From Candidatus Moranbacteria bacterium RIFCSPHIGHO2_01_FULL_55_24 (lineage in GTDB: Bacteria > Patescibacteriota > Minisyncoccia > Moranbacterales > UBA1568), in assembly GCA_001786575.1 (NCBI GenBank), contig MFRW01000010.1, positions 1 to 51,091 on the forward strand: 51,091 nt of DNA, read 5' to 3'. The notes beneath the pieces are model-generated. The model was not told the origin of the DNA. It did no database searches and worked only from the letters and a program-made list of their open reading frames with translations. Both the position numbers and the translations under genes were made by a program. Below, piece after piece: positions 1-51,091 of this stretch (positions are counted from its first letter, which is position 1; every line of letters starts with the position of its first letter).

Positions 1-491
1 GTCAGCTCGTGTCGTAAGATGTTCCGTTCAGTCGGGAAACGAGCGCAACCCCTGTGAAGTGTTATATATGTCACTTCAGACTGCCCTCTCATTTGTTCAG
101 AAGCGAAAGCTTGTGAATAGGTGAGAGGGAGGAAGGCGGGGATGACGTCAAATCAGCATGGCCCTTTGACACCTTGGGCGACACACGTGCTACAATGGCC
201 GATTAATAAAGGGTAGCCAACCCGCGAGGGGGAGCCAATCCCAAAAACTCGGTCCCAGTTCGGATTGAAGGCTGCAACTCGCCTTCATGAAGTTGGAATC
301 ACTAGTAATCGTTGATCAGCCACGCAACGGTGAATGCGTTCTCGGATCTTGTACTCACCGCCCGTCACACCAAGAGAGCTGGCAATACCAGAAGGCCCCG
401 GGTCAAATCGGGGACGACGGTAGGGTCAGTAATAAGGGTGAAGTCGTAACAAGGCATCCGTAGCGGAAGCTGTGGATGAATCACCTCCTTT
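1..491 (+). rRNA. rrs: 16S rRNA, 3' partial (window starts inside the gene)
   Basis: Universal 16S blocks read directly: GTCAGCTCGTGTCGT, AACGAGCGCAACCC, GGAAGGCGGGGATGACGTCAA, ACACACGTGCTACAATGG, CCGCCCGTCACACC, AAGTCGTAACAAGG. The anti-SD tail ATCACCTCCTTTCT ends near 491. Confidence 0.95.
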
Positions 492-724
492 CTAGGGAGT
501 ATCGGTGTACGAATTTTGATCTATGATCAGAATCACAACCAGAAGGTCGCAACTCTGTTCCATATCTGTTCTAGCTTCGGCGAAAGCAGATTTACAGAGT
601 CCAACCAACGAATGATCTCCGTTCAAACAAAGGACTAACCGCAAAAGATCCCGATTATATCTGGATTTTACACACAGAACCGAAAGTCAAAGGAATTTCT
701 TTTGGTCCTGCTGTAGGTCATAAA

Positions 725-754
725 AGCCCATCGCAAGACGGGCTTTTATGTTTT
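725..754. terminator. bidirectional intrinsic terminator
   Basis: Hairpin AGCCC..GGGCT with a GCAA-type loop. It is preceded by an A run and followed by TTTTATGTTTT. It lies between the 16S spacer and the convergent minus-strand CDS. Confidence 0.6.
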
Positions 755-780
755 CAGATGTAAATACGTTGTTTCCTTTT

Positions 781-1269
781 TTACTCTTCTTCTTTTTCTT
801 CTATTATCTTGGGGAATTGGATGCGTTCCAGTTCGGCTTTCCGGGAGTCTTTTATGAAGCGGAACCAGGTAGCCTGTTCCGGAACGATCTTTATGAGTAC
901 GATCTCCGATCCTTCTTGGCGCATGACCGGCGGCAAGTAAGACTCGTTCCAGGACCTCTTGATGAGGATCTCCTTTATCTCCATCTTTTTAGCTACGCTA
1001 TCGATGATTTCCGCGCGGCCGTCGACATGGACGCTCGTCGGCAGGACTTTCTCCTCGAAGGTGGTCAGGCTGATGCTCTTGTTTATCTTGATATTCTTGC
1101 ATTTCTGGCTGTCCAGACGGGTGAGGAAGAAGATGTTCATATCATCATCCACGTGGAAGGAGATGGCGGCGGAGTGAGCGAAGTTGGCCGGGGTGACGGT
1201 ACAGACGACTCCGGTCGTGTTGTTTCTCAAGAAATTGAGGATATCTGACTTCACCTGTGCATGTTCCAT
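781..1269 (-). CDS. pyridoxamine 5'-phosphate oxidase-like FMN-binding split-barrel protein
   Basis: 162-aa ORF. Overall pattern (NFLRNNTTGVVCTV ... FFLTRLDSQKCKNI ... VHVDGRAEII) resembles the PNPOx/general stress protein 26 family. Assigned by recall, not by search. Confidence 0.55.
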   Translation of the reverse strand: MEHAQVKSDILNFLRNNTTGVVCTVTPANFAHSAAISFHVDDDMNIFFLTRLDSQKCKNIKINKSISLTTFEEKVLPTSVHVDGRAEIIDSVAKKMEIKEILIKRSWNESYLPPVMRQEGSEIVLIKIVPEQATWFRFIKDSRKAELERIQFPKIIEEKEEE

Positions 1270-1396
1270 AATTTTTTATGTTAACGGATTATTTCTATTA
1301 TACACCTGTTTTCGGAGTGCCTGTCTGGAGGTTTCGGCGAGCCCCGAAGCTCTCCAAGCTGGGTGCAGGCAGAAGTCTGTTTTTTTGTGCCTGGTT

Positions 1397-1405
1397 TGGT
1401 ATAAT
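1397..1405 (+). promoter_or_regulatory. extended -10 promoter element (TGgTATAAT)
   Basis: TGGTATAAT ends 6 nt before the dsbB ATG at 1412, which implies a leaderless or near-leaderless mRNA. Confidence 0.45.
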
Positions 1406-1411
1406 CAGCAT

Positions 1412-1924
1412 ATGTCTTGGATTATGCAGCTTCTGAAAACTTTTTCCCCGAAACGGGCTTTTTTGCTGGTCGTAGGCGCTTGTGCCGGCCTTTTGGTGTT
1501 CGCCTATATCCTCGAGTTTTTCGTCGATCTGGTGCCTTGTCCGCTCTGTATCGTGCAGAGATGCTTCTATCTGGCTATCGGCGTCACAGCCCTGGTAGCG
1601 GCTTTCGGATGGATCAGACAGCTTTCTGTGCGCCTGGCCGGGGGCATTATCACCGCCCTCGCGCTTCTCGGCGGAGGGATAGCGATGCGCCAGGTATGGA
1701 TGCAGCACTTCCCGCAGGTGACGGATCCGACCCGTTGCGGCGTTTCCTTCGGCTCTTTCTTCGATTCGGTCATCCTGGCGCTCGGCGGGGCAGGCAACTG
1801 CGGGATCGTCGACTGGACCTTTCTTACGCTCTCTATCGCCGAGTGGTCGGCTCTCTGCTTCCTCGGCTTCGCGGTCGCCGGACTGTGGTTCGTCTGGCGC
1901 GGCTCGCAGGAACCCTCGCTCTAA
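1412..1924 (+). CDS. dsbB: disulfide bond formation protein B
   Basis: 170 aa from the internal ATG. Four TM-like segments, a CPLCIVQR motif in TM1 and a second Cys pair (C..GNC) in the periplasmic loop. Confidence 0.8.
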   Translation: MSWIMQLLKTFSPKRAFLLVVGACAGLLVFAYILEFFVDLVPCPLCIVQRCFYLAIGVTALVAAFGWIRQLSVRLAGGIITALALLGGGIAMRQVWMQHFPQVTDPTRCGVSFGSFFDSVILALGGAGNCGIVDWTFLTLSIAEWSALCFLGFAVAGLWFVWRGSQEPSL

Positions 1925-2009
1925 ATCCGGAAAAGAGCTGTTTCTCGGATACGAGGAAAAGTCTTGATTCTTTTACAAAAAAATGGCATAATAGCGGGAA
2001 GACTGATTT

Positions 2010-2537
2010 ATGGCCTATCTCAATACACCCAAAGTCATCTACCCTCTCGCGGAATACCGCGTCAACAGCTTACCCTTCGGTAAGCGCTCTGTTTACGAGG
2101 GAGTCCTCTGGGGCATCCATCTGGGGGAAGATGTGAAGGTGCCTGCCGGGACCGACGTGCGCGCTATCGGGCGCGGACGGGTCGTCTACAGCGCTCTCCA
2201 TGCCGGGGATGCCGAAAAGGGCAATTGGGGCCATATCATCATCATCCGTCACCGTCATCCCGTACGCCGCCAGGTGTTCTATTCGCTCTATGCTCACCTG
2301 GGATCAAGTTACAAGCGCATCGGGGACAAGGTAGAGCTCGGCGAGCCGCTCGGGTTCGTAGGGGAGAGCTTTACCGCCGAAAACGGCTGGTGGGAAGCGC
2401 ACCTCCACTTCGCCATCTACACCGGACCCTGGCAGGACCAGGTGCTCCCGGGATACTGGAAAGACGGTGATACGCGCACCCGGCCGGAATGGTGGCAGGT
2501 CCCGAGCGAGTTCATCGCCAGATACGCCCAGGCATAA
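2010..2537 (+). CDS. M23 family metallopeptidase
   Basis: LytM-type motifs HLGEDV (HxxxD) and AHLHF (HxH), with the GxxLG core (VELGEPLGFVG). Confidence 0.8.
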   Translation: MAYLNTPKVIYPLAEYRVNSLPFGKRSVYEGVLWGIHLGEDVKVPAGTDVRAIGRGRVVYSALHAGDAEKGNWGHIIIIRHRHPVRRQVFYSLYAHLGSSYKRIGDKVELGEPLGFVGESFTAENGWWEAHLHFAIYTGPWQDQVLPGYWKDGDTRTRPEWWQVPSEFIARYAQA

Positions 2538-2552
2538 AAGGGTCGCTGACCC

Positions 2553-3233
2553 TTGACAAAAGCCCGAAAAAAAGCCATTATCGGGGCAGTCAAAACTCTC
2601 ACAGGAGAGGAAGAAATGATAGTTCTTTCACAGGCATACTTCCGGGCATTTGTGATCGGGCTCATAGCCGCGCTCGCAGAATTCTTCGGAAGCTATATTT
2701 CCGGAAGCATTTCCCTCCTGGGCGATGCGTTCCATATCGGTTTCGATACGGTAGGATACCTGATCGGCTGGTTCTCCATAGCGTTGATGCTCCGGGTACC
2801 GGGGAGGCGCTTCCAGGCTCTCATGGGGATTTTCCTCGTCTTGGCGAGCGCCAATATCCTCTATCAGGCGGTCGAGCGCTTCCAGACCGGCGGAGCAGTC
2901 ATCACGAACACGCTCTGGTTCTTCGTGATAGGCATCTTCGGGCTGGCGGCAAACGCTGTGACCCTCCTGATCCTGCGTGTTCCACACAACCACGGACACC
3001 TGCAGCATGAGCATGAGGAGCACGGCGCGCATGCGCACTCGCACGATGCGATCTTGAGTGCCAATATCCTCCATACCGTGAGCGATTTCGCCTGTTCCGT
3101 TCTGGTGGTCCTGACCGCGCTTTCCCATCTGGTTTTTCCGGAAACGCGCTTCCTGGCCCTGGTGGACCCGGCCGTATCGCTCGTTATCGCTTCGTTCCTT
3201 CTGATCCAGGCATATCGCCTGCTCACTACTTAA
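2553..3233 (+). CDS. cation diffusion facilitator family transporter (short form)
   Basis: TM-rich ORF with a CDF-like LLGDAFH.GFD motif and the His-rich loop HNHGHLQHEHEEHGAHAHSHD. The start could instead be the ATG at 2616. Confidence 0.7.
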   Translation: MTKARKKAIIGAVKTLTGEEEMIVLSQAYFRAFVIGLIAALAEFFGSYISGSISLLGDAFHIGFDTVGYLIGWFSIALMLRVPGRRFQALMGIFLVLASANILYQAVERFQTGGAVITNTLWFFVIGIFGLAANAVTLLILRVPHNHGHLQHEHEEHGAHAHSHDAILSANILHTVSDFACSVLVVLTALSHLVFPETRFLALVDPAVSLVIASFLLIQAYRLLTT

Positions 3234-3270
3234 GCCCTTCCAAAGCACATGCTTCGGAAGGGCTTTTCTT
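3234..3270 (+). terminator. intrinsic terminator after the CDF gene
   Basis: GCCCTTCC ... GGAAGGGC stem followed by TTTT. Confidence 0.7.
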
Positions 3271-3315
3271 TATCTCGCAAAACAAAAACAGGCCGATTCC
3301 TCAACCTGTTTTTTC

Positions 3316-3340
3316 TGGTGTCCCGAGAGGGAATCTTGAT
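3316..3340 (-). pseudogene. tRNA 3'-end fragment with encoded CCA
   Basis: Minus strand reads GATTCCCTC TCGGGAC A CCA (T-arm 3' strand, acceptor 3' strand, discriminator, CCA). There is no matching 5' half. It lies directly downstream of tRNA-Arg(TCG). Confidence 0.55.
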
Positions 3341-3345
3341 TTCTG

Positions 3346-3417
3346 TGCCCTCGGAGAGAATCGAACTCCCATTGTCGGTTCCGAAGACCGAAGCTTTATC
3401 CATTAAGCTACGAGGGC
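3346..3417 (-). tRNA. tRNA-Arg (anticodon TCG)
   Basis: Hand-folded cloverleaf: acceptor GCCCTCG/CGAGGGC, D arm GCTT/AAGC, anticodon arm TCGGT-CTTCGGA-ACCGA, T arm GGGAG-TTCGATT-CTCTC. No encoded CCA. Confidence 0.9.
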
Positions 3418-3561
3418 AAGCGTTGAGTCCCGCCCGCACCGCATTCGCGGAGCGATTCGGGCGGGTATCGGGACGAAAAGGCTCCTTCCACCGTATCGTA
3501 TTCCAGGGGGAGCGTCAATCTGGTGTATACTGGAGAAGTATTAACCCTAAATTATTGCCCT

Positions 3562-4323
3562 ATGTCAGAAAGCCTTACCAAGCAAGTGAAGGCGGGTGCG
3601 TTCCTGCTTCTCGCTTTCGCGGCGCTCGCGTATACCTATCAGTACGGCCGTTCCGTGAACCAGGCCTTCCCGAACCGCACGTTCACCGTCGACGGTGAAG
3701 CGGATGTCGAAACGCCGCATGACGTGGCTTCCTTCACCGCGACGGTGGTGACTGAAGGCGGCAAGGAAGTGGCTACGCTCCAGGCCCAGAACACCGAAAA
3801 GATGAATGCCTTAAACGCTTTCCTGAAGGAGCAGGGGATCAGCGGCAAAGATCTCCAAACCAAGAACTACTCGCTCACCCCTCGTTACCAATACTCGAAC
3901 TGTCTCCCTGGGACGACCTGTCCGCCTCCGGCTATCAGCGGGTACACCATCACGCAGTCTCTGGAAGTGCGGGTGCGGAACATGGACATCCTCGGAGCGC
4001 TCCTTGCTGGCGTAGTCGAGAAGGGAGCGAATACCGTTTCCGGCGTATCTTTCGTGACCGATGACGATGAGGATGCCAGAAACGATGCCCGCGAAGAGGC
4101 ATTCAAAGAGGCACGCAAGAAAGCTCAATCCATCGCCAAGGCCGGCGGGTTCCGCCTCGGCAAGCTCGTGTCGTTCTATGAGGACAACGGCTTGATACCA
4201 GCCGATATGAACTATGGCATGGGCGGTTCCGAGCTCTCCGTCAAAAGCGCAGCTCCGGTCATCGAGCCGGGGACAGAGAAAGGGAAACTCAAGGTCGTGC
4301 TGACCTACGAGATCAAGAATTGA
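3562..4323 (+). CDS. SIMPL/DUF541 domain protein (periplasmic/immunogenic protein family)
   Basis: N-terminal TM/signal segment. Family-like blocks: SFTATVVTEG, GYTITQSLEVRV, AREEAFKEARKKAQSIA, KLKVVLTYEI. Confidence 0.75.
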   Translation: MSESLTKQVKAGAFLLLAFAALAYTYQYGRSVNQAFPNRTFTVDGEADVETPHDVASFTATVVTEGGKEVATLQAQNTEKMNALNAFLKEQGISGKDLQTKNYSLTPRYQYSNCLPGTTCPPPAISGYTITQSLEVRVRNMDILGALLAGVVEKGANTVSGVSFVTDDDEDARNDAREEAFKEARKKAQSIAKAGGFRLGKLVSFYEDNGLIPADMNYGMGGSELSVKSAAPVIEPGTEKGKLKVVLTYEIKN

Positions 4324-4346
4324 TTCCCGGAGTCTTCCAAGCCGAA

Positions 4347-4376
4347 GAAAAACCTCTCCCTAAGGAGAGGTTTTTA
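4347..4376. terminator. bidirectional intrinsic terminator
   Basis: AAACCTCTCC-CTAA-GGAGAGGTTT flanked by A and T runs, between convergent genes. Confidence 0.75.
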
Positions 4377-4396
4377 ATCTGTCTGACCCGAAGAGA

Positions 4397-4822
4397 CTAC
4401 ACCGTAGCGGTCTCGGCTCTGTGGGCGCGGCAGGCTGCGCAGGGGCAGCCAGCGAAGATGAAGAGTCCGCCGATGATAGCGACGTTCTTCAGGAGCTGTG
4501 TGACCTGCATCTGGGCGTCCGCACCGCTCCAATCGGTGTGGAACATGAGGGTCGCGAGGACCGTAAACACTATGAGCATCCATGCGGCGATGCTCGGACG
4601 GATATTCAAGAGAAGCATCAGTCCGCCTCCGAGCTTGAGTACGATGGCGACGACGGTCGCAAGCGTTGCGATCCCGGCGAGTCCCCATGGGGTGAGTCCC
4701 ATAGTTACGTACTGGACCGTGCCAGCGAAATTCATGAGAAAACCGGCTCCGCCTACGATGAAGAGGAGCGACAAGAGGATGCGCGGGAGATGCCGCGAGC
4801 CCCAACAAACGCCGTGTGACAT
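4397..4822 (-). CDS. DoxX family membrane protein
   Basis: 141 aa from the ATG at 4822. Four hydrophobic segments with DoxX-like layout (LLFIVGGAGFLMNF ... LKNVAIIGGLFIF). Confidence 0.65.
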   Translation of the reverse strand: MSHGVCWGSRHLPRILLSLLFIVGGAGFLMNFAGTVQYVTMGLTPWGLAGIATLATVVAIVLKLGGGLMLLLNIRPSIAAWMLIVFTVLATLMFHTDWSGADAQMQVTQLLKNVAIIGGLFIFAGCPCAACRAHRAETATV

Positions 4823-4913
4823 AGTGTTCACGTTAAGAATTAAGCGTCTACACATAGTATAGGATTTTCTTTGCCGGAAGAGAAGCGAGTGTCAAGGAGA
4901 CGAGAAGCAGCTC

Positions 4914-4942
4914 TTGACAAATGGCTATAAATTTACTATAGT
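4914..4942 (+). promoter_or_regulatory. sigma70-type promoter TTGACA-N17-TATAGT
   Basis: Exact -35 consensus, 17-nt spacer, 5/6 match at -10. Located upstream of the orphan ORF at 5019. Confidence 0.7.
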
Positions 4943-5018
4943 TTCCTGTTTTGAGAATGCGCTCTTTGTGGTACATTTTCAGACAGCAGTTCTTTTCAGA
5001 GAGAAAGCAGGAGGGTAA

Positions 5019-5438
5019 ATGATGTACGCAGAACGCCTCGGTTTGGACCATGATTTCGCTTTTTCCGTCCACGGCGAAGCGGAACTCGACGTTCCGAGCC
5101 GCATGGTGATCTTCTTGTTCGTGCAGAACTACGAACTGACGAATGAGGAGTTCGGGTATTGTTTTGATTTTCCCGGCGCCGGATTGTGTCAGCCGAACTT
5201 CTTCACGATGGCGGACGTGCTCCGTCTCTTCTGGCAGCGGCGCGAGAAGCTCCCCATCAAAGACAGAAAAATGAATTTCCTGGCGTGCAGCGAGGATGAG
5301 AAAGTCTTCCTTGAGAGCTTCCTCCGCTGGGCATCGGAAATCCAGGAATGGGTGTTCGCTGGCTGCAGGGGACGCAAGAGCGTAGATTTCTTCAAAGCAG
5401 GCACTCCGTTTCTGGCCTGCTATGCGCTTCCCTCTTAG
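5019..5438 (+). CDS. hypothetical protein (orphan, 139 aa)
   Basis: Own promoter, SD GGAGGG 6 nt upstream of the ATG, and a terminator at 5457-5497. No family recognised. Confidence 0.7.
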   Translation: MMYAERLGLDHDFAFSVHGEAELDVPSRMVIFLFVQNYELTNEEFGYCFDFPGAGLCQPNFFTMADVLRLFWQRREKLPIKDRKMNFLACSEDEKVFLESFLRWASEIQEWVFAGCRGRKSVDFFKAGTPFLACYALPS

Positions 5439-5456
5439 CAGCTAATACGCTGCGAA

Positions 5457-5497
5457 CAAAAAGGCTCGGTGCGGATCGCATCGAGCCTTTTTCTTTT
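5457..5497. terminator. bidirectional intrinsic terminator
   Basis: AAGGCTCG ... CGAGCCTT stem flanked by A and T runs. It closes both the orphan ORF and the minus-strand tRNA operon. Confidence 0.75.
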
Positions 5498-5519
5498 TAT
5501 AAAAAATAAAAACACCCAA

Positions 5520-5552
5520 TAGGGTGACTAGATCGAACTCTCATTCAGGGTC
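5520..5552 (-). pseudogene. degenerate tRNA-His 3'-half copy
   Basis: Minus strand reads GACCCTGAATGAGAGTTCGAT..CTAGTCACCC. The true tRNA-His reads TACCATGAATGAGGGTTCGATTCCCTCTAGTCACC. The T arm is broken. Confidence 0.6.
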
Positions 5553-5573
5553 TTCTTAAGAAATGCTCAAAGG

Positions 5574-5645
5574 GGTGACTAGAGGGAATCGAACCCTCAT
5601 TCATGGTACCACAAACCATTGTCCTGCCATTGAACGATAGTCACC
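5574..5645 (-). tRNA. tRNA-His (anticodon GTG) with encoded G-1
   Basis: G-1 plus acceptor GTGACTA/TAGTCAC, anticodon arm ATGGT-TTGTGGT-ACCAT, T arm GAGGG-TTCGATT-CCCTC, discriminator C. Confidence 0.9.
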
Positions 5646-5660
5646 CCTCTATTCACTTCT

Positions 5661-5712
5661 TAATGATCACAATCCGCCAGCTGGCGGACCTACCATGAAA
5701 CGATAGTCACCA
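5661..5712 (-). pseudogene. degenerate tRNA-His 5'-half copy carrying a 16-nt palindrome
   Basis: Minus strand reads GGTGACTATCGTTTCATGGTAGG + TCCGCCAGCTGGCGGA + TTGTGATCAT. It matches tRNA-His positions -1 to about 23 and the anticodon loop. There is no T arm or 3' acceptor strand. Confidence 0.7.
5673..5688. repeat. 16-nt perfect palindrome TCCGCCAGCTGGCGGA
   Basis: Copy 1 of 3 of a near-identical GC palindrome. All three copies lie inside pseudo-tRNA 5' halves. Confidence 0.9.
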
Positions 5713-5730
5713 CACCGGGTGCTTTTCAAG

Positions 5731-5803
5731 TGCTCCGGGTTGGAATCGAACCAACGACCAATAGCTTAGAAGGCTACTGCTCTATCCACTGAGCTACCGG
5801 AGC
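5731..5803 (-). tRNA. tRNA-Arg (anticodon TCT)
   Basis: Acceptor GCTCCGG/CCGGAGC, anticodon arm GTAGC-CTTCTAA-GCTAT, T arm GTTGG-TTCGATT-CCAAC. Confidence 0.9.
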
Positions 5804-5849
5804 ATGCGGTAATCCCGGAACCTTTTTCGTGCGAATATTTCTAAACCGG

Positions 5850-5922
5850 TGGGTGTAGTAGGGCTCGAACCTACGACCGTTAGCTTAAGAGGCTACTGCT
5901 CTACCAACTGAGCTATACACCC
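5850..5922 (-). tRNA. tRNA-Lys (anticodon CTT)
   Basis: Acceptor GGGTGTA/TACACCC, D arm GCTC/GAGC, anticodon loop CTCTTAA, T arm GTAGG-TTCGAGC-CCTAC. Confidence 0.9.
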
Positions 5923-5934
5923 GAATACTTTTTA

Positions 5935-6007
5935 GCCGCATCCTTGTCTACGACCGTTTGCTTGAGAGTCCGCCAGCCGGCGGATCTACCAACCGAAGCT
6001 TACACCC
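5935..6007 (-). pseudogene. degenerate tRNA-Lys copy carrying the 16-nt palindrome
   Basis: Minus strand reads GGGTGTAAGCTTCGGTTGGTAGA + TCCGCCGGCTGGCGGA + CTCTCAAGCAAACGGTCGTAGACAAGG. It is colinear with tRNA-Lys. The palindrome replaces the anticodon-stem 5' strand. The T arm and acceptor 3' strand are lost. Confidence 0.7.
5969..5984. repeat. 16-nt palindrome TCCGCCAGCCGGCGGA
   Basis: Copy 2 of 3. Confidence 0.9.
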
Positions 6008-6046
6008 AAATAAAAAACGCTTCTAAAACGGATAAAGCGTACCGCG

Positions 6047-6075
6047 ATAGTACCAAGAAAATGCCAGCAAGTCAA
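6047..6075 (-). promoter_or_regulatory. sigma70-type promoter TTGACT-N17-TACTAT for the tRNA operon
   Basis: Read on the minus strand upstream of pseudo-Lys, tRNA-Lys, tRNA-Arg and tRNA-His. It is followed by the hairpin ACGCTT..AAGCGT plus a T run at about 6012-6040. Confidence 0.6.
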
Positions 6076-6084
6076 GATTTCGGG

Positions 6085-6738
6085 AAAATTAAAGGGCCCC
6101 GTGGTCAGTTGATACTGATACATACGGGGCCCTGTCTGCGTGAATGGTTCGATCGATCCGAGGTGATGAGCGAAATATCGCTCCCGAGGCCTGGATATTG
6201 ATCTGGAACCCTCTGAACGAGGAGGTCGCATCCTGTGCGACAGGCGAGCGATAATTCTCGCTATGCTTCCAGCGGGTGGGGATAGATATCCCTTGCCCTA
6301 GCTATCGGAACGGAGGATGCGTGGCGACGCGGTCATGCATGAGGATCGCTCCTTCTGCATTCAGTTAGCCCGGGCACCATTGCGTCGGGCTGGTGGCTCG
6401 GCACGGTCCGCTTCCTGCTTGAGGTGCGGGCCGTGCCAGCGCCGACGGGCGAATATCAGGCGGTCGAAATAACGGCAGCGCCGGCGTCGGCAGGGTCGGT
6501 GTCGGTGCACATCTCCATGGGCGGACTGGTCTGGGTAGACATCGTAGCCTCCTTTGCTGTGAGCCATTCAAAGAAAAAACGGTTTCCTTCGCCGGGAGCA
6601 GTATGGAGCGTGTCTCTTGCGAGAAGACGCTCCCTTTATGGGTATAAAGGACTGCTGCGGTAGCGGGGACCGGAATGGCGAGAGGAAGACGATAGAGTCA
6701 CCTGCCTTTCGCCATCCCGGTTCTTTATTTTTAAACAA
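6085..6738 (-). ncRNA. unclassified ~650-nt promoter-to-terminator transcript (structured non-coding region, possibly with a small ORF)
   Basis: Perfect TTGACA-N17-TATAAT promoter at 6745-6773. A terminator GGGCCCCGT..ACGGGGCCC plus TTTAATTTT lies at 6085-6132. Between them are many perfect hairpins and no convincing long ORF. Confidence 0.45.
6456..6542 (-). CDS. candidate 28-aa small ORF (MSTQTSPPMEMCTDTDPADAGAAVISTA)
   Basis: AAAGGAGG lies 5 nt upstream of the ATG. C/G-rich third codon positions resemble neighbouring genes. Too short to be judged from sequence alone. Confidence 0.25.
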   Translation of the reverse strand: MSTQTSPPMEMCTDTDPADAGAAVISTA

Positions 6739-6744
6739 CCAATT

Positions 6745-6773
6745 ATTATACACCCAAAAGCTTACTCTGTCAA
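6745..6773 (-). promoter_or_regulatory. consensus sigma70 promoter TTGACA-N17-TATAAT
   Basis: Both hexamers are perfect with a 17-nt spacer. A second TTGACA lies at 6782-6787. Confidence 0.75.
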
Positions 6774-6826
6774 GACTCATTTGTCAATATATCTATATTT
6801 TGCTTTAAATAAAGCAAAAGTCTTGA

Positions 6827-8110
6827 TCAAGGGTTCAGTCGCTTGTATTCAGCCCACTGCTTGTTGGACCAGTTTTTCGGCTTATCCGAGAGCTTCTGAT
6901 CTTCGCCTGGATGCGGGAAGAGCGCCGGAGACTTGTAGTTGCTCCAGAAGCTGTCCTTGATGAATTCTTTCCCGTCTCGGCTCACCATCTGGGTGAAGAC
7001 GGTCTTCATGCTGCCGTCCGGATTGCTCTGGAGGATATGCGGCCCATCCACAGAAACCGTCCGGCCGTCCTTGGTGCCGAAGAAGCGGAAATAGAGTTCG
7101 GTACCCTGGATGCTCGCCTGCATAAAGACAGAGTGGCCGGTGTTGTTCATGAATTTGAAATCAGGCCTCGGGACATAGACGGTCGCATCCATACCATAGG
7201 GCTTGTAGTACTGGACCGGGTAGGAGTGATTGCGCCGCTCGGTGATCTTCATGCCGCTCCAGATCGCCGCCCGGAAGACGGTGGTCGATACCTGGCAGAT
7301 GCCGCCGCCGAATTCCGGCTCGGTCTTGTTGTTCCTTATCACGAGTTCCGGCAGGTAGCCGTGCTCGCCATCGACTTCGCCTAAGTGTTCCACGAACGAG
7401 AATTCCTCTCCTGGAGCGATCATGACGCCCTGGAATTGCTGGATTGACCGGTTGATGTTGTAGATGCGGTTCTTGGGCGAGCCGGCGAAGTTCGTCTTGC
7501 CTTCACCGATCATTTCGCGGAGCCCGAGGCGTTCCTTGTCGCGCGCGGTAATCGCCGGGGCGACAGTCTCGACGGGAAGCCGGAGCGAGAATGCCTTCCC
7601 GGACTGCTCGCCCATAAGCGCCGTTTTCAGGATGGCCAGACTCTCTTCTTTGTTGACGGTCGCGCCTGGCGCTTCCGGGGTGGCGACGATGATCTTCCCT
7701 TCGCTGTCCCCAGCAAAGACCGCGTCTTGCGGATCCACGTCCGCCTTGGCCGCGAAGTCATCGAGGAACTTCTGGATCTTCTCCTCCGAAACGGAAGACA
7801 GGAGGACCGTCCGTACCTGGGCGCGCTTCTCCCGCGGCATGGCGAAATCGCAGAAGCGATAGCCGACCGGACAGAAGGCCGGGTTTTCGACCTCCGAGCG
7901 GTAGTCATGAGCGAATTGGCTCTTGGTCGATATGTGGAGCCAGGAAGAGACGGTCTCGCTCGGGACGGTTTCCGAATACGCGCCGGCGGAGACGGTAATG
8001 CTCGGGACAGACGAAGCGCTCACGGTTCCCGGCAAGATCAAAATCCCCAGGATGAAGAAGGGCAGGAGGTTTCTGGTATGGAGAGCTGAAGAGGGAAGGA
8101 AGAGTCTCAT
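6827..8110 (-). CDS. VanW family protein
   Basis: N-terminal signal/TM segment. VanW core GGGICQVSTTVFRAAIWSGMKITERRNHSYPVQYY. Confidence 0.8.
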   Translation of the reverse strand: MRLFLPSSALHTRNLLPFFILGILILPGTVSASSVPSITVSAGAYSETVPSETVSSWLHISTKSQFAHDYRSEVENPAFCPVGYRFCDFAMPREKRAQVRTVLLSSVSEEKIQKFLDDFAAKADVDPQDAVFAGDSEGKIIVATPEAPGATVNKEESLAILKTALMGEQSGKAFSLRLPVETVAPAITARDKERLGLREMIGEGKTNFAGSPKNRIYNINRSIQQFQGVMIAPGEEFSFVEHLGEVDGEHGYLPELVIRNNKTEPEFGGGICQVSTTVFRAAIWSGMKITERRNHSYPVQYYKPYGMDATVYVPRPDFKFMNNTGHSVFMQASIQGTELYFRFFGTKDGRTVSVDGPHILQSNPDGSMKTVFTQMVSRDGKEFIKDSFWSNYKSPALFPHPGEDQKLSDKPKNWSNKQWAEYKRLNP

Positions 8111-8197
8111 GGCTATGTTGGAATACAGAATGCCGATTCACCATTCAGGGAACCGGCATAAGAACGCTTTCCTCGAAATGGTAGGAGCGGACGGAGA

Positions 8198-8725
8198 CTA
8201 GAAACCGCGGACCTGGATCTTCTTGGTCTTGGTGGTGTCGGCCTTGGGAAGGCGGATCGTCAGGATGCCGTTCTTGAGAGAGGCGTCGGCTTTCTCGGGA
8301 ATCACATCTACCGGCAAGAGCACGGAACGGGAGAATCCTCCCCAGTAACATTCCTGGTAGTAGTAGTTGCCATTCTCGACGACTTCTTCGTTCTTGCGTT
8401 CGCCTTTGACGGTCACCATGTCGTTGTTGATCGAAACGTCCAGGTCTTCCGGCTTCACGCCGGCGATGGTGGATTTGATGACGATCTCGTTCTCTGTCTG
8501 GTAGACGTCGATCGTGAGCTGACCTTCGCTGCCGTCGCTCTCGCTCTGGGCGTACGACGGGGTCCAAGCTTCTTCGCGCGCCGGGAAAGCGGTCGGTTCG
8601 TGCATCGCTACCGAAGTCTCTTCCTCTTCGTTGTACACGGGAACAGACTCGCGGAATCCTCCCTCGTTCTCCAGGCTCTGGGCACCGGTGAGACGCTCAA
8701 AAAAGCTCCTTTTTTGTTTTGTCAT
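8198..8725 (-). CDS. Hsp20/alpha-crystallin family small heat shock protein
   Basis: Alpha-crystallin domain blocks DVYQTENEIVIKSTIAGVKPEDLDVSI ... FSRSVLLPVDV ... ASLKNGILTIRLPK. Confidence 0.85.
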   Translation of the reverse strand: MTKQKRSFFERLTGAQSLENEGGFRESVPVYNEEEETSVAMHEPTAFPAREEAWTPSYAQSESDGSEGQLTIDVYQTENEIVIKSTIAGVKPEDLDVSINNDMVTVKGERKNEEVVENGNYYYQECYWGGFSRSVLLPVDVIPEKADASLKNGILTIRLPKADTTKTKKIQVRGF

Positions 8726-8818
8726 ACGTTTTTCGGCGTTTAAAAGTGTTGTGTGAATACGCTCGTAGTATAGGATATTTCAAAAGCAAGCGCAAGAATG
8801 CCGGGGCGCCGGGAAGGG

Positions 8819-9307
8819 CTAGGAAAAATGGCTTATCAGCAGGTTATAGAGCGCATGGAGAAGGGTCGCGATGACCAGGGCGCCCGCGACCATGACGCTC
8901 TTGTGGGCGAGGGACGGGGCCTCTTTGCGGATGGCTCCGGCGAGGAGCATCGAGGTGACGGCATGGACGCCGAAGATCCCCAAGACCCCCAGATGCAGAA
9001 GACCGGAGAATTTGGAGAGGAGGATGGCTTCGATCGCCGCGAAGCCGAGCCCGAAGAGGAATCCGAAGAGGAGCGCCGCTCCGAAGGGACGCCGGGCCAG
9101 CGCCGCCAGAGCGCTTCCGCGATAGAGGAGGCCGAGCTTCACGCTCTCTTCGATGATTGCGAGGACCAGGAGCGTGCGGAATGATCCGCCGAGCACCAAC
9201 ACGCCGGCCTGGGTCGCCGGGAGCGAGAACGAGAAAAAGACGAGTTCTCCGAGGAGCGCCAGGGCGGCGGCGAGGACGCCTAAGACGAGAGGGAGGACGA
9301 GCGGCAT
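8819..9307 (-). CDS. PrsW/CPBP-like intramembrane metalloprotease (tentative)
   Basis: Polytopic membrane ORF with IIEESVK (EExxK) and LLHALYN (HxxxN) motifs. Confidence 0.5.
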   Translation of the reverse strand: MPLVLPLVLGVLAAALALLGELVFFSFSLPATQAGVLVLGGSFRTLLVLAIIEESVKLGLLYRGSALAALARRPFGAALLFGFLFGLGFAAIEAILLSKFSGLLHLGVLGIFGVHAVTSMLLAGAIRKEAPSLAHKSVMVAGALVIATLLHALYNLLISHFS

Positions 9308-9312
9308 GAGAT

Positions 9313-11952
9313 TTAGGCGGTTAAGTTCTTGAGAGCTTCCTCGACATTCCGGAGCTCTTCGGTGTTTCTCGCGAGGAGCTCGCGCGTGTTTGCGAGGATA
9401 TGCTCCGGAGCCTTTTTGGTGAAGAGCGGGTCGGCGAGACGCGCTTCCAGTCCGCGGATGTTCTTCTCGAGATTGGCCTGGTCGTTCTTGAGGCGGGCTG
9501 TCTCTTTCTCGATGTCGATGGCACCCTCGAGATGGACAAAGGCTTGGAGGGATTCGGACTGGACCAATGCCGAATGCTTCGGAGCCGTCGGCGCATCGTG
9601 CAGGGTCTCTATGCGGGCGAGACGCTTGAAGAGAGCTTCGTTTTCTCGGAGCGTCTCGAGAGATTTCCCGGAAGCGGTGATATCGAGCGGCTGGGCGGGA
9701 TCGATGCGGTAGACGGAACGCAGGGCACGGATACCCTTGACGAGCCCGGTCATGGCCCGGAAGCGCTCGGCCTGGGCCTTGTCCGAAGGGAGGGGAATCG
9801 CCTCGGGCCAGGCGGTTACCATGAGGAGCGTCTCTTTGCCGAGCGTGCTCCAGATGGCTTCCGAAACGAACGGGATGAACGGATGCCAGAGGCAGAGGAG
9901 CGTCTCCAGGACGAAGCGGAGCAAGGCGTCATTCTTCTCGATCTTGTGGATCTCTACGTACCAATCGGCGAAGTCGTCCCTGGTGAATTCGCGAAGCGCT
10001 TCGGTCGCGAGAGAGAACTGATGTGCCTCGAGATGCTTCGTGACCGTTTCCCGGGTAGCAGCGAGTCTTTCGAGAATCCAGTGATCGGCCGAGGAGCGGG
10101 CGAGAGGATCCGCTGTCACGGTTTCGCTCGACGAGAGGATGTAGCGCGCGATGTTCCAGAGCTTGTTCACGAAGTTCCGGCCACTCTCCAATTTGTCGAA
10201 GGAGAAGCGGGAATCATTCCCTGGCGTGATGTCGGAGAGGAGCGTGAGGCGGATCGCATCCGTCCCGTACTGCTTGCCGGCTTCGATCGGGTCGATGCCG
10301 TTCCCGAGCGATTTGGAAAATTTCTTGCCGTGCTCATCGCGCAGGATGCCGTGGATGTAGACTTCGCGGAAAGGGATGGTATCGAGGACGTAGGTCGTCA
10401 TGAGGATCATGCGGGCCATCCAGAAAAAGAGGATCTCGTGCCCCATCTGCATGAAGCTTGTCGGATGGAATGTCCGGAGGTCTTCGGTCTCGTCCGGCCA
10501 TCCCAGGGCGCTGAATGTCCAGAGTCCCGAAGAGAACCAGGTGTCGAGCGTGTCCGGGTCCTGTTCCCAGCCGGCGCCTTCCGGCGCTTCGGTGCCGCAG
10601 CAGATCTCTTCGCCGCGGTACCAGACCGGGATGCGGTGCCCCCACCAGATCTGGCGCGAGATGCACCAGGGGCGCAGGTTTTCTATCCAGTGGAGATAGA
10701 TTTTCGTAAAGCGTTCGGGCTGGATGGAAACTTTCTGATCCGGGTTCCCGCCATGGCCGACGGTGACTGCCTCGCGCATCAGGTCTTTGAGCGTCTTGCC
10801 GCGCCCGGGGATTTCCTTTTCGACATGGATGAACCATTGGTGCATCGGGAGCACTTCTGCCACATCGCCGAAACGATCGGACGTGCCGACACTCTGTACG
10901 ATATCCTCTTCGTTTTCCAAGAGGGAATTCTCGCGGAGCCAGGAAACAAATTTCTCGCGCGCCGCTTCTACGGTGAGTCCCTCGTATTGCGTTCCCGCGT
11001 TCTCGTTCATCTTCCCATCTTGCCCGATGACCTGGATAAGAGCGATGTCGCCATGACGCTCGTACATATCGAAATCCGCCTGGCTGTGGGCCGGAGTAAC
11101 TCCGACGGCGCCGGTGCCGAACTCCGGGTCGACGCTCTCATCGCCGATGACCTTTATCCCCAGAGGGTTCTTCGCTCCCACGTCCGCTGTAAACGTCTGG
11201 CCGATGTATTGCTGGTAGCGGGCATCATCCGGATGGACGGCGACGGCCGTATCGCCGAGCTTCGTTTCGGGCCGGGTCGTCGCGATAGGTATGGGGAAAT
11301 CTTTGGAGTAGCGGAGGGTGTAGAGCTTCGCCGGCCGTTTCACATGGACGAGCTCGTCATCGGAAGCGGTCGACTGGCCCTTTACCGACCAGTTCACGAC
11401 GCGGTAGCCTTTGTAGATGAGGCCGTCATCGTACATCTTCTTGAAAACCGCATTGACGGCGCGCACGCGAGCATCGTCGAAGGTGTACGCGAAGCGCGAC
11501 CAGTCGGCGCTCGATCCCATGGCCCGCACCTGCTTGATGATAGTTTCCTTGGACTGATCGGCGTAGGCGCGGATCTTCTCGAGGAGTTTCTCGCGACCGA
11601 GTTCTTGGCGGGGATTGGCGATGCCTTCTTCGATGAGGCTCTTCTCGACGCGGGCCTGTGTTGCTACGGCAGCGTGGTCGGCACCCGGCAGGAAGAGGGT
11701 GCGACAGCCGGCCATGCGCTTGTAGCGCGCCATGACATCCATGATCGAGTTTTCCATGGCGTGGCCCAGGTGGAGGATGCCGGTCACGTTCGGCGGCGGC
11801 ATGAGGACAGAGAAGGGCTCGGCATCGGCTTTCGTGACACCGGCTTTGATGCATTCGTCGGGATTGAAAAACCCGCTCTTGTCCCAGAGGGAGTAGAGTT
11901 TGCCTTCCCAGTCTTGCGGCTGGTAATTCTTGGGGAGAGCGTTCGGGTCCAT
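9313..11952 (-). CDS. valS: valine--tRNA ligase
   Basis: 879 aa. HIGH-type motif PNVTGILHLGHA, KMSKS-type motif KFSKSLGN, and a C-terminal coiled coil. Confidence 0.95.
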   Translation of the reverse strand: MDPNALPKNYQPQDWEGKLYSLWDKSGFFNPDECIKAGVTKADAEPFSVLMPPPNVTGILHLGHAMENSIMDVMARYKRMAGCRTLFLPGADHAAVATQARVEKSLIEEGIANPRQELGREKLLEKIRAYADQSKETIIKQVRAMGSSADWSRFAYTFDDARVRAVNAVFKKMYDDGLIYKGYRVVNWSVKGQSTASDDELVHVKRPAKLYTLRYSKDFPIPIATTRPETKLGDTAVAVHPDDARYQQYIGQTFTADVGAKNPLGIKVIGDESVDPEFGTGAVGVTPAHSQADFDMYERHGDIALIQVIGQDGKMNENAGTQYEGLTVEAAREKFVSWLRENSLLENEEDIVQSVGTSDRFGDVAEVLPMHQWFIHVEKEIPGRGKTLKDLMREAVTVGHGGNPDQKVSIQPERFTKIYLHWIENLRPWCISRQIWWGHRIPVWYRGEEICCGTEAPEGAGWEQDPDTLDTWFSSGLWTFSALGWPDETEDLRTFHPTSFMQMGHEILFFWMARMILMTTYVLDTIPFREVYIHGILRDEHGKKFSKSLGNGIDPIEAGKQYGTDAIRLTLLSDITPGNDSRFSFDKLESGRNFVNKLWNIARYILSSSETVTADPLARSSADHWILERLAATRETVTKHLEAHQFSLATEALREFTRDDFADWYVEIHKIEKNDALLRFVLETLLCLWHPFIPFVSEAIWSTLGKETLLMVTAWPEAIPLPSDKAQAERFRAMTGLVKGIRALRSVYRIDPAQPLDITASGKSLETLRENEALFKRLARIETLHDAPTAPKHSALVQSESLQAFVHLEGAIDIEKETARLKNDQANLEKNIRGLEARLADPLFTKKAPEHILANTRELLARNTEELRNVEEALKNLTA

Positions 11953-12090
11953 ATGGCCCAGGTTACCAGGAAAAAAGCTTCATTTCAAGCCCGCTGGCAT
12001 CGATATTTGCTTTATTTAAGTTAAAAGCTCAAGGAAATTTTTTCTAAAAGAGTGAAAAGAAAATTTTTAATGAGAAGCATTTCGGGCAGG

Positions 12091-12121
12091 AAAAAAAGCC
12101 CGTAAGGTGTCCTTAAGGGCT
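12091..12121 (-). terminator. intrinsic terminator (minus strand)
   Basis: AGCCCTTAAGG-ACA-CCTTACGGGCT followed by TTTTTTT on the minus strand. Confidence 0.8.
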
Positions 12122-12133
12122 TCTTCGAGGATG

Positions 12134-12347
12134 GTGGTATGGGGAACTCCTCTGATGACAGGAGGTTGGAATCATCGCGGCTGCAGATATAGTCCCAGAG
12201 CCTCGGCTTGCCGGATATGGGGAGACCTACGCCCATTCGAGCTCGCCCGGGAGTCTAGCTGTTTCGGCCCAGTTGCGGGTGTTTATTCCGCCGGCTTCGG
12301 ATACGTCTCCGACGCCACTGTCTTTAACTGCTATTACCCCATACCAC
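12134..12347 (-). ncRNA. unclassified ~215-nt RNA candidate closed by an 11-bp terminal helix
   Basis: Promoter TTGACA-N16-TAGACT at 12352-12379. The predicted 5' end GTGGTATGGGG pairs perfectly with CCCCATACCAC just upstream of the terminator. There is no ORF. Confidence 0.4.
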
Positions 12348-12351
12348 GCCC

Positions 12352-12379
12352 AGTCTATCAGACAATTACCCCGTGTCAA
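12352..12379 (-). promoter_or_regulatory. sigma70-type promoter TTGACA-N16-TAGACT
   Basis: The -35 hexamer overlaps the tsaD stop codon. Confidence 0.5.
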
Positions 12380-13467
12380 CGAAGCACTTGGAAGGGGAGA
12401 TTGGCATCTGGTTCCAGGGAAAGCGCCTTTTCACGGAGCGCTGTCCGCTCTTCTTCATTCATAGCGGCGAAGCGCATAACGGCAGCGGAGCCGATCATCG
12501 CGGCGTTGTCGAGGGAGTAGGCGAAGGGAGGAGTGAGAAATTGTGTTTCCGGAAAATCAGTCTGGAGGAGCGTCTGGAGCGAAGCACGCAGATGGACGTT
12601 CGCCGACACTCCGCCGGCGATGACGAAGGTCTGCGGAGAGTATTCCCGGAGCGCTCGCTCGGTCTTGCCGACCAGCACATCGACGACAGCTTCCTGGAAG
12701 GCATAGCACATGCCGGGGACGAAGTCCGGATCAGCCTTCCTCTCCGCGCTTTCTTTCTGGACAGAGTAGAGGACGGCGGTCTTCAGTCCGGAAAAGGAGA
12801 AGTCGTAGTTGTCCGCCGTAAGCATCGGGCGGGGGAATTTCTCGGCAAGCGGCCGGAGCTCTTCCTCGGTATGCGCTTCGCGGAAAGCATCCGCGCGCGC
12901 GGCGACTTCGGGCCCGCCGGGGTACGCGAGGCCGAGGAGCTTCGCGACCTTGTCGAAGGCTTCGCCGGCTGCGTCGTCCTGGGTCTCGCCCAGGATCTCG
13001 TATTGGAAGTGGTCGCGCATCAGGACGAGCTCGGTGTGCCCGCCGGACACGACGAGGGCGAGGAGGGGAAAGCGGAGCTCGGTGTTTTCCTGGAGGAGGT
13101 TGGCGTAGATGTGGCCCTCCAGATGCTGGATGCCCAAGAGCGGCTTCTGCCAGAGGAGGGAGAGCGTCTTCGCGGCATTCACGCCGACGATGAGGGCGGG
13201 CATGAGTCCGGGTCCTTGGGTGACGGCGATAGCGTCGATATCTTGCGGGGTGACGCGCGCGCGTTCGAGGCACTCCTCAAGCACCGGGACGATGTTCTTG
13301 ATATGCTCCCGCGAGGCGAGGGTTGGCACGACGCCGCCCCACTTGGCATGGAGCGAGGCCTGGGACTGGACGGTATTTGCGAGCACGCTTATGCCACCCT
13401 CGGTTTTTTCCAGGATGGCAGCGGCGGTCTCGTCGCAGGAGGTTTCGATGGCGAGAATCTTGGTCAT
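12376..13467 (-). CDS. tsaD: tRNA N6-adenosine threonylcarbamoyltransferase
   Basis: ILAIETSCDETAAAI N-terminus, HLEGHIYAN metal-binding motif, VSGGHTEL, IAGGVSAN. Confidence 0.92.
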   Translation of the reverse strand: MTKILAIETSCDETAAAILEKTEGGISVLANTVQSQASLHAKWGGVVPTLASREHIKNIVPVLEECLERARVTPQDIDAIAVTQGPGLMPALIVGVNAAKTLSLLWQKPLLGIQHLEGHIYANLLQENTELRFPLLALVVSGGHTELVLMRDHFQYEILGETQDDAAGEAFDKVAKLLGLAYPGGPEVAARADAFREAHTEEELRPLAEKFPRPMLTADNYDFSFSGLKTAVLYSVQKESAERKADPDFVPGMCYAFQEAVVDVLVGKTERALREYSPQTFVIAGGVSANVHLRASLQTLLQTDFPETQFLTPPFAYSLDNAAMIGSAAVMRFAAMNEEERTALREKALSLEPDANLPFQVLR

Positions 13468-13528
13468 ATAGCCTATATTGTACTAGAAAACCCCCGGAAA
13501 GCGGAGGTTCTCGGTTTGGATTTTTTTG

Positions 13529-13600
13529 TAGCCCTACGGGGAGTCGAACCCCGCTTTTCAGGATGAAAACCTGATGTCCTAACCGATAGACGATAGGGCC
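13529..13600 (-). tRNA. tRNA-Glu (anticodon TTC)
   Basis: Acceptor GGCCCTA/TAGGGCT (G1:U72), anticodon arm TCAGG-TTTTCAT-CCTGA, T arm CGGGG-TTCGACT-CCCCG. Confidence 0.88.
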
Positions 13601-13625
13601 ATTCTTTTGTCTGTATAAAGAAAAA

Positions 13626-14045
13626 GCAGCCGTAACTGCGTGGGCATCATAGCATTTTCCGAAGAAAAAGCAAGAGCTTCTGGGTAAAAAAATCCCTCGC
13701 GCTGGACGATGCCGGAACGAGGGAAGTGGCCAAAACCTTGGGGGCTTTGGATGGGTGAAAGGGTGGGAAGGAGGTCGCGCAAAAATATTGGGCGCCAGAG
13801 TCTTGCGATACATGGAGGGGTCTGAATGCTCGCTTGATACTGGCACACGCGCTTTTCTTGCCGCGGGAGGTTTGGGCTTTGGGGCGCCGCGCCTCCTTCC
13901 CGACTCCGGGAGACTTATTGACGAAAGGGTCAGTGAAAGGGGGATAACCCTGACCGTTCTTTCGGCATGGTATTCTGATCCACACCTAATGATTCGTCTT
14001 CTCAAAACCGAGTAGCACAGAGGCGGGGCTTAGTCCGTCTGTGGC
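13626..14045 (+). ncRNA. RNase P RNA-like segment (tentative; strand and boundaries uncertain)
   Basis: The plus strand carries GGATGGGTGAAAGGGTGGGAAGGAG (13749-13774), resembling the type A block GGUAAGGGUGAAAGGGUGCGGUAAGAG. It also carries CACAGAGGCGGGGCTTAG (14016-14033), resembling ACAGAACCCGGCUUA. A canonical GGAAAGUCC P4 5' strand could not be found. Confidence 0.3.
13686..13723 (-). terminator. hairpin plus T run on the minus strand
   Basis: CCCTCG..CGAGGG followed by ATTTTTTTA on the minus strand. Confidence 0.4.
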
Positions 14046-14108
14046 CTGCAGGGACTCGAGTGGGGTCTTGCCGGAGTTTTCTGTCTCAAAGAACTGTAGA
14101 GTGAACGT

Positions 14109-14137
14109 ATTATAGAGAAAGCGGAGAATCTTGTCAA
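14109..14137 (-). promoter_or_regulatory. consensus sigma70 promoter TTGACA-N17-TATAAT
   Basis: Perfect hexamers on the minus strand. The -35 hexamer overlaps the stop codon of the GH1 gene. It points into the 13.6-14.1 kb non-coding region. Confidence 0.65.
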
Positions 14138-15474
14138 GTGCCCGGAGAAGCCGGGATTTCAGGGGCCGTACCAGTGGCCCTTTCTTTCTCTTCAGAGCGC
14201 TCTCCGAGGTAGGGGTCGGCGAGGACAAGGGTGTTGGTGCGGCAGATTTCGGCATAGATCCGGGCACTTTCCCGGAGGGTCCGGGCTTGGGTGGCGTAGT
14301 CCACAGCGACCAGGCCGAAGCGGGGCCAGAAGCCCTTGTCCCATTCGAAATTGTCGAGAAGCGACCAGTGGAAGTAGCCGCGCACATCTACGCCTTCCGA
14401 GATGGCCTTATGGATCCAGCAGAGGTGGTTTCTGATGAACTCGGCGCGCCGGCTGTCTACATCGTCAGCCAGGCCGTTTTCGGTGATGTAGATCGGGAGG
14501 TTGTAGCGCTTGAGCCAGCGGAGGATATGGTAGATGCCTTCGGGGTAGATCTCCCAGCCGAGATCGCTTTCCGGATGGTCGAGATTGTGGGTGCGCCGGA
14601 TGAAGCGCAAGCGGGTATGGAAATAGTACTGCACGGTGAGGAAGTCGTTGTGGTCGCGCGTGAGGCGCAGCATGTACTTGTTGGTGAAGAAATGCGCGAG
14701 AGTGACGGTCACGCGGTCGGACCAGGAGTCTTTCTTGTAGGGGACGAATGACTGGAGGATATTGGCGAAGCCGACCTGGGCGTCCGGATCGTTTTCGTGG
14801 ATGGCGTGGAAAGCGCGGTTATGCGCTTCGGCCAGCACATGATAGACGCGGTAGGCGGACAGCAGACTTTTCTTCTGCGGCGGCCAGTTGCCGTTCAAGT
14901 AGGCGGCGCCGATGATAGAGGTCGGTTCGTTCAGCGTCACCCAGAACTTCACGAGGTCGCCTAAGCGCCCGGCGACGAAACGGGTATAGCGCTCGAAGCG
15001 TTCGGCGAATTTCTTGTTTTCCACTCCGCCCATCTCGGCGATCCACACGGGATTCGTCCAGTGCCAGAGAGTGATGAAGGGTTCGATTCCGCGTTCGCGC
15101 AGAGCTTCGAGGACTTCGCGGTAGTGCTGGATCGCGGCTTCGTCGAAGCGGCCTTCTTCCGGCTCGATGCGCGACCATTCCAGGGAAAAGCGGTGCGCGG
15201 TGTGGCCGAGCTCGCGGGCGATGTCGAAATCTTCGCGGAAGCGGTTGTAGTGGTCGCAGGCGGCACCGGAGATATAGTTGGCGGGATCTTCGGCGACCGG
15301 CCGGCGCTGTTCCCAGTGGGGGAGATGCCCGAATTTGAGATGCGCTTCGCGGGCGAGTCTCTCGGCATGTTTCTTCTCCCATTCGGACCAGTCGTTGTGC
15401 GTGTGGCCCTCCACCTGGTGCGAGGACGTGGCAGAGCCCCAGAGGAAGCCTTGCGGGAAGCGGAATGTAGGCAT
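14134..15474 (-). CDS. GH1 family beta-glucosidase
   Basis: 446 aa from the ATG at 15474. FLWGSATSSHQVEG N-terminus, acid/base motif TLNEP, nucleophile motif YITENG. Confidence 0.9.
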   Translation of the reverse strand: MPTFRFPQGFLWGSATSSHQVEGHTHNDWSEWEKKHAERLAREAHLKFGHLPHWEQRRPVAEDPANYISGAACDHYNRFREDFDIARELGHTAHRFSLEWSRIEPEEGRFDEAAIQHYREVLEALRERGIEPFITLWHWTNPVWIAEMGGVENKKFAERFERYTRFVAGRLGDLVKFWVTLNEPTSIIGAAYLNGNWPPQKKSLLSAYRVYHVLAEAHNRAFHAIHENDPDAQVGFANILQSFVPYKKDSWSDRVTVTLAHFFTNKYMLRLTRDHNDFLTVQYYFHTRLRFIRRTHNLDHPESDLGWEIYPEGIYHILRWLKRYNLPIYITENGLADDVDSRRAEFIRNHLCWIHKAISEGVDVRGYFHWSLLDNFEWDKGFWPRFGLVAVDYATQARTLRESARIYAEICRTNTLVLADPYLGERSEEKERATGTAPEIPASPGT

Positions 15475-15554
15475 AGCGAGGATTGCCAGAAAGCTTATAT
15501 TCTGATAGTATAGCAAAATTCTTCTGCAAGACAGGTGTATACTAGAAAAAACTG

Positions 15555-17264
15555 ATGGCAGGACAAAAACCGGACACATTCTCTTTCCCTGATCCTAAGA
15601 CAATCGATCCGAAAAAGCGCCGCGTACAGCGTGCGCTCGAGATGATTCCAGGGACGCTCACGTGGAGCACGCTTCTCGGCATGCTCGCCTTTTCTTTTTT
15701 CGCCCCCCTCTGGATGGCGATGTTCATCATCGTTTTCGACATCTATTGGATCTACCGGGCTATCTATGTGTCGTTTTTCTCGACAGTAGCGCATATCCAG
15801 GTAAACGAAGGGAAGCGCATCAATTGGTGGGAGCGGGCGCAGAATACCGCTCATCCTGATCTGTATGTCGCAGAACTTGCGGAACGCATCCGGCATCTCT
15901 ACGAGAGCCTCTACGAAATGCCGCTCTTCCGCATCAAGGAGCGCGGCATCATCCGGAAGGAGATCCGCCGCACGCAGAAAATCCTCCGGGAGACCAAGAA
16001 GCTTCTCCCGCTCCAAGGAGAGATCATGGACTGGCGCGAGGTGATCCACGTCGTGCTCCTTCCGACCGCCGGCGAGCCGGTGGAAGTGATCGAGCCCGCG
16101 ATCGAGTCGCTCGTTGCGGCGAATTTCCCCAAAGAGCAGATGATCGTGCTTCTAGCGACCGAAGAGCGGGAAGATCCGGAAACCCGCATCCCGAAAGTAG
16201 AAGCGCTTCAGGCCAAGTTCGGCGACAAGTTCCGGGATTTCCTTGTGACGACGCACATCGTCGCGGATGGCGAGATGAAGTGCAAGGCGTCCAATGCCGG
16301 CTTTGCCGCGCGCGAGCTCGTGAAGTACCTGGACGAGCGTGGGATCGACTACAAGCGCGTCATCTTCTCGAACTTCGACTGCGACAGCGTGGTGCACCCG
16401 GAATACTTCGCTGCGCTGACTTATGAATACGTGATCGATCCGAAGCGCCTGCAGCGCGCTTACCAGCCGCTCCCTATGTACCACAACAACATCTGGGATA
16501 CCAACGCCTTCGTGCGTCTGATCGTCACCGGCTCGTCGTTCTGGCACCTCTACCAGTCGACCCGCCACGAGATGGTGACGTTCTCCTCGCACTCCGAGCC
16601 GTTCGACACGCTCGTGAAGGTCGGCTTCTGGCCGGTCAACATGATCAGCGAGGACTCCATCATCTACTGGAAGTGCCTCTCGTACTTCCACGGCGATTAC
16701 CGGGTGCAGCCCGTTCATCTGCCGATTTCTCTGGATGCCGTGCTCGCCGAAACCTATTGGAAGACGATCAAGAACCAGTACAAGCAGAAACGCCGCTGGG
16801 CCTACGGCATCGAGAACTTCCCGGTGACCATGCGCGCCATCTGGCCGGACAAGCTCATCCAGCTCCGGACCAAGCTCCGCATCAGTTTCGAGATGGTGGA
16901 GGGCCACTATTCATGGGCGACGACCTCGTTCATCCTCACGTTCCTCGGATGGTTGCCGCTTATCCTGGGTGGCGCGGCCTTCCGCGAGAGCGTCATCGCG
17001 CACAACTTGCCGTTCGTGACGCGCACGCTCATGACCATGGGTATGGCCGGCCTTCTCGTTTCGATCCCGCTTTCCCTCATGTCGCTCCCTCCGCGGCCGA
17101 AGCGCTACCATTGGTCCCGCTACTTCCTCATGTTCTTCCAGTGGATTCTCCTGCCGCTCGTCGCCTTCCTTTCGGCCATTCCCGCGATCGATTCGCAGAC
17201 CCGGCTCCTGATCAAGAAATATTTCGGCGAGTTCTGGGTGACGGAGAAGGTGAGGAGAAAGTAG
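15555..17264 (+). CDS. GT2 family membrane glycosyltransferase (processive synthase-like)
   Basis: N- and C-terminal TM bundles around a GT-A domain. Motifs VVLLPTAGEP, DCDSV, SEDS and the Q(K)RRW motif (QKRRWAYG). Confidence 0.8.
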   Translation: MAGQKPDTFSFPDPKTIDPKKRRVQRALEMIPGTLTWSTLLGMLAFSFFAPLWMAMFIIVFDIYWIYRAIYVSFFSTVAHIQVNEGKRINWWERAQNTAHPDLYVAELAERIRHLYESLYEMPLFRIKERGIIRKEIRRTQKILRETKKLLPLQGEIMDWREVIHVVLLPTAGEPVEVIEPAIESLVAANFPKEQMIVLLATEEREDPETRIPKVEALQAKFGDKFRDFLVTTHIVADGEMKCKASNAGFAARELVKYLDERGIDYKRVIFSNFDCDSVVHPEYFAALTYEYVIDPKRLQRAYQPLPMYHNNIWDTNAFVRLIVTGSSFWHLYQSTRHEMVTFSSHSEPFDTLVKVGFWPVNMISEDSIIYWKCLSYFHGDYRVQPVHLPISLDAVLAETYWKTIKNQYKQKRRWAYGIENFPVTMRAIWPDKLIQLRTKLRISFEMVEGHYSWATTSFILTFLGWLPLILGGAAFRESVIAHNLPFVTRTLMTMGMAGLLVSIPLSLMSLPPRPKRYHWSRYFLMFFQWILLPLVAFLSAIPAIDSQTRLLIKKYFGEFWVTEKVRRK

Positions 17265-17266
17265 GT

Positions 17267-17806
17267 ATGGCCGCACGGATTTTGTCGGAGCGTTTTTATG
17301 AAAGAGATACCCTGACAGCAGCCAAGGAATTACTCGGCTGTTTTTTGGTACGGAAAATCGGCCGCAAGACGTGGCGGGCGCGGATCACGGAAGTCGAAGC
17401 GTATGTGGGAGAGGACGACCTGGCGTGCCATGCGAGCAAGGGTCGGACGAAACGGACGGAGACCATGTACGGCGAGCCGGGACACGCGTATGTCTACCTG
17501 ATCTACGGCATGTACCACTGTCTCAATATCGTGACCGAGAAGGGCGGCTTCCCGGCAGCGGTGCTCGTTCGCGCGGTCGAGGTAGAGGATGTTCCGAAGA
17601 AGGAAACGGACGGACCGGGGAAGCTCTGTCGCTTCTTGGAAATCGACCGGACGTTCGATGCGTGGGATGTGACCCGGGGCGAGAAACTCTGGGTCGAGCG
17701 GGGCAGGCTCGGCAAGGGAGAGGAGATCGAGGCGACGAAACGGATCGGTGTCGAGTATGCCGGGCATTGCAAAGAATATCTGTGGCGTTTCGAGATCGCA
17801 AAGTGA
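17267..17806 (+). CDS. DNA-3-methyladenine glycosylase (Mpg/AAG family)
   Basis: ITEVEAYVGEDDLACHASKGRTKRTETMYGEPGHAYVYLIYGMYHCLNIV is typical of the family. Confidence 0.88.
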   Translation: MAARILSERFYERDTLTAAKELLGCFLVRKIGRKTWRARITEVEAYVGEDDLACHASKGRTKRTETMYGEPGHAYVYLIYGMYHCLNIVTEKGGFPAAVLVRAVEVEDVPKKETDGPGKLCRFLEIDRTFDAWDVTRGEKLWVERGRLGKGEEIEATKRIGVEYAGHCKEYLWRFEIAK

Positions 17807-17854
17807 TTTGGGGAAAGAAACATCTTTCGTTACAATTGGAAGAGAAAAACCAAT

Positions 17855-19039
17855 ATGCAAAAACTCTACCGATATCAGGGTCTGTGGTTCGCTATACGTG
17901 CGGCCATGGTCTTGGGCGTCGCCTGGGTGCTCTGGGGACTGTGGACCGGCGCCAGGCTTTCTTGGTTCGGGAATGTCACGATGCTTCAGTTCTTCTGGCT
18001 GATCTTGATGCCGGTGATCGTTCTTGTCATGTACTTCTCGCCCATGCTCTGGCGGAACACCTGTCCGCTCTCGACCGTCAGCCTGTGGCGCTTCACGCTC
18101 TTCGGACGGCGCAAGCTCTCGCGGATCGGCATACGAGCGAACGAGCTTACCGGCCTTCATGGCAAACTCTATGATCTGATCCGGAAGCGCGGCCTGGTCA
18201 TAAGCGCGCTCCTCTTCTGGCTTATCGTCCCGTATCGCCTCGCGCTTTTCAATGCCGACAGCCATTCCACCTTCTGGCTCATCGTGGCCGTCTTCGCGGC
18301 TGCATTCGTTTTCGGAGCGCTTTTCCCGGTGAAGAGCGGCTGGTGCACGAGCATCTGTCCGATCGCCGCTGCCGAGAAGGCCTACGGCATGAACCCGGCC
18401 TTCCAGATAGAGAATACGCGCTGCCACTTCTTCAATCGGGAAGTAGGAAAGGTGATGAGCTGCAGCGGCTGCACGTTCAACTGCTGGGACGTGGTGGAGC
18501 CCGAGCATGCCTACTGGCAGCAATCGACCGAAAAGATTTTCCATGACACCGTAAACGCCGCGATGCGCAAGCTCTTCGTGGCGACCCTTCCCGGATTCAT
18601 GATCGTGTTCTTCTTCCTGGCGAACAAGATCTGGACGCTTCCGACGGGTCTCCCTGGCGGGAAGGTCTCCGCTCTCTACCTGGCCTTCGCTCTCGGTATG
18701 GGTGTCTCGGCTGGGATCTATGCGGTCATCAAGCGGAGTGCGAAAAAGCGCCTGCGCCGGGCAGAGCCGGATGAGAAAAGTTTCCTGGTCCGCTATACCG
18801 TGGCCAAGCGCCGCTTGGATCTCTTCTTCGTGACGTTCACGCTCAATACGATCGTCTTTTTCGTGACCTCCGCTTGGACCTTCCTCCTCCTTCCGCGCTT
18901 CTTTGCGATCGATCCCGTATCCCAAGGGGTGCTCTGGAGCATGCTCTTCTTCGCATTCTTCTTCGCTTCGCTCATCGGACTCCGCTCCGGCTGGAACGAA
19001 AAACCGGGCCCCGGCAATTACCGGCCCAACTGGTGGTAG
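17855..19039 (+). CDS. polytopic membrane protein with Cys-rich motifs (possible 4Fe-4S binding)
   Basis: Multiple TM segments. Motifs NTCPLS, CTSICPIAAAEK and CSGCTFNC. Family not recognised with certainty. Confidence 0.6.
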   Translation: MQKLYRYQGLWFAIRAAMVLGVAWVLWGLWTGARLSWFGNVTMLQFFWLILMPVIVLVMYFSPMLWRNTCPLSTVSLWRFTLFGRRKLSRIGIRANELTGLHGKLYDLIRKRGLVISALLFWLIVPYRLALFNADSHSTFWLIVAVFAAAFVFGALFPVKSGWCTSICPIAAAEKAYGMNPAFQIENTRCHFFNREVGKVMSCSGCTFNCWDVVEPEHAYWQQSTEKIFHDTVNAAMRKLFVATLPGFMIVFFFLANKIWTLPTGLPGGKVSALYLAFALGMGVSAGIYAVIKRSAKKRLRRAEPDEKSFLVRYTVAKRRLDLFFVTFTLNTIVFFVTSAWTFLLLPRFFAIDPVSQGVLWSMLFFAFFFASLIGLRSGWNEKPGPGNYRPNWW

Positions 19040-19049
19040 CAGGGACTGC

Positions 19050-21134
19050 TTATTCGAAATGGACGCGTTCCTCGAAACGCTTCAAGGCTTCGCGGAGCGC
19101 AGGGTGCTTTTCGAGGTGCGGATCGTTCGCGAGGATTCCCTTGGCTTCGTCTCTCGCGATGGTGACGAGTTTCATATTGGTCAGGTTTTCCATGGCGATG
19201 TCTGGGAGGCCGGACTGACGCGTGCCGAAGAAGGCACCGGGCCCGCGGAGCGCGAGGTCGGCCTCGGCGATGGCGAAGCCGCTCGCTTCTTTTTCAAGCA
19301 CTTCTAGACGCTCGAGATTTTTGGCGTTCTCGCCCGGGACGAGGAAACAGTATGATTGGTGTTCGCCCCGGCCCACGCGCCCGCGGAACTGGTGGAGCTG
19401 GGCCAGGCCGAAGCGCTCGGCTTCTTCGATGAGGATGATACTCGCGTTCGGCACGTCGACGCCTACCTCGACGACCGCGGTCGCGACGAGGATATCATAG
19501 TCTTTCTCGCGGAAGGCATGCATGATGTCTTCCTTTTCCTTGGCTTTGAGCTTGCCGTGGATGAGGCCGACGGAGAGATGAGGGAAGATCTTGTGCGTCA
19601 GCTTCTCATGCTCTTTGACGGCCGCTTTCACTTCTTTGAGCGCGAGGGATTCCTCGACGAGCGGGAAGATGATGAAGGCTTGACGGCCCTTCTTGATTTC
19701 CTGATTGATGAACTGGTAGACCTTTTCCCGGGCTGTCTGGTTTTTCACCAGTTTGGTAATGATAGGTTTCCGATTCTTGGGGAGTTCGTCGAGAAGCGAG
19801 ATCTCGAGGTTGCCGAAGAAGGCGAGGGAGAGGGTGCGGGGGATGGGGGTCGCGGTCATGGTGAGGAAGTGGGGGACGCGGTCTGCTTGGCCATCCTGGC
19901 TTCCGAAGCTCATGTCTTGGAGCTTGGCGCGCTGGGCGACGCCGAAGCGGTGCTGCTCGTCGACGATGACGAGCGCCAGCTTCTGGAAGCGCACGTCCTC
20001 CTGGAGGAGGGCATGGGTACCCACGATGATTTTCGGGATGCCGCTCTCGATCGCTTTCTGCATGGTCTTTCTCGTAACGGTTTTTCCGTCGAGGAGGCGA
20101 TAGCTCCCGGTGAAGAGCGAGACCGTTTCGCCGCCCGGAGCGAAGAGGCTCGAGAGGCTCTCGAAGTGCTGGCGGGCGAGGACTTCGGTCGGCGCGAGGA
20201 GCGCCACCTGGCAGCCCTGTCCCGCTGCGGCCAGAGCGGCGACGGCAGCTACTACGGTCTTGCCGGAACCGACGTCGCCGTTTAGGAGACGGTTCATCGG
20301 GTGCGGCCCGGCGAGGTCGTCTAAGATTTCTCCCACGGCTTTCTTCTGTGCGCCGGTGAGGGAGAAAGGGAGAGTCTCGATGAAATTCTCGAGGATCTGC
20401 GGCGGGAGCTCCAGGCTTTCGGCAAGACTCGTCTCGAAGAGCGCCTTCAGCTGGAGCGCCTTCAGCTGGACGAGAAACATCTCGTCGAAGGCGGAACGCT
20501 TCTCCGCGAGGAGAATCTCTTTTTCGTTCTTGGGGAAGTGAAGGTAGCGCAGGCTCTGGTGGTAGGAGGGGAGATGGAGCCGCTCGAGGATTTCCTGCGG
20601 CACCGGGTCGGGGATCGCTTTGATCTTCTGGAACAGGGCGGTGATCTGCCAGCGGAAGAAACGCGAGGTGAGTCCGCGGGTCTCCGGATAGACGGGAACG
20701 AGGCGGCCCGTGTGGGTGGCGTCGCGCTCGGCGCGTTCGAGTTCGGGGTTGGTCATGAGGAGGCCGCCTTTGTCGGCAGTCACCTTGCCGGAGAGGCGGA
20801 CGGCTGATCCGACCTTGAGCGCTGTGGCGATGAAGCGCTGGTTGAACCAGACGACCCGGAGCGTCCCGGAATCATCCGCCACGCTTATCTCGGTTACGAG
20901 CATCCGCTTGCGGAAGCTTTTCCCCGAGTGGAGCTTGGTGACGGTGCCGAGGACGGTGCATTTCTCGCCGGCTGCAAGTGACGCGATGGGGCGGATCGTC
21001 GCGTAGTCTTCATAACGGTGCGGCAGATGCGAAAAGAGGTCTCCGACGGTCAAGAGCCCCATGTTCTGGAGCTTGGCGAGCACGGGTTTCTTGATGCTCG
21101 GAATGGAAGAAAGAAGGGTATCGAGTGAGGACAT
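19050..21134 (-). CDS. recG: ATP-dependent DNA helicase RecG
   Basis: Wedge/OB N-terminus and helicase motifs GDVGSGKT, DEQHRFG, TATPIPRT, QLHQFRGRVGRG. Confidence 0.93.
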   Translation of the reverse strand: MSSLDTLLSSIPSIKKPVLAKLQNMGLLTVGDLFSHLPHRYEDYATIRPIASLAAGEKCTVLGTVTKLHSGKSFRKRMLVTEISVADDSGTLRVVWFNQRFIATALKVGSAVRLSGKVTADKGGLLMTNPELERAERDATHTGRLVPVYPETRGLTSRFFRWQITALFQKIKAIPDPVPQEILERLHLPSYHQSLRYLHFPKNEKEILLAEKRSAFDEMFLVQLKALQLKALFETSLAESLELPPQILENFIETLPFSLTGAQKKAVGEILDDLAGPHPMNRLLNGDVGSGKTVVAAVAALAAAGQGCQVALLAPTEVLARQHFESLSSLFAPGGETVSLFTGSYRLLDGKTVTRKTMQKAIESGIPKIIVGTHALLQEDVRFQKLALVIVDEQHRFGVAQRAKLQDMSFGSQDGQADRVPHFLTMTATPIPRTLSLAFFGNLEISLLDELPKNRKPIITKLVKNQTAREKVYQFINQEIKKGRQAFIIFPLVEESLALKEVKAAVKEHEKLTHKIFPHLSVGLIHGKLKAKEKEDIMHAFREKDYDILVATAVVEVGVDVPNASIILIEEAERFGLAQLHQFRGRVGRGEHQSYCFLVPGENAKNLERLEVLEKEASGFAIAEADLALRGPGAFFGTRQSGLPDIAMENLTNMKLVTIARDEAKGILANDPHLEKHPALREALKRFEERVHFE

Positions 21135-21235
21135 AGGCTTTGTTCCAGTATAGCCTATCAGGGAGACCGGAAAAGGCGAAAGAAAAAAGCCCTCCTTCCA
21201 AGTTTGGAAAAAGGGCTTTTGAGGGTCGGTACCGG

Positions 21236-21598
21236 TCAGGCCGCCGGAGAAGGCGTGCCGGCATCAGGCTCGAAACTTTTCGGCCGGAACTCGTCATTGA
21301 TGTAGCGAATGTTCTGCCGGATAGGCAGCTCGATCGGCGTAATCGAATCCGTGAGGTGGGCGATGATCTTCTCCGCGAGCTTCACGAATTCGACCATATT
21401 CGTTTCCGGTGGCACGATATGGACCCGGTGTCCTTCGATCGCATAGGTAACGTGTTTCCCACTGGTCTTCTCGAATTTGGTCAGACGTTCCAGAATCTCT
21501 TCCACGACTTTCGGCTCGGAACAGTCGTCGTAAAAGGTGAGGGCGATGAAAGGCTTGTCTTCATCGGTGAAAGAAAGTGCAGAATCAGCGATTTTCAC
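21236..21598 (-). CDS. hypothetical protein (120 aa)
   Basis: ORF bounded by the terminator-like hairpin at about 21186-21225. No family recognised. Confidence 0.5.
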   Translation of the reverse strand: MKIADSALSFTDEDKPFIALTFYDDCSEPKVVEEILERLTKFEKTSGKHVTYAIEGHRVHIVPPETNMVEFVKLAEKIIAHLTDSITPIELPIRQNIRYINDEFRPKSFEPDAGTPSPAA

Positions 21599-21732
21599 GG
21601 CTTTTCTCCTCTTCGATTTTCAAGATACTTCAAAAGACATTATACACCATTTTATGGGAAAAGTCAAGTGTTCCTGCAGACGATGCTTTCCGCTACAATG
21701 AGAGAGAAATCCGCTTGAGAAAGAAAAAATAT

Positions 21733-22584
21733 ATGGAATATACGGACCAGCTGCTCGTCTCGTACAGCAACGGAAGTTTCTTGCCCTCGCAAGATATCGC
21801 GGTCTCGCCTTGGGACTTGGGGTATCTGCGCGGTTACGGTGTTTTCGATGTCATGCCGATCGTGAATGGGAAGCCGTTCCACTGGGAATGGCACTTCGAA
21901 CGCCTGGAAAAGTCGGCGCAAGAGCTGTGCCTCAAGATCCCGGTCAGCCGGGATGAGTACCGAAGAATCCTGGAAGAACTGGTCCAGCGCAATGAAGGCT
22001 ATGACATCATCGTAAGGACGGTCCTTTCCGGCGGGCCTGCCGAAGACGCGTTCACTCCGGTTCCCGGGAAGGAAACATTCCTGGTTCTCGCGGAAGCAGC
22101 GCACCCGCTTCCTCCCGCTGTCTATGAGACAGGAACGAAGATCGTCACTCTCGAGCATGTGCGCACGTTCCCGCGAGTCAAGATGACCCATTATGTATCG
22201 GCTATCTGCTCGCTTCCCAAGCGGCACGCGGCCGGAGCGACGGAAACGCTCTACGTCATGGACGGACAGATTTCCGAATGCGCGCAGTCGAACATCTTCT
22301 GCATCCAGGACGGGAAGCTCATTACGACGACAGAGAGTTCTCTCTTAGGCGTGACGCAACGGATCATCTGCGAGAAGATCGCCGCCTCTTGCGGTATCGA
22401 GGTAGAAGTGCGACCGATCATGCTGGCAGAACTCTTGGCGGCGCCCGAAGTCTTCCTCACAGGAAGCAACAAGGGAATCGTACCGATCGTGAAGATCGAT
22501 GAGCGCGTGATCGGAGCAGGAGTTCCCGGGCCGCTCACCAAACGCCTCATAGAAAAATACCGTGAGTATACGTCCCAGTATTGA
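21733..22584 (+). CDS. class IV aminotransferase (branched-chain/D-amino acid aminotransferase or ADC lyase-like)
   Basis: 283 aa from the ATG at 21733. Fold-type IV blocks GYGVFDVM, HFERL, and SNIF..DG.L.T near the C-terminus. Confidence 0.75.
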   Translation: MEYTDQLLVSYSNGSFLPSQDIAVSPWDLGYLRGYGVFDVMPIVNGKPFHWEWHFERLEKSAQELCLKIPVSRDEYRRILEELVQRNEGYDIIVRTVLSGGPAEDAFTPVPGKETFLVLAEAAHPLPPAVYETGTKIVTLEHVRTFPRVKMTHYVSAICSLPKRHAAGATETLYVMDGQISECAQSNIFCIQDGKLITTTESSLLGVTQRIICEKIAASCGIEVEVRPIMLAELLAAPEVFLTGSNKGIVPIVKIDERVIGAGVPGPLTKRLIEKYREYTSQY

Positions 22585-22643
22585 GGCGTGTCGAATATAA
22601 AAAATGAAAAGGCCCGATAAAAATCGAACCTTTCATTCTTTTG

Positions 22644-22716
22644 TGTCCCCGGCAGGAATCGGACCTGCGGCCTTCTGGACCGGAACCAGACGCTCTATCC
22701 ACTGAGCTACGGAGAC
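22644..22716 (-). tRNA. tRNA-Arg (anticodon CCG)
   Basis: Acceptor GTCTCCG/CGGGGAC, anticodon arm TCTGG-TTCCGGT-CCAGA, T arm GCAGG-TCCGATT-CCTGC. Confidence 0.88.
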
Positions 22717-22858
22717 ATATTTTGCTTGTATTCTAAGTCCGAACGGCTTTCCTATGGTAGCGAAAGTCTTCGAAAACAGCAATAATTGACTTTTTCTGCC
22801 GGGGTGGCATGATGGAGGCGAGTTCTTTGGCATCCTTTGTTCTGAAAGGAGGAGACCC

Positions 22859-23326
22859 ATGTCTACGCTTTTTTGGGGAACTCATCACACCCGTCAAACA
22901 CTGTTAGAGAAAGGGCTGCTGGAGCTTATCGAGCCGGATATGGATTTCGATATCTGTGCGATAATTCTCGGCCGAGTGAATGACCTGGAAGTCAAGCGGA
23001 CCTACACTCTTTATCGGTTAGCTATCCGAGACGCTCTGTCGATGCAAGAGCTCTACGCGAGCGTCAAGCATGAGAGCCCTGCGGCGGCCAGAAAAGCCTA
23101 CCAAGAGTTTCTCGAGCTCACTTGGCAGACTAATGTCGTCTTTCATTATCTCCAGTTCGAGCTCCATCGTTCCTTTGACCTTCTCGACAAGTTCGACCGC
23201 ACGCACTGTATTTCTCTCCATGGCGGTTGGATCGCCTCGCAAGACGAAGTCGTTCCCATTGATGTGTCTTCGGATGGAGGTGAAGACGAGAGCAGCGTTT
23301 CCGAGAGATGGATATGGCCGCAATAG
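22859..23326 (+). CDS. hypothetical protein (orphan, 155 aa)
   Basis: SD GGAGGAG upstream, terminator ACCCTCG..CGAGGGT plus a T run at about 23357-23390. No family recognised. Confidence 0.65.
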   Translation: MSTLFWGTHHTRQTLLEKGLLELIEPDMDFDICAIILGRVNDLEVKRTYTLYRLAIRDALSMQELYASVKHESPAAARKAYQEFLELTWQTNVVFHYLQFELHRSFDLLDKFDRTHCISLHGGWIASQDEVVPIDVSSDGGEDESSVSERWIWPQ

Positions 23327-23381
23327 TGCCTTCCGGAAGAAAATCCTTACCCTCGTTCCAGCAAAGGAGCGAGGGTTTTTA

Positions 23382-23409
23382 TTGACAAAAGGGGAATTTC
23401 CCGTATAAT
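23382..23409 (+). promoter_or_regulatory. sigma70 promoter TTGACA-N16-TATAAT
   Basis: Perfect hexamers upstream of the orphan ORF at 23453. Confidence 0.7.
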
Positions 23410-23452
23410 AGTAGTTCCCGATAGTTCATTCACATCTGAAGAAGGAGGACTC

Positions 23453-23947
23453 TTGATGATCGAGGAAGATACCAGGGCAGAAGAGGAAGAGACCCGGGAA
23501 GGGAAATTGCAGCTGATCGGCCAGGCTGTTATGAAGCCGTTCGCCGAAATCGCTCTGCGGGTCTATCCGCCGGAACTCATTCTGCCGGAGGATCCCATTC
23601 TGGACAACGATCGGATAATCGGCTCGATTGCTGACAACGATTTTCTCAAGCGATTCTATTCGCTCGTCGAGCTCAAACAAATGGAACTCGACGAAGAGCA
23701 TTTTATCAGCCAGCAGCGGAAACGCGGGCCTGATAATAAGATCCTCATGTTTGAGGAAGAAGTTGAAGTTCTGAATCATATGCTCGATTTTCTCCTCCAC
23801 GAGGAATTCGGTTATTTCGAGAAGCGTGGGCCGAACGAGCACTTGCGGGTCTGCGAGGGCTGGCAAGTGGCGTGCACCACCTGGGAAAAGCAAGTCGAGG
23901 ATCTTATTCCGGGACGCGCTTTCTTCCAACCCAGAAAAGTCCATTAA
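23453..23947 (+). CDS. hypothetical acidic protein (orphan, 164 aa)
   Basis: SD AAGGAGG upstream and a strong promoter. The terminator AAAGCCCCTG..CAGGGGCTTT lies at about 23973-24008. No family recognised. Confidence 0.65.
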   Translation: MMIEEDTRAEEEETREGKLQLIGQAVMKPFAEIALRVYPPELILPEDPILDNDRIIGSIADNDFLKRFYSLVELKQMELDEEHFISQQRKRGPDNKILMFEEEVEVLNHMLDFLLHEEFGYFEKRGPNEHLRVCEGWQVACTTWEKQVEDLIPGRAFFQPRKVH

Positions 23948-24013
23948 GGATCAAGGATCCTTTCCTTTCAAAAGCCCCTGTCGCGGAACATCGCGCCAGG
24001 GGCTTTACATTTG

Positions 24014-24086
24014 TGTCCTTGGCAGGAATCGAACCTGCGACCTTTTGGACCGCAACCAAACGCTCTATCCACTGAGCTACAAGGAC
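24014..24086 (-). tRNA. tRNA-Arg (anticodon GCG)
   Basis: Acceptor GTCCTTG/CAAGGAC, anticodon arm TTTGG-TTGCGGT-CCAAA, T arm GCAGG-TTCGATT-CCTGC. Close paralog of the CCG isoacceptor. Confidence 0.88.
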
Positions 24087-24165
24087 GTATATTTTGCCGA
24101 AGCCTTTTTTACAAAAGGACGGATAAGAAAACAAAAACTTTCCAAATATGTGGCGGAAAGCTCCT

Positions 24166-24666
24166 CTAAATATGCAGGAATTTCTCCAATGTGTCAACTA
24201 AGCTGGGCTCGTGAGTGTCTTCGGGGACGAATTCCCGGAGCGAGCGGTAGATGGTGTCGCGTTCGCCTTCCGGCAAAGGGACATGGACATGGGAGAGGAG
24301 CGTGCCGTTGACCTTGAGGCTCAAGAGGTTCTCGAAAGGGTATTCCGTGTAGATATGGAAAGACTCGATCGTATTGTAGCGGTAGAAGTCTTTTCCGAGG
24401 ACGGCGCCCTTTGTCGTGAGAGCATAGGTGAGGATGCGCGGCTCCTGGTGCTGGAGCAGGTAGCCGACGACGCCGATTAAGATGAAAGTGATCGCCATGA
24501 GCGGGCTGTTGGTGAGGAGCGCGTAGCCGATAATGACGATCAGGAGCGAGGTCGTGATCATGCGCGAGCGGGGCCCGAGCTCGAAGTCCTCATGCTCCGG
24601 TGCTTGCCACTGGAAGAGTGGCGTGCCTATGCCGCTGAAAGAAGTGTCGGAAGGTTTGGGTTCCAT
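24166..24666 (-). CDS. hypothetical membrane protein (166 aa, two TM segments)
   Basis: Central hydrophobic hairpin ITTSLLIVIIGYALL..LMAITFILIGVVGYLL. No family recognised. Confidence 0.6.
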   Translation of the reverse strand: MEPKPSDTSFSGIGTPLFQWQAPEHEDFELGPRSRMITTSLLIVIIGYALLTNSPLMAITFILIGVVGYLLQHQEPRILTYALTTKGAVLGKDFYRYNTIESFHIYTEYPFENLLSLKVNGTLLSHVHVPLPEGERDTIYRSLREFVPEDTHEPSLVDTLEKFLHI

Positions 24667-24710
24667 AGTATTTTGAGAATATCCATACTATATCATGAAA
24701 TGGCGCGGGG

Positions 24711-24739
24711 TTCACAGATGTTCCTCTGCCTGCTAGTAT
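24711..24739 (+). promoter_or_regulatory. sigma70-type promoter TTCACA-N17-TAGTAT
   Basis: Upstream of the pseudo-Ser / tRNA-Ser(TGA) unit. Confidence 0.55.
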
Positions 24740-24763
24740 GGGTACGTTTTAGAAAAGATATCC

Positions 24764-24812
24764 GGAGGAATGGTCCGCCAGCCGGCGGATTGAAGGCAGC
24801 AGTCTTGAAAAC
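24764..24812 (+). pseudogene. degenerate tRNA-Ser(TGA) 5'-half copy carrying the 16-nt palindrome
   Basis: GGAGGAATGG + TCCGCCAGCCGGCGGA + TTGAAGGCAGCAGTCTTGAAAAC. The flanks are identical to the true tRNA 76 nt downstream. The palindrome replaces the D-loop CCGAGTGG. The copy stops after the anticodon loop. Confidence 0.75.
24774..24789. repeat. 16-nt palindrome TCCGCCAGCCGGCGGA
   Basis: Copy 3 of 3. Confidence 0.9.
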
Positions 24813-24839
24813 GGAGATGCTCTCTAAAGTGAAATATCC

Positions 24840-24926
<87 letters not shown>

Positions 24927-24939
24927 CAAAATGAAACGA

Positions 24940-24959
24940 CTGCCTTCGGGCAGTTTTTT
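24940..24959 (+). terminator. intrinsic terminator after tRNA-Ser
   Basis: CTGCC-TTCG-GGCAG followed by TTTTTT. Confidence 0.8.
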
Positions 24960-24977
24960 CATTGTAGACCGGAACAC

Positions 24978-25006
24978 TTGACTCCCAGTTGAATTTTCAG
25001 TATTAT
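24978..25006 (+). promoter_or_regulatory. sigma70-type promoter TTGACT-N17-TATTAT
   Basis: Upstream of the orphan ORF at 25062. Confidence 0.6.
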
Positions 25007-25061
25007 CCTGGGTCAAGCAAATCTTGATACGAGTTCTTTTCGGCAATGAGGGAGGCCTACT

Positions 25062-25481
25062 ATGACCGATACGACAGAGCTTTCGGAGAAAGCGCTGGAG
25101 CTGATAGAGTTTTATGATTCCCAAGGCTGTCTCGGGGTATCCGAGCTGGTGCGCTGGCTCGATACCGAGGGCAGTACGGTCAATATGCTGGGAACGCCTA
25201 TGTACGGCATCCAGTATGTGCTTGCCGAGTGTACGACTGAAGAAGAACGGCGGCACATCTATAAGGCATACAAGAGACCGCTTTATCTGGGTACTGTGAA
25301 TGGCAGGTATAAGCCGATCGACACCCTGGACTGGATACGCGAACAAGACTTCGCAAGCCTTCCTTTACAGAACAAACGCGATTTCGACGAGTTCTGCCTG
25401 GAAGCGCTGCAATGCTTGAGAGGTGAAGCGCCATTAAGAAACATTGTCGGCCTCGCCTTGATCACAGCCACAGTCGAATGA
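25062..25481 (+). CDS. hypothetical protein (orphan, 139 aa)
   Basis: SD GAGGGAGG upstream, own promoter and a downstream hairpin plus T run. No family recognised. Confidence 0.65.
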   Translation: MTDTTELSEKALELIEFYDSQGCLGVSELVRWLDTEGSTVNMLGTPMYGIQYVLAECTTEEERRHIYKAYKRPLYLGTVNGRYKPIDTLDWIREQDFASLPLQNKRDFDEFCLEALQCLRGEAPLRNIVGLALITATVE

Positions 25482-25553
25482 ACCTTCGGCAGTCAGGAAT
25501 AACTTCTTGGCTGCCTTTTATTTTTCCTTTTTCGGGAGTACAATAGAGTTTCT

Positions 25554-26474
25554 ATGCAAGCGCTTGAAATCAAAAATCTGACGAAAAAGTACCCGACCGG
25601 GGTAGAAGCGCTCAAAGGCGTGAGCCTTTCGGTATCCGAAGGCGACTTCTTCGGACTTCTCGGGCCGAATGGCGCGGGCAAGAGCACGCTGATCGGCATC
25701 GTCACGGGACTCACCAACAAGAGCGGGGGAGAAGTGTCTGTCTTCGGGCATGATATCGAGGCCGAGACGACCCTGGCCAAATCTTCGATCGGCCTGGTGC
25801 CGCAGGAATTCAACTTCAGCATTTTCGAGAAAGTGATCAATATCCTCTTGGGCCAAGCCGGCTACTACGGGATTCCCCGGGATGAGGCTCTGAAGCATGC
25901 CGAGAAATACTTAAAGAAGCTCGGCCTCTGGGAAAAGCGCAATGACCAGGCCCGTACGCTTTCGGGCGGGATGAAGCGGCGCCTCATGATCGCGCGTGCT
26001 CTGGTGCACGAGCCGAAGCTCCTCATCCTAGACGAGCCGACGGCCGGAGTGGACATCGAACTCCGTCGGGGGATGTGGGATTTCCTGCGCGAACTCAATG
26101 CGGAAGGGACGACGATCATCCTGACTACTCATTACTTGGAGGAAGCCGAACAGCTGTGCCGGGAAGTGGCGATCATCAACAAGGGAGAGATCGTCGAACA
26201 TGGCCGGGTGAAAGATCTTCTCGGGAAGCTCCACATGGAAACATTTATCTTCGATCTGGCGAAGCCTCTGGATGAGAAGATGTGGGAGTTGATCCGCAAG
26301 TTCGAAGTGCGGAAGATCGATGAAGAGACGATAGAGGTGGATCTGGCCGAGGGAGAGACGCTGACCGAGATGGTCTTGGCGCTTGCCCGCCTGGGGATCA
26401 ACGTGAAAAGCATGCGTAACAAAGCGAACCGTCTGGAAGAGCTTTTTATCCGCCTGACGAAAAAAGAAGTATGA
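25554..26474 (+). CDS. ABC transporter ATP-binding protein (ABC-2/DrrA-like)
   Basis: Walker A GPNGAGKST, signature LSGGMKRR, Walker B LLILDEPT. Confidence 0.92.
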   Translation: MQALEIKNLTKKYPTGVEALKGVSLSVSEGDFFGLLGPNGAGKSTLIGIVTGLTNKSGGEVSVFGHDIEAETTLAKSSIGLVPQEFNFSIFEKVINILLGQAGYYGIPRDEALKHAEKYLKKLGLWEKRNDQARTLSGGMKRRLMIARALVHEPKLLILDEPTAGVDIELRRGMWDFLRELNAEGTTIILTTHYLEEAEQLCREVAIINKGEIVEHGRVKDLLGKLHMETFIFDLAKPLDEKMWELIRKFEVRKIDEETIEVDLAEGETLTEMVLALARLGINVKSMRNKANRLEELFIRLTKKEV

Positions 26475-27244
26475 CCTGGGAAAAGATGTGGATCGCCTAT
26501 ATGACTATCGTCCGCCTGGAAATAGGCCGCTTTTTCCGTATCTGGACGCAGACGTTCCTGCCGCCGGCGATCACCACCACGCTCTACTACGTGATTTTCG
26601 GAGCGTTCATCGGGAGCCAAGTCGAACCGGTGGGCGATTTCAGCTATATGCAGTTCATCGTGCCGGGACTCGTCATGATGACCGTCATCACGAGTTCCTT
26701 CATGAATGTCGTGAGCTCGTTCTTCGGGTCCAAGTTCCAGAAGCAGCTCGAGGAGCTCTTGGTGTCCCCGGTGTCTCCCTTGATCGTGGTCGCGGGCTAT
26801 GTGACCGGCGGGGTGGTGCGCGGCCTCCTGACCGGCATCCTGGTACTGGCGATCGCGCTTTTCTTCACTCACTTAGCCATCCATAGCGTGTTCATGATCC
26901 TCGTCTTCATCCTCCTGACAAGCATCTTCTTCTCGCTTCTCGGATTGGTGACCGCGATCTTCGCCAAGAATTTCGACGGAGTTTCCATCATCCCGAACTT
27001 CGTCCTGACGCCGCTCACGTATCTCGGCGGCGTCTTCTACTCTATCCATATGCTGCCGGAGTTCTGGCAGAAGGTTTCGCTTCTGAACCCTATCCTCTAC
27101 ATGGTGAACGGCTTCCGTTTCGGGTTCCTGGGCATATCCGATGTGAATATCGCCTTCAGTCTGGCGATGCTTGCGGCGATGAGCCTTGCCGCGCTTCTCT
27201 TCACGCTCTATCTCTTCAAGACCGGCCGCGGCCTGCGGGCTTGA
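26471..27244 (+). CDS. ABC-2 type transporter permease
   Basis: Start overlaps the ATPase stop (ATGA). Six hydrophobic segments. Confidence 0.85.
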   Translation: MTWEKMWIAYMTIVRLEIGRFFRIWTQTFLPPAITTTLYYVIFGAFIGSQVEPVGDFSYMQFIVPGLVMMTVITSSFMNVVSSFFGSKFQKQLEELLVSPVSPLIVVAGYVTGGVVRGLLTGILVLAIALFFTHLAIHSVFMILVFILLTSIFFSLLGLVTAIFAKNFDGVSIIPNFVLTPLTYLGGVFYSIHMLPEFWQKVSLLNPILYMVNGFRFGFLGISDVNIAFSLAMLAAMSLAALLFTLYLFKTGRGLRA

Positions 27245-27263
27245 TCCCCGGGTCTGGAGGGGG

Positions 27264-27291
27264 TTGCAAAAAAGGCTTTTTATGGTAGTAT
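27264..27291 (+). promoter_or_regulatory. sigma70-type promoter TTGCAA-N16-TAGTAT
   Basis: Leaves a ~120-nt 5' UTR before the RRM protein gene. Confidence 0.5.
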
Positions 27292-27420
27292 GGGGGTGAT
27301 GTAAGTTTTCGTTCTGGAGAAACGCTCGCGAAGCTTTGAGTTGCCGCTCAAGCCTCTCGTCTAGTAGGGCCAGGAGTCAGAAGGTCGCCTTACAGAGATA
27401 ATTCAAAAAGAAGGCTTGAT

Positions 27421-27735
27421 ATGGCAACAAAATTGTACGTCGGCGGTGTTTCTTACAACACCACTGATCAAGGTCTCCAGGATGCTTTCGCACAGGCGGG
27501 TAATGTCACCTCTGCGAAAATCGTCATCGATCGGATGACCAACCGTTCTCGCGGTTTCGGCTTTGTCGAAATGGCGTCAGAAGAAGAAGCCCAGAAGGCT
27601 ATCGAACTCTGGAACGGTAAGGAACTCGATGGCCGCACGCTGACTGTGAACGAAGCTCGTCCTATGGAAGAGCGTCCTCGCACTGGCGGTGGTGGTCGTG
27701 ATTTCGGAGGCGACCGCGGCGGTAACCGCTGGTAG
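27421..27735 (+). CDS. RRM-type RNA-binding protein with Gly/Arg-rich tail
   Basis: RNP2 LYVGGV, RNP1 RGFGFVEM, C-terminal GGGGRDFGGDRGGNRW. Confidence 0.92.
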   Translation: MATKLYVGGVSYNTTDQGLQDAFAQAGNVTSAKIVIDRMTNRSRGFGFVEMASEEEAQKAIELWNGKELDGRTLTVNEARPMEERPRTGGGGRDFGGDRGGNRW

Positions 27736-27748
27736 TTTCCAAAAGAAA

Positions 27749-27776
27749 ACAGCTCTCGCAAGAGAGCTGTTTTTTT
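27749..27776 (+). terminator. intrinsic terminator
   Basis: ACAGCTCTC-GCAA-GAGAGCTGT followed by TTTTTT. Confidence 0.85.
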
Positions 27777-27956
27777 GTCGCTCATAATTCCTCTTGACAA
27801 GATCGGGGAAAGAGCCGAAAACGTGGTGTATACTTGAAGTAAGAAATAGCGCAAAGCCATTTCTCAAAGTACTTTCGATGCGAATGACGCGGCTGCGCAA
27901 GCGAGGTCGATGCGGCCCGTCCCAGGGATTATCATTCACTTATAACTTTCAAGTCT

Positions 27957-28325
27957 ATGGACAAAACAATTGTTACCATTCTCGGTGTCGTTTTTTTGGC
28001 TATCGGAGTTTTGGGCTTTGTGAACGACCCGCTTCTTGGTATTTTCGAGGTTGATGCGCTGCACAATATCATCCATATCATTTCCGGCGCTCTGGCGCTC
28101 GTGGCAGTGAGCATGGGTGCGAGTGCCACCCGGCTATTCTGCCGAGTGTTCGGTATCGTGTACGGCTTAGTGGCGGTCCTGGGCTTCCTCATGCCTGGAG
28201 ACATGATCTTAGGTCTGTTCGAAGCCAACCTGGCAGACGACGTGCTGCATCTGGTCTTGGCAGTCATATTCCTGTACTTGGGCTTCGGCCGCGGCCAGTC
28301 CTCGCAGGCACCGATGTCGGTATAG
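27957..28325 (+). CDS. DUF4383-like small membrane protein
   Basis: Four TM segments with a repeated D..H..H motif (VDALHNIIHIISG, ADDVLHLVLAV). Confidence 0.65.
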   Translation: MDKTIVTILGVVFLAIGVLGFVNDPLLGIFEVDALHNIIHIISGALALVAVSMGASATRLFCRVFGIVYGLVAVLGFLMPGDMILGLFEANLADDVLHLVLAVIFLYLGFGRGQSSQAPMSV

Positions 28326-28373
28326 TCCTCTTCCGGAAAGAAAAAACTCCCTCAAATCGAGGGAGTTTTGTTT

Positions 28374-28520
28374 TGGCGGAGAGGGAGGGATTGAACGCGG
28401 ATCCGCCATTAGGCGAATCCTTCTGAGAACCCACGGTTCTCAGCGGCCTAAAGGCCTGCTCTCCTCCAACGGAAAACTCCCGTTTTCCGACCCTTTCCCC
28501 GTTCGAATCCATCCTACAGC
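28374..28520 (-). ncRNA. tRNA-Ser(GCT)-derived hairpin-rich RNA ending in CCA (not a foldable tRNA)
   Basis: The minus strand carries four consecutive perfect hairpins: CGGAAAAC-GGGA-GTTTTCCG, GGCC-TTTA-GGCC, CTGAGAACC-GTG-GGTTCTCAG, GGATTCGCC-TAAT-GGCGGATCC. These are followed by TTCAATCCCTCCCTCTCCGCCA, identical in its last 17 nt (TCCCTCCCTCTCCGCCA) to the tRNA-Ser(GCT) 3' end. A terminator follows at about 28340-28372. Confidence 0.5.
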
Positions 28521-28559
28521 AAAAGCAAAAATGACGCCACGAGGGCGTCATTCTTTACT

Positions 28560-28649
28560 TGGCGGAGAGGGAGGGATTCGAACCCTCGATGAGTTTTACC
28601 CCATGCCACGTTAGCAGTGTGGTGCCTTCAGCCGCTCGGCCACCTCTCC
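28560..28649 (-). tRNA. tRNA-Ser (anticodon GCT) with encoded CCA
   Basis: Acceptor GGAGAGG/CCTCTCC, anticodon loop CTGCTAA, long variable arm, T arm GAGGG-TTCGAAT-CCCTC, then G-CCA. A terminator hairpin ATGACGCC..GGCGTCAT lies downstream. Confidence 0.88.
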
Positions 28650-28695
28650 AATCGCATCTTGTATAGCCTACCAATGATGAGGAAAGAAATCAAGA

Positions 28696-29403
28696 CTACT
28701 TCGCTACGACGATCCCATAAACCCGTTTGGCACCGGCTTTTTTGAGGACTTTGGCACATTCGGTGAGGGTAGTGGCGGTGGTAGCGACATCGTCGACAAG
28801 CCAGAGAGTCTTGCCCCGGATCTGACGCTTGGTGTCCGGGAGCGTCGCGAAAGCGCCGGAAAGATTGGCGAGACGTTCTTCGCGGGAACGGGTTTTCTGC
28901 TGGGGCTTGGTGTGTCGGGTGCGTGTCAGGGTGGGGAGGACCGGAACGATAGCTGCTCCCGGCGTGAGAAGCGGCGCCAAGCGTTCGGCGAGGATTTGTG
29001 ACTGGTTGAATCCGCGGAAACGCAGGCGGCGGGGGTGGAGCGGGACGAAAGAAAGGATGTCCGGGAGCGGGAGCGGCGACTGGAGAAGGGTCCGGGCGAG
29101 CAGTTCCGCGAGCGGAATGCCGGTATCCGGAATGAAACGATATTTGTAAGTGTGGATGAGTTTTCTGACGATCGGGAGCCGATAGTCGGTGGCGGCCAAG
29201 ATGCCGTCGAGCGGGGAATGAGGGGAATCGAAAGGGTCTCTCGCGAGCGGCGCGGGGATGCTCGGGGTGATTTTCCGGAAGCAGGTCTCGCAGAGCCATT
29301 TATCGGGAGCGCCGCATCCGAGGCAAGCGAGTGGGAAAAAAGCGTCCAGAAACATTTTTCGCAGGCGCTCTTTTCGAGAGAGAAGGGTACGTATCAGCGG
29401 CAC
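28696..29403 (-). CDS. comF: ComF family protein (phosphoribosyltransferase domain)
   Basis: N-terminal CLGC..CETC zinc-finger-like motif and PRTase loop LWLVDDVATTATT. Confidence 0.85.
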   Translation of the reverse strand: MPLIRTLLSRKERLRKMFLDAFFPLACLGCGAPDKWLCETCFRKITPSIPAPLARDPFDSPHSPLDGILAATDYRLPIVRKLIHTYKYRFIPDTGIPLAELLARTLLQSPLPLPDILSFVPLHPRRLRFRGFNQSQILAERLAPLLTPGAAIVPVLPTLTRTRHTKPQQKTRSREERLANLSGAFATLPDTKRQIRGKTLWLVDDVATTATTLTECAKVLKKAGAKRVYGIVVAK

Positions 29404-31859
29404 ATGATCGAATCATTGCTTACCTCTAGGCGGAGCTTCTTGGCAGCAGGGCGTTCTATCAGGGCTATCGCTACCGGCTTCTCGACGTGTTCTTCGAGGA
29501 TCTTCCGGACCAGGCGCGCGCCCTGCTCTTTGGAGAAGCTCTTCTCGGCGAGGAAGCGCGGCACGGCCGGGGCGATCGAGAGGGTGATGCCTTTCTCTTT
29601 GAGGCGGGAGACGAAGCGTTTCAGTTCGTTCTTTACGATCTTCTGGACAGCCACTTTGTCGAGCGGTTGGAATATGACGGTGTGGTCGAGGCGCGCCAGG
29701 AGTTCGGGACGCATCTCTTTTTTCAGGTTAGCGAGAACAGACTCGCGCTTCTCGATGAGGTTTTCGAGAGCGCCTTCTTTGGCGAATCCGAAACGGGTGT
29801 CCTTGGTGAAGATTTCCGTCCCGACGTTCGAAGTGAGGACGATCAAGGTGTTCCGGAAGCTCACTTTGCGGCCTTCGGCATCGGTCAATTGTCCCTCATC
29901 GAGGATCTGGAGGAGAATATTGAAGACATCCGGATGTGCCTTCTCGATCTCATCGAAGAGAACGATGGCATAGGGCTTGCGACGGACTTGCTCGGTGAGC
30001 TTGCCGCCTTCGCCATAGCCCACATAGCCGGCCGGTGCGCCGAGGATCTGCGCGACGCTGTGCCGCTCCATGAACTCGCTCATGTCGAGGCGGATGAGCG
30101 CTTTCTGGTCGCCGAAAAATTCCTGGGCGAGGACATTCGCGACTAGGGTTTTTCCGACGCCGGTCGGGCCCAAGAACAGGAAGGAGCCGAGCGGGCGGCG
30201 CGGATCGTGGATATTGCTTAGCGAGCGGAGCAAGACATTCTCGACCGTATCGAGCGCTTCGCTCTGGCCGATGACGTGCCGGGCGAGCGCCTTCCGGAGC
30301 CGCTCCAGCCGCTCTTTCGGGTTTTCGGAACGCAGTTTCTCGAGAGGGATATTCGAGATGCGGGAAAGGGTCACGAGCACTTGCTCGAGAGTGACCACGG
30401 GAATATTCTCTTTCGGAGTATCCGCATGCTCTTTCAGTTTGCCGAGTTTCTTCTCGAGAGCCTTGGCCTGGTTGTGCCACTTGGCGGCCTCATCGTAGGC
30501 TTCTTTCTGGATGAGGGATTCTTTGAGATCGATCACGTGTTTCAATTCCTGCTCCAGCTTGGCGCGGGACCGGTTTTTGGAGGTCGTGGAGCCGGATTGC
30601 TTCGCGAGGGTAGCGGCCTCGTCGATGATGTCGAGAGCCTTGTCGGGAAGGAAGCGGTCGCTTATATGGCGCACGGAAAGGTCGACCACCAGAGAGATGA
30701 GGTTATCCGGAAAGCTGACGCCGTGGAAGGCCTCGTAGGCAGGCTTGGCCGCCCGAAGCATGGCCTTGCTCGTTTCCGGAGACGGTTCCTCGATGAACAC
30801 CGACTGGAAACGGCGCTCAAGGGCCGGGTCTTTCTCGATATGGCGCTTGTATTCGGTAAAGGTGGTGGCGCCGATGCACTGGATGTCGCCGCGCGCGAGC
30901 GCCGGCTTCAGGATGTTGGCCGCATCCAGGCCACCGGAAGTATTGCCGGCACCGACGATAGTGTGGATCTCGTCGATGAAGAGGATGACATCGGGGTGCT
31001 CGGAAGCTTCGCGGATGATGTCCTTCAGGCGCGCTTCGAATTCGCCGCGGAAATTGGTTCCGGCGACTACGAGTGCCAGGTCGAGCGCGAAGATGCGCTT
31101 GCCGAGGAGCTGTTCAGGCACGTCTCCGGAGAGGATCTTCTCCGCGAGCTTCGTGACGAGAGCGGTCTTGCCGACGCCAGGCTCGCCCAAGAGGAGCGGA
31201 TTGCTCTTGTGCTTGCGGAGCAGGATCTGGATGACTCTGCCGAGCTCGGCCTCGCGGCCGAAGAGAATCTGGTTCCGCTGGTGCTTCGGGTGCGAAAGGT
31301 CGATGGCGTATTGGCGGAGCGTGGCGAGGTCTCCGGTGTCGCGCGGCTTGGCCTTGGGGCCGAGGGTCTCCGGCATGTCGAACATCTTGGAGAGTTCGGG
31401 GAAGTGTTCGAAATTCATATGGGATGCCAGGGTCGCTTCGATCTTCTTCTCGTCTATTTCCAGCGTGATGAAGATCTCGTCGAGAATGGGGTGTTCGGAC
31501 TCTATGAGGGCGTAGACCAGGTGTTCGGTACCGACATAGGGGAAGTGGAACTGGTTGGCGATGGCGTACGCACGCTTCATGATCTCCTTGAGAGTATCTG
31601 AAGGCGCGATGGTATCTGTCGCAGGAAGGGTCTTGCCGCGGCTCTTCTTGCGCAGGCAGAGCTTGGCGAGCTTTTCTTTTTCGAAACCCATGCCTTGGAG
31701 GAGGCTGTTTCCCAGGCTTCCGTGTTCCATGAAGATGGCCAGGAGCAGATGCTCGGGCTCGACGGAACGGCTGCGGGTGTAGCGGGCGATATCGCGCGCT
31801 TCCTTCATGCTGTGCCGTGCGTGGAAGGTCAGTTTGTGACTGAAAAGCGTTTCTGACAT
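29394..31859 (-). CDS. clpC: Clp/Hsp100 family AAA+ ATPase (ClpC-like)
   Basis: Clp N-repeats, two Walker A motifs (GEPGVGKT, GPTGVGKT) and a short coiled-coil linker. Start placed at the ATG at 31859, because the upstream in-frame TTG/ATG lie inside a promoter. Confidence 0.88.
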   Translation of the reverse strand: MSETLFSHKLTFHARHSMKEARDIARYTRSRSVEPEHLLLAIFMEHGSLGNSLLQGMGFEKEKLAKLCLRKKSRGKTLPATDTIAPSDTLKEIMKRAYAIANQFHFPYVGTEHLVYALIESEHPILDEIFITLEIDEKKIEATLASHMNFEHFPELSKMFDMPETLGPKAKPRDTGDLATLRQYAIDLSHPKHQRNQILFGREAELGRVIQILLRKHKSNPLLLGEPGVGKTALVTKLAEKILSGDVPEQLLGKRIFALDLALVVAGTNFRGEFEARLKDIIREASEHPDVILFIDEIHTIVGAGNTSGGLDAANILKPALARGDIQCIGATTFTEYKRHIEKDPALERRFQSVFIEEPSPETSKAMLRAAKPAYEAFHGVSFPDNLISLVVDLSVRHISDRFLPDKALDIIDEAATLAKQSGSTTSKNRSRAKLEQELKHVIDLKESLIQKEAYDEAAKWHNQAKALEKKLGKLKEHADTPKENIPVVTLEQVLVTLSRISNIPLEKLRSENPKERLERLRKALARHVIGQSEALDTVENVLLRSLSNIHDPRRPLGSFLFLGPTGVGKTLVANVLAQEFFGDQKALIRLDMSEFMERHSVAQILGAPAGYVGYGEGGKLTEQVRRKPYAIVLFDEIEKAHPDVFNILLQILDEGQLTDAEGRKVSFRNTLIVLTSNVGTEIFTKDTRFGFAKEGALENLIEKRESVLANLKKEMRPELLARLDHTVIFQPLDKVAVQKIVKNELKRFVSRLKEKGITLSIAPAVPRFLAEKSFSKEQGARLVRKILEEHVEKPVAIALIERPAAKKLRLEVSNDSIMCR

Positions 31860-31878
31860 AGGTGAAAGATCATGCTTC

Positions 31879-31907
31879 ATTGTATTTTCCGGAGAGGTTT
31901 CTGTCAA
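31879..31907 (-). promoter_or_regulatory. sigma70 promoter TTGACA-N17-TACAAT
   Basis: Read on the minus strand just upstream of clpC. It leaves only a short leader with no SD. Confidence 0.65.
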
Positions 31908-31999
31908 TTCGGTAAGAAAGGGGAAATAGCCTGTTTCAAAGCTTCCTCCATCGCCGGAATTATGCTATTTTATAGGTATCAAAAAGCAATAGAAAAAAC

Positions 32000-33106
32000 A
32001 TGTTCGGTTTTTCAAAACCTTCCTACCTTGGTATTGATTTCGGTACCTCTTCTATCAAGGCGGTGGAACTGACAGAAAAAGACGGCGCCGTACAGCTTCT
32101 CAATTACGGCCAGGTGAGTTTGGCACAGCTGGAAAACGGGGTCACGGGATCCGGGCGTTCTTATGACGAGGAGGTCGGATTGTATCTGCGGGCCCTTCTG
32201 GAGAAGCTCAAGCCCAAGACGCACTCCGCTTTTGTCGCGATGCCGGCGTTCATCGGGCTCATCTCGCTCATCGAACTCCCCGAGATGGAAGAACATGAGC
32301 TGGAAGAAGCGGTGCAATTCGAAGCGCATCGCTACATCCCGTCTTCGCTCGAAGACATAGCGCTTAGCTGGGAAGTAGTCGGTACGCGCAAGGCGACGGA
32401 CGGCAGCGGTCCGAAGCTGGAGATACTCGTCGTGGCGGCGCTCAAGAAAGAAGTCGAGCGCTATCGCGGCTATGTTATGGCAGCGGGCCTCAAAATGGAT
32501 TTTCTGGAGCTGGAAACGTTTTCTCTCGTCCGTTCAATCGTGGGACATGAGACGGGACTGGTCTTGGTTATCGACATCGGCTCGCGGGCGACCAATCTCG
32601 TCTTGGCGGAAAACGGTATCGTGCGTGTCAGCCGCAATCTCGATGCCGGCGGCAAGGATGTCACGCGGACGCTCGCCGAAGGCTTGGACATCACTCCCGA
32701 CCGGGCCGAGAGTCTCAAGAAGAGCGGCAAAGACTTCCTCAATCAGCCGGAATCCGCCCTGGTCTTCCCGGTACTCGATATGATCTCCAATGAAGCCAAG
32801 AGAATGCTCGATTCATACAAGGCGAAGTATCCGGATGCGGAGTGCCGGCAGGTGATCCTCTCCGGCGGCACGGCGTACTTCGTAGGGCTGACTGATTATT
32901 ACACGCGCCAGCTGGGCATACCGGTCGCGATCGGTAACCCGTGGCAGAGAATCCAACACACACCGAAACAGAAAGAGCAGATCGAAAGTCTCGGGACATC
33001 ATTTTCCGTGGCGCTCGGATTGGCATTGAGCGGACTCGATGTGAAAAAAGAAGAGCAGAAGAAAGAAGGCTCTTCGCTCAAGAAATTCCTTAACAAGAAG
33101 CTGTAA
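32000..33106 (+). CDS. pilM: type IV pilus assembly protein PilM (actin-like ATPase fold)
   Basis: LGIDFGTSSIKAVEL N-terminus, IDIGSRATNL and ILSGGTAYF blocks. Confidence 0.88.
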   Translation: MFGFSKPSYLGIDFGTSSIKAVELTEKDGAVQLLNYGQVSLAQLENGVTGSGRSYDEEVGLYLRALLEKLKPKTHSAFVAMPAFIGLISLIELPEMEEHELEEAVQFEAHRYIPSSLEDIALSWEVVGTRKATDGSGPKLEILVVAALKKEVERYRGYVMAAGLKMDFLELETFSLVRSIVGHETGLVLVIDIGSRATNLVLAENGIVRVSRNLDAGGKDVTRTLAEGLDITPDRAESLKKSGKDFLNQPESALVFPVLDMISNEAKRMLDSYKAKYPDAECRQVILSGGTAYFVGLTDYYTRQLGIPVAIGNPWQRIQHTPKQKEQIESLGTSFSVALGLALSGLDVKKEEQKKEGSSLKKFLNKKL

Positions 33107-33151
33107 GCTAAAAAGCGATAAAAATAAACATAAACATTGAGACATACGTCC

Positions 33152-33715
33152 ATGGCTGGCATCAACCTTTCACAATCATTCGGGGAGAAGCGGACATCCT
33201 CCAAGCAGAGCCTCTTCGACAAGGGGTTCATGTTCGTGGTGGTTTTGGCGCTTATCGTCGCCGCGATCTGGGGCGGTATCCGCTGGTTCCTCTACTCTAC
33301 AGACCAGAAGATAGCGGGTCTTCAGGGAACGATAGACAGTGCGAATGCCGATCTCCTGGGCGAGGATGTCGACCGTATCGTCGATCGCGACACGCGCCTC
33401 ACGAATATCAGTGCAGCGGAGGGTAAGGACGCGGATACGGCTGCTCTGTTCTCGCAGCTGGAGCGCCTGACCGTGCCGGAGGTGCATCTGACGCTCTATG
33501 AATACGATCATGAAGAAGGGAAAGTGGCGGTTTCCGGCCTGACGGATAATTTCAAGTTTCTGGCGCAGCAGATCATCAGTTTCAAGAGCGAGGCGCCGTT
33601 CGGAAATATCCGAGTCGACAAGATCGTGAATACCAAAGACGGAAAGATCGCCTTCACGCTGATGGCGGATATCAAAGAAGAGACAGCAGCTTCCTCTTTG
33701 CCAACATCAAACTAA
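33152..33715 (+). CDS. PilN-like bitopic pilus assembly protein
   Basis: Position after pilM. Short cytoplasmic N-terminus, one TM segment and a coiled-coil/periplasmic domain. Confidence 0.6.
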   Translation: MAGINLSQSFGEKRTSSKQSLFDKGFMFVVVLALIVAAIWGGIRWFLYSTDQKIAGLQGTIDSANADLLGEDVDRIVDRDTRLTNISAAEGKDADTAALFSQLERLTVPEVHLTLYEYDHEEGKVAVSGLTDNFKFLAQQIISFKSEAPFGNIRVDKIVNTKDGKIAFTLMADIKEETAASSLPTSN

Positions 33716-33725
33716 AAAGACGCCT

Positions 33726-34541
33726 ATGCAACTCAAACTTCTCATCGTTCCGTCGCTCATCATCATCTCGATCATTCTGATCATCGGATTCATCAAGCCC
33801 GACTACGACACGCTCAAGATCAAGCGTGCGACACTCGTCCAGAAAGAGACGGAGGCTGCCAATGTCGCGACGATCATCGCGAATGTCAAGCAACTGAACG
33901 CTTCGCTCGATGCCGACCAGGAAACCGAAAGCTTCATTCTCCGGTATTATCCGGATTCTATCGACCAGGGACGCGTTATCGATGCCTTCAACTTCCTGGC
34001 CTTGCAATCAGGGCTCGTCATCACCAGCGTGGAGCTGAAGGAGCTGCCTCCGGTAGCGATTGAAGAAGCTATTCAGAACGTGCCGATGACTTCGCTCCAG
34101 GGGGGTGCCACGGACCCATCGCTTGCCGGATCCGAAATCCCGCCCGTTCCCCAGTACCAGGCTCCGCGCCCGCGTTCCTACACCGCACTCGTCAAGGCGC
34201 GCGGATCCTATGAGAACGTCAAAGGATTCGTAGAGCGGATGATGCGCTTGGATCGGATCCATGGTATGAAGAACTTCTCTGTCGGGCTGAATGAGGAGGC
34301 ACTCCGCACGATCGATGCCGGCGAGGCCGTGTCGGAAGAAGCCGCTTCCGAACTGGTCGTGATGTTCGAGACGCGCTTCGACTATCTGCCGGCCCAGAAA
34401 ATGGTGAATGCGCTCCACGTCCCGGTCTTTGAGAAAGGGTCTCTGGATTTCGCAGCTGCCAAAGAGGCGATGACGCGCGCTACTTCCGCAGTACCCGACC
34501 TCGACAAAGGACAGACCGGAAAGCCGAACCCATTCCAGTAA
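33726..34541 (+). CDS. PilO-like bitopic pilus assembly protein
   Basis: N-terminal TM segment and coiled coil. Position between the pilN-like gene and pilB. Confidence 0.5.
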   Translation: MQLKLLIVPSLIIISIILIIGFIKPDYDTLKIKRATLVQKETEAANVATIIANVKQLNASLDADQETESFILRYYPDSIDQGRVIDAFNFLALQSGLVITSVELKELPPVAIEEAIQNVPMTSLQGGATDPSLAGSEIPPVPQYQAPRPRSYTALVKARGSYENVKGFVERMMRLDRIHGMKNFSVGLNEEALRTIDAGEAVSEEAASELVVMFETRFDYLPAQKMVNALHVPVFEKGSLDFAAAKEAMTRATSAVPDLDKGQTGKPNPFQ

Positions 34542-34571
34542 ACATTCTTCCTATCCATTCTCCTATCTCTC

Positions 34572-36272
34572 ATGGCGGCTGAAGACATACAGAAACAATC
34601 CGAAGCGGCTCTGCCCGAGCAAAGCAAGGCTGCTCCCGTACCAGGAGCCGGCCCGCTTGCGGCGCAGGCTAAGGCGCTTGGTGTTCCTTATCTGGACGCC
34701 ACTCCGCGGGATTTCGATAAGACGGTCTTGAATGTCATTCCCGAGGAAGCGGCCAAGAAATACGGCATGATCCCGTTCAAGAAGGTCGGGGACACGCTGT
34801 CGGTGGCGATGCTCAACCCGCAGAACTTCGAGGCGCTGAACGTTCTGCGCTTCCTGGCGGAAAAGGAGCATGTCGGCATAGAAGTCTATCTGACTGACCA
34901 GGATGTCTTTGCCAATATCATCAAGCAGTACACGGGGACAGACAGCGCTCTCAAAGAAGCCATCCTGTCGCTCAAGAAGGAAGACGAACTCCAATTGCAG
35001 GTGAGCCAGGAAAAGAAAGTGAGCAAGGAAGCGGAGGTCTTCCAGGATGCGCCGATCGCGAAACTAGTCGAAGTGATCGTCCAGCATGCGTTGGACGGTC
35101 GCGCGAGCGATATTCACATCGAACCGATCGAAGGAAGCTATCGTGTACGCTTCCGGATCGACGGTATCCTGCGATCGCAGCTCGTGTTTCCCGTCGAAGT
35201 GGGAAGGGCGGTGATCTCGCGCATCAAAATCCTTTCGAACCTGAAGATCGATGAGAAGCGCAAGCCGCAGGACGGCCGCATCCGTTTCGAGAATGCCGAT
35301 GGCAGCTTCATCGACCTGCGTATCTCGAGCCTTCCGGTCATGGAAGGAGAAAAGATAGTGATGCGTGTTCTCGACAAGAGTTCGAACGTGGCTGACCTCG
35401 ATAAGCTGGGCCTCTGGGGGCGTGCCCGGACGATCCTGGAGCGCAAGATCCGCGAACCGTTCGGGATCATCCTCATCACCGGTCCGACCGGTTCCGGAAA
35501 GTCGACTTCTCTTTATGCGTTCCTCCAGATCTTGAACAAGGAAGAGCGCAACATCATCACGCTCGAAGACCCGGTGGAATACTTCGTCGAAGGCATCAAC
35601 CAGAGCCAGATCAAACCGGAAATAGGATATACGTTCGCGAGCGGACTGCGCTCTATCCTGCGTCAGGACCCGAACGTCATCATGGTAGGAGAAATCCGCG
35701 ACGGCGAAACGGCCGAACTCGCGATCCATGCGGCGCTCACGGGACACCTGGTGCTTTCGACCCTCCATACGAACGATGCGGTCGGGTCTATTCCCCGTCT
35801 GATAGATATGGGCATCGAGCCTTTCCTGCTTTCCTCTTCGCTCGAAGCGGTAGCAGCGCAGCGTCTCGTGCGGCGCATCTGCGAGAACTGCAAAGTAGAG
35901 CAGGAGCTCACTCCCGGCCAGCGGGAAATGTTCCGCAAAGTGTTCGAAGAGATCCCGGACGAAGAAGTGAAGCTCTACGAGCTCCAGCCGAACATGCAAA
36001 TCACCGTTTACAAGGGCAAGGGCTGCGAACAGTGCGGGAACTCCGGATACAAGGGCCGTATCGCTATCTATGAAGTGATCGACGTGGATGACGAGATGCA
36101 TCTGATCATTTCCGACAAGCATGGCAATGAGGGCGAAGTGCGCAAGGCGGCCGCGCACCAGGGCATGATTACCATGAAGCAGGACGGCATCCTCAAGGTC
36201 TTGAAGGGCATTACGACGCTTGCAGAAGTGGAGCGCGTCACTGAAGGGAAAATCCTGGTCGATGAAGAGTAG
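34572..36272 (+). CDS. pilB: type IV pilus assembly ATPase PilB/GspE
   Basis: GspII N-domain, Walker A GPTGSGKST, Asp/His boxes, tetracysteine motif CENC...CEQC. Confidence 0.93.
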   Translation: MAAEDIQKQSEAALPEQSKAAPVPGAGPLAAQAKALGVPYLDATPRDFDKTVLNVIPEEAAKKYGMIPFKKVGDTLSVAMLNPQNFEALNVLRFLAEKEHVGIEVYLTDQDVFANIIKQYTGTDSALKEAILSLKKEDELQLQVSQEKKVSKEAEVFQDAPIAKLVEVIVQHALDGRASDIHIEPIEGSYRVRFRIDGILRSQLVFPVEVGRAVISRIKILSNLKIDEKRKPQDGRIRFENADGSFIDLRISSLPVMEGEKIVMRVLDKSSNVADLDKLGLWGRARTILERKIREPFGIILITGPTGSGKSTSLYAFLQILNKEERNIITLEDPVEYFVEGINQSQIKPEIGYTFASGLRSILRQDPNVIMVGEIRDGETAELAIHAALTGHLVLSTLHTNDAVGSIPRLIDMGIEPFLLSSSLEAVAAQRLVRRICENCKVEQELTPGQREMFRKVFEEIPDEEVKLYELQPNMQITVYKGKGCEQCGNSGYKGRIAIYEVIDVDDEMHLIISDKHGNEGEVRKAAAHQGMITMKQDGILKVLKGITTLAEVERVTEGKILVDEE

Positions 36273-36321
36273 GATATGATATAGTGCCAGTGTACTGAAT
36301 ACAAAAACAAACTACGGGCTT

Positions 36322-37404
36322 ATGGAATCACTGCATGCGGAACAGCGAATGAAGAACCTGCTTCTCCTGGTGGGACAGCAGGGTGCCTCGGATCTCCACC
36401 TCGTCGTCGGGCGGTATCCGACGCTCCGAATCGATGGCAAATTGCATCCGATCACCCAGGAAAAAGTGCTGACGCCTGCCGATACGAAGGCGCTGTCCGA
36501 CATACTCCTCACCGAGGACAAGAAACAAGAGCTGCTCTCTGTCGGACATTCTGACTTTTCATACAATTTCGAGGACCGGGTGCGCTTCCGTACCAACGTG
36601 TTCTTCCAGAAAGGTTACGTGAGCGTTACTATGCGGTTCGTTATGGACCGGCTGCGCAACCTTGAAGAGCTCTCTATCCCGACTTCGCTCTACGACTTCA
36701 CCAACTATTCCCAGGGGCTCGTCCTCGTGACGGGGCCGGTAGGACACGGAAAGTCGACGACGCTCGCGGCTATCATCGACTACATCAACCACAATCTCGA
36801 GAAGCACATCCTGACCATCGAGGATCCGATCGAATTCGTCTACAATCAGGATCGCTGCATCATCAATCAGCGCGAAATCGGCCGGGATGCCAAAAACTTT
36901 CCGGACGCGCTCCGCGCAGTGTTCCGCGAGGACGTGAACGTGGTGCTCTTGGGAGAACTCCGCGATCTGGAGACCATCAGTACGGCTATGACGGCCGCAG
37001 AAACGGGACACCTCATCTTCGCGACGCTCCATACCAACGACTCGGCCCAGACTATCGATCGCGTGATCGACGTCTTTCCGGCGCACCAGCAGAACCAGAT
37101 CCGCGCGCAGCTGTCGAGCGTGCTTTTGGGAGTCGTCTCGCAGCGCCTCATTCCCAAGCAAGGAGGCGGCCGTGTGCCGGCCGTGGAAATCATGTTCAAG
37201 AACCATGCTGTCGAGAACCTCATCCGCGAAAACAAGGTGCATCAGATCGACTCGGTGATCGAGACAAGTCTCAAGGAGGGTATGGTTTCTCTCGACCGGG
37301 CGCTTGCCGATCTGGTACGCCGCGGGCTGGTCTCCCTGAATGACGCCTTCACCTACGCCAAGAACCGGGATTACCTCCAGATGCTCATCAGCAAGGATAA
37401 ATAA
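36322..37404 (+). CDS. pilT: twitching motility ATPase PilT
   Basis: ASDLHL motif, Walker A GPVGHGKST, TIEDPIEF, LFATLHTN. Confidence 0.92.
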   Translation: MESLHAEQRMKNLLLLVGQQGASDLHLVVGRYPTLRIDGKLHPITQEKVLTPADTKALSDILLTEDKKQELLSVGHSDFSYNFEDRVRFRTNVFFQKGYVSVTMRFVMDRLRNLEELSIPTSLYDFTNYSQGLVLVTGPVGHGKSTTLAAIIDYINHNLEKHILTIEDPIEFVYNQDRCIINQREIGRDAKNFPDALRAVFREDVNVVLLGELRDLETISTAMTAAETGHLIFATLHTNDSAQTIDRVIDVFPAHQQNQIRAQLSSVLLGVVSQRLIPKQGGGRVPAVEIMFKNHAVENLIRENKVHQIDSVIETSLKEGMVSLDRALADLVRRGLVSLNDAFTYAKNRDYLQMLISKDK

Positions 37405-37415
37405 GGCAGGAACGT

Positions 37416-38627
37416 ATGAAATTCGTCTTCAAAGCGAAAAATGAGTCCGGACAGATCCGTGAGGGCGTTGTGGAAGCGCTCGACAGCGGTGCAGCGGTGC
37501 AGATCCTCCAGAAGAACAATCTGATCCCGATCAGCATCCGTGAAGAGGCCGAGAGGAGCATGGCGATCATGAGGGCCGCAGAGCGCTTGTGGGAGGGCGT
37601 GAGTCAGAAAGAACTCATGGTTTTCTTCCAGCAGCTGGCGACGCTCATCGAGGCGCGCGTGCCGATCGTCTCATCGCTTGCCACTATCGGCGAACAGTCC
37701 AATAACCGGCATCTCCGGTCCATCATCAAAGAAATGGCCGACGACATCGAGGATGGCATGCCTTTTTCCGAGGCTATGGAAAAGCATCCCGATATCTTCT
37801 CTCCTCTCACGGTGAATATGATCAAAGCGGGCGAGGTATCCGGAAGTCTTCAGAAATCCGTGGTATTCGTCGCGGAAAATATCGAAAAGAACTACCAGCT
37901 GACCTCGAAGATCAAAGGCGCACTCTACTACCCTGTCTTCGTTCTGGTTGTCGCTTTCATCATCGGCTTTTTGGTAGTGACGTTCATCCTCCCGAAGATC
38001 ACCGTGCTCATCAAGGACCTGAACGTCCCGGTGCCATGGTATACGAATGCGCTCATCTGGCTCGGAGACTTCATGAATCAGTACTGGTGGGTGGTGCTCA
38101 TGGTCATCATCGCGGGGATCGGCGGGCTCTACTACTATGTGCGCACGCCGGCAGGGCGGAGGGAGTGGGAGCAGATCATCCTGAAGATTCCGGTCATCGG
38201 GACGCTGGCCCAGAATATCTACATCACCCGCTTCGCGGAGAACCTCTCCGCGCTTCTCAACAGCGGCATCCCCGTAGTGCGGGCGCTCATCATCGTGAGC
38301 GAGGTGGTAGGGAATCAGGTGTTCGAGCGCATCATGATCAAAGCAGTGGAAGAAGTGAAGTCCGGAGGGAACATGAGCACGGTCTTCATCCGGACGCCGG
38401 AGATGCCCCCGATCGTCTCGCAGATGATGCGGATCGGCGAGGAGACAGGAACGCTTGCGAATGTCTTGGAGAGCGTCTCGAAGTTCTACAGCCAGGAAGT
38501 GGATAACATGACAAGGAGCCTTACGACCCTGATCGAACCGGTGCTGATCGTGTTTCTGGGTATCGGCGTGGGAATCCTGGTGGTCGGTGTGCTGATGCCG
38601 ATTTACAATTTGGCCGGACAGTTATAG
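37416..38627 (+). CDS. pilC: type IV pilus platform protein PilC/GspF
   Basis: Two GspF repeats with three TM segments. MIKAGEVSG and MMRIGEETG motifs. Confidence 0.92.
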   Translation: MKFVFKAKNESGQIREGVVEALDSGAAVQILQKNNLIPISIREEAERSMAIMRAAERLWEGVSQKELMVFFQQLATLIEARVPIVSSLATIGEQSNNRHLRSIIKEMADDIEDGMPFSEAMEKHPDIFSPLTVNMIKAGEVSGSLQKSVVFVAENIEKNYQLTSKIKGALYYPVFVLVVAFIIGFLVVTFILPKITVLIKDLNVPVPWYTNALIWLGDFMNQYWWVVLMVIIAGIGGLYYYVRTPAGRREWEQIILKIPVIGTLAQNIYITRFAENLSALLNSGIPVVRALIIVSEVVGNQVFERIMIKAVEEVKSGGNMSTVFIRTPEMPPIVSQMMRIGEETGTLANVLESVSKFYSQEVDNMTRSLTTLIEPVLIVFLGIGVGILVVGVLMPIYNLAGQL

Positions 38628-38707
38628 AATACAAGTATGCTAAGCACGGTAAGATGCGCGGCAGAGAAAAGAAAAAATAAAAATAAAAACAAGAAGGAGG
38701 TGAGCAT

Positions 38708-39070
38708 ATGAAAAAGACACTCAAAGGATTTACCCTGATCGAACTCTTGATCGTCATCGCCATTATCGGTATCTTGGCGTCGGTGGTTCTCGTGAGCCTC
38801 TCGGGTGCCCGTACGAAAGCTCAAAAAGCGGCGTTCAAAGCCGAGGTGAGCGGGGCAGTCGGCGGTCTTACTATCCAGTGCGATGACGGTACTATCGCTG
38901 CCCCTGGTGATACTACCGTGACGACATGGAACGATCTTTCGTTGACTTCCAGCTGCGGAGCTTCCGGAGACGCTACGTTCTCTATCGGTGCGACGCCGGT
39001 AGCTACTATCACTGGCTGCACGGGCGCGACCGTGACCGAAGCCGGAGCTGATTTCACCAGCTGTCCGTAA
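38708..39070 (+). CDS. type IV pilin (prepilin-type N-terminal cleavage/methylation domain)
   Basis: [24 protein letters not shown] class III signal and a C-terminal Cys-containing globular part. Confidence 0.9.
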
Positions 39071-39123
39071 GTTTCAGAGGTTTATAACTCGCTAATCCTC
39101 ATAATTGAGAGGAGGTAAGGACT

Positions 39124-39483
39124 ATGAAAAAAACACTCAAAGGATTTACCCTGATCGAACTCTTGATCGTCATCGCTATCATCGGTATTTTGGCGTCGAT
39201 CGTATTGGTCAGCTTGTCCAACGCGCGTACGAAGGCGCAGGTGGCATCATTCAAATCCGAGACATCCGGAGCGGTGGCTGGTCTGTTGCTTCAGTGCGAT
39301 TCAGCAAACATCGTTCTTCCTGCGGACACGACCACCACGAACTACGGAGCGATTACAGGTCAAAGCTGCGGACCTGCCGGAAGCGGCACGTTTACGGTCA
39401 CTGCATCGCCGGTGAATACGAGCATCGTATGTAATGCGACTATTACCAATACCGGTACCACATTCCTTGGTGCAGGATGCTAG
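39124..39483 (+). CDS. type IV pilin paralog
   Basis: The N-terminal ~35 aa are nearly identical to the preceding pilin. The C-terminus is divergent. Confidence 0.9.
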
Positions 39484-39508
39484 CAAATCCTCATAAGGGA
39501 TGCAGAAA

Positions 39509-39536
39509 AACCTTCTCGAGAGAGGAGGTTTTTTGT
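39509..39536 (+). terminator. intrinsic terminator after the pilin pair
   Basis: AACCTTCTC-GAGA-GAGGAGGTT followed by TTTTTG. Confidence 0.75.
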
Positions 39537-39568
39537 TGTTTCGGAAGAGTACAAGGTATAATAGCGCT

Positions 39569-40363
39569 ATGGAACATACGATTCTTTTTTTCATATTCGG
39601 GCTCCTCATCGGGAGTTTTTTGAATGTCGTGATCTGCCGCATGGCGGAGGGGGAAACGCTTATGGGCCGTTCCGTCTGCCGCAGCTGCCGGAAGCAGATC
39701 GCCTGGTATGACAATATCCCGGTGTTCTCGTATCTTGTCTTGGGCGGGAGGTGCCGGCAGTGCGAAGAGAGGATCTCCTGGCAGTATCCGACAGTCGAGC
39801 TTCTGACCGGCATCCTTTACGGGCTGGTCGGCATGTTCTTTTTTTCGCCGACCCCGTTCGGGATCTTGGAAGCTCTCTGGCTCCTCGTCCTGGTTTCTCT
39901 TTTCATTTCGATCGCTTTTTACGATCTCCGGAACATGGAGATCCCGGTCACGCTTCTCTTTCTCGGGATCGCGGTAGCGCTCATCTATCTCTCGGCCACC
40001 TTTTTCCTTTTTGAGCGCGCATGGCCGTTCTGGACGACCGCACTCGGAACAGGACTTATGGGTGCGGCTATTGTGGGAGGATTCTTCTTTCTTCTGGTGT
40101 TCCTGTCGCATGAGAAGTGGATGGGCTGGGGAGATGTGTGGCTCGGGGTGCTCGCAGGGCTCGCTGTGGGCTGGCAGCTCGCTTTCTTCCTCCTCACGCT
40201 CTCGTTCGCGCTCGGGGCTGCGGTCGGTATCGGATTGCTCGCTCTTCGCAAGAAAAGCATGCAGGCGCAGCTGCCGTTCGCTCCGTTCCTCGTGAGCGGG
40301 ACGCTCGTGACGCTTTTCTTGGAACGGACCGCAAGCTGGCTGACCCGATTCTTTTTGTGGTGA
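39569..40363 (+). CDS. pilD: prepilin peptidase (A24 family)
   Basis: N-terminal CRSC...CRQC zinc motif and polytopic membrane domain. GWGDV Asp-containing active-site block. Confidence 0.9.
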   Translation: MEHTILFFIFGLLIGSFLNVVICRMAEGETLMGRSVCRSCRKQIAWYDNIPVFSYLVLGGRCRQCEERISWQYPTVELLTGILYGLVGMFFFSPTPFGILEALWLLVLVSLFISIAFYDLRNMEIPVTLLFLGIAVALIYLSATFFLFERAWPFWTTALGTGLMGAAIVGGFFFLLVFLSHEKWMGWGDVWLGVLAGLAVGWQLAFFLLTLSFALGAAVGIGLLALRKKSMQAQLPFAPFLVSGTLVTLFLERTASWLTRFFLW

Positions 40364-40390
40364 TTCTCTGATACAATAGGGTTATTCCGT

Positions 40391-40897
40391 ATGCGAAAAA
40401 CCCATACAAAAACCCTTCCCGGATACACGCTGCTCGAGATAATGATCATCATCATTATCATCGGCGTAGCTTCCGGAATCCTCCTGACCGGTCTCGGCAC
40501 CGGCCAAGCGGAGCGCGAAGTGGAAGCAGCCTCGCGCGAATTGGTCGGGGCTCTTCGGGAGGCCCAGGGCTATGCCCTTACCGGCCGGCAGATAGTTGCC
40601 AACACGGACCCGTGCCGCTTCCAGGTGTCTTGGGGCGGCGGGACCTACTCGCTCACGTACTGGTACAAGGACAGTTCGGGCGTCTGCAACCAGAGCTCGG
40701 CTATCGGTACCTATACCCTGAAACGCGGCGTGGCGTTCAGCAATACGAGCGCTTTCTACTTCACGCTCCCGCATGCCGGAGTCTCCTTCGGCGGTGCAAG
40801 CGCGGGCGCTATCGTAAGCAAAGCCGGTATCACGCGGACTGCCTGCACCTATGCCGACGGGAGGATTCAGGATGTTTCCGGAGGCAGTTGTCCATAA
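40391..40897 (+). CDS. minor pilin (GspH/FimT-like)
   Basis: GYTLLEIMIIIIIIGVASGILL prepilin signal. Confidence 0.75.
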   Translation: MRKTHTKTLPGYTLLEIMIIIIIIGVASGILLTGLGTGQAEREVEAASRELVGALREAQGYALTGRQIVANTDPCRFQVSWGGGTYSLTYWYKDSSGVCNQSSAIGTYTLKRGVAFSNTSAFYFTLPHAGVSFGGASAGAIVSKAGITRTACTYADGRIQDVSGGSCP

Positions 40898-40907
40898 GGA
40901 AAGAGAT

Positions 40908-41468
40908 ATGGCAACGAAAAAACGGACATTGCGAGGATTTTCATTAGGCGAGGTGATGCTCTCCGCCTTTGTGTTGTCTGTGGGACTGCTTGCTGTGACG
41001 GCTCTGATCGCGAGCAGTATGCGTCATTCCATGGAGAACCGCGATGCTATCATCGCTTCCGAACTTGCCCAGGAGGGAGTCGAACTCATCCGAAATATCC
41101 GCGATAATGATTTTGCTGCAGGAAACGACGGATTCAGCACCGGATTTTCTACCTCCAGACGCCACTGCCACATGAGCTATAACAGCTCTTCGATGACGTG
41201 CACGGCAACCCAGGGCGGGTCGAGCAGATACTACCTACAGCTTTCCGGCGGCCACTACTCGCATGCGAGTTCCACTCAACGGTTCTCTCGCTATATCTAC
41301 ATCGACTACGACAATGGCCAGAAGACAGCCGAAGTGAAAAGCTTCGTTTACTGGAACTGGACGAGCAGCTCGATGCCTTCGTATGTCCCGCGCACTGGAA
41401 ATACGGCCAACTGCACTCTGGTGAACAAATGCGTCTATACCGAAGCGTTCCTAACGAGCTGGCGCTAG
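40908..41468 (+). CDS. minor pilin (PilV-like)
   Basis: LRGFSLGEVMLSAFVLSVGLLAV prepilin-like N-terminus. SD AAGGAAAGAG upstream. Confidence 0.7.
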   Translation: MATKKRTLRGFSLGEVMLSAFVLSVGLLAVTALIASSMRHSMENRDAIIASELAQEGVELIRNIRDNDFAAGNDGFSTGFSTSRRHCHMSYNSSSMTCTATQGGSSRYYLQLSGGHYSHASSTQRFSRYIYIDYDNGQKTAEVKSFVYWNWTSSSMPSYVPRTGNTANCTLVNKCVYTEAFLTSWR

Positions 41469-41472
41469 AACT

Positions 41473-42021
41473 ATGATCAGAAAGAATCCAAAACTGAAAG
41501 GCTTCACGCTCATCGAGATCATGGTCGCGATGTTCGCCTTTACGCTCATCATCACGGCTTCGTCGCAGATCTTCACGCGGGCGTTTGCCGGCTACCGCAA
41601 TACCAAGTACATCCAGCGGGATATCGAGAACGCCCAGTTTATCCTAAACAGCATCGCGAAGGAACTGCGGACCAGCTCTATCGTGAATCCGGCTTCCGGG
41701 GGGCCGACGACGGTGACCTCGGTGAAGTTCTATGATCATTCGCAGGGAATCTGCTTCAATTACCGCATTACCGGAGGCAATCTGGAAGTAGCCAAAGCCA
41801 ACTCGACCGGAGTATCCGACTGCCGGTCGCTTTCGCTCGGAGGCTACTCGGTGGTGAGTACCGGCACCGTGACAGGAGACTTCTATGTGAGACCGAGCGA
41901 CGACTCGCCGCTGGTGGTCGGAAAGATTACGATTGCGCTCCAAGTCCGGGAGGGATCGGCGCATACGGCAACGATCCAGACGACAGCCTCGCTCCGCGAC
42001 TATGGCAACGTAGGTCTCTAA
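41473..42021 (+). CDS. minor pilin (PilW-like)
   Basis: [20 protein letters not shown] prepilin signal. Confidence 0.75.
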   Translation: MIRKNPKLKGFTLIEIMVAMFAFTLIITASSQIFTRAFAGYRNTKYIQRDIENAQFILNSIAKELRTSSIVNPASGGPTTVTSVKFYDHSQGICFNYRITGGNLEVAKANSTGVSDCRSLSLGGYSVVSTGTVTGDFYVRPSDDSPLVVGKITIALQVREGSAHTATIQTTASLRDYGNVGL

Positions 42022-42071
42022 AAAGAAAGACGAAAAGGTGCTATAATAAGCCTTGTAGAAGGCTTTTTTAA

Positions 42072-44159
<2,088 letters not shown>

Positions 44160-44166
44160 GAATATT

Positions 44167-44460
44167 ATGCTCACACGCGAGGAAGTGAAACACATCGCTC
44201 ATCTGGCGCGCATCGGCCTTGAGGAAGAGGAAATAGAGAAGTATCAGAAAGACCTCTCGAGCGTTCTGGATTTTTTCGAGGCGCTCAAGGCGGTGGATAC
44301 CGATGCTGTCGAAGGTATCGGACACATCACCGGCCGGATAGCCAAAGCGCGGAGCGATGCCGAGACAGGCGCCTCCCTGGAGGAACGCGAACGCATTCTT
44401 AAGAATATTCCGGAAAAGAAGGGCGGATCGGTCATGGTCCGTTCGATACTCAACGTATGA
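44167..44460 (+). CDS. gatC: Asp/Glu-tRNA amidotransferase subunit C
   Basis: 97 aa. VKHIAHLARIGLEEEE...DLSSVLDFFEAL pattern. Overlaps the gatA start. Confidence 0.88.
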   Translation: MLTREEVKHIAHLARIGLEEEEIEKYQKDLSSVLDFFEALKAVDTDAVEGIGHITGRIAKARSDAETGASLEERERILKNIPEKKGGSVMVRSILNV

Positions 44461-45893
44461 TCCGGGAACTCCACGAACAACTGAAGAGCGGTGCCATCAC
44501 TTCTGTCGGCCTGACGGAAGAGTATCTGAAACGCATCGAAGAGCATGACGGAGATATCCAGGCTTTCCTCTCCGTGACGCGCGAGGAGGCTTTGGCCGCC
44601 GCCAAAGCGGTGGATGAGAAGATCGCGCGCGGCGAGGAAATCGACCTTCTGGAAGGTATCCCGGGAGCTCTCAAAGACAACATCTCTCTGGCCGGAGTGC
44701 GTACCACTGCTGGTTCGCTTATTTTGGACAATTACATCGCTCCCTATGATGCGACGGTAGTAGAGAAGCTTCGGAACCGGGGAGCGGTGATCCTCGGCAA
44801 AACGAACATGGATGAATTCGCCATGGGCTCTTCTACGGAATCGAGCGCGTACCAGAAGACGAAGAATCCGAAAGATCTTTCCCGTGTCCCAGGCGGGTCA
44901 TCCGGGGGATCTGCCGCCGCGGTGGCAGGGGGTATGGCCGTCTGGTCTCTCGGTTCCGATACCGGAGGCTCTATCCGTCAGCCGGCAGCCTTCTGCGGCA
45001 TCGTCGGTCTCAAGCCGACCTATGGGCGCGTCTCACGCTCGGGACTCATCGCGATGGCATCGAGCCTGGATCAGATCGGGCCTTTCGGAAATAGCGTCGA
45101 AGATGTCGCTATCGTCTTTTCGCGCATCGCCGGGCACGACCGCTTGGATGCCACGACCGCCGAAGCGGCCCCGGACAAGCCTTTCGAAAACTATCTTTCC
45201 GGCGGCATCAAGGGCTTGCGGATCGGCATTCCCAAAGAATATTTCTCGGCGGATCTCGATCCGGGCATAAAGAAACTCGCCGAAGAGGCTTTGGAGAAAT
45301 TCCGGACGCTCGGGGCCGAAACCGTAGAGATTTCTCTTCCGCAGAGCGCATCCGCGCTTCCGGTGTATTACATCATCATGCCGGCGGAAGTCAGCTCGAA
45401 TCTCGCGCGCTTCGACGGCATCCGTTACGGGATGCGCGTGAATGATGCCAAAGAGCGGGAAGCGGGGAACAGTACGCTTCTCGAGACCTATCTCGATACC
45501 CGGGGCTACGGCTTCGGTACCGAAGTGAAGCGCCGCATCATGCTCGGGACCTATACGCTCTCGGCCGGATATTACGATACCTACTACGGAAAGGCCCAGA
45601 AAGTGCGCGCGCTCATCAAGGCTGATTTTGAAAAGGCGTTCGAGAGTGTCGACCTCATCTTTTCTCCGACGACTTCCGAAACCGCATTCCCGCTCGGTGC
45701 CAAATCCGCTGATCCGATCAAGATGTATCTCTCGGATATCTTCACTGTACCTGCGAATCTCGCCGGCGTGCCGGCCATTTCTTTCCCGATCGGCGAAGAA
45801 AGCGGTCTTCCGGTAGGCGGGCAGCTCATGGGGAAGTGGTTCGATGAAGAAACGCTCCTTCGCGCGGCCCACGCGTTCGAGACGAGCGCATAA
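44457..45893 (+). CDS. gatA: Asp/Glu-tRNA amidotransferase subunit A
   Basis: Amidase signature GGSSGGSAAAVA...GSDTGGSIRQPAAFCG. Confidence 0.95.
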   Translation: MIRELHEQLKSGAITSVGLTEEYLKRIEEHDGDIQAFLSVTREEALAAAKAVDEKIARGEEIDLLEGIPGALKDNISLAGVRTTAGSLILDNYIAPYDATVVEKLRNRGAVILGKTNMDEFAMGSSTESSAYQKTKNPKDLSRVPGGSSGGSAAAVAGGMAVWSLGSDTGGSIRQPAAFCGIVGLKPTYGRVSRSGLIAMASSLDQIGPFGNSVEDVAIVFSRIAGHDRLDATTAEAAPDKPFENYLSGGIKGLRIGIPKEYFSADLDPGIKKLAEEALEKFRTLGAETVEISLPQSASALPVYYIIMPAEVSSNLARFDGIRYGMRVNDAKEREAGNSTLLETYLDTRGYGFGTEVKRRIMLGTYTLSAGYYDTYYGKAQKVRALIKADFEKAFESVDLIFSPTTSETAFPLGAKSADPIKMYLSDIFTVPANLAGVPAISFPIGEESGLPVGGQLMGKWFDEETLLRAAHAFETSA

Positions 45894-45907
45894 AGAACAC
45901 AAACACT

Positions 45908-46441
45908 ATGGAGGTAGATCTCGGAATACTCGCAAGCAGACTCTTCTCAAGCATCGATGCGTTTCTCAACGACTCGCTTCTGTTCGCCTTTATCAAGTTC
46001 TTCCTTTTCGTCTACTGCGCGGTTCTTCTGGTGGATATCATTCTCTTGTTTCTCATGCGGGATGTCGCCGCGGATCTGAAGATGACTCTTCTCGGGGCGG
46101 AGCGGCCGCTCGTGAAGCGGAGCAAGGTGATCCGCCGCTGGGAAGCGATCCTCTCGAGATTGGAAAGCGGCAGCGAGTCGCAATACAAGGCGGCAGTGCT
46201 CGAAGCGGATGCCTTCGCGGACGAAATGCTCCGCAGTATGGGCTACAAAGGGGTCAATATGCGCGAGCGCCTGGACCAAGCCAAAGTATCTCAGCTGGAG
46301 TCCAAAGACAGCCTGGAGGCGGCTCATGCTGTCCGGAACCGCGTTATAAACGAAGAGAGCTTTACGCTTACCAAAGAGGAAACAGAGGCTTGTTTGAGCC
46401 AATATAGACGGTTTTTTGATGAAATCGAGCTTTTTTCATAG
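45908..46441 (+). CDS. hypothetical membrane-anchored protein (177 aa)
   Basis: One N-terminal TM segment and a helical C-terminal domain. No family recognised. Confidence 0.6.
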   Translation: MEVDLGILASRLFSSIDAFLNDSLLFAFIKFFLFVYCAVLLVDIILLFLMRDVAADLKMTLLGAERPLVKRSKVIRRWEAILSRLESGSESQYKAAVLEADAFADEMLRSMGYKGVNMRERLDQAKVSQLESKDSLEAAHAVRNRVINEESFTLTKEETEACLSQYRRFFDEIELFS

Positions 46442-46495
46442 CTGGCGCGCATTTCAATTGACATTCCTTCTGCTTTCTGTTACTCTACAGACACC

Positions 46496-46518
46496 AAAAA
46501 GCCCTCGGGGCTTTTTTT
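46496..46518 (+). terminator. intrinsic terminator
   Basis: AAAAAGCCC-TCG-GGGC followed by TTTTTTT. Confidence 0.8.
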
Positions 46519-46569
46519 AAGACCTTTGATTTTTCAAAAATCTAAGCGTAAAAACTGGCAGCTTCTTCT

Positions 46570-46758
46570 ATGAATAAGATTGTTGAGTTTCTCACAGAAG
46601 CCAAGGCGGAACTGCTCCGGGTGAATTGGCCGAAGCGGCAGGAGATTGTCCGCTATACGATGCTGGTAATCATCATCAGTCTCGTAGTAGCGATTTTTCT
46701 CGGTTCCCTCGACTATCTGTTCAGTTACCTTGTCGAAAATTTCCTTTTGACCCGATAA
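46570..46758 (+). CDS. secE: preprotein translocase subunit SecE
   Basis: 62 aa, a single C-terminal TM segment, E..KV.WP motif (ELLRVNWPKRQE). Position upstream of nusG. Confidence 0.88.
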   Translation: MNKIVEFLTEAKAELLRVNWPKRQEIVRYTMLVIIISLVVAIFLGSLDYLFSYLVENFLLTR

Positions 46759-46782
46759 TTTTACCGCATTAACGCTTTTTCT

Positions 46783-47328
46783 ATGGCAAAGCAGACCCAA
46801 CACCACGGACGAGCCTGGTACGTGCTCCATACGTACTCCGGATACGAGGACAATGTCGCTCGCAATCTGAAGCAGCGTATCGAATCCATGGATATGCAGG
46901 ATCTCATCTTCGATGTCCTCGTACCGAAAGAGAAGAAGATCAAGATCAAGGCCGGCAAGCGCGTCGTCGTCGAGGAGCGCATCTACCCCGGCTATGTGCT
47001 GGTGGATATGATCGTGACGGATGCTTCCTGGTACGTGGTGCGGAATACCCCTAACGTGACGGGCTTCATCGGCCTCGGTACGACTCCGACTCCGATCGAC
47101 TCGGCCGAGATCGAAGGCCTGAAGAAACGCATGGGTGTCGCGGAACCGAAATACAAAATCGATGTCCGTGTGGGCGACAATGTGAAGATCGCAGACGGCC
47201 CGTTCAAGGATTTCGACGGCAAGATCCAGGAAATCGACGAAGAGAAAGGCAAGATCAAGGTACTCGTGTCTATTTTCGGACGCGAGACGCCTGTGGAACT
47301 GGACTTCCTCCAGGTACGGAAAGTGTAG
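46783..47328 (+). CDS. nusG: transcription termination/antitermination factor NusG
   Basis: WYVLHTYSGYE NGN domain and KOW motif GDNVKIADGPFKDFDGKI. Confidence 0.95.
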   Translation: MAKQTQHHGRAWYVLHTYSGYEDNVARNLKQRIESMDMQDLIFDVLVPKEKKIKIKAGKRVVVEERIYPGYVLVDMIVTDASWYVVRNTPNVTGFIGLGTTPTPIDSAEIEGLKKRMGVAEPKYKIDVRVGDNVKIADGPFKDFDGKIQEIDEEKGKIKVLVSIFGRETPVELDFLQVRKV

Positions 47329-47386
47329 TAATCTATTTTAAACCAAAGCGAGATATCCGAAGCTTCTTATCCCGCTCGAGACAATT

Positions 47387-47809
47387 ATGGCAAAGGCAAT
47401 CAAGACAGTCATCAAGCTCCAGATCCCGGCTGGCAAAGCCAATCCGGCTCCTCCGGTCGGTCCGGCACTCGGCCAGCACGGCTTGAACATCCAGGAATTC
47501 TGCACGCGCTTCAATGACGCGACCAAGGATCGCATGGGAGATATCATCCCGGCGGAAATCACCGTCTACGAAGACCGGACTTTCGACTTCATCCTCAAAA
47601 CTCCTCCAGCCTCCGACCTTCTGAAGAAAGCGGCCAAGGTGGAGAAGGGCGCAGGCAACCCGCTCAAGAACAAAGTCGGGAGCGTCACCCGCGACCAGGT
47701 CCGCGAGATCGCCGAGAAGAAGCTGGAAGATCTGAACGCGAATGATGTCGAAGCGGCGATGAAGATCATCGAAGGAACCGCTCGCTCGATGGGTATCAAG
47801 GTAGAGTAA
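47387..47809 (+). CDS. rplK: 50S ribosomal protein L11
   Basis: [26 protein letters not shown]. Confidence 0.96.
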
Positions 47810-47866
47810 ATAATCTAATTTGTGGCAGTCCGGGAGCAGGCGGACGCTAGGACCACGAACAAACGT

Positions 47867-48556
47867 ATGAAACATGGCAAGAAGTATCGCGCAGTCGTAG
47901 AGAAGATCGAAGCAGGGAAGGAATATACTCCCGAAGAAGCGTTTCAGTTCCTGACCGAGAACAAGATCGCGAAGTTCGATGAGGCCGTAGAAGTCCACGT
48001 GCGCGTCGGCGCGAACCCGAAGAAGTCCGACGAGATGGTGCGCTCAACCGCTGTCCTCCCGCACGGCACCGGACGCCTCCTCAAGGTGGCGGTGGTGACT
48101 GCGACCAAGGAAAAGGAAGCGAAGGAAGCGGAAGCCGATATCGTCGGCGGCGAAGAGCTGATCGAAGACATCAAGACGAACAAGGTGGTTCCCGGAACGG
48201 ATTTCCATATCCTCCTGGCGACCCCGGAAGTGATGCCGAAACTCGCTTCGATCGCGAAGATCCTTGGTCCGAAAGGCCTCATGCCATCGCCGAAGTCCGA
48301 GACGGTGACGCCGAAGATCAAGGAAACCGTCGAGATGCTCAAGAAGGGGAAAAAAGTGAGCTTCAAGAACGATGACACATCCAATATCCATCAGGTTATC
48401 GGCAAAGTCTCTTTCACGAAGGAACAGCTTCTCGAGAATTACGCCGCTTTCCGTGAGGCGCTCGACAAGGCCAAGCCGGAAGCCATGAAAGGCAAGCTGG
48501 TGCTCGCGATGTATTTTTCTTCCACCATGGGCCCAAGCCTCCCTATCAAGCTGTAA
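47867..48556 (+). CDS. rplA: 50S ribosomal protein L1
   Basis: MKHGKKYR N-terminus, VHVRVGANPKKSD and VLPHGTG blocks. An upstream in-frame GTG at 47822 is less likely. Confidence 0.93.
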   Translation: MKHGKKYRAVVEKIEAGKEYTPEEAFQFLTENKIAKFDEAVEVHVRVGANPKKSDEMVRSTAVLPHGTGRLLKVAVVTATKEKEAKEAEADIVGGEELIEDIKTNKVVPGTDFHILLATPEVMPKLASIAKILGPKGLMPSPKSETVTPKIKETVEMLKKGKKVSFKNDDTSNIHQVIGKVSFTKEQLLENYAAFREALDKAKPEAMKGKLVLAMYFSSTMGPSLPIKL

Positions 48557-48565
48557 TCAAGTACG

Positions 48566-48590
48566 GTCCGCCTCTTGGCGGACTGTTTTC
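48566..48590 (+). terminator. intrinsic terminator after rplA
   Basis: GTCCGCC-TCTT-GGCGGAC followed by TGTTTT. The stem sequence is the same as in the pseudo-tRNA palindromes. Confidence 0.75.
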
Positions 48591-48604
48591 GATAAAATAC
48601 ACCT

Positions 48605-49165
48605 ATGATTCTTTCAGATAGGGATATCATCAAGGAACAGAAGGCAGGGAACATCACCCTCAAGCCTTTCAAGAAAGAGTATGTCCAGCCGGCAAGCGTC
48701 GACCTGCACCTCGACAAGCATTTCCTCGTGTTCGATACGACCAGGAATTTCGTCATCGATCCGAAGACTCCGGCGAAGGGCCTCATGAAAGAAGTGGAGA
48801 TCAAGAGTGACGAAGCGTTCATCCTCCATCCGCAGGAATTCGCACTCGGCCTGATTCTGGAAGAGACCGGAGTATCGGACAAATTGGTAGGCCGTTTGGA
48901 AGGCAAGAGCTCGCTCGGCCGCCTAGGACTCATCATCCATACGACCGCCGGCTACCTGGATCCGGGCAATTCGCTCAAGATGACGCTCGAGCTCTACAAT
49001 GCCGGGAAGCTTCCGATCAAGCTCTACTACAAGATGCCGATCGGCCAGATGGCCTTCGAATACCTCTCCTCGTCCTGTGACCGGCCCTACGGCTCGAAAG
49101 GTCTCAACAGCAAGTACAAAGGCGACTCCAAGCCCCAAGCTTCCAAAATGCACCTGAATTTCTAG
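48605..49165 (+). CDS. dcd: dCTP deaminase
   Basis: MILSDRDI N-terminus, QPASVDLHL, EGKSSLGRLGL blocks. Confidence 0.9.
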   Translation: MILSDRDIIKEQKAGNITLKPFKKEYVQPASVDLHLDKHFLVFDTTRNFVIDPKTPAKGLMKEVEIKSDEAFILHPQEFALGLILEETGVSDKLVGRLEGKSSLGRLGLIIHTTAGYLDPGNSLKMTLELYNAGKLPIKLYYKMPIGQMAFEYLSSSCDRPYGSKGLNSKYKGDSKPQASKMHLNF

Positions 49166-49167
49166 AG

Positions 49168-49195
49168 AAAAGCCCCGGAAATGGGGCTTTTGCTT
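49168..49195 (+). terminator. intrinsic terminator after dcd
   Basis: AGCCCC-GGAAAT-GGGGCT followed by TTTGCTT. Confidence 0.7.
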
Positions 49196-49257
49196 CGGGA
49201 AGTGTTCTCTGCTAGGCTCTAATCAAGGATTTTTCTCAAAAAAAGAAGGAATAATCT

Positions 49258-50175
49258 ATGAAGCAGTACCTTGAACTTCTGGACCATATCATGACCGATG
49301 GCGCCGACAAGGGCGACCGGACCGGTACCGGCACGCGGAGCGTGTTCGGGTACCAGATGCGCTTCGATCTCTCGAAGGGTTTTCCGCTCATGACCACCAA
49401 GAAGATGCCGTGGAAGATGATCGCGCACGAGCTTCTCTGGTTCCTGGCAGGAAGCACCAATATCAAGTATCTGGTCGACAACGACGTGCACATCTGGGAC
49501 GACTGGCCTTTCAAGAGCTACCTGATGCAGAACAATCTCCCGGTACCGCAGCCGAATACTCCGGAATGGGAGGCGGGCATCAAGGAGTTCACTGATCGGA
49601 TCAAGGCAGACGCGGAATTCGCCGAGCAGTACGGCGAGCTCGGACCGGTCTACGGCTATCAGTGGCGTTCCTGGCCGGCACCGGATGGCCGGCGTATCGA
49701 CCAGATATCCGAAGTCATCGAACAGATCAAGAAATCTCCGAACTCCCGGCGTATGATCGTCTCGGCCTGGAACGTGGCCGATATCGAAGAGATGACGAAG
49801 TCAGGGCTCCCGCCGTGCCATTGTCTCTTCCAGTTCTATGTGGCTGAAGGCCGGCTTTCCTGTCTGCTTTACCAGCGGAGCTGCGACACATTTCTGGGAG
49901 TGCCGTTCAACATCGCATCGTACGCGCTCCTGACCCAGATGTTCGCGCAAGTCTGCGGCCTCAAGCCGGGCGAATTCATCTGGACCGGAGGAGACGTGCA
50001 TCTCTACAACAATCATTTCGATCAAGTAGAGACGCAGCTCGCTCGCGAGCCGCTGCCGCTTCCGACGCTCTGGATCAACCCGGAGGTGAAGGACATCTTT
50101 TCTTTCACAATCGATGACTTCCGGCTGGACAACTATCAGTCGCACCCAAGCATCAAAGCACCTATCGCGGTGTAA
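49258..50175 (+). CDS. thyA: thymidylate synthase (ThyA type)
   Basis: DRTGTGT, active-site [11 protein letters not shown], and DVHLYNNH blocks. Confidence 0.95.
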
Positions 50176-50180
50176 CTCCC

Positions 50181-50220
50181 ATCCCTCGTTTCTCTTTGAG
50201 ACGAGGGATTCTTTCTTTTT
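50181..50220 (+). terminator. intrinsic terminator after thyA
   Basis: ATCCCTCGT..ACGAGGGAT stem followed by TCTTTCTTTTT. Confidence 0.75.
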
Positions 50221-50241
50221 CCAACAAGCCTCTTTTGAAAC

Positions 50242-50673
50242 CCCATCCCAGAGCAACCCTCCAGGTCTCTCTCCGAAAACCCTTCGGCGAGCGACCTTCC
50301 TCATCCCTCTCGTTTCTCATCCCATCCCATCTCCGCAAACCCTTCGGCGAGCGACCTTTCCGAGAGACATTCGCTCTCTTCCAGCGGAGAGCTCATTCCG
50401 AAAAAATCTGATGACTCTTGCAGACAAGAGACCGAGCTCATCAGATTTTTTAGCCTCCCGGAAAAGATCCTCGCCGAAGGGTCTTTCGAAAAGAAAGAAA
50501 AGAGACTGGATTCTTTCTCTGTTTCCAAATCCCTCTCCAGAACCCTCCAGGGAGGCTTGGAAGGACGGAAAAGCATGGTCTTTTTCTTTCAGAAAAAGTT
50601 TTCCGTCCTGGAATGAAGTAAGCGAGCACGCCGGAGCGAGTGCACGTCTCCCTGGAGGGTTGCTGGAGATGGG
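50242..50673. repeat. ~430-bp repeat- and hairpin-rich insert bounded by imperfect ~23-nt inverted repeats
   Basis: Left end CCCATCCCAGAGCAACCCTCCAGG (50242-50265) and right end CCTGGAGGGTTGCTGGAGATGGG (50651-50673). Internal ~29-nt direct repeats lie at 50272-50300 and 50332-50361, with an inverted partial copy at 50469-50488. Confidence 0.6.
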
Positions 50674-50803
50674 ATTGCACAGATTTCGGAAAGAGACTGA
50701 TGGGGAAACAGTGAAGATTTGAGGCGAGCGAAGCTGGTGTCTAGGGAACAGGAACAACAAAATTATTTGGGAAATCCCTCGGAATAAGGTACATTAGAAA
50801 GGT

Positions 50804-51091
50804 ATGAATAAGCCAAGAATCAGCCTTATTGCGGCTCTCGCACGGTCGAATCGAGCGATCGGGAAGGACAACAGACTGCTCTGGAATATCCCGGCGGATT
50901 TGGCGCACTTCAAGGAAGTGACCTCGGGCCACCCGGTCATCATGGGAGAGAAAACATTCTATTCTATCGGGCGTCCTCTCCCGAACCGGACCAATATCGT
51001 CCTTTCGGACAACCCGGCTTTCACGGCTGCAGGAGTAGAGACAGCCGGATCGATCGAAGAGGCGCTTGCCCGAGCGGAAAGCGCTGATCAG
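50804..51091 (+). CDS. folA: dihydrofolate reductase, 5' partial (runs off the window)
   Basis: My own translation is MNKPRISLIAALARSNRAIGKDNRLLWNIPADLAHFKEVTSGHPVIMGEKTFYSIGRPLPNRTNIVLS, which is DHFR-typical. The frame stays open to the window end. SD-like AAAGG upstream. Confidence 0.88.
   Translation, partial: MNKPRISLIAALARSNRAIGKDNRLLWNIPADLAHFKEVTSGHPVIMGEKTFYSIGRPLPNRTNIVLSDNPAFTAAGVETAGSIEEALARAESADQ

Follow-up and report, generated by a model that had tools for sequence, protein, structure and literature searches.

Why should a bacterium keep an intact gene for tRNA-His between degenerate copies of that gene's own two halves, with the first of those copies interrupted by a perfect palindrome? 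The question is raised by a locus within a 51-kb stretch of DNA (51,091 nt, here 'the window', meaning the whole of what was analysed). An initial annotation had described this 'sandwich', the palindrome, a GTG surviving in the anticodon loop of the 5' copy, and an 8-nt direct repeat, and all of these features are present. Along the locus they are as follows, with the basis of each assignment in parentheses:

5664 to 5711, minus strand: displaced 5' part of the ancestral tRNA-His gene, G-1 to about position 43 (identity to the real gene)
5673 to 5688, no strand: perfect 16-nt palindrome TCCGCCAGCTGGCGGA (sequence scan and fold)
5646 to 5663, minus strand: spacer a, TTAAGAAGTGAATAGAGG, from the displaced 5' part to the working tRNA-His (sequence)
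5572 to 5645, minus strand: working tRNA-His(GTG), including an encoded G-1 (ARAGORN and Rfam)
5552 to 5571, minus strand: spacer b, TTTGAGCATTTCTTAAGAAG, which ends in the second copy of the 8-nt repeat TTAAGAAG (sequence)
5522 to 5551, minus strand: displaced 3' part of the ancestral tRNA-His gene, anticodon-stem 3' strand to acceptor end (alignment)
5503 to 5526, minus strand: terminator-like hairpin CACCCTATTGGGTG plus a T run (hairpin scan)

The working gene is called at 5572-5644 on the minus strand by ARAGORN and at 5574-5644, with 58.2 bits, by Rfam, its G-1 being 5645. The 5' copy, read from 5711 to 5664 on that same strand, consists of GGTGACTATCGTTTCATGGTAGG, then TCCGCCAGCTGGCGGA, then TTGTGATCA. 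Upstream of the palindrome, i.e., from G-1 to position 22, 20 of 23 bases are identical to those of the real tRNA-His. The palindrome itself stands in for exactly 8 nt (ACAATGGT), a segment that begins at the end of the D stem and takes in the anticodon stem's 5' strand, and the anticodon loop retains its GTG. The 3' copy, 5551 to 5522, consists of ACCCTGAATGAGAGTTCGA and TCTAGTCACCC on either side of a 5-nt deletion in the T loop, with a local alignment score of 37 versus a maximum of 22 over 200 shuffles. The acceptor end of this displaced part supplies the 5' arm of the terminator-like hairpin, and the relative L008 possesses a terminator-like hairpin of like design (CCACCCCAGCGGGTGTTTTTTT). 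A check of the half-copies against covariance models, as proposed with the initial annotation, yielded no tRNA call, nor indeed anything meaningful (Rfam, 5300-6200, E ≤ 10).

Certain ways of arriving at this layout may be set aside. The 8-nt direct repeat TTAAGAAG (CTTCTTAA on the plus strand), found at 5656-5663 and 5552-5559, might be read as the target duplication of a TSD-type transposition; it is absent from any tRNA-His sequence, and therefore is not a target duplication. An assembly artefact or adapter is rejected as well, as the same strain has been assembled independently seven times (99.7-100% identical), with agreement wherever the region is covered, and diverged copies are present elsewhere. 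A three-copy tandem array followed by two deletions would not be parsimonious for the His locus. The heptamer TCCGCCA corresponds to the 3' end of tRNA-Ser including its CCA; a snap-back or reverse-transcription origin was weighed, found no further support, and the match is taken to be coincidence.

What the flanking halves are can be read from related genomes, among which the syntenic tRNA-His locus has three states: no copies in L008, a copy on the other side of the gene in L190, and the sandwich in the window. A leader, AAAAGCACCCGG, directly precedes the single real tRNA-His of L008 but in the window precedes the displaced 5' half, and a trailer, GGGTGTTTTT, follows the real gene of L008 but in the window follows the displaced 3' half. 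Because leader and trailer abut the real gene there and broken halves here, the flanking halves are the ancestral tRNA-His gene, with the working gene between them. Duplication or replacement of part of a gene, as had been suggested by the initial annotation, gains support from these broken copies adjoining ancestral flanks. The displaced copies also preserve states that are found in relatives, GGTAGG for His and AAGCAAACGG for Lys, the latter as in the real tRNA-Lys of L008. In L190 the palindrome-bearing copy is downstream of the gene, with its palindrome at the same tRNA position as in the window. The strains L372, L371, and L373 have one, two, and three identical 101-nt palindrome-bearing copies, respectively, and tandem arrays are found in L147, L241, and L208. 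Relatives and strains differ, that is, both in the presence versus absence of copies and in copy number, and such variation in the occupancy of one site is a feature of Seg-type homing elements, i.e., those with a free-standing GIY-YIG endonuclease gene.

The layout is not limited to tRNA-His. Elsewhere in the window are found:

5947 to 6007, minus strand: displaced 5' part of tRNA-Lys(ctt), positions 1 to about 52 (comparison with the real gene)
5923 to 5946, minus strand: spacer from the displaced tRNA-Lys copy to the working tRNA-Lys, 5848-5922 (BLAST)
6047 to 6075, minus strand: promoter-like site TTGACT-17-TACTAT, upstream of the displaced tRNA-Lys copy (consensus match only)
24764 to 24812, plus strand: displaced 5' part of tRNA-Ser(tga), positions 1-41 (alignment)
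24813 to 24839, plus strand: spacer before the working tRNA-Ser(tga), 24840-24927 (sequence)
28374 to 28417, minus strand: copy of the tRNA-Ser(gct) 3' end plus a degenerate palindrome-like hairpin (alignment)

With one mismatch or fewer the palindrome is found at three sites in the 51-kb window (5673, 5969, and 24774), and with three or fewer at seven, versus 0.5 expected. For all three of the former, the neighbouring tRNA (His, Lys-ctt, and Ser-tga, respectively) is the source of the 5' copy in which the palindrome sits, 8 nt being replaced each time. For tRNA-Lys(ctt) the palindrome, 5969-5984, is in place of GCAGTAGC, and the junction (GGTAGA, palindrome, CTCTTAA) is the same as that of the metagenome elements considered below. 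For tRNA-Ser(tga) it is CCGAGTGG in the D arm that is replaced, by 24774-24789; the copy aligns with a score of 49 versus a shuffle maximum of 26, and where it is tRNA-derived it matches the real gene at 100%. The assertions that similar 5' copies exist at two other tRNAs, and that what is seen at tRNA-His is not a one-off product of decay, consequently stand. A fourth case, absent from the initial annotation's list, is tRNA-Ser(gct), for which a 3'-end copy (28374-28396), preceded by the hairpin TTCGCCTAATGGCGGA at 28402-28417, is located 163 nt downstream of the working gene, beyond a series of GC-rich hairpins. A displaced partial copy beside an intact gene thus is found at His, Lys, Ser(tga), and Ser(gct).

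Might the palindrome-bearing 5' copy be kept for what it does, i.e., as a selected, co-transcribed leader that serves as tRNA mimic or decoy, as processing signal, or as regulator of the downstream tRNA? The copy is within a Lys-Arg-His transcription unit, between the promoter-like site at 6075-6047 and terminators, and from that site, judging by sequence, copies would be co-transcribed with the Lys-Arg-His operon. The hairpin is stable (as RNA, a 6-bp stem with a 4-nt loop, -10.2 kcal/mol), the anticodon loop is kept, and several tRNAs and many lineages display the layout. Against a leader, the copy is missing from the orthologous L008 locus and is arranged differently in L190, i.e., conservation with covariation is not what is seen; the His and Lys copies have accumulated ~13% substitutions plus indels; copy number differs among strains; the position of the palindrome and the extent of the copy vary between tRNAs; and, the hairpin itself excepted, copies fold no better than shuffled sequences. 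With three states among syntenic relatives, the halves therefore are recent debris rather than a conserved leader or anticodon decoy, such as the initial annotation had entertained, and a selected function strikes us as highly improbable. That annotation had also held that orthologous loci without halves would indicate neutral debris, and this is in part what is seen, L008, the nearest of the syntenic relatives, having none. Even so, the structure bears the mark of a particular selfish element and is not random debris.

The anticodon-loop/spacer region offers no convincing -35/-10 pair by eye. Besides the promoter-like site upstream of the pseudo-Lys, a scan yielded only a 9/12 match, TTGAAA-18-TATCGT at 5729-5700, which spans the end of tRNA-Arg and the start of the pseudo-His and was judged spurious.

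Intact versions of the element are found in metagenomes. Contigs were obtained using 'GGTAGR + palindrome' as query, for which an estimated ~0.3 chance matches are expected; the sample, that is, was chosen via the palindrome itself, and figures refer to the matches listed. There are at least 157 such sites, on at least 119 contigs. Nearly all of the matches listed are 5' copies of tRNA-Lys, and for 84 of the sites listed an intact, same-strand tRNA, almost always tRNA-Lys, lies no more than 600 nt downstream, across a spacer of 15-150 nt or instead of around 265-300 nt. Among the matches listed as well, 72 of 119 contigs carry a gene for an 80-100 aa GIY-YIG (UPF0213/Slx1-like) nuclease, with the ORF starting -50 to +150 nt downstream at 45 sites, on the same strand in 45 of 45. 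The usual order begins with the native leader and tRNA positions 1-24. Next comes the palindrome, in place of 8 nt from the D-stem end and the anticodon stem's 5' strand, and after it the anticodon loop, the nuclease ORF, and the complete tRNA gene, with the ORF starting ~10-20 nt past the anticodon loop and the insert consisting, in intact relatives, of this ~0.27-kb ORF. That layout can be read directly in L179, L167, L176, L158, and L197, and there is a mirror-image form in which palindrome-bearing copies are downstream of the gene. Loci picked by protein rather than by palindrome have the same arrangement in four of four cases (P0122, P0124, P0125, and P0126), i.e., an exact or 1-nt-variant palindrome in a pseudo-tRNA-Lys beside the ORF and an intact tRNA-Lys. 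The architecture of the element hence recurs, and palindrome-bearing copies are linked to a same-strand nuclease gene. The proposed tie to a mobile element that targets tRNA genes is supported. Not so the 'miniature element', which in intact relatives is the flank of the GIY-YIG nuclease gene, and this same position argues once more against a leader, as the copy there is the upstream region of the nuclease ORF and not of a tRNA.

The nuclease proteins are 77-102 aa in length and possess a GIY-YIG domain only (confirmed as Pfam PF01541), with conserved catalytic residues. Their closest solved structures are the UPF0213 proteins 1ZG2 and 1YWL (E ~1e-16), which are annotated merely as hypothetical proteins, followed by Slx1, with I-TevI at an E of 0.003 only. 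A DNA-binding domain for recognition of a long, asymmetric site, such as is joined to the catalytic domain in Seg-type elements, is not seen in these proteins. Literature on the 16-mer, on GIY-YIG with tRNA and CPR, and on UPF0213/YhbQ yielded no description of this arrangement, and the element family apparently is undescribed.

In the 51-kb window jackhmmer found no GIY-YIG ORF among all ORFs of at least 45 aa, and tblastn found no degraded nuclease ORF (best E 0.14). As such ORFs are present in related loci, the window copy can only be a relic. Loss of the ORF can be seen elsewhere, L105 having a fused remnant of first and last ORF codons (a decay intermediate), and many ORF-less loci are identical in look to the window's Lys locus. 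The sole direct ORF remnant in the window is the 11-mer GAGATGCTCTC at 24814-24824, in the tRNA-Ser(tga) spacer, which is unique in the window and identical to the last bases of the L209 GIY-YIG ORF (ending in ACAGAGATGCTCTC, then GGGTCG). L209 matches the window's Lys region by BLAST as well, over 147 nt at 79.6%, covering the spacer at 5923-5946. By eye, that spacer is similar to the L209/L236 spacer CAGGATGAGTAGCTCCAAAAAATCTC. Spacer a at tRNA-His is in the place of the nuclease ORF of intact elements, has a motif in common with the Lys and Ser spacers, and would seem to be an ORF remnant too. Probably, then, the tRNA-His sandwich is an ORF-less relic of a tiny selfish GIY-YIG element of ultra-small (CPR) bacteria, one that resides in tRNA transcription units and invades tRNA genes while sparing one functional copy. 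As there is no nuclease gene in the window, the suggested link between the His locus and the nuclease element rests on analogy.

Partial tRNA copies beside tRNA genes are also a well-known product of integrative elements (PMC9897764), and the tRNA-His and tRNA-Ser(gct) loci have 3' copies reminiscent of attR-type repeats. The half-copies could from this perspective be att-site remnants of an integrase-mediated phage or island integration and subsequent loss, or instead of tandem duplication and decay, with the palindrome an unrelated later insertion. That we find hardly credible. No integrase or other mobile-element gene is found among the Pfam-scanned ORFs of the window (1-33 kb), the copies are 17-163 nt from the gene rather than kilobases, and 3'-targeting integrases do not leave 5' copies. 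Well over a hundred independent contigs, moreover, agree in the tRNA position of the palindrome, and intact versions hold a GIY-YIG nuclease gene and not an integrase.

As to how a nuclease element would give rise to such a relic, break-and-repair (homing) with partial target duplication is a reasonable candidate, if one that we hold at somewhat less than even confidence. The nuclease would break an intact tRNA gene, with repair then proceeding from an element-bearing template, whether by homing or by unequal sister-strand repair as in phage SegB. After repair, the recipient's own part of the gene would persist in displaced form and one intact gene would have been rebuilt, such that the host would retain its tRNA. 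The nuclease gene would be transcribed from the tRNA promoter, and the palindrome would abolish both the tRNA fold and the presumed target site in the displaced copy. Within the window, the 5' side would have been the point of invasion for tRNA-Lys and tRNA-Ser(tga), the 3' side for tRNA-Ser(gct), and both sides for tRNA-His, with the nuclease ORFs since lost and 17-27 nt spacers remaining. Counting against homing are catalytic domains that are bare of the DNA-binding domain of known homing endonucleases, an intact tRNA copy that still holds the presumed target, and a single palindrome whose place varies with the tRNA (for Ser, Cys, and Asn the replaced bases are in the D loop, for Gly in the anticodon arm, and for Arg in the T arm).

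The palindrome is found as well away from tRNA genes. TCCGCCAGCTGGCGGA recurs in low-GC Patescibacteria, in Bacteroidota, and in other genomes, at hairpin tips and also, in frame (as PPAGG), inside genes. Dispersed copies number three in the 51-kb window and up to four per 8-kb locus elsewhere (L041, L071, and L102). The initial annotation had raised, as an objection to its own claims, that the palindrome might be generic and not enriched next to tRNAs. Generic it is, with tRNA-derived flanks at only 9 of 83 low-GC genome sites (~11%), but enrichment is nevertheless seen, this share still far exceeding the genome fraction taken up by tRNA genes. At approximately 80-90% of low-GC genome sites the flanks are not tRNA-derived and no nuclease ORF is nearby, a pattern not expected from a simple homing model with 'one target site'. 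Of 120 palindrome matches in viral contigs, 16 are in low-GC contigs, and none of these adjoins a tRNA or GIY-YIG ORF; viral contigs thus provide no evidence of a phage vector for the element.

It may be the 16-nt palindrome itself that is mobile, i.e., as a hairpin mini-element that is mobilised in trans and which inserts at hairpin tips, with REP/MITE-like elements, mitochondrial GC clusters, and Rickettsia palindromic elements serving as models. tRNA genes would then be the richest targets in AT-rich genomes, with only insertions into spare partial duplicates surviving, and GIY-YIG would be either a trans-acting enzyme or an unrelated co-tenant. Consistent with such mobility, in addition to the just-noted scarcity of tRNA-derived flanks, many phyla share the identical 16-mer, set in unrelated sequence; it caps longer inverted repeats (L089, L074, L117, L072, and L073); and it is read as in-frame PPAGG within CysRS-, UvrC-, RecJ-, and Pth-like genes (as judged from motifs in flanking translations). 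The tRNA segments that are replaced are themselves mini-palindromes (CC-GAGT-GG, GC-AGTA-GC, AC-AATG-GT, and CCTTG-C-CAAGG), and a fully symmetric centre, AGCT, is seen at 63 of 83 low-GC sites versus 21 of 50 in high-GC genomes. A mobile palindrome nonetheless should be unlikely given that neither target-site duplication nor a defined target motif is found, 4-11 nt instead being replaced amid variable flanking bases, and we know of no enzyme that moves a 16-nt unit. All three 5' partial tRNA duplicates of the window, furthermore, carry the palindrome, with none of one mismatch or fewer elsewhere in the 51 kb, which argues that palindrome and duplication are coupled, as opposed to spare copies having been hit by chance. 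In the tRNA-Lys family, too, the palindrome is a fixed component of intact elements and has a fixed position upstream of the ORF.

A more far-reaching version, to which we would assign only a small chance, is that the palindrome and the UPF0213/Slx1-like GIY-YIG protein together are a new two-component mobile system. As a structure-specific enzyme, the nuclease would cut hairpin tips (tRNA arms, terminators, and other inverted repeats), those tips would be rewritten to the fixed 16-nt hairpin, and resident tRNA copies would be disabled while the element supplies or preserves the sole working copy. Were this true, then the 16-nt hairpin would be the smallest mobile DNA unit known, spreading across phyla, and the host could not lose the element, a form of tRNA 'addiction'.

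Returning to the nuclease-element relic as the preferred reading, one of the closest parallels is with the free-standing GIY-YIG homing endonuclease genes that T-even phages carry, SegB above all. The phage GIY-YIG homing endonuclease SegB is tied to tRNA genes, with breaks and recombination driving tandem amplification of tRNA segments (PMC13096335); per the citation of Brok-Volchanskaya 2008 in PMC13096335, it lies in the T-even phage tRNA gene cluster. Here as well there is a small GIY-YIG gene among tRNA genes, varying in its presence among related genomes, along with tandem amplification of tRNA-containing segments and an ORF 3' end that abuts a tRNA 5' end. Unlike with SegB, hosts are cellular (Patescibacteria and others) rather than phages, cleavage is only putative, the protein is a catalytic domain alone (UPF0213/Slx1-like) without a DNA-binding domain, the ORF has a displaced partial tRNA copy on one side and the intact gene on the other, and an invariant 16-nt palindrome replaces part of that displaced copy.

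Integrative elements that target tRNA genes (phages, ICEs, and islands) duplicate part of the tRNA gene as att repeats, according to Williams 2002 as cited in PMC9897764. The likeness is that insertion is in a tRNA gene, that the complete gene is restored by a copy of the displaced part, and that a partial tRNA copy is left as a scar, bounding the far end of the insert. The differences are the lack of an integrase, a length of ~0.3 kb versus 10-100 kb, duplication mostly of the 5' part, a displaced copy that is also disabled by a fixed palindrome, and scars that form tandem arrays.

REP sequences, including as REPINs, are mobilised by RAYT (HUH) transposases. Similar to these is a dispersed short palindrome that possibly is served by a single-copy enzyme gene flanked by repeats, and likewise a GTAG motif, which at His and Lys precedes the palindrome on its 5' side. 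The enzyme, though, is GIY-YIG rather than HUH/Y1, the GTAG here is that of the tRNA D loop and is missing at the Ser site, and the palindrome is perfect and much shorter, with no REPIN doublets seen. Rickettsia palindromic elements reportedly (Ogata et al. 2000) are selfish palindromic DNA. Also selfish are the palindromic or hairpin GC clusters of yeast mitochondria (PMC4478555) and the hairpin elements of sponge mitochondria (PMC2800124). As with all of these, GC-rich hairpin sequences are scattered in AT-rich genomes, in intergenic regions, in RNA genes, and in frame in protein genes. Unlike these, the palindrome is only 16 nt, is identical across phyla, replaces a few bases without target duplication, and in one large sub-family is physically linked to a nuclease gene.

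These findings explain recurrent oddities of CPR and other low-GC genomes, i.e., tRNA fragments near tRNA genes, assembly breaks at tRNA loci, and 'PPAGG' protein inserts. They point to a widespread, apparently undescribed selfish element, and suggest a first biological role for small UPF0213 GIY-YIG proteins. If the proposed break-and-repair mechanism is true, then a nuclease gene can inhabit the essential, highly expressed tRNA operons of minimal genomes without host death, and the phage SegB paradigm, of nuclease-driven amplification of tRNA segments, would be extended to cellular genomes.

The features concerned, read from the minus strand of the window, are as follows.

5848-5922, minus: tRNA-Lys(ctt), by ARAGORN and Rfam
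5730-5803, minus: tRNA-Arg(tct), by ARAGORN and Rfam
5711-5664, minus: broken tRNA-His 5' copy upstream of tRNA-His, by reading the sequence; GGTGACTATCGTTTCATGGTAGG, then TCCGCCAGCTGGCGGA, then TTGTGATCA
5572-5644, minus: tRNA-His(gtg), G-1 at 5645, by ARAGORN and Rfam
5551-5522, minus: broken tRNA-His 3' copy downstream of tRNA-His, ACCCTGAATGAGAGTTCGA(-5 nt)TCTAGTCACCC
28374-28560, minus: tRNA-Ser(gct) region, i.e., gene, terminator, ~130 nt of dense GC-rich mini-hairpins, palindrome-like hairpin, 3'-end copy, second terminator
28402-28417, minus: degenerate palindrome-like hairpin TTCGCCTAATGGCGGA near tRNA-Ser(gct)
28374-28396, minus: 23-nt copy of the tRNA-Ser(gct) 3' end including CCA, 163 nt downstream of the gene and just before the second terminator

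The layout which the initial annotation described at tRNA-His, that is, a 5' copy carrying a palindrome, a 3' copy and an 8-nt repeat, is confirmed by reading the sequence. The 5' copy is identical to the real tRNA-His at 20 of 23 bases, the 3' copy scores 37 in alignment (shuffle maximum 22), and the working gene is bracketed by the repeat TTAAGAAG. The same design does recur at two other tRNAs, as had also been claimed, with palindromes within 5' copies of tRNA-Lys and tRNA-Ser(tga). This perfect, GC-rich 16-mer has three sites in the window at up to one mismatch (5673-5688, 5969-5984 and 24774-24789), with 0.5 expected even at three mismatches. All three lie inside a 5' copy of the neighbouring tRNA, where exactly 8 nt are replaced (ACAATGGT in the tRNA-His copy, GCAGTAGC in that of tRNA-Lys, CCGAGTGG in that of tRNA-Ser(tga)), and the replaced tRNA segments are mini-palindromes themselves. 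The tRNA-Ser(gct) arrangement is read as one more relic of this kind, the fourth. As seven assemblies of this strain, made independently, agree over the region, an assembly artefact is rejected as the source of the copies. Homologues of the nearby VanW gene carry Moranbacteria / Patescibacteria names, and this puts the organism within the CPR.

Two independent short-read assemblies have contigs (L003, L006) ending within 10 nt of a palindrome, at window positions 5960 and 5670; at tRNA loci, such repeats apparently cause CPR assemblies to break up. Separately, tRNA-Lys(ctt) and the adjacent tRNA-Arg(tct) (5730-5922, minus) are identical at 44 of 51 bases over positions 8-58, which suggests common origin or homogenisation.

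Comparison with syntenic contigs indicates which copy is the older. L008, with a VanW protein 64% identical, has the same Lys-Arg-His cluster with one tRNA-His and no copies. There the leader AAAAGCACCCGGCGG adjoins the real tRNA-His and the trailer GGGTGTTTTT follows it, while in the window these adjoin the broken 5' copy and follow the broken 3' copy, respectively. Sequence states known from relatives likewise persist in the displaced copies, namely GGTAGG in that of His and AAGCAAACGG in that of Lys. By this comparison of sequences, the broken copies occupy the ancestral position, and the halves are the old tRNA-His gene. In L190 the tRNA-His is intact and keeps its native leader and trailer; next come a palindrome-bearing copy, which extends from D loop to 3' end and has its palindrome at the same tRNA position as in the window, and then a further 3' remnant. 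L190 has no tRNA-Lys copy. As L008, L190 and the window thus display three differing states, the events are recent and specific to particular lineages, and they have recurred at one site, which argues against the conserved functional leader or decoy that the initial annotation had entertained.

Nor is the palindrome specific to tRNA genes. Scanning genomes, one for each species, gave at least 133 sites in at least 120 loci. Among the matches listed, 83 sites are in loci below 50% GC (Saccharibacteria, Shapiro-, Gottesman-, Curtiss-, Specht- and Harrisonbacteria, Bacteroidota, Elusimicrobia, Cloacimonadota), where chance occurrence of a 16-mer with 12 G/C is, by our estimate, very improbable, and 9 of these 83 have tRNA-derived flanks. 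The fully symmetric centre AGCT is found, among the matches listed, at 63 of the 83 low-GC sites versus 21 of 50 in high-GC genomes; the high-GC matches, inside ORFs, look like chance. Low-GC settings include the apex of longer inverted repeats, the inside of repeated elements, and positions in frame in genes. One fixed 16-mer is found at differing tRNA positions as well as at many non-tRNA sites. The sites with tRNA-derived flanks show the window's design at the following further tRNAs.

Lys-ttt, same junction (L105)
Gly, three tandem units (L124)
Cys (L018)
Arg (L050)
Asn (L112, L088)
Met (L053)

In Patescibacteria protein genes the in-frame palindrome is read as PPAGG (L024:1801, L012:5392, L067:966, L107:880, L096:5034, L099:2843, L063:772); from motifs in the flanking translations, these genes look like CysRS, UvrC, RecJ and Pth. 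Such sites resemble the insertions that Rickettsia palindromic elements make in frame. Other short perfect GC-rich palindromes (CCTGCCTGCCGGCAGGCAGG, CAACCCTGGCCAGGGTTG, CCCCTCTCGAGAGGGG, ATCCCGAGTACTCGGGAT, CCCGCTATAGCGGG) occur near sites in low-GC L038, L046, L047, L031, L027, L013 and L071, some such palindromes being nested in displaced tRNA copies (L158, L190, L197), and these hairpins may belong to a wider family.

At a number of loci the tRNA copies are accompanied by a small nuclease gene. In L112, L053 and L088, small ORFs with GIY-YIG motifs are flanked by palindrome-bearing tRNA pieces, and an HMM search found, among the matches listed, six genome loci where a GIY-YIG ORF (PF01541 in Pfam) lies no more than 165 nt from the palindrome. 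Scanning metagenomes with GGTAGR plus palindrome (22 nt; ~0.3 matches expected by chance, by our estimate) gave at least 157 sites on at least 119 contigs, nearly all of those listed being tRNA-Lys 5' copies. For at least 84 sites, an intact tRNA on the same strand, almost always Lys, lies within 600 nt downstream, with spacers among the matches listed of 15-150 nt or clustered at ~265-300 nt. A GIY-YIG ORF is present on 72 of the 119 contigs among the matches listed, and starts directly after the copy at at least 45 sites, on the same strand in 45 of 45. The canonical layout, in the examples read, is leader; tRNA-Lys 1-24; palindrome; CTTTTAAGCAAAC; ATG and an ~85-aa ORF; stop; 5-30 nt; intact tRNA-Lys. 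Loci picked by protein (P0122, P0124, P0125, P0126), without use of the palindrome, have the same arrangement in four of four; among them is a mirror form, in which the ORF lies downstream of the intact tRNA gene. The proteins consist of the catalytic domain alone, their nearest structures being UPF0213 1ZG2 and 1YWL, then Slx1.

The window itself has no GIY-YIG ORF. Its Lys region aligns with L209 and L236, Moranbacteria-like contigs (GC ~0.52-0.55) carrying a live element. The L209 nuclease ORF ends ...ACAGAGATGCTCTC, then GGGTCG, and the 11-mer GAGATGCTCTC is present at a single site in the window of 51 kb (~0.02 expected on both strands, by our estimate), in the 27-nt spacer before tRNA-Ser(tga). 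By eye, the His, Lys and Ser(tga) spacers are alike. ORF-less loci indistinguishable from the window Lys locus are common, and L105 keeps the first and last ORF codons as a fusion. We class what is seen in the window as a relic. Given a promoter-like site upstream of the tRNA-Lys copy and a terminator-like hairpin after the cluster, the copies are probably co-transcribed. That hairpin incorporates the acceptor end from the 3' remnant of tRNA-His, and this remnant may have been retained as a terminator part.

The ~800 nt that separate the VanW gene from the tRNA cluster (6000-6830, minus) have no called gene and no Rfam match at E<=0.1. They contain a perfect TTGACA-17-TATAAT promoter match (6773-6745, minus), a structured segment rich in GC, and an ORF of 28 codons, MSTQTSPPMEMCTDTDPADAGAAVISTA, with AAAGGAGG before it. 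At 1-491 (plus), a 16S rRNA 3' end is followed by protein-coding genes rather than 23S and, as no further rRNA genes were found across the whole window, the rRNA genes appear unlinked.

The element is polymorphic between relatives and strains. Three assemblies share an identical P0122 protein and its gene neighbourhood; downstream of the working tRNA-Lys they carry 1, 2 and 3 palindrome-bearing tRNA-Lys copies, identical and 101 nt each; arrays of 3-6 units occur in other contigs among the matches listed. In one of these three assemblies (L371, versus L372 and L373), the sole intact tRNA-Lys (L371:3348-3422) has anticodon ATT, not TTT, and ARAGORN calls it Asn-att.

Fragments of tRNAs are known to stem from integrative elements and from CRISPR spacers (PMC9897764). 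Neither fits as the origin here, with no integrase among the Pfam-scanned ORFs of window 1-33 kb, distances of tens of bases, and mostly 5' parts copied. The nuclease would break an intact tRNA gene, and repair would copy from an element-bearing template, or unequally from a sister copy, leaving part of the recipient's gene as the displaced copy and restoring one intact gene. The tRNA promoter would drive the nuclease ORF, the palindrome would abolish both tRNA fold and presumed target in the displaced copy, and the ORF would decay after fixation. SegB, a GIY-YIG homing endonuclease of phage T6 tied to tRNA genes, has been shown to cause tandem amplification of tRNA segments via breaks and recombination (PMC13096335). 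In a literature collection of partial journal coverage, searches on the 16-mer, on GIY-YIG with tRNA and CPR, and on UPF0213/YhbQ turned up no account of this arrangement. The nearest analogues are the free-standing homing endonuclease genes of Seg type and selfish DNA that forms hairpins (Rickettsia palindromic elements, mitochondrial GC clusters). The family behind the window relic is rated as a selfish gene resembling those of homing endonucleases, combined with an unusual palindrome component.

Follow-up and report, generated by a model that had tools for sequence, protein, structure and literature searches.

The Ssn proteins, single-domain GIY-YIG enzymes which act as site-specific ssDNA nucleases and belong to hairpin repeats named NTS or SRM, are the closest published system to the arrangement described in this paper (Chenal et al., Nat Commun 2025, PMC11893778). 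Strand-specific cutting of ssDNA, with dsDNA and RNA left intact, characterises nucleases of this type. With about 94 amino acids they bind and cut ssDNA beside a palindromic hairpin repeat, which flanks their own gene and is also scattered genome-wide, and the authors pointed out that the unit NTS-ssnA-NTS resembles an insertion sequence (PMC11893778). tRNA is not mentioned once in this publication (PMC11893778). A GIY-YIG enzyme from a tRNA context is SegB of the phages T4 and T6, a free-standing homing endonuclease encoded in the phage tRNA gene cluster (PMC2330249; PMC13096335). In CPR bacteria GIY-YIG-encoding insertions of a non-intron type are known from rRNA genes, where they are sparse and not obviously homing; the survey describing them reports no tRNA insertions, duplicated segments or cognate palindromes (PMC11270868). 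A full-text search of the literature gave no account of GIY-YIG cassettes inside tRNA genes.

The window analysed here, by which we mean the whole stretch of 51,091 nucleotides, carries a Lys-Arg-His tRNA operon, and the leader of this operon contains a broken copy of its own first gene. All parts of the leader lie on the minus strand. The operon promoter TTGACT-N17-TACTAT (6047-6075, with the -35 box TTGACT at 6075-6070 and the -10 box TACTAT at 6052-6047) has an extended -10 TG and, according to a consensus scan, agrees with the consensus in 9 of 12 positions. It is followed by a terminator-like element at 6008-6040, consisting of a hairpin, which begins at the expected transcription start, with the arms ACGCTT(T) (6040-6034) and (G)AAGCGT (6023-6017; -6.0 kcal/mol) and, directly behind it, the T-run TTTTTATTT (6016-6008). 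The 23-nt 5' segment of the pseudo-tRNA-Lys, GGGTGTAAGCTTCGGTTGGTAGA (6007-5985), abuts this U-run; it comprises the acceptor 5' strand, the D arm and the D loop and is identical to positions 1-23 of the real tRNA in 21 of 24 aligned columns. Then follows a palindrome of 16 nt, TCCGCCGGCTGGCGGA (5984-5969, in the following called PAL), with a GC-rich stem of 6 bp and a 4-nt loop, which stands for the tRNA positions 24-31. The copy continues with the 21-nt 3' segment CTCTCAAGCAAACGGTCGTAG (5968-5948), covering the anticodon loop, the 3' strand of the anticodon stem, the variable region and the start of the T stem; 19 of the 21 bases are identical to positions 32-52 of the real tRNA-Lys, and the anticodon is altered from CTT to CTC. 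The pseudo-copy is separated by a spacer of 25 nt, ACAAGGATGCGGCTAAAAAGTATTC (5947-5923), from the intact tRNA-Lys(CTT) (5848-5922), the first gene of the operon, which is called by ARAGORN and reaches 71.3 bits with the Rfam tRNA model. From the start of PAL to the start of this tRNA the distance is 62 nt. Within the spacer there is an ATG (5941-5939) with AAGG before it, and one frame of the spacer (..AKKYSGV*) enters the tRNA and stops at the TAG of tRNA positions 8-10. The neighbours of the Lys locus are VanW-like, SIMPL and HSP20 genes.

Most of these features had been seen in an earlier note, which was made from the sequence of the window. The minus-strand string quoted there for a colinear pseudo-tRNA-Lys is exact and its flanks match the positions 1-23 and 32-52, the proposed anticodon change can be read in the sequence, the palindrome stands for positions 24-31 at the Lys as well as at the His locus, and the promoter-proximal hairpin with its T-run is present at 6040-6008. 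However, the gap of 12 nt to the real tRNA-Lys has to be corrected to 18 nt, measured from where the quoted string ends, or to 25 nt, measured from the last homologous base. The pseudo-copy was said to lie between the promoter and the first tRNA, and the only recognisable operon promoter is indeed located upstream of it, from which we infer that the pseudo-copy must be co-transcribed. Its similarity to tRNA-Lys is beyond chance: the local alignment of the 260 nt upstream with the genome's own tRNA-Lys has a score of 42, whereas the 26 related genomes with clean leaders, used as a control, reach 10-18. In a permissive Rfam scan of 5300-6400 the three real tRNAs and sub-threshold noise were obtained and no match for the relic, and the fold of the whole leader is not exceptional (z=-1.23).

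Relics of this kind are found at several tRNA genes of this 789-kb genome. Searching the window with the PAL pattern TCCGCCRGCYGGCGGA gave seven strand matches, representing three sites on both strands and one site with two mismatches, where shuffled sequences let one expect 0.18. Genome-wide there are five exact sites, with none for the reversed pattern as a control; in a degenerate genome-wide search with two mismatches noise swamped the signal. All five PALs lie inside a partial 5' copy of a tRNA gene located 17-51 nt downstream, and none is found elsewhere. Three of the tRNAs concerned, Lys(CTT), His and Ser(TGA), belong to the window, and two, Ala(GGC) and Asn, to contig C4. In Lys and His PAL stands at positions 24-31, in Ser at 11-18, in Ala at about 15-25 and in Asn at about 5-11. 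In the same operon the pseudo-tRNA-His 5' copy (5646-5711, minus strand, PAL at 5673-5688) precedes the tRNA-His (5572-5644), and a 3' fragment of tRNA-His is located at 5522-5565 on the same strand. The pseudo-tRNA-Ser(TGA) 5' copy (24764-24812, plus strand) has PAL in its D loop (24774-24789), with the tRNA-Ser (24840-24927) downstream of it. A census of all 45 tRNA genes showed that partial self-copies adjoin about eleven of them, which is about a quarter, and 5' pseudo-copies lacking PAL are present at Gly(TCC), Gly(GCC) and Lys(TTT). Exact TCCGCC-N3-5-GGCGGA hairpins are situated within 200 nt of a tRNA gene in 10 of 13 cases. The five PAL stems are all perfect, and the flanking pseudo-tRNA sequences are about 8% divergent from the real genes (hand count); this comparison, which is biased by the exact-pattern search, hints at constraint or recent origin.

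The only intact small GIY-YIG gene of this genome is encoded on contig C3 immediately 5' of tRNA-Ala(TGC) and comprises 85 codons. This cassette consists of a promoter, a copy of tRNA positions 1-17, the hairpins TCCGCCAGAGGCGGA and CCAGCCTTCGGCTGG, a D-arm remnant and the ORF, whose final codons are supplied by the real tRNA, namely by its first 15 nt. A second GIY-YIG gene, located after smpB, is broken and comes from another clade. No ORF of the PAL clade remains in this genome.

The earlier note had asked for an alignment of orthologous tRNA-Lys loci. Thirty genomes with the Lys-Arg-His operon, belonging to the same very broad genus, were used. The leader is free of any tRNA-like segment in 26 of these 30 operons and is 20-111 nt long, mostly about 30-50 nt. 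A pseudo-Lys occurs in four to five operons, that of the window among them. That of G025 has PAL at the identical position together with the identical CTC change, and the CTCTCAAGC state is shared, among 113 sites, only by the window and G025; G003 has a decayed PAL and a double hairpin in the D loop, G004 the double hairpin only, and a second contig of G002 probably carries a pseudo-Lys too. When relatedness is ranked by ValRS identity alone, the nearest genomes (G019 with 65%, G020 with 60% and G012 with 58%) are all devoid of the pseudo-copy and the carriers are more distant (43-50%), so that the distribution is patchy. Pseudo-copy and palindrome are thus not conserved, being absent from 25-26 of the 30 operons including those closest by ValRS, and the pseudo-copy cannot be regarded as a conserved leader, which speaks against the idea that it was designed as one. 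In the 26 genomes with a clean leader the tRNA-Lys starts 0-15 nt past the leader U-run. In these clean leaders it is the tRNA that follows the U-run, and in the window it is the pseudo-copy; therefore the broken copy holds the ancestral position, and the former cassette precedes the working tRNA-Lys. Within the genus, the genomes examined are all devoid of an intact ORF at this site.

The promoter-proximal hairpin has a different distribution. A TTGAC(N17-19)TAnnnT motif is present at the same relative place in 29 of the 30 related Lys operons, one being a mis-call, and all 22 tabulated related leaders fold, when treated sequence by sequence, into a small hairpin of 4-9 bp, which usually starts about 6 nt past the -10 box and extends up to, or to within a few nt of, a U-run of the form U5-6(G/A)U3-4. 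The arms vary by genome (ACGCTTT/AAAGCGT, GCGTTTT/AAAACGC, CATTGCTT/AAGCAAT, AAGCTT/GAGCTT) and the stems are weak, with -1.7 to -8.4 kcal/mol across the related genomes. Because most of the 22 genomes sharing hairpin and U-run have no pseudo-copy, the hairpin is an ancestral feature of the leader and independent of the pseudo-tRNA. A simple terminator scan makes no call at this hairpin, and shuffle z-scores of the leader folds range from -3.0 to +0.6 over seven leaders (-0.73 for this genome). RNAalifold detected no structure in a MAFFT alignment of 23 leaders, because the hairpin arms are misaligned there. Statistical backing for the hairpin comes from its position only. This element may act by attenuation, as a stem-loop protecting the 5' end, or as a U-rich leader for RNase P.

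The relic becomes understandable when intact cassettes of other CPR bacteria are considered. When species representatives, one genome for each prokaryote species, were scanned for PAL with the Lys anticodon-loop context TCCGCCRGCYGGCGGACTYTNAAGC behind it, 87 loci from at least 12 CPR classes were identified, with the same 16-mer at the same position of tRNA-Lys; the host groups include Saccharibacteria, Shapiro-, Moran-, Doudna-, Falkow-, Gottesman-, Kerfeld-, Azam-, Buchanan-, Campbell-, Nomura- and Paceibacteria. The layout was tallied for 112 sites. In 32 of them PAL, a GIY-YIG ORF and tRNA-Lys follow each other, 27 show PAL and tRNA-Lys with no ORF (PAL starting 40-159 nt before the tRNA), in 24 the tRNA-Lys is followed by a PAL-bearing pseudo-copy, and six have the order tRNA-Lys, ORF and PAL-bearing 3' pseudo-copy. 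The intact Lys cassette is composed of tRNA positions 1-23, PAL in place of 24-31, the tRNA from position 32 to about 43-58, an ATG and an ORF of about 85 codons, whose stop mostly lies within the real tRNA; in the type known from Shapirobacteria and Saccharibacteria it is the TAG of positions 8-10. Exact cassette junctions were read in L138, L146, L178, L207, L141 and L202, and the junctions of the relic in the window are those of the intact Lys cassette.

The ORFs of the intact relatives encode 82-86 amino acids with a single GIY-YIG domain (Pfam match to residues 1-69 of 82). L007 carries a PAL-type cassette at tRNA-Asn, with an 82-aa ORF (Pfam GIY-YIG, E=8.7e-19) flanked by PAL-bearing tRNA fragments on both sides, and PAL on both sides of the ORF is found in L007, L184, L186, L189, L217 and L218. 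Small GIY-YIG ORFs are present in 45 of 60 relatives, with up to ten per genome. Twenty of the 31 ORFs examined are located immediately 5' of a tRNA on the same strand (17 at most 15 nt from its start and three at 64-150 nt), and most of these have a copy of the first 12-17 nt of the tRNA, interrupted by a GC hairpin, about 50-70 nt before the ATG. The best PDB matches of the ORFs are the UPF0213 proteins BH0048 (3e-6) and EF2693, followed by SLX1 and I-TevI; NCBIfam gave only weak matches below threshold.

In phylogenetic trees the ORFs group by the abutting tRNA across CPR classes and not by host. A tree of 90 ORFs requires 15 changes of the abutting tRNA, while 500 shuffles of the labels gave 27.5 on average and never fewer than 24, and within one order eight changes are needed against a mean of 14.1 (minimum 11). 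The Lys-associated ORFs of many CPR classes, including Moranbacteria, form one clade with 100% support together with the Asn/PAL ORF of L007, and the Asn/PAL ORF of G034 is also nearest to this clade. The type of hairpin tracks the ORF clade as well: Ser and Ala ORFs go with the double hairpin in either orientation and Leu ORFs with CCTGCCTGCCGGCAGGCAGG. Since the Lys ORFs were chosen through PAL, the independent evidence for the link between PAL and this clade comes from the Asn cases and from where the Moranbacteria ORFs fall in the tree. At the level of genomes PAL and small GIY-YIG genes co-occur (34/3/12/12 over 61 genomes; odds ratio 11.3, p=4.6e-4, kinship being ignored).

PAL is also encountered on its own. 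In PAL-rich relatives most copies are outside tRNA contexts, including intergenic DNA, and some are in frame within protein genes, for instance those of the CCA-adding enzyme, in two families, and of LeuRS (..HCD-PPAGG-CG..). No consistent target-site duplication was detected in the surroundings of 61 solo PAL sites; flanking direct repeats of at least 8 nt show a modest excess (11% vs 2%), and A or C is favoured before PAL and T or G after it. These solo PALs show that PAL can spread or persist without an ORF, which leaves room for the rival view that it entered a pre-existing dead copy. Their presence in non-tRNA DNA and protein genes is a point against the cassette explanation given below, as PAL could have arrived apart from an ORF.

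Compared with the Ssn system, the CPR cassettes share a protein of about 85-95 amino acids consisting of the GIY-YIG domain alone, a gene flanked by GC-rich palindromic hairpins, sometimes on both sides, a hairpin which spreads alone, the co-occurrence of hairpin and nuclease at the genome level and a hairpin sequence that varies with the nuclease lineage. They differ in lying within a tRNA gene of which a segment is duplicated, in the ORF stop inside the tRNA, in a hairpin that substitutes a defined stretch of the displaced copy, in the number of PAL copies (0-19 per genome instead of hundreds) and in their CPR hosts; moreover, at the Lys locus of the window the nuclease gene is gone. With SegB they have in common a GIY-YIG gene near tRNA genes, selfish inheritance, presumed for the cassettes, a presence/absence polymorphism and a lineage tied to the target region, and both the patchy presence at one target and a nuclease phylogeny following the target and not the host are seen here. 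However, enzymes of the Seg/I-TevI type such as SegB are larger and possess a DNA-binding part, whereas the CPR ORFs are the catalytic domain alone and have no sequence-specific DNA-binding domain of their own. SegB is phage-borne, lies between tRNA genes and not inside them, and is accompanied neither by a hairpin nor by a duplicated tRNA segment. Homing would entail cutting of the empty allele and repair that copies the gene into it, and for such a reading the restored intact tRNA of carriers poses a self-cleavage problem. The insertions in CPR rRNA genes resemble the cassettes in host group, in small GIY-YIG genes residing in stable-RNA genes and in the lack of intron features.

Short scattered hairpins tied to one small, hairpin-flanked nuclease gene are likewise typical of REP/REPIN-RAYT and IS200/IS605 elements. 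Their enzyme is a Y1 HUH transposase, of which this genome has none (PF01797 is absent, and the control search matches 6 of 14 reference genomes), and a mobiliser of this type was rejected; furthermore REPs are extragenic and numerous, whereas PAL is rare and also occurs in frame in protein genes of relatives. A diversity-generating retroelement was dropped as the differences between the copies are not adenine-specific, and a split or permuted tRNA gene as the intact tRNA lies alongside.

We consider it highly probable that the sequence in the tRNA-Lys leader is the ORF-less remnant of a small, selfish nuclease cassette lodged in tRNA genes of the ultra-small CPR bacteria (Patescibacteria), and that this remnant is passively transcribed as part of the leader and removed by RNase P. 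According to this explanation the cassette would be mobile and tRNA-specific. On arrival it would have displaced the original tRNA-Lys as a broken 5' copy, with the whole tRNA rebuilt downstream; a single crossover or repair templated by tRNA homology could yield the order broken 5' copy, ORF and whole tRNA, and equally the order whole tRNA, ORF and broken 3' copy. PAL is, by analogy with the Ssn repeats, most likely the cognate DNA hairpin of its nuclease clade, and it would mark and inactivate the displaced tRNA copy. The nuclease ORF at the Lys locus would have been lost later by an internal deletion, leaving the hairpin-patched 5' copy and the 25-nt spacer. The spacer itself is a candidate for a fusion between the ribosome-binding site and ATG of the lost ORF and its last codons: the ATG at the expected start of the ORF and the frame reaching the TAG of the tRNA fit such a deletion. 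The Lys locus of the window retains this spacer and no recognisable ORF sequence, and because 25 nt are too short for demonstrable homology, the deletion step and the former presence of an ORF are argued from comparison with intact cassettes and not from residue-level homology. Today the relic would belong to a leader of about 119 nt transcribed from the operon promoter, from which it would be freed when RNase P cuts at the 5' end of the real tRNA-Lys, and it presumably has no present-day function. Nuclease activity, target and mobility are putative for all members of the family.

A different history could have produced the same leader in two events, a tandem partial duplication of the 5' part of tRNA-Lys and a later insertion of a mini-palindrome, with a nuclease gene never being involved. 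The solo PALs common in relatives, intergenic as well as in frame in LeuRS, the CCA-adding enzyme and others, the PAL-less pseudo-copies at Gly(TCC), Gly(GCC) and Lys(TTT) and a spacer with no demonstrable ORF remnant are all compatible with it. We nevertheless regard it as unlikely, because PAL is found exactly at positions 24-31 in 87 CPR tRNA-Lys loci, so that independent insertions would have had to hit the same 8 nt every time, and because in 32 sites the ORF lies between. Moreover, the ATG at 5941-5939 stands where intact elements begin their ORF, and all five PALs of this genome are in 5' copies of tRNAs. Alternatively the leader may have been co-opted, PAL being bound as an operator by a dimeric DNA-binding protein or taking part in RNA processing or stability of the tRNA operon; the view of the pseudo-copy as a designed leader falls under this alternative. 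A perfect palindrome of 16 bp has the typical shape of an operator, the stems are perfect beside decayed flanks, and each of the five PALs of this genome has a promoter on one side and a tRNA gene on the other. But a leader with PAL is missing in 25-26 of 30 related Lys operons, the nearest relatives included, in other genomes the same palindrome occurs within coding genes or 3' of tRNAs, the fold of the leader is not exceptional (see above), and Rfam has no match; co-option therefore seems quite improbable to us.

tRNA genes are classical integration sites, and such islands are bordered by partial tRNA duplicates, so that the relic might also be taken for the scar of an island or prophage integrated by an integrase at a tRNA-Lys attachment site. 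In the window, however, the duplicate is the 5' part of the tRNA and not its 3' end, a cargo-free stretch of 25 nt separates the two copies, the neighbouring VanW-like, SIMPL and HSP20 genes are ordinary ones, and the sole tyrosine recombinase of the genome (PF00589) is encoded on another contig, C5. Such a scar is hardly conceivable, and the same is true for a similarity by chance or an artefact of the assembly: with its 11 contigs the genome is a metagenome-assembled draft, but the alignment score is well over that of the 26 control genomes, and the same structure is present in independent assemblies from many studies.

Starting from the remnant of a nuclease cassette as the preferred explanation, one can go a step further and propose, tentatively and with more doubt than conviction, that PAL is the cognate ssDNA hairpin of one Ssn-like GIY-YIG clade, and that hairpin, gene and duplicated tRNA segment together make up an undescribed hairpin-guided mobile element, for which the universally conserved tRNA sequence might serve as a portable homology arm and safe harbour in naturally competent CPR bacteria. 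If this were true, orphan PALs such as the one in the Lys leader would stay cleavable, and in the presence of a matching nuclease they could still affect recombination or transformation near tRNA operons.

The relic accounts for a peculiarity seen repeatedly in CPR genomes, the partial self-copies of tRNA genes, and links these self-copies with the minimal GIY-YIG nucleases, a widespread family, and with the hairpins belonging to them. Of this family only the Ssn branch has been characterised (in 2025), and it was never connected with tRNA genes. For genome annotation it follows that pseudo-tRNA leaders should not be taken for regulatory inventions. The cassettes represent natural pairs of nuclease and hairpin with different specificities. 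If the cassette is mobile, a selfish gene would be able to occupy an essential single-copy gene without killing its host, by rebuilding that gene beside itself.

The source genome (G000) holds a single intact small GIY-YIG cassette, which lies on contig C3 (C3:46005-46330, corresponding to 1447-1790 on the minus strand of the extracted stretch L035) and is embedded in tRNA-Ala(TGC), the first gene of an Ala-Ile-Met-Met-Asp tRNA cluster. The stop codon and the last five codons of its GIY-YIG reading frame are contained in the tRNA gene itself. A frame-shifted GIY-YIG gene is found on the minus strand of contig C6 (21069-21306), directly 3' of smpB; the clade to which it belongs follows smpB in related genomes as well, and shows no tRNA linkage. 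Small GIY-YIG genes of another class, which do not adjoin tRNAs, are found at six loci from relatives (L086, L087, L089, L090, L092 and L098). They are flanked by inverted repeats of about 20 nt, e.g. cccagtagtgaaattttgaa ... ttcaaaattctactactggg, as though each gene had entered a long hairpin at its loop.

PAL, the 16-nt palindrome of the pseudo-tRNA-Lys, also occurs in frame within protein genes of relatives, namely in loci L104 (genome G005), L006 (G048), L013 (G056) and L110/L122. Examples are a LeuRS (..IPLIHCD-PPAGG-CGVV..) and a CCA-adding enzyme (..DN-PPAGG-PKDWD..); for the latter protein, two distinct families share the position of PAL, with 16 of 16 nucleotides identical and differing flanks. 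Within the window, an exact TCCGCCTCTTGGCGGA hairpin at 48567-48582 and a PAL-like site with two mismatches (TCCGCCGGCTGACAGA) at 43864-43879 both lie without an adjoining tRNA gene.

In six genomes (G003, G004, G008, G014, G026 and G029) the match to ValRS, used here as a yardstick of relatedness, is split into one block at about residues 1-455 and another at about residues 460-877. Because the blocks are separated by about 600 nt inside a single open frame of 950-1200 aa, an insertion of about 200 aa, either an intein or an extra domain, is suggested at one ValRS site in some genomes only.

Some 5' pseudo-copies of tRNAs in the source genome lack PAL, as seen at tRNA-Gly(GCC) (C4:7601) and tRNA-Gly(TCC) (C5:65839). 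In the leader upstream of tRNA-Lys(TTT), the T-run is directly followed by a 5' copy of this tRNA (GGGTGCGTAGCTCAAGGG..; C1:99590-99630) that is short and decayed and no longer contains a hairpin.

On the 3' side of tRNA genes, a conserved GC-rich module of about 100 nt, GAACGGGAAGGGGTCGGGAAACGGGAGTTTCCCGTTTGGGGTGACC...GGGGCTAGAGGGCGGAAGCCCTATAGAACGCAG, sits between a tRNA and the 3' pseudo-fragments of that same tRNA. It was found at about C4:66790-66900 (about 1670-1780 of L002), downstream of tRNA-Thr(GGT) (C11:12524) and of tRNA-Glu(CTC) (C11:11853), in a shorter form at 28440-28510 of the window, and also in genome G011 (L072); a comparison of the module with Rfam gave no match. Beyond tRNA-Ser(GCT) and its terminator, a 3' pseudo-tRNA-Ser is located on the minus strand of the window (28374-28520). 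This copy is made up of several perfect hairpins, TTCGCCTAATGGCGGA among them, and ends with the T loop and the acceptor 3' strand. Its layout, a tRNA followed by a hairpin-patched pseudo-copy, looks like that of the element family to which the cassette belongs.

Follow-up and report, generated by a model that had tools for sequence, protein, structure and literature searches.

The 904 nt between a gene for a VanW-like protein and tRNA-Lys in the window, the whole stretch of 51,091 nt of Candidatus Moranbacteria DNA that was analysed, hold a minus-strand unit of ~650 nt with its own promoter and terminator, which adjoins the tRNA genes and is dense in predicted hairpins. We read this unit, with a probability of roughly 60%, as a short, strongly transcribed and heavily folded mRNA, namely the smallest form of a hypervariable accessory slot for small proteins just 3' of the VanW-like gene in Candidatus Moranbacteria. 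It is most likely the messenger for two tiny proteins, of 28 and 12 aa, and not a large ornate RNA. The initial annotation had offered both ideas, and its leader and micro-ORF half stands, in that the 5' hairpin is kept with compensatory changes and a second micro-ORF carries a coding signature, whereas the half that invoked a large RNA (GOLLD, ROOL, OLE or raiA) or a riboswitch falls, with no Rfam match, one conserved helix and protein genes in the relatives' units. One candidate 'large ornate RNA' is thus removed from the list, and a Moranbacteria-specific, hypervariable, strongly expressed small-protein slot with a conserved 5' hairpin is newly defined.

Signals and boundaries of the transcription unit

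A gap estimated beforehand at ~800 nt had been called large for a genome packed gene to gene; it measures 904 nt in a streamlined genome of 0.79 Mb, and it was synteny, not sequence search, that explained it. Every feature first described for the unit was recovered at its coordinates on the minus strand, and the set now reads, from 5' to 3', as follows.

6745-6773, minus strand: sigma-70-type promoter, TTGACA-17-TATAAT, 12/12 matches; predicted start near 6738-6740
6669-6721, minus strand: conserved long 5' hairpin of 22 bp, ~17 nt past the predicted start (predicted fold and covariation)
6597-6656, minus strand: branched module, P1 AGCAGT/ACTGCT (6656-6651/6602-6597) around two hairpins (minimum-energy and centroid folds)
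6543-6581, minus strand: hairpin pairing UUUUUCUUUG with the ORF-A Shine-Dalgarno (SD) sequence CAAAGGAGG (minimum-energy and centroid folds)
6456-6542, minus strand: ORF-A, 28 aa, MSTQTSPPMEMCTDTDPADAGAAVISTA, the hypervariable first ORF of the unit in its smallest form
6341-6455, minus strand: GC-rich hairpins between ORF-A and ORF-B, fold z = -3.05; ~30 nt here in relatives
6302-6355, minus strand: ORF-B (6302-6340), 12 aa, MHDRVATHPPFR, with SD GAAGGAG (6349-6355), a conserved Pro-Pro micro-ORF
6133-6301, minus strand: structured 3' stretch of several short hairpins, fold z = -2.65, with no ORF, homologue or repeats; 29-40 nt from ORF-B to terminator in relatives
6085-6132, minus strand: intrinsic terminator, stem GGGCCCCGT/ACGGGGCCC then TTTAATTTT, a 10-bp perfect inverted repeat (with predicted fold)
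6047-6075, minus strand: promoter of the tRNA Lys-Arg-His operon, TTGACT-17-TACTAT, a boundary feature outside the unit

The promoter (TTGACA at 6773-6768, a 17 nt spacer and TATAAT at 6750-6745) deserves the description 'textbook' that it had been given: a scan of 1.6 kb returned 3 promoter-like sites against 0.9 expected, and this was the sole perfect one. The same scan found no promoter on the plus (antisense) strand, and in relatives the same promoter lies 30-60 nt past the VanW stop. At the other end, the terminator claimed for 6085-6132 is likewise present, with its stem at 6132-6094 and TTTAATTTT at 6093-6085; it was overlooked by a simple terminator scan owing to its loop of 21 nt, and relatives carry GGGGCCCC-stem terminators at the equivalent place. 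Immediately 3' of the unit's terminator, the tRNA-operon promoter is kept in relatives as ATTGAC..TACAAT.

That the unit adjoins the tRNA Lys-Arg-His operon in the same orientation, and that ORF-B contains His and Arg codons, would suit a cis-acting leader or attenuator in which translation of the micro-ORF controls read-through into the tRNAs. We regard this as very improbable, with a strong terminator and the separate, conserved tRNA promoter standing in between, a distance from ORF-B to terminator that varies from 29 to 170 nt across units, and Arg codons in ORF-B (CGC, CGA) that the operon's tRNA-Arg(UCU) does not read. Moreover, the tRNA cluster is inverted in six relatives (G015, G001, G009, G044, G061 and G023) and the unit stays beside the VanW-like gene. 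On this comparison of gene order, the place beside the tRNA genes is inherited synteny, with no functional link.

The 5' UTR runs for ~200 nt from the consensus promoter and has the long hairpin as its first element; the 12-bp opening helix CCGGGATGGCGA/TCGCCATTCCGG of the initial annotation proved to be the base of this 22-bp structure. In the alignment of the hairpin (A3), paired cells make up 90.7%, whereas shuffles reach 72.7% and slid partners 35-46%; the figure of 90.7% is inflated by the choice of the sequences as predicted hairpins. Compensatory changes are found in 13 of the 18 pairs, none of 500 shuffles reaches the A3 result, and the covariation score is 0.61 against 0.28. A model built from the hairpin (R1) matches the unit's own copy at 55.8 bits and finds one site per genome, always at the slot, including in four genomes outside its building set (G061, G023, G059 and G041). 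Homologous regions with covariation had been named beforehand as the check on the unit: homologous units do occur in relatives, and of the helices the 5' hairpin alone shows covariation.

The reverse orientation is a scarcely credible alternative, in which the plus strand would be functional and the hairpin followed by TTCTTTATTTTT its terminator. The own genome does have this T-run 3' of the hairpin, and the plus strand of the unit folds with lower energy than the minus strand (z = -8.6), which counts against our preferred reading. Against the plus strand stand its lack of a promoter in the scan, the lack of conservation of the T-run in relatives, the R1 scores, in which the minus (sense) strand leads by 10-30 bits in each genome, and the conservation of promoter, SD sites, ORF-B and terminator all in the minus orientation.

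On the minus strand the hairpin is probably, by analogy, a stability or processing element, which would protect or process the 5' end in the manner of the 5' stem-loop and STAB-SD stabilisers. These are known from cry3A of Bacillus thuringiensis, hbs and aprE of B. subtilis and ompA of E. coli, and like them the unit combines strong promoter and long 5' UTR with a large hairpin near the 5' end. The 5'-to-3' exonuclease that such elements block, RNase J, is encoded in the same genome (TIGR00649, 469 bits against a cut-off of 400, C3:63954-65612). Units of a sister genus carry AAAGGAGGTGATCC, a start-less SD that is perfectly complementary to the 16S 3' end and lies ~130 nt before the real start, which matches the STAB-SD design (PMC4113751); the unit studied here has no start-less SD. 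It differs further in that its hairpin stands ~17 nt from the predicted start and not at the very end, and is a conserved element peculiar to this locus, not a general-purpose one.

Folding of the unit and structured-RNA candidates

Every sub-part of the unit folds better than its shuffles, with z = -6.6 for the whole, -4.1 for the 5' UTR and -3.05 and -2.65 for the two downstream parts. The three-way-junction-like module that had been proposed does appear in the predicted minimum-energy fold, with P1 enclosing both hairpins; it has no alignable counterpart in relatives. Relatives fold into a similar branched shape from different sequence, as far as predicted folds go and with no statistics on the likeness. 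Just downstream, the pyrimidine-rich run of the leader may partly mask the SD of ORF-A through their predicted pairing, and a pairing of this kind is also predicted in G021, G001 and G002.

The GC-rich hairpins that separate the two ORFs and follow the second (6341-6455 and 6133-6301, ~285 nt in all) occur in the source genome only, and both stretches still outdo their shuffles in folding; non-coding sequence peculiar to the source genome makes up more than 40% of the unit. These hairpins are private insertions, and no repeat copies of them were found in the source genome or in relatives. A search of the unit by blastn against its own genome and 40 relatives matched the promoter alone, in every case the same strong promoter before unrelated genes and not a copy of the unit. 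A MITE or IS remnant was rejected, the unit lacking terminal inverted repeats and being single-copy in its genome.

The size of ~650 nt, the promoter and terminator of its own, the dense hairpins and the place beside tRNA genes are features that the unit shares with GOLLD, ROOL, OLE and raiA. It differs from them in having no conserved multi-helix architecture, in the ORFs inside it and in the protein genes of homologous units. Rfam 15 was searched by cmscan over the whole window at the gathering score and over 5900-6900 at E up to 10, a scope that includes these four families as well as riboswitches, T-box, 6S, RNase P, group I/II introns, HEARO and tmRNA, and returned nothing relevant; the matches at 5900-6900 were chance ones of miRNA type, on the 5' hairpin alone (E 0.18-1). 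A generic large structured ncRNA was rejected, since the 5' hairpin alone is conserved and the rest is unalignable among at least 15 homologous units, as was a riboswitch, for which the Rfam search again gave no match and the stretch from hairpin to SD is fully different between subgroups of the genus.

It remains to weigh a functional non-coding or dual-function RNA of some other kind, where the RNA itself, with its branched module and private hairpins, would be the product and the micro-ORFs secondary. Better-than-shuffled folding of all sub-parts would agree with this, as would several pairs in which conservation of the 5' UTR exceeds that of the ORF, and the genomes G002 and G016, in which the product is totally different and the non-coding flanks are 97-100% identical against 90% for neighbouring protein genes. 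We nonetheless hold it to be improbable: no Rfam family matches, no helix besides the 5' hairpin can be aligned in any relative, the sequence between hairpin and SD is replaced outright from one subgroup to another, coding signatures are present, and the relatives' version of the unit carries ordinary protein genes.

A separate observation concerns tmRNA. ARAGORN found none in the genome, which suggested that the unit might be a divergent one; the idea ended with an RF00023 match of 107.8 bits beside smpB (C6:20566-20963), and there is nothing of the kind in the unit.

The two micro-ORFs

As had been noted from the outset, the unit has no credible long ORF: the listed ORFs of 68-81 aa score -0.5 to -40.8 bits by own-genome codon usage, and real neighbouring genes score +40 to +141 bits. 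ORF-A, the 28-codon frame already described, does have its strong SD (AAAGGAGG, 6555-6548, 5 nt before the ATG). Its codon-usage score is +4.6 bits; 22% of real 28-codon pieces score no higher, and 12% of wrong-frame pieces score at least as high, so that its codon usage is compatible with coding but not decisive. No close orthologue occurs among relatives, and a weak similarity links it to the 66-aa first ORF of G059 (z = 2.95, 4/500 shuffles). Between G015 and G065, the homologous first ORFs agree in frame, length and start, with indels in multiples of 3. ORF-A would be translated, as a truncated counterpart of the first ORFs of 33-96 aa in sister species; it could also be a relic, a leftover of 28 aa from proteins that elsewhere extend to 195 aa.

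ORF-B was absent from the initial annotation. Four relatives hold orthologues of it, namely MQHRVNTHPPDY, MRLIATHPPDR, MRMIATHPPFD and MRQSTHPPFY, and the stop always comes 2 codons past Pro-Pro. Across the five species all four third positions of the Thr-His-Pro-Pro codons vary and none of the eight other positions does, and because the variation is confined to third positions, the codon comparison, which covers about three independent lineages, shows ORF-B to be translated and under purifying selection. The species that share it have VanW proteins 55-60% identical. A 12-codon ORF that is invisible to gene callers is thus clearly under selection. It is the sole such micro-ORF in its own genome.

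The feature extends beyond these orthologues. Micro-ORFs ending near Pro-Pro number 15 of 312 in the sense direction and 0 of 374 in antisense, and in another subgroup of units a micro-ORF ends in Arg-Pro-Pro-stop. The segment THAPPATG differs between G002 and G021 by six synonymous changes, and a 5-codon upstream ORF, MVKSP, in G015 and G065 shows synonymous changes only and a GTGA overlap with the next start. Apart from a small GGA/TCC hairpin at its SD, no consensus structure surrounds ORF-B. The His-Pro-Pro codons (CCUCC) were considered as an anti-SD, a role that was rejected since the third-position changes abolish it in relatives. A type I toxin-antitoxin system was rejected as well: neither ORF encodes a hydrophobic stretch, both peptides being polar or acidic, and there is no antisense promoter.

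Proline motifs are known to pause or arrest ribosomes, examples being EF-P-dependent Pro-Pro pausing, the RAGP of SecM, the RAPP of ApdA and ApdP, and termination stalling at Pro-Pro-stop; known arrest peptides lie upstream of the gene they regulate. ORF-B resembles arrest micro-ORFs in being very short, in having Thr-His-Pro-Pro as its sole conserved residues and in its fixed distance to the stop, and by this analogy its Pro-Pro motif may make ribosomes pause. It differs in lying at the 3' end before a terminator, with nothing downstream to control, and a Pro-Pro micro-ORF in this place has no obvious precedent.

The slot across Candidatus Moranbacteria

The order of VanW-like gene and tRNA Lys-Arg-His cluster is kept across the genus (50 species) and beyond, with a gap that ranges among relatives from ~40 nt to more than 1000 nt. 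Alignments reveal a common layout at the slot of strong promoter, 5' hairpin, AAGGAG SD-ATG, first ORF, terminator and then the tRNA promoter, and the stretch from hairpin to SD and all that is 3' of the first ORF differ completely among relatives. The unit is missing from the slot in about half of the genus and is therefore dispensable.

The first ORF is hypervariable, from 27 to 195 aa, some versions having signal peptides, and the relatives' units hold real protein genes of 48-195 aa. Proteins of 107-170 aa in the units of G001, G009, G061, G044 and L106/L114 form one family ('HHRE', alignments A4 and A5), of which 29 members were found, all hypothetical and all from Moranbacteria; G023 and G041 have a different protein of 195 aa with a signal peptide. 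An AlphaFold model of a 170-aa family member is of low confidence (pLDDT 51.7, pTM 0.23). In the source genome, an hmmsearch of the six-frame translation with the 'HHRE' family reached a best E of 3 and a genome search gave no match, tblastn of the relatives' proteins on the unit gave noise alone, Pfam and NCBIfam matched neither any of the peptides nor the relatives' longer ORFs, and a metagenome scan with the VanW protein yielded no close relative.

Several of these facts would also fit a decaying relic, in which a former gene for a secreted protein of 100-200 aa has left expression signals and ORF stumps with no present function. First-ORF lengths form a series (195, 96, 66, 53, 48, 42, 36, 33, 28 and 27 aa), about half the genus does without the unit at this slot, the source genome lacks any 107-170 aa family member, and private non-coding sequence takes up the share of the unit given above. 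Decay is, in our estimate, a rather unlikely account: the promoter is a 12/12 match, hairpin, terminator and the SD of each ORF remain intact, purifying selection acts on ORF-B in species as divergent as their VanW proteins indicate, and neutral remnants would not outlast such divergence in a streamlined genome of 0.79 Mb.

On the reading of the unit as a messenger, a parallel lies in hypervariable loci with conserved flanks, such as those of prochlorosin-type RiPP precursors and class II bacteriocin genes. The unit resembles these in that conserved expression signals and a conserved N-terminal part stand beside a product that is totally different in close relatives, as between G002 and G016 and between G009 and G061, and in small peptides in which Gly, Asn, Ala and Thr abound. 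It differs in that no modifying enzyme, transporter or immunity gene lies beside it, no leader motif can be recognised and Pfam and NCBIfam give no match. The long forms with signal peptides point, on sequence grounds, to a product that is exported and diversifies fast. Bacteria of the Candidate Phyla Radiation (CPR) are presumed to be attached to hosts, and fast-diversifying, highly expressed exported peptides would be plausible interaction factors.

We tentatively carry this one step further, to a proposal that we consider doubtful, namely that the slot is a cassette-exchange site diversifying a highly expressed exported peptide or protein, with the Pro-Pro micro-ORFs as a shared translational device. 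Flanked by promoter and hairpin on the 5' side and by a conserved 3' module, the segment would be swapped wholesale by recombination between near-identical genomes, and a ribosome stalled at Pro-Pro might serve as a roadblock at the 3' end or as a stability switch, a device so far undescribed.

Architecture of the unit in the window

Between a VanW-like gene and a tRNA Lys-Arg-His operon, the genome carrying the window (G000; 789 kb, 99% complete) holds a minus-strand promoter-to-terminator unit, 6085-6773, which the initial annotation had put forward as a candidate large structured RNA or a leader with a micro-ORF.

6827-8110: gene upstream of the unit, with VanW and PG_binding_4 domains
6745-6773, minus strand: promoter, TTGACA (6773-6768), 17 nt, TATAAT (6750-6745)
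6669-6721, minus strand: 22-bp 5' hairpin with the helix CCGGGATGGCGA/TCGCCATTCCGG at its base
6456-6542, minus strand: first ORF (ORF-A), 28 codons, AAAGGAGG 5 nt upstream of its ATG
6302-6340, minus strand: second ORF (ORF-B), 12 codons, MHDRVATHPPFR, Shine-Dalgarno (SD) GAAGGAG 8 nt upstream
6085-6132, minus strand: terminator closing the unit, a perfect 10-bp inverted repeat followed by TTTAATTTT

The elements originally listed, which did not include ORF-B, are all confirmed on the minus strand of 5700-7200. The promoter is the sole 12/12 match of the region (a scan gave three promoter-like sites against 0.9 expected), the 5' helix proved to be the base of a longer hairpin, and the branched module, two hairpins inside AGCAGT/ACTGCT, recurs in minimum-energy and centroid folds alike. 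Folding is dense, with z = -6.6 for the whole unit and -4.1, -3.05 and -2.65 for its parts against dinucleotide shuffles. Nor is there a credible long ORF: a model of codon usage in 468 long ORFs from G000 gives the listed ORFs of 68-81 aa scores of -0.5 to -40.8 bits, compared with +141 for the neighbouring VanW gene, +78 for Hsp20 and +40 for a 139-aa gene. The unit is single-copy, no other copy being found in its own genome, and terminal inverted repeats were looked for and are absent. The stretches 6341-6455 and 6133-6301, both unique within the genome, have no counterpart in relatives and are treated as insertions specific to G000; their excess folding is real.

The suspected kinship with known structured RNAs was not borne out, since at gathering score Rfam 15 finds rRNA and tRNAs only in the window, and at E up to 10 it adds, across 5900-6900, just chance miRNA-type matches on the 5' hairpin. 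The unit lies outside every Rfam family, the 'HHRE' protein family described below and type I toxin systems. ARAGORN detected no tmRNA in the whole genome; the tmRNA it missed lies at C6:20566-20963 (contig C6), adjoining smpB (RF00023, 107.8 bits).

Two smaller features were seen within the unit. A putative 23-codon GTG ORF with a weak SD, MPSHQPDAMVPGLTECRRSDPHA (6402-6473, minus strand), for which no homologue was found, has a TGA overlapping codons 2-3 of ORF-B, making translational coupling possible. The -10 region (6745-6763), TTTTGGGTGTATAAT, is alike at 14/17 nt to the 5' end of tRNA-Lys with the bases upstream (5914-5930), GGGTGTATAGC.

Homologous units and the 5' hairpin

When the unit was compared by blastn with 40 relatives (Candidatus Moranbacteria/Moraniibacteriota; genomes numbered G, loci L), the promoter alone matched, the hits being copies of the same strong promoter, TTGACA..TTTTGGGTGTATAAT, ahead of unrelated genes, including small ones (L002, L004, L005). 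Because the genus is so divergent, its VanW proteins sharing 50-60% identity, synteny was used in place of sequence search. The order VanW to tRNA Lys-Arg-His is conserved across the genus and beyond, separated by a gap that measures about 40 nt at its shortest and exceeds 1000 nt at its longest, and the long gaps share the layout of the window's unit: a promoter 30-60 nt past the VanW stop; a 19-31-bp hairpin beginning 15-35 nt past the predicted start; a variable stretch between hairpin and SD; AAGGAG with a start codon, a first ORF and often a second small ORF; and a terminator whose stem is of the GGGGCCCC type, followed by the tRNA promoter. That the unit is instead a leader of the tRNA operon is very improbable, since a terminator intervenes, the operon has a separate promoter and, where the tRNA cluster is inverted in relatives, the unit stays beside the VanW-like gene.

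Covariation was recovered for the 5' hairpin, with compensatory changes in 13/18 pairs (for example G-C 7/A-U 5 and C-G 6/G-C 6) in an alignment of 12 units that span at least two genera, and no conserved helix was found beyond it. Paired cells amount to 90.7%, versus 72.7% when shuffled and 35-46% with slid partners; choosing predicted hairpins for the alignment inflates this percentage but leaves the compensatory changes between subgroups unaffected. A covariance model of the hairpin matched 15 of 50 genus genomes (four of them outside its training set), at exactly one site each and always in the slot just downstream of the VanW-like gene. Its sense score exceeded the antisense score in every case, an asymmetry that leaves a functional plus strand barely credible. 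A functional non-coding or dual-function RNA would fit the folding scores and the highly conserved non-coding flanks, but is distinctly unlikely given the lack of a second conserved helix. About half of the genus has a gap of merely 40-170 nt and no match to the model anywhere in the genome; the unit is therefore accessory.

The promoter of the tRNA operon is separated from tRNA-Lys by a degenerate tRNA-Lys-like copy (5940-6005, minus strand), which across 28 nt shares 79% identity with the 5' end region of the real gene; a similar pseudo-copy occupies the same position in G004 (L014, about 3575-3640). The VanW orthologue of G022 (C1:150609-151697; genome 56% complete) has five in-frame TGA codons, which mark it as a pseudogene or else point to stop-codon recoding in that genome.

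Coding content of the slot

The first ORF of the slot is hypervariable. It encodes 124-170 aa in G001, G009, G061, G044 and G058, and these proteins have in common with those of 107-108 aa at L106 and L114, from another genus than the window's, an N-terminus resembling a signal peptide and a C-terminal 'HHRE' motif. This family has just 29 members in 5.8 billion proteins, all hypothetical, all from Moranbacteria and with mosaic modules; an AlphaFold model of one is of low confidence, and no member was found in G000. Unlike these, the units of G023 and G041 encode a 195-aa protein with a signal peptide, and first ORFs in the window's subgroup measure 27-96 aa. Between G009 and G061 the N-terminal 60 codons are 98% identical, followed by divergence with indels. 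G002 and G016 (L022 and L023; L089 and L090) show 100% identity over the promoter-to-hairpin stretch and 97-100% in the flanks (3' module 98-100%), with neighbouring genes at about 90%, whereas the 260-340 nt between, covering the distal 5' UTR and first ORF, are unalignable; this looks like cassette-like replacement. G016 carries a ~95-nt insert between CCTGCTGCA repeats.

ORF-B has orthologues in four relatives.

Orthologues of ORF-B in relatives
Genome: peptide
G015: MQHRVNTHPPDY
G007: MRLIATHPPDR
G064: MRMIATHPPFD
G065: MRQSTHPPFY

In the window and these relatives, Thr is read from ACG/ACG/ACA/ACC/ACC, His from CAT/CAC/CAT/CAC/CAC, and Pro-Pro from CCT/CCG/CCA/CCA/CCT, then CCG/CCC/CCT/CCC/CCT; third positions thus vary at 4/4 sites and first and second positions at 0/8, a pattern with a chance of 1 in 495 if four variable sites fall at random among 12. 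The stop invariably lies two codons past Pro-Pro. On comparative grounds, this establishes that the unit contains at least one translated micro-ORF; G000 has no second one of this type. Elsewhere, G015 and G065 differ only synonymously in a 5-codon ORF, MVKSP, with a GTGA overlap with the next start, and by indels in multiples of three in a 48-aa first ORF, and THAPPATG shows six synonymous differences between G002 and G021. In these VanW-tRNA gaps, Pro-Pro falls within the last four residues of 15/312 sense micro-ORFs versus 0/374 antisense, counts that are phylogenetically non-independent; the set includes MSYHLSRPP-stop, 3' of long ORFs in G001, G061 and G044.

In the 3' UTR of the long ORF at L019, L021, L051 and L053 (G001, G009, G061 and G044; the micro-ORF is GYAPTGPP-stop in G009), the stop codon sits inside a hairpin loop whose pairing is kept while its sequence has changed, GTCCGC..GCGGAC versus GGTCC..GGACC.

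No close orthologue of ORF-A was found. At +4.6 bits, its codon score does not decide the matter: among real 28-codon pieces 22% score no higher, and among wrong-frame pieces 12% score at least as high. There is a weak alignment with the first ORF of G059 (66 aa; z = 2.95, 4/500 shuffles), the two having in common T-x-P-P close to the N-terminus and a C-terminal AGA..A; T-[S/H]-P-P stands five to seven residues past Met in both ORF-A and ORF-B.

Proposed working

By layout and comparison, the unit has the shape of a transcription unit and includes a conserved 5' hairpin; it is homologous to units carrying ordinary small-protein genes, and it most likely works like a structured small-protein mRNA with a 5' stabiliser. 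Its RNA would be a highly expressed mRNA, with the hairpin as a stability or processing element at the 5' end (an RNase J gene is present in the genome), the SD of ORF-A partly masked by UUUUUCUUUG in the predicted fold, and Pro-Pro possibly slowing ribosomes on ORF-B. Downstream of ORF-B lies only the terminator, at an unconserved distance of 29-170 nt. In sister-genus units (L102, L106, L112, L114, L116), the 5' UTR that follows the VanW-like gene contains AAAGGAGGTGATCC, which complements the 3' end of 16S rRNA perfectly. This motif precedes the real start by ~130 nt and has no usable start of its own, a placement that matches the STAB-SD mRNA stabiliser design (PMC4113751). The conserved nucleotides after it fall in one reading frame at L106 and in another at L114, and are therefore RNA-level elements rather than coding. 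A decaying relic, possible though unlikely, would fit the series of first-ORF lengths and the unit's frequent loss, but is hard to reconcile with a perfect promoter, intact hairpin and selected ORF-B in a streamlined genome. The locus is of moderate interest for its locus-specific hairpin, the wholesale replacement of a middle segment between near-identical flanks and a Pro-Pro micro-ORF ahead of a terminator.

Separately, the 3' part of the 16S rRNA gene (window 1-491) has a 35-nt insertion compared with a 4-nt loop in the Rfam model, and its 3' end reads GAUGAAUCACCUCCUUU.
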